The notes beneath the pieces were generated by a model that had not been told where the DNA came from, did not search any database, and saw only the letters and a list, made by a program, of their open reading frames with translations. Both the position numbers and the translations under genes were made by a program. This document shows, piece by piece, positions 1-4,177 of a DNA stretch of 4,177 nt (within the stretch, counting starts at the first letter, position 1; every line of letters starts with the position of its first letter). Source of the DNA: a virus (taxonomy: Duplodnaviria > Heunggongvirae > Uroviricota > Caudoviricetes); the IMG/VR virus record IMGVR_UViG_2711768070_000005, positions 1 through 4,177 of that record, one strand, 5' to 3'.

Positions 1-1
1 T

Positions 2-37
2 CTGGAGCTTATCAGTAAACAGAGAGGTTCGAAGTGA
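2..37 (+). CDS. 3' end of an upstream phage gene (partial, runs off the 5' edge)
   Basis: Frame 2 is open from the window edge to TGA at 35-37. This stop overlaps the GTG start of the next gene as GTGA (34-37), a typical coupled junction. Frame 1 also ends at TAA 16-18, so the frame assignment is uncertain. Confidence 0.25.
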   Translation: MELISKQRGSK

Positions 38-591
38 GCGAAATTAATTATCAGGCACTGCGTGAAAAGGCAGAAAAAGCAACTAAAGGGAGCTACATCG
101 TAGGGCATACATCTGTTAATCGGCATGGCAATTTAACAGGAGTTTTTGTTTGTCAAAAATGGAAAGAAGAACCCGGTGGTGTGATTGCGGAATGTCATGT
201 TAACTGCCTGGTTGAAACAGATGTTCAGGCTTATGCAAACGCTGAATTTATTGCTGCTTTTAATCCAAATGTTGCGCTGGCACTGCTGGATGAACAGGAA
301 AGGAACCAGCAATACATCAAACGCCGCGACCAGGAGAACGAGGATATTGCGCTAACGGTAGGGAAGCTGCGTGTTGAGCTTGAAGCAGAAAAACAGCGGG
401 CAAAAGTTCTATTTATGGAAAATGCTCGGCTTAAGTCAGGCATAGCCGGTCTGATACACCTCGGTATTCGATATGCAGATGTTGAGGTCATGAAAATTGC
501 TGGAGATGCCCAGCTTTCTACTCCATGCACTGACAGCATCATAAACAGCATTGCAGCAGGCATTTTCACCAAAGAGGGGGCAGCACGATGA
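34..591 (+). CDS. Ead/Ea22-like phage early protein (185 aa)
   Basis: GTG start at 34 preceded by AGAGAGG (21-27) at 6-nt spacing. The N-terminal region (QALREKAEKATKG...NAEFIAAFNPNVALALLDEQE) matches my recollection of the Ead/Ea22-like family, followed by a charged coiled-coil-like segment. Family assignment is from memory, not a search. Confidence 0.65.
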   Translation: MSEINYQALREKAEKATKGSYIVGHTSVNRHGNLTGVFVCQKWKEEPGGVIAECHVNCLVETDVQAYANAEFIAAFNPNVALALLDEQERNQQYIKRRDQENEDIALTVGKLRVELEAEKQRAKVLFMENARLKSGIAGLIHLGIRYADVEVMKIAGDAQLSTPCTDSIINSIAAGIFTKEGAAR

Positions 592-731
592 GAACACTAG
601 AGGTTCGCGCTGAAGACGTAATCCCTGGTGATGTGCTCATAACATCTAAAGGTCAACAATGTGCGGTTAAATCTTTTTGGATGGAAAATGACAAAGTGAC
701 TTCAGTTCGGTACGGATGGTTCCGAAACTGA
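588..731 (+). CDS. Small hypothetical phage protein (47 aa), translationally coupled
   Basis: ATG at 588 overlaps the upstream stop as ATGA (588-591). A strong SD, GAGGGGG (574-580), lies 7 nt upstream. Open to TGA at 729-731; translation MRTLEVRAEDVIPGDVLITSKGQQCAVKSFWMENDKVTSVRYGWFRN. Absent from the ORF track because it is short. Confidence 0.5.
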   Translation: MRTLEVRAEDVIPGDVLITSKGQQCAVKSFWMENDKVTSVRYGWFRN

Positions 732-773
732 TTATGACTATGACGAATTGCTTGTTATTGAGAGAGCTGCCTA

Positions 774-1196
774 ATGACCACCTTTACCAAAGAACAGTTA
801 ATCTCCCATGCACGCGAAAGCGTTAGTTATCTGGAAAACTTGAAAGGACGTGTTAGCAAAGAAGGTGCGGACTGCAAAGTTGTTATTGAGATGGTTGCAC
901 GAGATCTAAAACTGGCACGAATTGCACTGGCCTCGCTGGAAGCAAAACCAATAGGTGCATTCCACATTGCAGAACAGCAAGTTGACGGCACAAGTGACTA
1001 CATCAAGGATGGGGAATGGCCTATTGATAATGGAATTATTGAGGTCTACGCCGCTCCCCCCGTTCCAGTAGTACCGGAAGAAAAACCAATGCCTAATCCT
1101 CTTAGCATGTACGCGGTTGATGCTGTTGCCGCTATTGCAGAGGTGAGAGGCTGGAACGCCTGCCGCGCTGCAATGCTTCAGAGAAAAGGAGAGTGA
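774..1196 (+). CDS. Hypothetical phage protein (140 aa)
   Basis: ATG at 774 with GAGAGAG (760-766) 7 nt upstream. The stop TGA (1194-1196) sits 1 nt before the next ATG. No family recognised. Confidence 0.65.
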   Translation: MTTFTKEQLISHARESVSYLENLKGRVSKEGADCKVVIEMVARDLKLARIALASLEAKPIGAFHIAEQQVDGTSDYIKDGEWPIDNGIIEVYAAPPVPVVPEEKPMPNPLSMYAVDAVAAIAEVRGWNACRAAMLQRKGE

Positions 1197-1197
1197 T

Positions 1198-1704
1198 ATG
1201 ACCACTATAACCGATAAGAAACAGTATCCAGGCGAGCAATATCTTAATGAGCTGATCACCAACATAGAGTTTGCGGCAAGGGCACCAGTTGAAGTCGTGA
1301 GAGCGATGGCAGCAGAGCTACAGAAGCGGCGCGAAGCTGATAGTGCAGAACCTGTAAGCCAAACTTACAAGTTAACTTTTGAGCAATGGCTGGAACAGCA
1401 GCACGGCAAAATTGATGTTGATTGCGGCTGTGTGAGCACTGAAACGCTTCTGCACTGGATGCGTGTGGCGTATGAGGCTGGCAACTCTCCGGTAATTCCG
1501 GATGGTTGGATAAACTGTAGTGAGCGAATGCCGGATACAAAAACAGCCGTTCTTGTTGCCGTGGAGTTTGGCAGGAAAGGTGACTGGCGAATGAAATGGG
1601 CGACTTACATCCCGGGGCATCCTGACGCTAATGATGGGTGGATAATTCCTGGTGCGTCGTGGAAACCGTCACACTGGATGCCGCTACCAGAGCCTCCACT
1701 TTGA
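1198..1704 (+). CDS. DUF551-domain phage protein (168 aa) with an N-terminal extension
   Basis: ATG at 1198 with AGGAG (1187-1191) 6 nt upstream. The C-terminal ~65 aa (GWINCSERMPD...VLVAVEFG...GWIIPGASW..SHWMPLPEPPL) fits the DUF551 signature as I recall it (W-I-x-x-x-E-R-L/M-P ... HWMPLPEPP). Confidence 0.75.
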   Translation: MTTITDKKQYPGEQYLNELITNIEFAARAPVEVVRAMAAELQKRREADSAEPVSQTYKLTFEQWLEQQHGKIDVDCGCVSTETLLHWMRVAYEAGNSPVIPDGWINCSERMPDTKTAVLVAVEFGRKGDWRMKWATYIPGHPDANDGWIIPGASWKPSHWMPLPEPPL

Positions 1705-1800
1705 AAGCGAAGCTTATACATATCTTTTACATCAGCAATCTATTGTTAATCTCCAATCAATGTTACGTTGTCATCTCACTCATGCTTTGGAGGTAGTGAT

Positions 1801-1980
1801 ATGTCTTGTCCAAAATGCGGTTCTGGAAATATTGCAAAAGAAAAAACAATGCGTGGATGGTCTGATGATTATGTGTGCTGCGATTGCGGATACAACGACT
1901 CTAAAGACGCATTTGGAGAGCGTGGTAAAAACGATTTTGTCAAAATTAATAAAGAACGCGAAGGCAACGAAAAAAGCTAA
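1801..1980 (+). CDS. Small zinc-ribbon protein (59 aa; CPKC...17 aa...CCDC)
   Basis: ATG at 1801 with a consensus SD, GGAGG (1789-1793), 7 nt upstream. Two Cys pairs (CxxC ... CxxC) form a zinc-ribbon pattern. The ORF track starts this frame at TTG 1768, but the ATG with SD is the more likely start. The overlapping 115-aa ORF (1652-1999) in another frame is judged spurious. Confidence 0.55.
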   Translation: MSCPKCGSGNIAKEKTMRGWSDDYVCCDCGYNDSKDAFGERGKNDFVKINKEREGNEKS

Positions 1981-2043
1981 TTTATTTATTCATATATGAA
2001 AACAATGTAACCAATATTCGAATTGAAGAACTGAAAGAACACC

Positions 2044-2066
2044 AAGCCGCCTGATGGCGGTTTTTT
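2044..2066 (+). terminator. Rho-independent terminator of the upstream early operon
   Basis: GC stem CCGCC (2047-2051), loop TGAT, GGCGG (2056-2060), immediately followed by TTTTTT (2061-2066). It lies 64 nt after the zinc-ribbon stop. Confidence 0.65.
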
Positions 2067-2076
2067 CTTGCCTGAT

Positions 2077-2092
2077 TTGCAGGTTCGATTCC
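2077..2092 (+). other. Orphan tRNA-Arg (argW) T-arm fragment, 16/16 nt; not a functional tRNA
   Basis: TTGCAGGTTCGATTCC is identical to the variable-loop end, T-stem and T-loop of argW as I recall it (...AATTGCAGGTTCGATTCCTGCAGGGGACACCA). The downstream sequence (CTATTCGG) cannot pair with GCAGG, and there is no acceptor stem, so it is a fragment. Confidence 0.55.
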
Positions 2093-2111
2093 CTATTCGG
2101 AGATAGCACTC

Positions 2112-2312
2112 ATGCAACACGAACTACAACCTGATTCACTGGTTGATTTGAAATTCATCATGGCCGATACTGGCTTTGGTAAAACCTTCATCTACGACCG
2201 GATTAAGTCCGGCGACCTGCCAAAAGCCAAAGTTATCCACGGTCGAGCAAGATGGTTATATCGTGACCATTGTGAATTCAAAAATAAGCTCTTAAGCCGC
2301 GCCAATGGGTAA
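2112..2312 (+). CDS. torI: Prophage excisionase / recombination directionality factor, Xis-type winged helix (66 aa)
   Basis: ATG at 2112 with GGAGA (2099-2103) 8 nt upstream. The translation MQHELQPDSLVDLKFIMADTGFGKTFIYDRIKSGDLPKAKVIHGRARWLYRDHCEFKNKLLSRANG matches my memory of E. coli TorI (66 aa, KplE1 RDF). Its position as the last gene before the att core fits an RDF. Confidence 0.8.
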   Translation: MQHELQPDSLVDLKFIMADTGFGKTFIYDRIKSGDLPKAKVIHGRARWLYRDHCEFKNKLLSRANG

Positions 2313-2328
2313 AATAGCGGGTAAAATA
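2307..2328 (+). promoter_or_regulatory. Tandem direct repeat GGGTAAAATA-gc-GGGTAAAATA; candidate integrase arm-type or RDF binding sites in the attR arm
   Basis: Two exact 10-bp copies (2307-2316 and 2319-2328) with 12-bp periodicity. They overlap the torI stop codon and lie 58 bp from the att core. The function is inferred only from position. Confidence 0.35.
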
Positions 2329-2385
2329 TTTCTCACACCTAAAAAACACCATTCCAATCAATCCCCTGCTGCCTCAAGTAGATGT

Positions 2386-2401
2386 CTGCAGGGGACACCA
2401 T
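2386..2401 (+). other. attR core: duplicated 3' end of tRNA-Arg argW (CTGCAGGGGACACCAT); prophage/chromosome junction
   Basis: Exact match to the last 15 nt of argW (CTGCAGGGGACACCA) plus T, the 16-bp core I recall for KplE1 attL/attR. Sequence to the left does not match argW, so identity ends at the core boundary. Confidence 0.7.
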
Positions 2402-2519
2402 TTATCCTTCCAACGAAATCTACCTTCCCCGCGTAAAAGTTGGGTTTGGCAGCACACTTGCCCTAAATCTACTCATTTTCCCTGCAACAGGTTGAAATCT
2501 CAGCACTGTGCGGCGATGA

Positions 2520-2756
2520 CTAAACAGCCCCGGGCCTGGCAATGTAATCATCACACAGAATCCTGATCGCGAAATCTGGCTTGACTCGATACTTCACTCC
2601 GCAATGCATTCCTTGATGGATTAGCAGGCCCGTGATACACGGGACAGGTCGCTGAATTACGACAATTTCCTGGAAATCAGCGAACCGCGTATCCTGAGTA
2701 CATTTGAGCGACTGTTCCAGAACATGAATGAGGCGTTTGGATTAGGCGATTATTAG
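2520..2756 (+). pseudogene. Possible gene relic: protein-like open frame with an in-frame TAG (2622-2624); strand and identity unresolved
   Basis: The plus frame reads LNSPGPGNVIITQNPDREIWLDSILHSAMHSLMD*QARDTRDRSLNYDNFLEISEPRILSTFERLFQNMNEAFGLGDY*. The minus strand in the same codon phase is open across 2520-2741 (…LLIHQGMHCGVKYRVKPDFAIRILCDDYIARPGAV*). There is no credible start or SD on either strand. It could equally be non-coding. Confidence 0.2.
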
Positions 2757-2835
2757 CCGCGATAAGCATTTTGGTATTATTATTTTCCGGTTGAGGGATA
2801 TAGAGCTATCGACAACAACCGGAAAGAGTTTACGT

Positions 2836-4083
2836 CTATATTGCAGAAGGTACAGGCGTTTCCATCACCATTTGCTCACGTTTTTTACTCAGGAAGAAAA
2901 TGCCAAATAACAACATCAGGCAGACAATACCCGAAATTACGAAGAAAACCGTCTGGTAACCTGCATGGTCAAAAAGTATTCCAGTCGGCGTTGAAAGCAA
3001 CACAATCCCCAACGAACTGGCAATTTGAAAACCAATCAGAAAGATCGTCGACGACAGGCGTTTATCAAAGTTTGCCACGCTGTATTTGAAGACGGAAATG
3101 ACACACAGTGGAACCTCAATGGCATGTAACAGCTTCACTAATGAAATAATCCAGGGATTAACGAACAGTGCGCAGGAAAGAATACGCAACGCCATAATCA
3201 CAACACCGATAAGTAATGCATTTTTTGGCCCTACCCGATTAACAAAGAAAGGAATAATGGCCATGCACAGCGCTTCGAGTACAACCTGGAATGAGTTGAG
3301 ATAACCATACAGGCGCGTTCCTACATCGTGTGATTCGAATAAACCTGCATAAAAAACAGGAAAGAGCTGTTGATCAAAAATGTTATAGAAAGACCACGTC
3401 CCCACAATAAATATGACGAAAATCCAGAAGTTTCGATCCTTGAAAACTGCAATAAAATCCTCTTTTTTTACCCCTCCCGCATCTGCCGCTACGCACTGCT
3501 GATCCTGATATTTAAAACGCATGTTGATCATCATAAATACAACGCCAAATAGCGAAACCAACCAGAAGTTGATATGGGGACTGATACTGAAAAATATGCC
3601 AGCAAAGAACGCGCCAATCGCATAGCCAAAAGATCCCCAGGCGCGCGCTGTTCCATATTCGAAATGAAAATTTCGTGCCATTTTTTCGGTGAAGCTATCA
3701 AGCAGACCGCAGCCCGCCAGATACCCCAAGCCAAAAAAGAGCGCCCCCAAAATTAGACCTACAGAAAAATTGCTTTGCAGTAACGGTTCATAAACGTAAA
3801 TCATAAACGGTCCGGTCAAGACCAGGATGAAACTCATACACCAGATAAGCGGTTTCTTCAGACCGAGTTTATCCTGGACGATGCCGTAGACCATCATAAA
3901 TAGAATGCTGGTAAACTGGTTGACCGAATAAAGTGTACCTAATTCCGTCCCAGTCAACCCTAGATGTCCTTTCAGCCAAATAGCGTATAACGACCACCAC
4001 AGCGACCAGGAAATAAAAAAGAGAAATGAGTAACTGGATGCAAAACGATAGTACACATTTCTGAATGGTATATTCAGTGCCAT
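2836..4083 (-). CDS. cscB: Sucrose:H+ symporter, LacY/oligosaccharide-H+ symporter family MFS permease (415 aa)
   Basis: Long minus-strand ORF ending in TAG (complement of 2836-2838). The translation MALNIPFRNVYYRFASSYSFLFFISWSLWW... matches my memory of E. coli CscB and shows LacY-family features. The ORF track start (TTG, 4101) adds 6 residues; the ATG at 4083 giving MALNIPF is the likely real start. Confidence 0.85.
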   Translation of the reverse strand: MALNIPFRNVYYRFASSYSFLFFISWSLWWSLYAIWLKGHLGLTGTELGTLYSVNQFTSILFMMVYGIVQDKLGLKKPLIWCMSFILVLTGPFMIYVYEPLLQSNFSVGLILGALFFGLGYLAGCGLLDSFTEKMARNFHFEYGTARAWGSFGYAIGAFFAGIFFSISPHINFWLVSLFGVVFMMINMRFKYQDQQCVAADAGGVKKEDFIAVFKDRNFWIFVIFIVGTWSFYNIFDQQLFPVFYAGLFESHDVGTRLYGYLNSFQVVLEALCMAIIPFFVNRVGPKNALLIGVVIMALRILSCALFVNPWIISLVKLLHAIEVPLCVISVFKYSVANFDKRLSSTIFLIGFQIASSLGIVLLSTPTGILFDHAGYQTVFFVISGIVCLMLLFGIFFLSKKREQMVMETPVPSAI

Positions 4084-4094
4084 AATTACCGTAA

Positions 4095-4120
4095 GCGTCA
4101 ACGGAGCACCGTATTGACGC
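4095..4120 (-). repeat. Inverted repeat GCGTCAA-N12-TTGACGC in the intergenic space upstream of cscB
   Basis: A 7-bp perfect inverted repeat (4095-4101 and 4114-4120) lies between the stop of the upstream minus-strand gene (4121-4123) and the cscB ATG. It could be an mRNA hairpin or a protein-binding palindrome. Confidence 0.35.
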
Positions 4121-4177
4121 TTATTTATTGGTGAGTACTACGTTCCATGGCAGGAGTTCGTCAACTCGGTTGGAAGG
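4121..4177 (-). CDS. cscK: 3' end of an upstream minus-strand gene (partial, 18 codons plus stop); probably fructokinase cscK
   Basis: Only one minus-strand frame is open from the window edge to TAA (complement of 4121-4123); it reads ...PSNRVDELLPWNVVLTNK*. The cscK assignment rests on the known cscKB operon arrangement; I cannot confirm the CscK C-terminus from memory. Confidence 0.45.
   Translation of the reverse strand, partial: PSNRVDELLPWNVVLTNK

Follow-up and report, generated by a model that had tools for sequence, protein, structure and literature searches.

What is the string of small genes that lies directly upstream of torI in this viral DNA, and does it form an autonomous operon of undescribed functions, as a sequence-only reading of the region had proposed? 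The window analyzed here is the whole 4,177-nucleotide stretch, and the question concerns positions 34-2066. In a mosaic lambdoid prophage inserted at argW, this segment very probably makes up the promoter-distal end of the early-left (pL) operon, a region that is called the 'exo-xis region' in lambda terms and whose members are 'ea' genes in P22 and HK620 terms. We are similarly confident in an explanation of the locus as a whole in which pL-distal ea genes are followed by an orf55-derived terminator that edges the torI module. The accessory stretch is thus real but of an ordinary and known kind, consisting of the terminal, highly variable early genes of a lambda/P22-type prophage (Table 1).

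Table 1. Coordinates of features in the window.
Feature	Coordinates	Strand	Basis or remarks
orf73-type DksA/TraR C4 zinc-finger gene, 3' end	1..37	+	Stop TGA 35-37; frame reads ...LISKQRGSK, then stop
Ead/Ea22-like protein, 185 aa	34..591	+	GTG start, SD AGAGAGG at 21-27; PF13935, phrog_368
Conserved 61-aa gene (phrog_15283), +1-nt frameshift at 702-704	588..774	+	Alignment with intact relatives
140-aa protein, DUF551-less form of the 'MTTxTKE...ARIALASLEA...GWNACRAAMLQ' (EaA/YfdT-like) family	774..1196	+	Sequence comparison
DUF551 protein, 168 aa	1198..1704	+	N-terminal helical module, AEPVSQTYKL linker, variable middle, DUF551 domain aa 103-167
eag (P22 eaG / HK620 hkaD), 59-aa four-cysteine zinc ribbon	1801..1980	+	Own SD GGAGG at 1789-1793; phrog_2945
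lambda orf55-type gene remnant, last 15 codons	2007..2054	+	Translation (VTNIRIEELKEHQAA, then stop); stop codon within terminator loop
Intrinsic terminator, 8-bp stem, 4-nt loop, T-run	2044..2066	+	48 nt upstream of torI ATG
torI upstream control region	2068..2092	+	TTGC-N5-TTGC box 2068-2080, then 16-nt argW T-arm copy 2077-2092
torI, recombination directionality factor	2112..2312	+	Outside accessory string, guarded by the terminator; 100% identical to E. coli TorI loci; relatives annotate torI
attR core	2386..2400	+	Last 15 nt of tRNA-Arg argW, exact match to positions 61-75; prophage/host boundary

The genomic context is provided by contig L034, which is 99.9% identical to window 1-1765 and extends upstream through cIII, Gam, a RecT-family Bet, a YqaJ-type Exo, DUF1317, DUF1382, a 93-aa ORF and a DksA/TraR zinc finger. 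The members that can be named there are cIII, gam, bet, exo, orf61, orf63 and orf73, with matches to PF07026, PF07131 and PF01258, and the 93-aa ORF, which has no Pfam match, occupies the orf60a slot. The window genes therefore have the position that defines an exo-xis region, between recombination genes (exo/bet/gam or erf/abc) and an excisionase gene on the same strand, and they continue its cassette of orf61 (DUF1317), orf63 (DUF1382), the orf60a slot, orf73 (DksA/TraR) and, in the window itself, ea22 (PF13935). [quoted passage not shown] The annotated HK620 genes hkaG(Ea22)-hkaF-hkaE(DUF551)-hkaD(Eag)-hkaC(TorI) lie downstream of pL, nutL, an N-like antiterminator and terminators tL1-tL3. 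Since pL, nutL and N are located outside both the window and L034, it is by analogy alone that we infer transcription of the window genes from pL with N-type antitermination.

The stop/start junctions are as the sequence-only reading described them: GTG 34 overlaps the TGA 35-37 of the upstream ORF, ORFs 34-591 and 588-731 are joined at ATGA 588-591, and ORFs 774-1196 and 1198-1704 at TGAtATG 1194-1200. The truncated upstream ORF is a full 73-aa orf73-type gene in L034 (PF01258, 37.8 bits), and relatives annotate it as TraR/DksA. There is no coupled junction at 732-773, a 42-nt gap that is untranslated in the window because the 61-aa gene is frameshifted, and 96 nt (1705-1800) lie between the DUF551 gene and eag. 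Overlaps of 4 nt and gaps of 1-2 nt also occur in HK620 hkaI-hkaE, and such close packing is usual for a pL early-left operon. Translation is probably coupled through the overlapping stop and start codons. The claim of a single polycistronic accessory operon thus stands insofar as the genes are co-oriented, tightly packed and very likely co-transcribed, but not insofar as the operon was taken to be self-contained, for the genes form the last part of the pL exo-xis region (PMC10834534), and the string continues upstream in L034.

A self-contained string would fit an autonomous 'moron'-type cassette, close to the sequence-only view, with its own promoter and terminator, expressed in the lysogen and conferring stress tolerance or phage defense on the host. 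We regard this as very improbable. A terminator does close the gene string, eag comes with an SD of its own after a 96-nt gap, and a K-12 yfdS deletion is reported to be sensitive to H2O2 (cited in PMC4776307). However, the terminator belongs to the orf55 remnant instead, the first gene overlaps the orf73-type stop, and the string is unbroken up to exo/bet/gam. Positions 1-34, where a promoter of its own would sit, fall inside an upstream gene, and a consensus sigma-70-like scan of the whole window found none near 1-34 and only two promoter-like sites overall versus 7.1 expected by chance, although such a scan can miss weak promoters and the gap before eag could hide one. RNA structure in the 1700-1810 gap is at the level of chance (z = 0.0), Rfam models gave no matches anywhere in the window at E values up to 1, and tRNA scans of the window and of 18 related loci found none. 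PADLOC defense models also had no matches for four of the proteins, and for Eag there was only zinc-ribbon noise (E at least 0.018).

The position is indeed a variable accessory hotspot: among 22 torI loci taken from other representative genomes, 18 lack homologues of the window genes within 4 kb upstream, and coverage of window 1-2400 stays below 80% in every complete E. coli genome. The genes are real, with Pfam and PHROG matches and thousands of homologues. Their products are not undescribed: each falls into a family that has a name and is annotated widely (Ead/Ea22, DUF551, Eag and several PHROGs). Searches of Pfam, PHROGs, PADLOC and PDB sequences, two AlphaFold models and one fold search assigned no function; the PDB sequence search with four products gave only zinc-ribbon noise, for Eag, and an NCBIfam search gave no useful match.

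The first gene encodes an Ead/Ea22 protein, matching PF13935 at 120.8 bits (cut-off 27) over aa 2-151, with the N-terminal segment and long coiled coil of the family. It is 48% identical to HK620 HkaG over aa 1-139. The gene is a mosaic with a breakpoint near 376; the encoded N-terminus and coiled coil are similar to those of other Ea22 proteins, and the C-terminal domain derives from a phage-plasmid block. Values of dN/dS are unreliable for the mosaic genes (Ead and DUF551), as global alignments mix non-homologous modules. Tetramer formation and pro-lysogenic activity are described for the lambda and P27 Ea22 proteins only (PMC10834534), from which the window protein differs in its C-terminal domain.

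The '47-aa gene' of the sequence-only reading (ORF 588-731) derives from a conserved 61-aa gene by a +1-nt frameshift. Three relatives have ACTCT-GTTCGG where the window has ACTTCAGTTCGG (702-704), and intact 186-nt versions are present in L005 and L006. The phrog_15283 profile is 61 positions long, and the window fragment matches only aa 1-38. The intact gene ends in TAATG, such that the ancestral stop TAA 772-774 overlaps the ATG at 774. An identical frameshift allele is found in L034 and L035, and there is none in 5426 complete E. coli genomes. Of the three products said to lack an assignable function, none has gained one, but the 47-aa 'product' is simply a fragment of the 61-aa gene.

This broken gene might suggest that the string is largely decaying cargo, made up of fragments left behind in a recombination hotspot and having at most a minor function today, and the orf55 remnant, DUF551 pseudogene fragments at the equivalent place in UTME-12, frameshift variants across the Eag family and the dispensability of the exo-xis region in lambda (PMC10834534) point the same way. 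Four genes nonetheless retain intact frames and conserved overlaps, there are thousands of conserved homologues, the dN/dS of 0.11-0.15 for the 140-aa gene indicates purifying selection, and measurable phenotypes are associated with the exo-xis region in lambda and Stx phages (PMC10834534). We think it very unlikely that decay accounts for the string, and favor the pL-distal explanation.

The 140-aa protein and its DUF551-containing neighbor are built alike. The 140-aa protein shares 93-97% identity with the first 140 residues of DUF551 proteins of 205-234 aa, and likewise with stand-alone 140-aa proteins, and its N-terminus matches K-12 YfdT (E = 5e-4). The DUF551 domain of the 168-aa protein (PF04448, 72 bits, cut-off 22) keeps the WIxCSERMP and HWMPLPEPP motifs, and in the alignment modules are swapped around invariant W-I-x-C-S-x-R-M-P and W...P..P positions, with recombination breakpoints coinciding with the linker motifs of the family. 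From these comparisons, the 140-aa protein and the N-terminal part of the DUF551 protein are members of one shuffled modular family, with YfdT and YfdS as K-12 counterparts, and the 'unexplained ~100-aa N-terminal extension' of the DUF551 protein is one of its standard modules. Direct homology between the neighboring 140-aa and 168-aa proteins was considered and rejected, as BLASTP similarity is not significant; what they have in common is architecture and linker motifs rather than a domain. The structure prediction that had been suggested as a route to function led to two poor AF2 models, of the 140-aa protein (mean pLDDT 65.9, only a helical hairpin at 6-56 and a helix at 114-139, with the conserved core block 60-95 unmodeled) and of the DUF551 protein (mean pLDDT 59.9), the latter with no Foldseek match in the PDB at E ≤ 0.001.

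YfdS carries DUF551, and replication initiation is inhibited by multicopy yfdQ and yfdR plus yfdS or yfdT (PMC4776307). YfdS and the window DUF551 protein have no significant pairwise similarity, so that transfer of the yfdS phenotype relies on the Pfam domain they have in common. DUF551 is also reported fused to a MazZ-type dATP/dGTP pyrophosphohydrolase (PMC10834534), and we found such annotations as well.

Eag is 95% identical to HkaD, and relatives annotate it as 'Eag protein'; the family is narrow (35 clusters), and its C-terminal tail differs between members through frameshifts. One phage record labels an Eag homologue 'Lar-like'. Eag and 10 of 14 family members have weak matches to PF14354 (Lar), with a best E of 6e-5, and these raise the prospect that the string is an anti-restriction or anti-defense set, in which Eag would provide Lar-type restriction alleviation, the shuffled DUF551 proteins would evolve fast and inhibit host immunity, and early pL expression would protect incoming DNA. 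That label, the early and extremely mosaic nature of the genes, their location adjoining anti-RecBCD genes in relatives and the MazZ fusion noted above are all consistent with it. The Lar scores, however, are below the curated cut-offs (PF14354, 23.0 versus 28.6 bits; TIGR03655, 14.5 versus 39.6 bits), generic zinc-ribbon families such as HVO_2753 score equally well on Eag, the tail frameshifts argue for weak constraint, and no experiment or structure links DUF551 to defense. Eag may be described as Lar-like at the sub-threshold level only, and we consider the anti-defense explanation unlikely, if somewhat less so than the autonomous or decaying alternatives.

The gene string ends at an intrinsic terminator, as the sequence-only reading had it. 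The hairpin AAGCCGCC-TGAT-GGCGGTTT, with five G-C pairs in its stem and followed by a TTTTTT run, has an MFE of -14.6 kcal/mol (z = -3.1, with none of 200 shuffles as stable) and is probably functional. It is identical or near-identical in HK620, 611R6 and E1V33, and hairpins with unrelated stems occupy the equivalent position in L012, L013, L015, L016 and L030. In Escherichia, Citrobacter, L013 and L030, the torI ATG is preceded at 48-49 nt by stems of at least four unrelated sequences, and the distance shifts in L012 and L016 only through indels; conservation is judged here by position and unrelated stems rather than by a formal covariation statistic, as loop lengths differ. The hairpin is not universal, being absent in K-12 KplE1 and in more distant torI loci. 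The same terminator precedes a lambda-type xis in an O157 prophage, and full 55-aa orf55-type genes are present in L036, L010 and lambda (J02459, 29121-29285). On these sequence grounds, the terminator is inherited from an orf55-type gene and is not part of the accessory cassette.

The torI upstream region contains the argW T-arm copy, identical to argW positions 46-61 at 16 of 16 nucleotides, within which GGTTCGATT is invariant across 12 loci and between genera. Published TorI sites have GTTCG as their core (PMC2951348), and the HK620 annotation places a cII site and a 'phage integration' promoter in this region. A T-arm hairpin in the RNA of the torI leader was rejected, as its stem is not kept in Escherichia or Citrobacter. 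The attR core downstream matches the HK620 attP core, and homology to HK620 stops at 2406.

That the transcript 'does not read into torI' is too strong a statement, because the same operon in HK620 contains pL, nutL, an N-like antiterminator and several tL terminators. Since HK620-type phages carry N and nutL, read-through into torI would be the expected route of its expression after induction. Expression of torI alone is thought to decide excision. The terminator would thus form the left edge of the torI module, in a lysogen stopping stray, non-antiterminated transcription short of torI, and N-modified pL transcripts would pass it on induction. The placement of a terminator directly before the excision-factor gene appears from the comparative evidence to be a conserved design, and fits the published view of KplE1-type excision as determined by TorI expression only.

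A bolder proposal is that the shuffled proteins (the 140-aa and 168-aa proteins, YfdT and YfdS), with their MTTxTKE helical hairpin, ARIALASLEA/AEPVSQTYKL linkers and optional DUF551 head, are polymorphic early phage adaptors binding a host replication or immunity factor, for which the yfdQRST data hint at DnaA-dependent initiation as a candidate, with the invariant block 58-96 as the binding motif; and that the terminator and GGTTCGATT TorI-type box form a two-key gate on excision, combining antitermination with autoregulation by the RDF. We regard this combination as a long shot.

Under the preferred pL-distal explanation, the window genes would have no promoter of their own and would be transcribed after induction or infection from pL, several kb upstream. 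They would supply small non-essential proteins: an Ea22-type coiled coil, two members of a shuffled modular family with and without the DUF551 head, and the Eag zinc ribbon, with the 61-aa gene broken. By analogy with the exo-xis genes of lambda and Stx phages and with K-12 yfdQRST, these products would most likely modulate the choice between lysis and lysogeny along with the replication or stress physiology of the host, and roles in virion building or phage replication seem unlikely. As a discovery the region amounts to little, being a standard, well-populated example of 'viral dark matter'; its families have names and are under study (the exo-xis and yfdQRST literature). The analysis has nevertheless yielded a pseudogene call that annotators would miss, and a clear view of how recombination at short linker motifs reassembles DUF551/EaA-type genes, with P22-like prophages and ~110-kb phage-plasmids among the exchange partners.

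Comparison with known systems places the locus among several relatives. The exo-xis region of lambda and Stx phages (orf61-orf63-orf60a-orf73-ea22-...-xis, driven from pL) is alike in its position between recombination genes and excisionase, in the conserved upstream cassette (seen in L034), in the slot for an Ea22-family protein, which is pro-lysogenic in lambda (PMC10834534), and in having variable genes after ea22; lambda also has the orf55 terminator and TTGC box before the RDF gene. It differs in having ea8.5 and a full orf55 where the window has the 61-aa pseudogene, two EaA/DUF551-family genes and eag, and in using Xis rather than the AlpA-type TorI; int is not downstream in the window because attP separates torI and int. 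The HK620 hkaG-hkaF-hkaE-hkaD-hkaC and P22 'ea' genes (ead, eaA and eag) have the same gene order and spacing. HK620 is 98.3% identical to window 1479-2406 (the DUF551 domain, Eag, terminator, torI and attP arm), and HkaG and HkaE are homologues of the window Ea22 and DUF551 proteins, the latter at 52% identity. The window differs from HK620 in having an unrelated 61-aa gene in the hkaF slot, the additional 140-aa gene, and a segment at 376-1358 (from the Ea22 C-terminal domain to the DUF551 N-terminus) derived from a block otherwise found on ~110-kb phage-plasmids.

K-12 KplE1/CPS-53 (yfdQ-yfdR-yfdS-yfdT-ypdJ-torI) uses the same argW site, and its torI module is identical from the T-run on; the N-terminal module of the 140-aa protein has a homologue there in YfdT. 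KplE1 lacks the hairpin, Ea22 and Eag, whereas the window lacks yfdQ and yfdR. Finally, Lar of the Rac prophage (PF14354/TIGR03655) is, like Eag, a four-cysteine zinc ribbon of small size whose gene comes late in an early-left operon, and the two have weak HMM similarity, but Eag falls short of the curated cut-offs of both Lar profiles and belongs to a narrow family.

The gene string at 34-2066 had been proposed, in a sequence-only reading, to form a self-contained accessory operon, and the tight junctions on which this rested (GTGA at 34-37, ATGA at 588-591, and TGAtATG at 1194-1200) are all confirmed by ORF listing and direct reading; Rfam and tRNA scans of the window gave no match. The wider context, however, argues against a separate operon. 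IMG/VR contig L034 shares 99.9% identity with window 1-1765, and upstream it encodes a DksA/TraR zinc finger (lambda orf73 type), a 93-aa ORF, DUF1382 (orf63), DUF1317 (orf61), Exo, Bet, Gam, and cIII, so that by gene content this string together with the window's genes is the lambdoid exo-xis region. That region is pL-driven, among the earliest transcribed, and dispensable, and is variable beyond the orf61-orf63-orf60a-orf73-ea22 cassette (PMC10834534). In HK620 the genes hkaG (Ea22-like), hkaF, hkaE (DUF551), hkaD (Eag), and hkaC (TorI) follow the same order with equally tight spacing, downstream of an annotated pL, nutL, N-like antiterminator, and terminators tL1-tL3. The L034 context and the HK620 order and spacing thus indicate that the window carries the distal part of an early-left operon. 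A promoter scan agrees with this: against an expectation of 7.1 promoter-like sites, the whole window has two, neither of them where the gene string begins.

Coordinates of features and mosaic segments in the window
Feature	Position	Strand	Basis or context
Upstream gene 3' end (stop TGA)	35-37	+	ORF listing and direct reading
Ead/Ea22-like ORF, 185 aa, GTG start	34-591	+	ORF listing and direct reading
47-aa ORF	588-731	+	ORF listing and direct reading
140-aa ORF	774-1196	+	ORF listing and direct reading
168-aa DUF551 ORF	1198-1704	+	ORF listing and direct reading
eag, 59-aa ORF	1801-1980	+	ORF listing and direct reading
Hairpin and T-run	2044-2066	+	3' of eag
torI	2112-2312	+	3' of hairpin
IntS arm-type repeats	2306-2328		3' of torI
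attR core (15-nt 3' end of tRNA-Arg argW)	2386-2400		3' of torI
LacY-family sucrose permease gene (PF01306, 637 bits)	2836-4089	-	Abuts attR
Mosaic segment resembling other Ea22 genes	42-393		BLAST
Mosaic segment, 96% identity to phage-plasmid pOkiPb01698_2	376-1358		BLAST
Mosaic segment, 98.3% identity to HK620	1479-2406		BLAST

The 47-aa ORF is a frameshifted copy of a 61-aa gene and not a product in its own right. The 61-position profile PHROG 15283 matches only its residues 1-38, and an intact 186-nt counterpart is present in three ~110-kb phage-plasmids, with an ATGA overlap at its start (as in the window) and its end in a TAATG on the ATG of the next gene. Alignment of these genes places one extra base at 702-704 (window ACTTCAGTTCGG, phage-plasmids ACTCT-GTTCGG), and deleting one base restores a 61-aa protein ending at TAA 772-774. 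Because the frameshifted allele recurs in L034 and in metagenome contig L035 it is real and not a single read error; a search of 5426 complete E. coli genomes did not find it.

The 140-aa and 168-aa proteins have 4158 and more than 6800 relatives respectively, and the N-terminal extension of the DUF551 protein, previously considered unexplained, finds its explanation in the modular build of this family. Closest to the 140-aa protein are, on the one hand, stand-alone proteins of 122-150 aa ending in AAMLQGKGE and, on the other, proteins of 205-234 aa that continue past the shared 140 residues into a DUF551 domain. Alignment shows that DUF551 proteins are built from exchangeable blocks. The N-terminus is helical (MTT(I/F)T) and the linkers read ARIALASLEA / AEPVSQTYKL; the middle blocks are optional and include the VYAAPPVPVVPEEKPMPNP...GWNACRAAML block that the 140-aa protein also has; and in the head the positions WIxCSxRMP ... 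W..P..P do not vary. Purifying selection acts on the 140-aa gene (dN/dS 0.11-0.15), and K-12 YfdT is homologous to the N-terminus of its product (E = 5e-4); K-12 YfdS carries DUF551 (PMC4776307). The family's most conserved block, KPIGAFHIAEQQVDGTSDYIKDGEWPIDNGIIEVYAAPP (aa 58-96, window 947-1061), is nearly invariant in 30 sequences. AlphaFold2 models the 140-aa protein as a helical hairpin and a C-terminal helix with the conserved block 60-95 at pLDDT <40, and this block may fold only upon partner binding or in an oligomer.

Attempts to assign functions gave little. Pfam matched only Ead_Ea22 and DUF551 among the products, all PHROG matches are of 'unknown function', and searches of the products against NCBIfam, PADLOC, and PDB sequences returned nothing. 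The AlphaFold2 model of the DUF551 protein is poor (pLDDT 59.9; DUF551 part 65-83, with three strands modelled), and Foldseek found nothing for it in the PDB. Such experimental hints as there are come from published work: lambda and Stx-phage Ea22 favour lysogeny (PMC10834534), and multicopy yfdQ, yfdR, and yfdS or yfdT inhibit DnaA-dependent initiation (PMC4776307). The Eag family is narrow, with 35 clusters including P22 Eag, and its C-terminal tails differ by frameshifts (noted in P0256, P0259, P0263, P0270, P0273, and P0274); constraint seems confined to the N-terminal CPKCG…CCDCG zinc ribbon. In P22 Eag and several E. coli variants the tail is in the other frame (KTSLSELIRNAKATKK), which is open in the window within ORF 1652-1999, and some variants extend into the orf55 remnant (VTNIRIEELKEHQAA). 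The similarity of Eag to Lar lies under both curated cut-offs, with generic zinc-ribbon models scoring equally.

The terminator fold (-14.6 kcal/mol) has z = -3.1 against dinucleotide shuffles, with none of 200 shuffles as stable. Window 2007-2054 encodes VTNIRIEELKEHQAA followed by a stop codon, the C-terminus of a 55-aa protein whose full gene lies upstream of torI in Escherichia sp. E1V33, and directly upstream of xis in an O157 lambda-type prophage (L036) and lambda (J02459, 29121-29285). As this stop codon falls inside the terminator loop, the terminator derives from a gene of orf55 type, the body of which the window lacks. HK620, 611R6, and E1V33 share the window's hairpin, and unrelated stems occupy the position in Enterobacter and Dryocola (GACCTCGC/GCGGGGTT), Citrobacter (ACCCGGC/GTCGGGT), L013 (AGCCGC/GCGGCT), and L030 (GCCCGGC/GCCGGGT). 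Each is followed by a T-run and ends 48-49 nt before the torI ATG, a distance changed only by a 10-nt insertion (L012) or a deletion (L016); E. coli UTME-12 has a CCGCA-TCAA-TGCGG hairpin at the same place before the torI control region. Such a hairpin is absent from K-12 KplE1 and from torI homologues of at most 82% identity. There is thus good comparative evidence for a functional terminator, which plausibly would keep stray transcription out of torI, since RDF expression alone is believed to govern excision in the KplE1-type family. The proposed insulation of torI would be conditional, with read-through expected on induction because phages of this type carry N/nutL and other terminators inside the same operon.

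Between terminator and torI, TTGCAGGTTCGATTCC (2077-2092; 20-35 nt before the torI ATG) matches argW 46-61 (T-arm) at 16/16 positions, and the attR core, 294 nt beyond it, is the adjoining argW 61-75, so that torI lies between two halves of a 30-nt copy of the argW 3' end. Upstream of torI homologues, 12 loci (Escherichia, Enterobacter, Citrobacter, Serratia, Pantoea, and Edwardsiella) all keep the core GGTTCGATT unchanged, with diverging flanks. This core contains GTTCG, the core of published TorI sites in attL (CAGTTCGC, TGGTTCGC, and others; PMC2951348), and is thereby a candidate operator through which TorI may regulate its own gene, in the region called 'non-characterized PtorI'. As for RNA structure, a T-arm hairpin in the torI leader was rejected, its stem not being maintained in Escherichia or Citrobacter. 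A second TorI-site-like octamer, TAGTTCGT (2117-2124, minus strand), matches attL site I3 (CAGTTCGT) at 7/8 positions; it is inverted within torI codons 3-5, its GTTCG 37 nt downstream of that in the upstream box, and its conservation is uninformative because it lies in coding sequence. Directly after the terminator T-run is TTGCCTGATTTGC (2068-2080; TTGC-N5-TTGC), a box annotated in HK620 as the cII site of a 'phage integration' promoter. At the homologous place just before xis, L036 has TTGCGTGTAATTGC (TTGC-N6-TTGC), which we take to be lambda's pI cII site, and homology between TorI-type and lambda-type modules ends inside the TTGC box.

BLAST against reference loci shows a mosaic with breakpoints at the linkers named above. 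Each segment has a counterpart of 89-98% identity in annotated phage or prophage DNA, and the exact mosaic is absent from the complete-genome set. The 984-nt block at 376-1358 runs from the C-terminal domain of Ea22 through the 61-aa and 140-aa genes into the N-terminus of the DUF551 protein. It shares 96% identity with E. coli plasmids of ~110 kb, presumably SSU5-like phage-plasmids (pOkiPb01698_2, pMRY16-002_2; phages PhiR41_1, Cyrano, and CMS-2020a). These elements hold a whole array of Ead/Ea22, ClpX-zinc-finger, and DUF551 genes, so that modules of the ea type pass between phage-plasmids and P22-like prophages in the chromosome. The suspected accessory hotspot is evident from gene content, as 18 of 22 other torI loci share none of the window's genes in the 4 kb upstream. 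UTME-12 (L003) has DUF551 pseudogene fragments and an extra 114-aa hypothetical gene (4914-5258) between eag and torI, making this gap itself an insertion point.

Two MAG contigs, L013 (JAEWEJ010000341.1, 'Actinomycetes') and L030 (JBKEAL010000209.1, 'Parachlamydiaceae'), carry torI modules of enterobacterial type, in which TorI is 85-92% identical and the terminator, box, and argW-type core are all present; mis-binning or contamination is the probable cause. In ON470589.1 ('Escherichia phage vB_EcoP-611R6'), sucrose permease, fructokinase, and sucrose-6-phosphate hydrolase genes lie beyond attR, so this record is a prophage region with chromosomal flank and not a packaged genome.

The window's architecture matches the described exo-xis/ea region, and the variability upstream of torI is itself known of that region. 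The order of torI, arm-type repeats, attR core, and host permease shows that the window covers the right end of an argW-integrated prophage. The permease is an oligosaccharide permease, annotated in relatives as the csc-locus sucrose transporter. The recombination module is of the KplE1/HK620/Sf6 type, in which the RDF gene and int flank attP and are therefore found at opposite ends of the prophage (PMC2951348, PMC3509656, PMC8787464). Whereas the K-12 prophage adjoins dsdC, that of the window lies in a variable argW-csc/dsd island.

Follow-up and report, generated by a model that had tools for sequence, protein, structure and literature searches.

A conserved copy of the argW T-arm in the leader of the excisionase gene torI of IntS/TorI-type prophage modules

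Control of prophage excision by the IntS/TorI module has been well studied as an alternative to the lambda paradigm, and the torI-proximal end of the module raises a question of sequence origin and function. In the window (the whole stretch of 4,177 nt analysed here) two stretches are identical to parts of the tRNA gene argW, one at the att core and the other beyond the excisionase gene. What is a second piece of tRNA sequence doing inside the prophage? The preliminary description saw in the two pieces the 3′ part of argW ‘split in two’ by torI and its att arm; among the explanations that it offered were a relic att site left by tandem or nested integration, a torI-plus-arm unit acting as a separable cassette, and an ancestral feature of the prophage family. 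These readings, together with others that involve transcription, translation and protein binding, are weighed below on the basis of comparisons across phages and host genera.

The window is the right end (attR) of a prophage of the HK620/Sf6/KplE1 type integrated at argW (Table 1). The core, the orientation of torI with its arm repeats, and the chromosomal flank are three marks of an attR (P-O-B′) that are present; Ead/Ea22-like and DUF551 genes also lie within the window. Matches to the torI region come from over 2,900 genome records of E. coli and from 182 phage records, the best-matching E. coli genomes being 98% identical over 500 bp. The eaG-like open reading frame is called ‘Eag protein’ in the closest E. 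coli genome annotations and resembles P22 eaG and HK620 hkaD, and the terminator segment, with the TTGC downstream of it, is common to lambda (upstream of xis) and P22 up to window position 2071. TorI, whose function as a recombination directionality factor (RDF) has been documented (PMC2951348, PMC3509656), is 100% identical at the protein level in 80 viral contigs. The torI stop codon lies within the first of the two GGGTAAAATA repeats, which correspond to an annotated attP repeat in HK620 and are kept in all lineages compared here; TAAA is present in IntS arm-type sites (PMC2951348). The published att core is 16 nt long (PMC2951348), and when positions 2386-2401 are compared with K-12 argW and with the KplE1 attR, they prove identical to the argW 3′ end. 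Within it, we infer a 7-bp crossover region, TGCAGGG at 2387-2393, from the TGTC/GACA inverted repeat and from the Klebsiella and other variants, which diverge after GACAC. The chromosomal flank, at 100% identity, follows an intact argW (annotated tRNA-Arg) in empty-site E. coli strains.

Table 1. Features of the torI-attR region, in window coordinates
Feature	Position	Strand	Basis or remark
eaG-like small gene, last of the early-left ‘ea’ region before the recombination module	1801..1980	+	ORF
Intrinsic terminator (8-bp stem, 4-nt loop, T-run)	2044..2067	+	
TTGC-N5-TTGC, counterpart of the site annotated in HK620 as cII-binding site of the ‘phage integration’ promoter (pI)	2068..2080	+	
16-mer, argW positions 46-61 (variable loop end, 5′ T-stem, T-loop, CC)	2077..2092	+	
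T-arm box CAGGTTCGATTCC, conserved between genera	2080..2092	+	GTTCG pentamer 2083-2087
torI Shine-Dalgarno GGAG, 6 nt 3′ of the box	2099..2102	+	
torI, recombination directionality factor (RDF, excisionase), 66 aa	2112..2312	+	ORF; E. coli genome annotation
P-arm sites of the IntS arm type: two GGGTAAAATA repeats with a 12-bp period	2307..2328	+	starts 2307, 2319
Left core-type (C) region GTAGATGTC, degenerate T-loop in tRNA register	2378..2386	+	
16-nt att core CTGCAGGGGACACCAT, argW 3′ end plus T	2386..2401	+	
Chromosomal flank of attR	2402..4177	.	~430 bp non-coding, then permease
LacY-family sucrose-type permease	2836-4101	minus	Pfam LacY_symp E = 1e-191

Both pieces are genuine argW sequence. 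TTGCAGGTTCGATTCC at 2077-2092 and CTGCAGGGGACACCA at 2386-2400 each occur once in the window with 0 mismatches, and are exact copies of positions 46-61 and 61-75 of K-12 argW (NC_000913.3 2466309-2466383; L003 510-584), whose 3′ end reads ...GGGCTAATTGCAGGTTCGATTCCTGCAGGGGACACCA; they have a single C in common, and the argW sequence used in the preliminary description was correct. The 293 bp between the pieces hold torI and the GGGTAAAATA repeats, as that description stated. K-12 argW served as the reference, the window being without attL, and in empty-site E. coli with exactly this right flank the contiguous sequence is intact argW. The chance expectation of an exact 16-mer is about 2e-6 (4177 bp, two strands), and with 3 mismatches allowed shuffled sequences average 0.04 matches. 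Across ~390 kb of diverse loci, GTTCGATT(T)CC is confined to tRNA-Arg(CCU) genes and to the DNA upstream of RDF genes, apart from one occurrence in a coding region; the box core is single-copy across the 38-kb HK620 genome. A chance match is ruled out by the shuffles and by this restricted occurrence. Extensions of the tRNA homology beyond the 16-mer were rejected on both sides: in the 5′ direction the resemblance seen by eye (GCCTGAT vs GGCTAAT) requires a gap and is not found in other lineages, and in the 3′ direction the likeness to TGCAGGGGAC is at chance level.

That the pieces are two halves of one interrupted sequence is the part of the initial claim that does not stand. The attP has a T-arm of its own at the core, either decayed or constrained by IntS, that remains in tRNA register (TT-GAT). 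In the 14 nt left of the crossover, the T, T, G, A and T columns match the tRNA in 71-100% of 24 lineages; the C region reads TTCGATGTA in most relatives and CAGGTTAGATGTA in a Klebsiella phage, where it reaches CAGGTTAGAT. Since a T-loop-like segment is already present at the crossover, the upstream box is an extra copy and there is no missing half. Exact abutment is not general either, because conservation extends over 13 nt and because in Serratia the tRNA match (CAGGTTCGATTCCTG) runs 2 nt further 3′ and has a 3-nt overlap with the core. In other words, the perfect 16-nt match with its one-base junction to the core is a lineage-specific coincidence on top of a 13-nt box, and the extra TTG of the 16-mer overlaps a lambda-pI-like TTGC motif. 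A synthetic query made of the eaG terminator, the contiguous 30-mer and the window flank was compared with 5,426 E. coli genomes: no contiguous 30-mer was found in a prophage, all full-length matches being in two pieces with torI between the halves. The contiguous matches start exactly at TTGCAGG and correspond to intact argW at empty sites, with 100% identity through the flank. When full-length argW was compared with phage records, the matches were mainly prophage records containing the host tRNA at attL, or phage-encoded tRNAs.

Nor does the box have the properties of an att site or of a tRNA gene. A recombination-competent att core consists of two inverted half-sites around a 7-bp overlap, an arrangement that the box lacks, and no inverted core-type partner of the box was found at a fixed 7-bp spacing. 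A pseudo-att site made of the box, 7 nt and GAGATA was considered and discarded, as the gap from box to GGAG varies between 5 and 14 nt among lineages. ARAGORN finds no tRNA gene in the window, and in the E. coli box region the 3′ T-stem strand is missing, with CCCTA in place of CCTGC. The idea of a separable cassette fares no better: at the int end of the HK620 module and beyond it, no further T-arm-like sequence is present, and lineages without the box vary only in a leader of ~45 nt while keeping torI, the arm repeats and the core.

Sequence comparison reduces the 16-mer, as its E. coli version, to a 13-nt T-arm box, CAGGTTCGATTCC, situated in the leader of the excisionase gene. It is found verbatim upstream of torI in K-12 KplE1, HK620 and Sf6, and is exact in 125/133 E. 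coli-type loci from viral contigs. The wider comparison drew on RDF loci of a single genome for each species and on viral contigs reached with divergent RDFs as seeds, and comprised 27 lineages with <93% nucleotide identity in the RDF gene. Viral contigs scanned without such seeds gave only loci with identical TorI; the diversity comes from the genome contigs and the divergent-RDF seeds. In 12 of these 27 diverged IntS/TorI-type modules, CAGGTTCGATTCC or a near variant lies upstream of the RDF gene. The carriers comprise E. coli, Citrobacter, Serratia, two Pantoea groups, Edwardsiella, Erwinia phage Midgardsormr38 and several metagenomic phages. The gap from box to GGAG is 5-8 nt in 11 of the 12 lineages and 14 nt in Serratia, the distance from GTTCG to the DLKFIM anchor is 59-62 nt in 11 of the 12, and five lineages have the box in tandem, with a 16-bp or 13-bp period. 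The remaining lineages (15/27) have no box, which makes it dispensable, and some of them resemble clean deletions in which ATTGCCTG comes after the terminator and GAGG stands directly next to it. That free phages and other genera carry the box identifies it as phage DNA and not as a chromosomal scar: it is a tRNA-derived sequence in the phage genome itself. Of the explanations listed at the outset, the ancestral family feature, borne out by the free phages, by KplE1 and by the other genera, is the only survivor.

The pattern of conservation was examined in a pentamer-anchored alignment of the 12 box lineages. The invariant positions are GTTCG, TT and CC, and the CAG before the pentamer has 56-83% pairwise identity. 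Farther 5′, identity is at background (22-46%), including the extra ‘TTG’ that lengthens the element from 13 to 16 nt and is specific to E. coli, and it drops 3′ of the box as well. The box stands at a nearly fixed distance from the RDF start, between flanks without conservation. Over the 13 box columns, mean pairwise identity is 0.87 vs 0.62 at torI third-codon positions (resampling P = 3e-5, with third-codon positions as neutral proxy and phylogenetic structure ignored). Such a conservation island argues for a function and against a neutral scar, and on this alignment the box is kept by selection across genera. The possibility that it follows the T-stem of the host tRNA was rejected, since boxes of the Edwardsiella type have ACAGG vs GCAGG in IntS-type attL sites with matching acceptor end, so that 5′ of CAGG the host tRNA is no longer followed; tracking of the tRNA is therefore limited to the 13 nt.

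Several explanations compete with a binding site in the torI leader. One of them holds that the box is a functionless scar: an ancestral attP with at least 30 nt of contiguous argW would have received torI plus the P arm by insertion, the 16-mer being the stranded left half. We regard this as unlikely, an estimate that also covers the variant in which aberrant Int-mediated or illegitimate recombination placed a B arm upstream of torI. The 16-mer does end exactly at the inferred start of the crossover and rebuilds 30 nt of argW with the core, no lineage has more than 10 nt between the box and the left mosaic boundary of the conserved module, and box-less lineages resemble clean indels, as in Dryocola (TTTTTTATTGCCTG, then GAGG). 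Neutral DNA is expected to decay, yet the box keeps its identity between flanks that have lost theirs; nothing is missing beside the attP core, where the in-register T-loop-like segment already stands; the abutment on which the idea depends gives way to 13 retained nucleotides and to the Serratia overlap; the tandem duplication of the box in five lineages would be unexpected; and in HK620 the module's int end has no partner fragment. A relic att site left in this chromosome by prophages that integrated at argW in tandem or one within another, the first suggestion of the preliminary description, is far less credible and can be considered extremely improbable. It is true that argW, as a hot spot, hosts variable islands and prophages, and that the prophage end here has two tRNA pieces with 293 bp between them. 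However, the same arrangement exists in the circular free-phage genomes of HK620, Sf6 and Kapi1, in K-12 KplE1 and in other genera, and the two-piece matches to the synthetic junction in E. coli genomes also speak against it; presence in free phage genomes refutes an integration scar.

Transcription and translation provide two further readings. The sequence could be the cII-dependent integration promoter pI, the TTGC repeats binding cII and the T-arm-like bases serving as a spacer, which we consider quite unlikely although existing annotation favors it: HK620 has the equivalent of 2067-2105 marked as a ‘phage integration’ promoter and that of 2068-2080 as a cII-binding site (L001 1588-1626 and 1589-1601), the corresponding Sf6 GenBank feature is also pI, and the place is collinear with the lambda pI/cII site directly upstream of xis, with lambda identity up to the first TTGC. 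Past this point lambda reads GTGTAATTGCGGAG...ATG(xis) and the window CTGATTTGCAGGTTCGATTCCCTATTCGGAG...ATG(torI); identity through the terminator and first TTGC followed by divergence makes the HK620/Sf6 annotation an analogy to lambda pI. A lambda-type cII promoter has TTGC-N6-TTGC straddling the -35 element, as do lambda pI and the pRE of HK620 itself in their N6 spacing, whereas the spacing at window 2068-2080 is N5, one base short. TTGC-N5-TTGC occurs 6 times in HK620 vs 3.0 expected, judged not enriched, and the TTGC repeats are not kept outside E. coli-type phages, whereas the box is; a spacer should not be the most conserved part. A scan for sigma-70-like -35/-10 elements found none, though it could miss a promoter that depends on activation by cII. 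At the RNA level, the box in the torI leader may form a T-arm-like hairpin or act as an anti-Shine-Dalgarno (UUCC with GGAG) limiting TorI translation, a proposal to which we assign a low probability. The predicted probability that the Shine-Dalgarno is unpaired averages 0.15 in the 12 box leaders vs 0.52 in 11 box-less ones, leaders of the Citrobacter and Pantoea types repeatedly show AUU(U)CC:GGAG(A/G)U together with outer GGUU:AACC helices, and Edwardsiella-type elements keep a 6-bp GACAGG/CCTGTC stem. This initial signal is largely gone when only the box is shuffled (0.27-0.28 unpaired vs 0.16-0.20 observed); the effect is individually notable in only 3/12 lineages and reversed in Edwardsiella, RNAalifold applied to the 12 leaders yields no consensus pairs and no covariation, and anti-Shine-Dalgarno pairing leaves the invariant GTTCGA unexplained.

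The reading that we favor, with a confidence that is about even, is that the box is a T-arm element of the RDF leader in the IntS/TorI family and a putative recombination-protein site controlling torI. It would be a candidate DNA site for the module's own recombination protein, coupling torI expression to that protein. The first candidate ligand is TorI, a GTTCG binder that represses the intS promoter through such sites: TorI bound to the box, 16 nt upstream of its own Shine-Dalgarno, could exert negative feedback or form a roadblock on read-through past the terminator. TorI sites were defined by mutating GTTCG/GATCG/GTCCG, and it is through them that TorI represses PintS (PMC2951348). The box has its GTTCG on the torI strand, in the orientation of sites I1-I5, and shares 9/10 bases with E. 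coli site I4 (GGTTCGCTTC); I4 of lineage L224 reads GTTCGATTT. Other features depart from known TorI sites. The E. coli box is single-copy, and the tandem boxes are spaced by 16 or 13 bp and not by the 10 or 20 bp of a TorI array; the base after the box pentamer is A vs C/T in 27/28 P′-arm sites (the exception, with A, being I4 of L224); and the invariant ATTCC of the box is neither needed at known TorI sites nor a feature of P′-arm sites. The second candidate ligand is the core-binding domain of IntS, proposed because IntS must recognise the left half-site of attB, whose sequence the box reproduces. The invariant TTCGAT of the box is what the B and C sites share, and the IntS core-type sites C, C′ and B′ are nGnTGTC-like, unlike the box. 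A 135-bp attR suffices for excision in vitro (PMC3509656), and the position of the box outside this segment fits a regulatory rather than a recombination role. PtorI has been described as uncharacterised by Panis et al. (PMC2951348), and no sigma-70 promoter is predicted at the box.

A more specific version of this proposal, which we put forward as doubtful, concerns the tRNA itself. In three diverged attL sites, pentamers occur at -10 (the tRNA T-loop itself), +21, +41, +84, +94 and +104, the T-loop pentamer having a conserved position at -10, 31 bp from I1; these fixed positions place it roughly in helical phase with the mapped sites. The argW T-loop GTTCG might then be a sixth RDF contact in attL/attB, with the torI-leader box mimicking the attB left half-site and TorI, or IntS, gauging its own level through the box to switch torI off. 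If this were true, directionality control and RDF autoregulation would share one tRNA-derived sequence.

The locus is well known, and the conserved copy of the argW T-arm in the torI leader appears undescribed. Published site maps are limited to attL and the 135-bp attR (PMC2951348, PMC3509656), a full-text literature search with the box sequence as string returned no phage paper, and no accessible paper mentions the box. As the missing control element of torI, a selected tRNA-identical box just ahead of the excisionase gene is a concrete candidate. Its possible roles include RDF autoregulation or a roadblock on the read-through transcripts by which excision, according to Menouni et al. 2013, is reportedly triggered. 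More generally, restoration of the tRNA gene need not be the reason for which a phage keeps tRNA-derived sequence, which bears on the evolution of att sites and of RDF specificities. It also calls for caution in annotation, where such tRNA fragments should not be read as scars of nested integration.

Four known systems are closest to the one described here. With the KplE1/HK620/Sf6 module (attL-intS ... torI-attR at argW; Panis et al. 2007, 2010) the locus shows no differences, TorI (100% identical), the 16-nt core, the arm repeats, their orientation and the verbatim 16-mer all being common. The TorI sites I1-I5 in attL have the GTTCG pentamer and its strand in common with the box, and in both cases a recombination protein would be the repressor; they differ from it in that the box is single in E. 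coli, has A after the pentamer and an ATTCC tail and forms 13/16-bp tandems, TorI binding here being putative. The lambda pI/cII site has the same place relative to the excisionase gene, with identical terminator and first TTGC, but the window has N5 and not N6 and ~18 extra bases (AGGTTCGATTCCCTATTC) between the second TTGC and GGAG, and its promoter would lie upstream of the RDF start, whereas that of lambda overlaps xis. Finally, tRNA-identical blocks are said to have been described in the attP of tRNA-integrating elements by Reiter 1989 and Williams 2002. Such a block is a phage copy of the 3′ part of the target tRNA that decays 5′ of the exchange region, as the C site does here. Unlike these usual attP blocks, the box is a second and better conserved T-arm copy, ~300 bp away, beyond the RDF gene and outside the functional attR.

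In three diverged attL sites (listed below), GTTCG-type pentamers occur at identical positions, namely -10, +21, +41, +84, +94 and +104, relative to the initial base of TGCAGGG, the presumed crossover region. The pentamer at -10 is that of the argW T-loop and, given the successive gaps of 31, 20, 43, 10 and 10 bp, this tRNA pentamer shares approximately the helical phase of the mapped sites of the excisionase TorI.

Features of the compared attL sites and of the chromosomal side of attR
Feature	Locus	Coordinates	Strand	Remark
attL of K-12	L003	561-690		compared for pentamers
attL	L222	1350-1480		compared for pentamers
attL	L224	2880-3010		compared for pentamers
LacY-family (sucrose-type) permease	window	2836-4101	minus	adjoins attR

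On the excisionase side, the T-arm box, a 13-nt copy of the argW T-arm upstream of torI, varies in number. Two tandem boxes precede the excisionase gene in Erwinia phage Midgardsormr38 (L004 1783-1811) and in loci L126, L127, L129 and L123, with a period of 16 bp in four lineages and of 13 bp in L123. In a Dryocola sp. (L089, ~9960-10000) and in L158-L160, the terminator T-run is followed by ATTG(CCTG) and directly by the Shine-Dalgarno sequence, so that a box segment of ~25 nt looks to have been cleanly removed from this type of leader. At the same tRNA, Proteus hauseri (L101 9995-11570) has another module architecture: its TorI-like gene (72% identity) and tRNA-Arg(CCU) are 1.3 kb apart and on opposite strands, and both the GGGTAAA arm repeats and the box are absent; the T-stem of that tRNA is ACAGG/CCTGT. 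Two records titled as metagenome-assembled genomes, of Actinomycetes (L096) and Parachlamydiaceae (L106), also contain box-bearing torI modules of enterobacterial type; compared with the Erwinia-phage query RDF, their RDFs show 77% and 97% identity, respectively, which suggests contaminating contigs in these metagenome bins.

Beyond the core, ~430 bp of non-coding DNA (window 2402-2835) separate attR from the permease, adjoined in the closest genome by a gene annotated as aminoimidazole riboside kinase; with these two genes, the argW hot spot seems to harbor a csc-type sugar locus here. The window is identical to HK620 attP over 21 nt (2386-2406, CTGCAGGGGACACCATTTATC), because the chromosomal flank of this strain starts with TTTATC, as does the phage P′ arm; the K-12 flank diverges right after CCAT. 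The equivalent of HK620 hkaB and Sf6 gene 17 is an ORF at 2305-2436 that overlaps the 3′ end of torI, crosses the att core and enters host DNA, so that its C-terminus is host-encoded in the prophage state; this ORF is unlikely to be a genuine gene.

Upstream of the box, the KplE1 terminator of K-12 is degenerate (CCATCGCCGTCATAGAGCGTATTTTT, L003 10440-10470), which may affect read-through into torI in this strain, and in related prophages from viral contigs the intrinsic terminator that immediately precedes the box is intact (CCATCGCCGCATCAATGCGGTTTTTT). A mosaic boundary falls directly after the first TTGC (window 2068-2071), 5 nt ahead of the 16-mer matching argW; the segment 1990-2071, which covers the last part of the eaG region together with its terminator, is near-identical to P22 and lambda, its lambda counterpart lying upstream of xis.

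Follow-up and report, generated by a model that had tools for sequence, protein, structure and literature searches.

The 4,177-nucleotide stretch of viral DNA analysed here (IMG/VR record IMGVR_UViG_2711768070_000005, positions 1 to 4,177, referred to below as the window) carries the sequence GGGTAAAATA twice in close succession, at the very end of the torI gene and a short distance before a recombination core. The question raised by this locus is what such a repeat represents: binding sites for an integrase, sites for the RDF encoded next to it, promoter elements, part of a coding sequence, or a duplication that arose by chance. The two copies are very probably the P1/P2 arm-type sites of an IntS-type tyrosine integrase in the attR of a KplE1/HK620/Sf6-type prophage at argW, an assignment that comes from sequence comparison.

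The repeat and the attachment site around it

The window is the right end of a lambdoid/P22-like prophage followed by bacterial DNA. Early genes of the ead/Ea22-like, DUF551 and Eag types lie 5′ of torI, which encodes a 66 aa RDF (excisionase) at positions 2112–2312 of the + strand; it appears in the open reading frame list and carries the RefSeq annotation torI. The module order met in the window is this TorI-type RDF gene, then the P arm, then the 16-bp recombination core CTGCAGGGGACACCAT (2386–2401, + strand), which represents the argW 3′ end and whose sequence is given in PMC2951348. The bacterial part carries the sucrose permease gene cscB at 2836–4101 on the minus strand, for whose close homologues RefSeq uses the name 'oligosaccharide MFS transporter'. 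A search of the window for tRNA genes found none.

Copy 1 of the repeat (P1-like) is found at 2307–2316 and copy 2 (P2-like) at 2319–2328, both on the + strand, with GGGTAAAATA exact in each; the perfect 10-bp repeat described in the initial annotation is thus present. The conserved part of copy 1, GGGTAAAA, occupies 2307–2314. That annotation had the copies head to tail with 12-bp spacing. The 12-bp period holds, but the copies are not strictly head to tail, as a 2-bp GC spacer (2317–2318) lies between them. Copy 1 covers the last torI codon GGG (Gly66, 2307–2309) and, as had also been noted, the stop codon TAA (2310–2312), so the end of the RDF gene and the putative arm site share bases. Copy 2 is wholly non-coding. 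Between copy 2 and the core there are 57 nt (2329–2385); the earlier figure of 58 bp is right as an end-to-start offset but not as a count of intervening bases.

When the window was shuffled 2000 times with dinucleotides preserved, 148 shuffles (7.4%) contained an exact direct repeat of at least 10 nt at an offset of 10–25, and taken alone the repeat is only marginally unusual. No enrichment of the 10-mer GGGTAAAATA with up to 2 mismatches was seen in the window. The frequency of equally good close repeats in shuffled windows is what speaks for a chance duplication or replication slippage without function. The meaning of the repeat is therefore drawn from its position and conservation, not from the repeat by itself.

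As to position, the TorI product is 100% identical to the RDFs of E. coli genomes and of 80 viral contigs, and the torI DNA is 97–98% identical to HK620 hkaC and Sf6 gene 18. The torI-to-core segment shows the same 97–98% identity to the attP of phages HK620 and Sf6 and differs at only a few positions from the attR of the K-12 cryptic prophage KplE1/CPS-53. When torI, the repeats and the core are compared together with K-12 KplE1 attR and HK620/Sf6 attP, the match is 97–100%. The core itself is identical in K-12 attL, K-12 attR and HK620 attP, where the HK620 record labels it 'attP core'. Of 5426 complete E. coli genomes, 1404 carry an identical 132-nt segment. The window segment is taken on these matches to be the attR of a KplE1/HK620/Sf6-type module at argW, which agrees with the placement of the repeats in an attR arm proposed at the outset.

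The repeats lie in an attachment arm outside the core, 57–79 nt to its left, and inside the 135-bp attR. The primer attR-IHF2 (CTCTTAAGCCGCGCCAATGG, sequence from PMC3509656) matches the + strand exactly at 2290–2309 and forms the outer end of the 135-bp attR substrate. Use of this primer has been described and the 135-bp attR recombines in vitro (PMC2951348). From the position of the primer match it follows that the repeats are inside DNA sufficient for in vitro excision. In addition, GenBank AF335538 (HK620) has marked TGGGTAAAATAGCGGGTAAAATA and two P′ blocks as 'repeat_region attP' since 2001. The fallback reading of the initial annotation, an uncharacterised element, is set aside by this attP repeat annotation and by the location within the in vitro attR substrate.

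An integrase with a domain suited to such sites belongs to the module. K-12 IntS contains the Arm-DNA-bind_3 domain at its N-terminus (PF13356, residues 2–86, E = 2.1e-25), which fits a heterobivalent integrase, together with central and catalytic domains; the integrase of the window prophage itself lies outside the window. Between the repeats and the core, at 2356–2368 of the + strand, is the IHF-consensus-like site AATCAATCCCCTG, with one mismatch to WATCAANNNNTTR. The window contains 8 matches to the IHF consensus against 5.9 expected, so that AATCAATCCCCTG alone is statistically non-distinctive. The CAA...CCTG bases of this site are kept in relatives, and the name 'attR-IHF2' given to the primer suggests that IHF sites have been mapped. 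The sites for IntS, TorI and IHF in both attL and attR were reportedly mapped and mutated by Panis et al. 2007 (J Biol Chem 282:21798) and by Panis et al. 2010 (Virology 404:41).

Two further observations concern the window as a whole. The first is that at 2402–2406 the bacterial side of attR continues TTTAT(C), resembling the phage P′ arm. The window attR has 21 nt of identity with HK620 attP at this place as against the 16-nt core in K-12, and E. coli SCPM-O-B-8794 shows the TTTAT(C) continuation too. It might be the scar of an earlier element at argW beside the csc island. A search to the right of the core for an integrase remnant or a decayed P′ arm yielded none beyond these 5 extra matching bases.

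The second is that the window, end to end, is matched by no complete E. coli RefSeq genome (the best reaches 72% coverage with 95% identity), unlike the attR segment alone, which has a 100% match among complete E. coli genomes. The early-gene region is mosaic relative to sequenced prophages. In the closest complete genome, NZ_CP148357.1 (1826000–1885500), a lambdoid prophage directly adjoins the torI-attR-cscB end, and at its far end this prophage borders on ybhB/bioA, where lambda attaches, and not on argW with intS. This arrangement suggests a prophage-mediated rearrangement or a hybrid prophage. NZ_CP148357 gave no matching attL, and the arm comparison below used K-12 attL and HK620 attP.

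The motif in the opposite arm and across relatives

In K-12 attL, just 5′ of the intS ATG, related sequences are found on both strands: the + strand carries GGGTAAAAAG and GGATAAAATA, the − strand GGGTAAAATT and GGGTAAAAAT. The 46 nt that precede the intS start codon run GGGTAAAAAG-t-GGATAAAATA, then AATTTTACCC and ATTTTTACCC on the opposite strand, a total of four copies. The four P′ arm copies in HK620 attP are arranged as in K-12. The initial annotation had named copies at attL or in the intS promoter region as the thing to look for, and four are found there in both K-12 and HK620. Four IntS arm-type sites, P′1–P′4, have been mapped in the intS promoter region; TAAA is common to all of them and P′1 overlaps the −10 box TAaAAa (PMC2951348). 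Because GGGTAAAAAG contains this −10 box, the four attL copies are P′1–P′4, and by their sequence they are seen to coincide with these published IntS sites. Thus in K-12 and HK620 a multi-copy motif distinct from the core is present on both arms, with two copies in P and four in P′.

The motif is concentrated in the attachment sites. In the 12.2-kb K-12 KplE1 region exact GGGTAAAA occurs 6 times, with a mean of 0.45 in shuffled sequence and no shuffle of 1000 reaching 6; five of the six are located in attL or attR. In 3.2 kb of HK620 it occurs 5 times, always in attP (shuffle mean 0.11, with 0 of 1000 reaching the count).

The same mapping of attL bears on whether the repeats could be binding sites for the RDF, TorI, comparable to the direct repeats bound by lambda Xis beside the excisionase gene. 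The repeats adjoin torI, and in PMC7498355 direct repeats of about one helical turn (here 12 bp) are described as typical of RDF sites. However, the mapped TorI sites are five pentamers of the form GTTCG/GATCG/GTCCG, all in attL between the core and the intS promoter (PMC2951348), which is where the initial annotation had placed them. The corresponding pentamer GWYCG is absent from either strand of the window at 2245–2564, the repeats are in attR, and their motif equals the P′ motif of IntS. With the pentamer missing and the arm being the wrong one, this alternative, which the initial annotation had kept beside the integrase sites, is rejected as very unlikely.

A role mainly as promoter elements, driving or regulating rightward transcription across the core, could likewise be read from the motif. 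Each copy contains TAAAAT, a near-consensus −10 sequence, and the homologous attL site P′1 overlaps the functional −10 box of intS (PMC2951348). A sigma-70 scan of positions 1950–2850, however, gave no promoter-like sites, and by eye no acceptable −35 hexamer stands 16–18 bp upstream of either copy. Moreover, the T that completes the −10 hexamer varies in relatives, whereas the bases of GGGTAAAA are conserved. In view of the negative scan the promoter interpretation is rejected and considered highly improbable.

Conservation was examined with prophages whose RDFs are 60–85% identical, collected by an RDF-alignment scan of one genome per species that gave matches in Serratia, Citrobacter, Dryocola, Pantoea, Tatumella, Rouxiella and Edwardsiella; a phage collection contributed Klebsiella and Erwinia phages. 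With Escherichia included, this provided 19 distinct attR/attP sequences from at least nine genera, with RDFs 60–100% identical and the register set from the RDF stop codon. All 19 have a common layout of GGGTAAA, a variable stretch and then GGGTAAAA, with the 12-bp period in 19 of 19, and GGGTAAA is invariant in these diverged sequences. Eighteen of the 19 have the core at a constant distance, with no indel in about 95 nt, and in Pantoea latae it is displaced by 1 nt.

Mean pairwise identity over the 19 sequences is 0.93 for the 8-mer of copy 1 and 0.99 for the 8-mer of copy 2, which is fully non-coding and the best conserved block of the arm. It is 0.52 for the 4 nt between the copies, 0.51 for the 34 nt after copy 2, 0.48 for the last two bases (TA) of GGGTAAAATA and 0.77 for the core; non-coding bases next to copy 2 fall between 0.48 and 0.54. 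The unit under selection appears from this alignment to be the 8-mer GGGTAAAA and not the 10-mer, the TA end being variable in relatives. Viral contigs provided 80 loci, all with a 100% identical RDF and so almost no added divergence: 49 carry the exact 22-mer, 29 end right after torI and 2 have TT for TA at the end of copy 2.

The footprint decides on the chance origin considered above for the repeat. Nineteen diverged sequences of at least nine genera retain the motif at its 12-bp period between flanks that are only about 50% identical, a flank identity that excludes recent transfer of one sequence, and the motif is found four more times in the other arm. A functionless duplication, rejected on this phylogenetic footprint, is therefore extremely improbable.

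Copy 1 is a more complex case, as it is shared with a gene end. All 20 sequences compared use GGG for the terminal Gly and TAA as the stop, although the four residues before them are variable, and part of the copy 1 conservation could come from this coding role. A comparison over five informative synonymous columns shows an apparent DNA-level constraint on copy 1 beyond coding.

The repeats might also be viewed as a by-product of coding, either as the context of the torI stop or as the start of the open reading frame known as hkaB/gene 17 (MGKIAGKI...). An ATG-started open reading frame of 43 aa (2305–2436) does begin in copy 1, and it is an annotated CDS in HK620 (hkaB), Sf6 (gene 17) and Midgardsormr38 (ORF36). 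However, open reading frames of this type range from 17 to 70 aa in 22 relatives and have lost the ATG in three (two CTG, one GTG). Their similarity lies mainly at DNA sites, namely the arm repeats, a CCCCTGC block and the core. The frame has no Pfam match and crosses the recombination core, so that its end changes on integration, and copy 2 is outside torI yet is the best conserved block. With variable length and start and a core-crossing frame, the coding explanation is rejected as exceedingly unlikely, and the open reading frame at 2305–2436 is most likely an annotation artefact.

The copies in attR are assigned to IntS because of the identity of their motif with the attL sites, the conservation, and earlier work on the module. 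The integrase arm-type reading first put forward from the sequence is in this way supported by a motif shared with attL P′1–P′4 and by a conserved sequence and period. The arm sites are already known.

Proposed role and neighbouring elements

The analysis shows directly where the repeats lie, that their motif recurs in the mapped attL sites, that sequence and spacing are conserved, and that IntS has an arm-binding domain; from these observations we infer binding of IntS at both attR copies, a bend by IHF and a bridging geometry. Two integrase protomers would dock, through their N-terminal arm-binding domains, on the pair of GGGTAAAA units, which share a strand and have a 12-bp period. The stretch of about 57 bp between these units and the core would be bent, probably by IHF at AATCAATCCCCTG, and the arm would return towards the core, where the docked protomers could grip core-type sites, either in attR itself or in the partner attL, with their catalytic domains. 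Together with TorI on its five attL sites, this would give the excisive intasome. In the phage form, P1/P2 would serve as the P arm of attP in integration. IntS binding at the attR copies and the bridging geometry are said to have been established by Panis et al. 2007 and 2010.

P1/P2 could do more than provide a scaffold. IntS bound there might act as a roadblock at the torI 3′ end, or transcription of torI might strip IntS from the sites, and either would couple RDF expression to assembly of the excisive complex. The idea arises because copy 1 and the torI end are shared, no terminator is found between torI and the core, and the homologous P′1 represses intS in attL. We consider such coupling unlikely.

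An inverted repeat reaches from the arm into the core. Its left arm TCCCCTGC (2362–2369, + strand) is the exact inverted complement of the right arm GCAGGGGA (2388–2395) inside the core, with 18 nt between the two. Most of the 19 diverged attR/attP sequences retain the pair, and three Pantoea have lost it. In Rouxiella (CCCCTAC/GTAGGGG) and in Edwardsiella (TCCCTGC/GCAGGGA) the two arms have changed in concert. As RNA the inverted repeat folds at −17.3 kcal/mol (z = −3.25). The two arms could represent half-sites of core type for the integrase, or they could form a hairpin where the torI transcript ends (3′). A contribution of this conserved hairpin-forming sequence (2362–2395) to coupling between torI and excision is a possibility.

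Another element lies on the 5′ side of torI. The 16 nt of TTGCAGGTTCGATTCC (2077–2092), located 20 nt before the torI start codon, exactly repeat the T-arm segment of argW that is directly next to the core when the tRNA gene is intact; the K-12 equivalents are at 10476–10491 of the KplE1 locus for the T-arm-like block and at 555–570 for argW. A similar block, (C)AGGTTCGATTCC, is found about 20 nt before the RDF start in Serratia, Citrobacter, Edwardsiella, two Pantoea and a MAG, with unrelated flanks. Erwinia phage Midgardsormr38 has two tandem copies of it, and other relatives lack it. The block contains GTTCG, a TorI-site pentamer, and the HK620 record marks its place as a cII-activated promoter. 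Possible readings are an operator through which TorI acts on the torI promoter, a duplicate of the core half-site from the attB side, or a relic. Just 5′ of this block and of torI, at 2044–2063, there is a strong terminator-like hairpin AAGCCGCCTGATGGCGGTTT followed by a T-run, which makes a separate torI promoter between 2064 and 2111 probable.

Arm-type sites determine how the complex that carries the prophage into and out of the chromosome is arranged in space, and a KplE1-type module is carried by about a quarter of complete E. coli genomes and by phages of several genera. For the window the result is of use in annotating it correctly: attR has its functional left limit at the repeats, and they also indicate that the small open reading frame starting in copy 1 is no gene. 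The current understanding of the module is unchanged by these results. A modest refinement is the description of the unit as the 8-mer GGGTAAAA with a fixed 12-bp period and an almost fixed distance to the core, a unit that holds the C-terminal Gly and ochre stop of the RDF fixed.

Comparison with known systems

The closest system is the KplE1 (CPS-53)/HK620/Sf6 module. The window has the same 16-bp core, the same RDF, the same 22-nt repeat block as K-12 attR and HK620 attP, and the same P′ motif. There is no difference of substance in the repeat, and the window represents the module itself and not a variant of it. Relative to K-12, two substitutions are found further along the arm, at 2349 and 2374, and the bacterial neighbour is cscB with the csc island where K-12 has dsdC.

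Relative to phage lambda the module works alike, with several differences. In both systems the integrase is heterobivalent, short arm motifs unlike the core are present on both arms, a site for a bending protein, putative in the present module, lies between arm and core, and the RDF acts on one arm. The lambda sites for comparison are the Int arm-type sites P1, P2 and P′1–P′3 and the IHF sites H1, H2 and H′. The lambda arm-type consensus is about C/AAGTCACTAT, whereas the arm motif here is GGGTAAAA. Number, orientation and spacing also differ: the present module has a direct pair of P sites with a 12-bp period and four P′ sites, of which two are direct and two inverted. The RDF is bound on the integrase-proximal arm here (attL) and not on attR, one arm site overlaps the stop codon of the RDF gene, and another overlaps the −10 box of the integrase gene. 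These features all belong to the module as published. In addition, the integrase here is of the P4 type (Arm-DNA-bind_3) and does not have the lambda N-terminal domain family.

The P4 integrase and Vis resemble the present system in other ways, as they share a P4-family integrase with Arm-DNA-bind_3 and the 3′ end of a tRNA gene as target. The P4 arm sites overlap the int promoter and lead to negative autoregulation, as here (PMC2951348). The target tRNA and the arm motif are different, however, and Vis has been proposed to act on RNA, whereas TorI binds DNA (PMC2951348).
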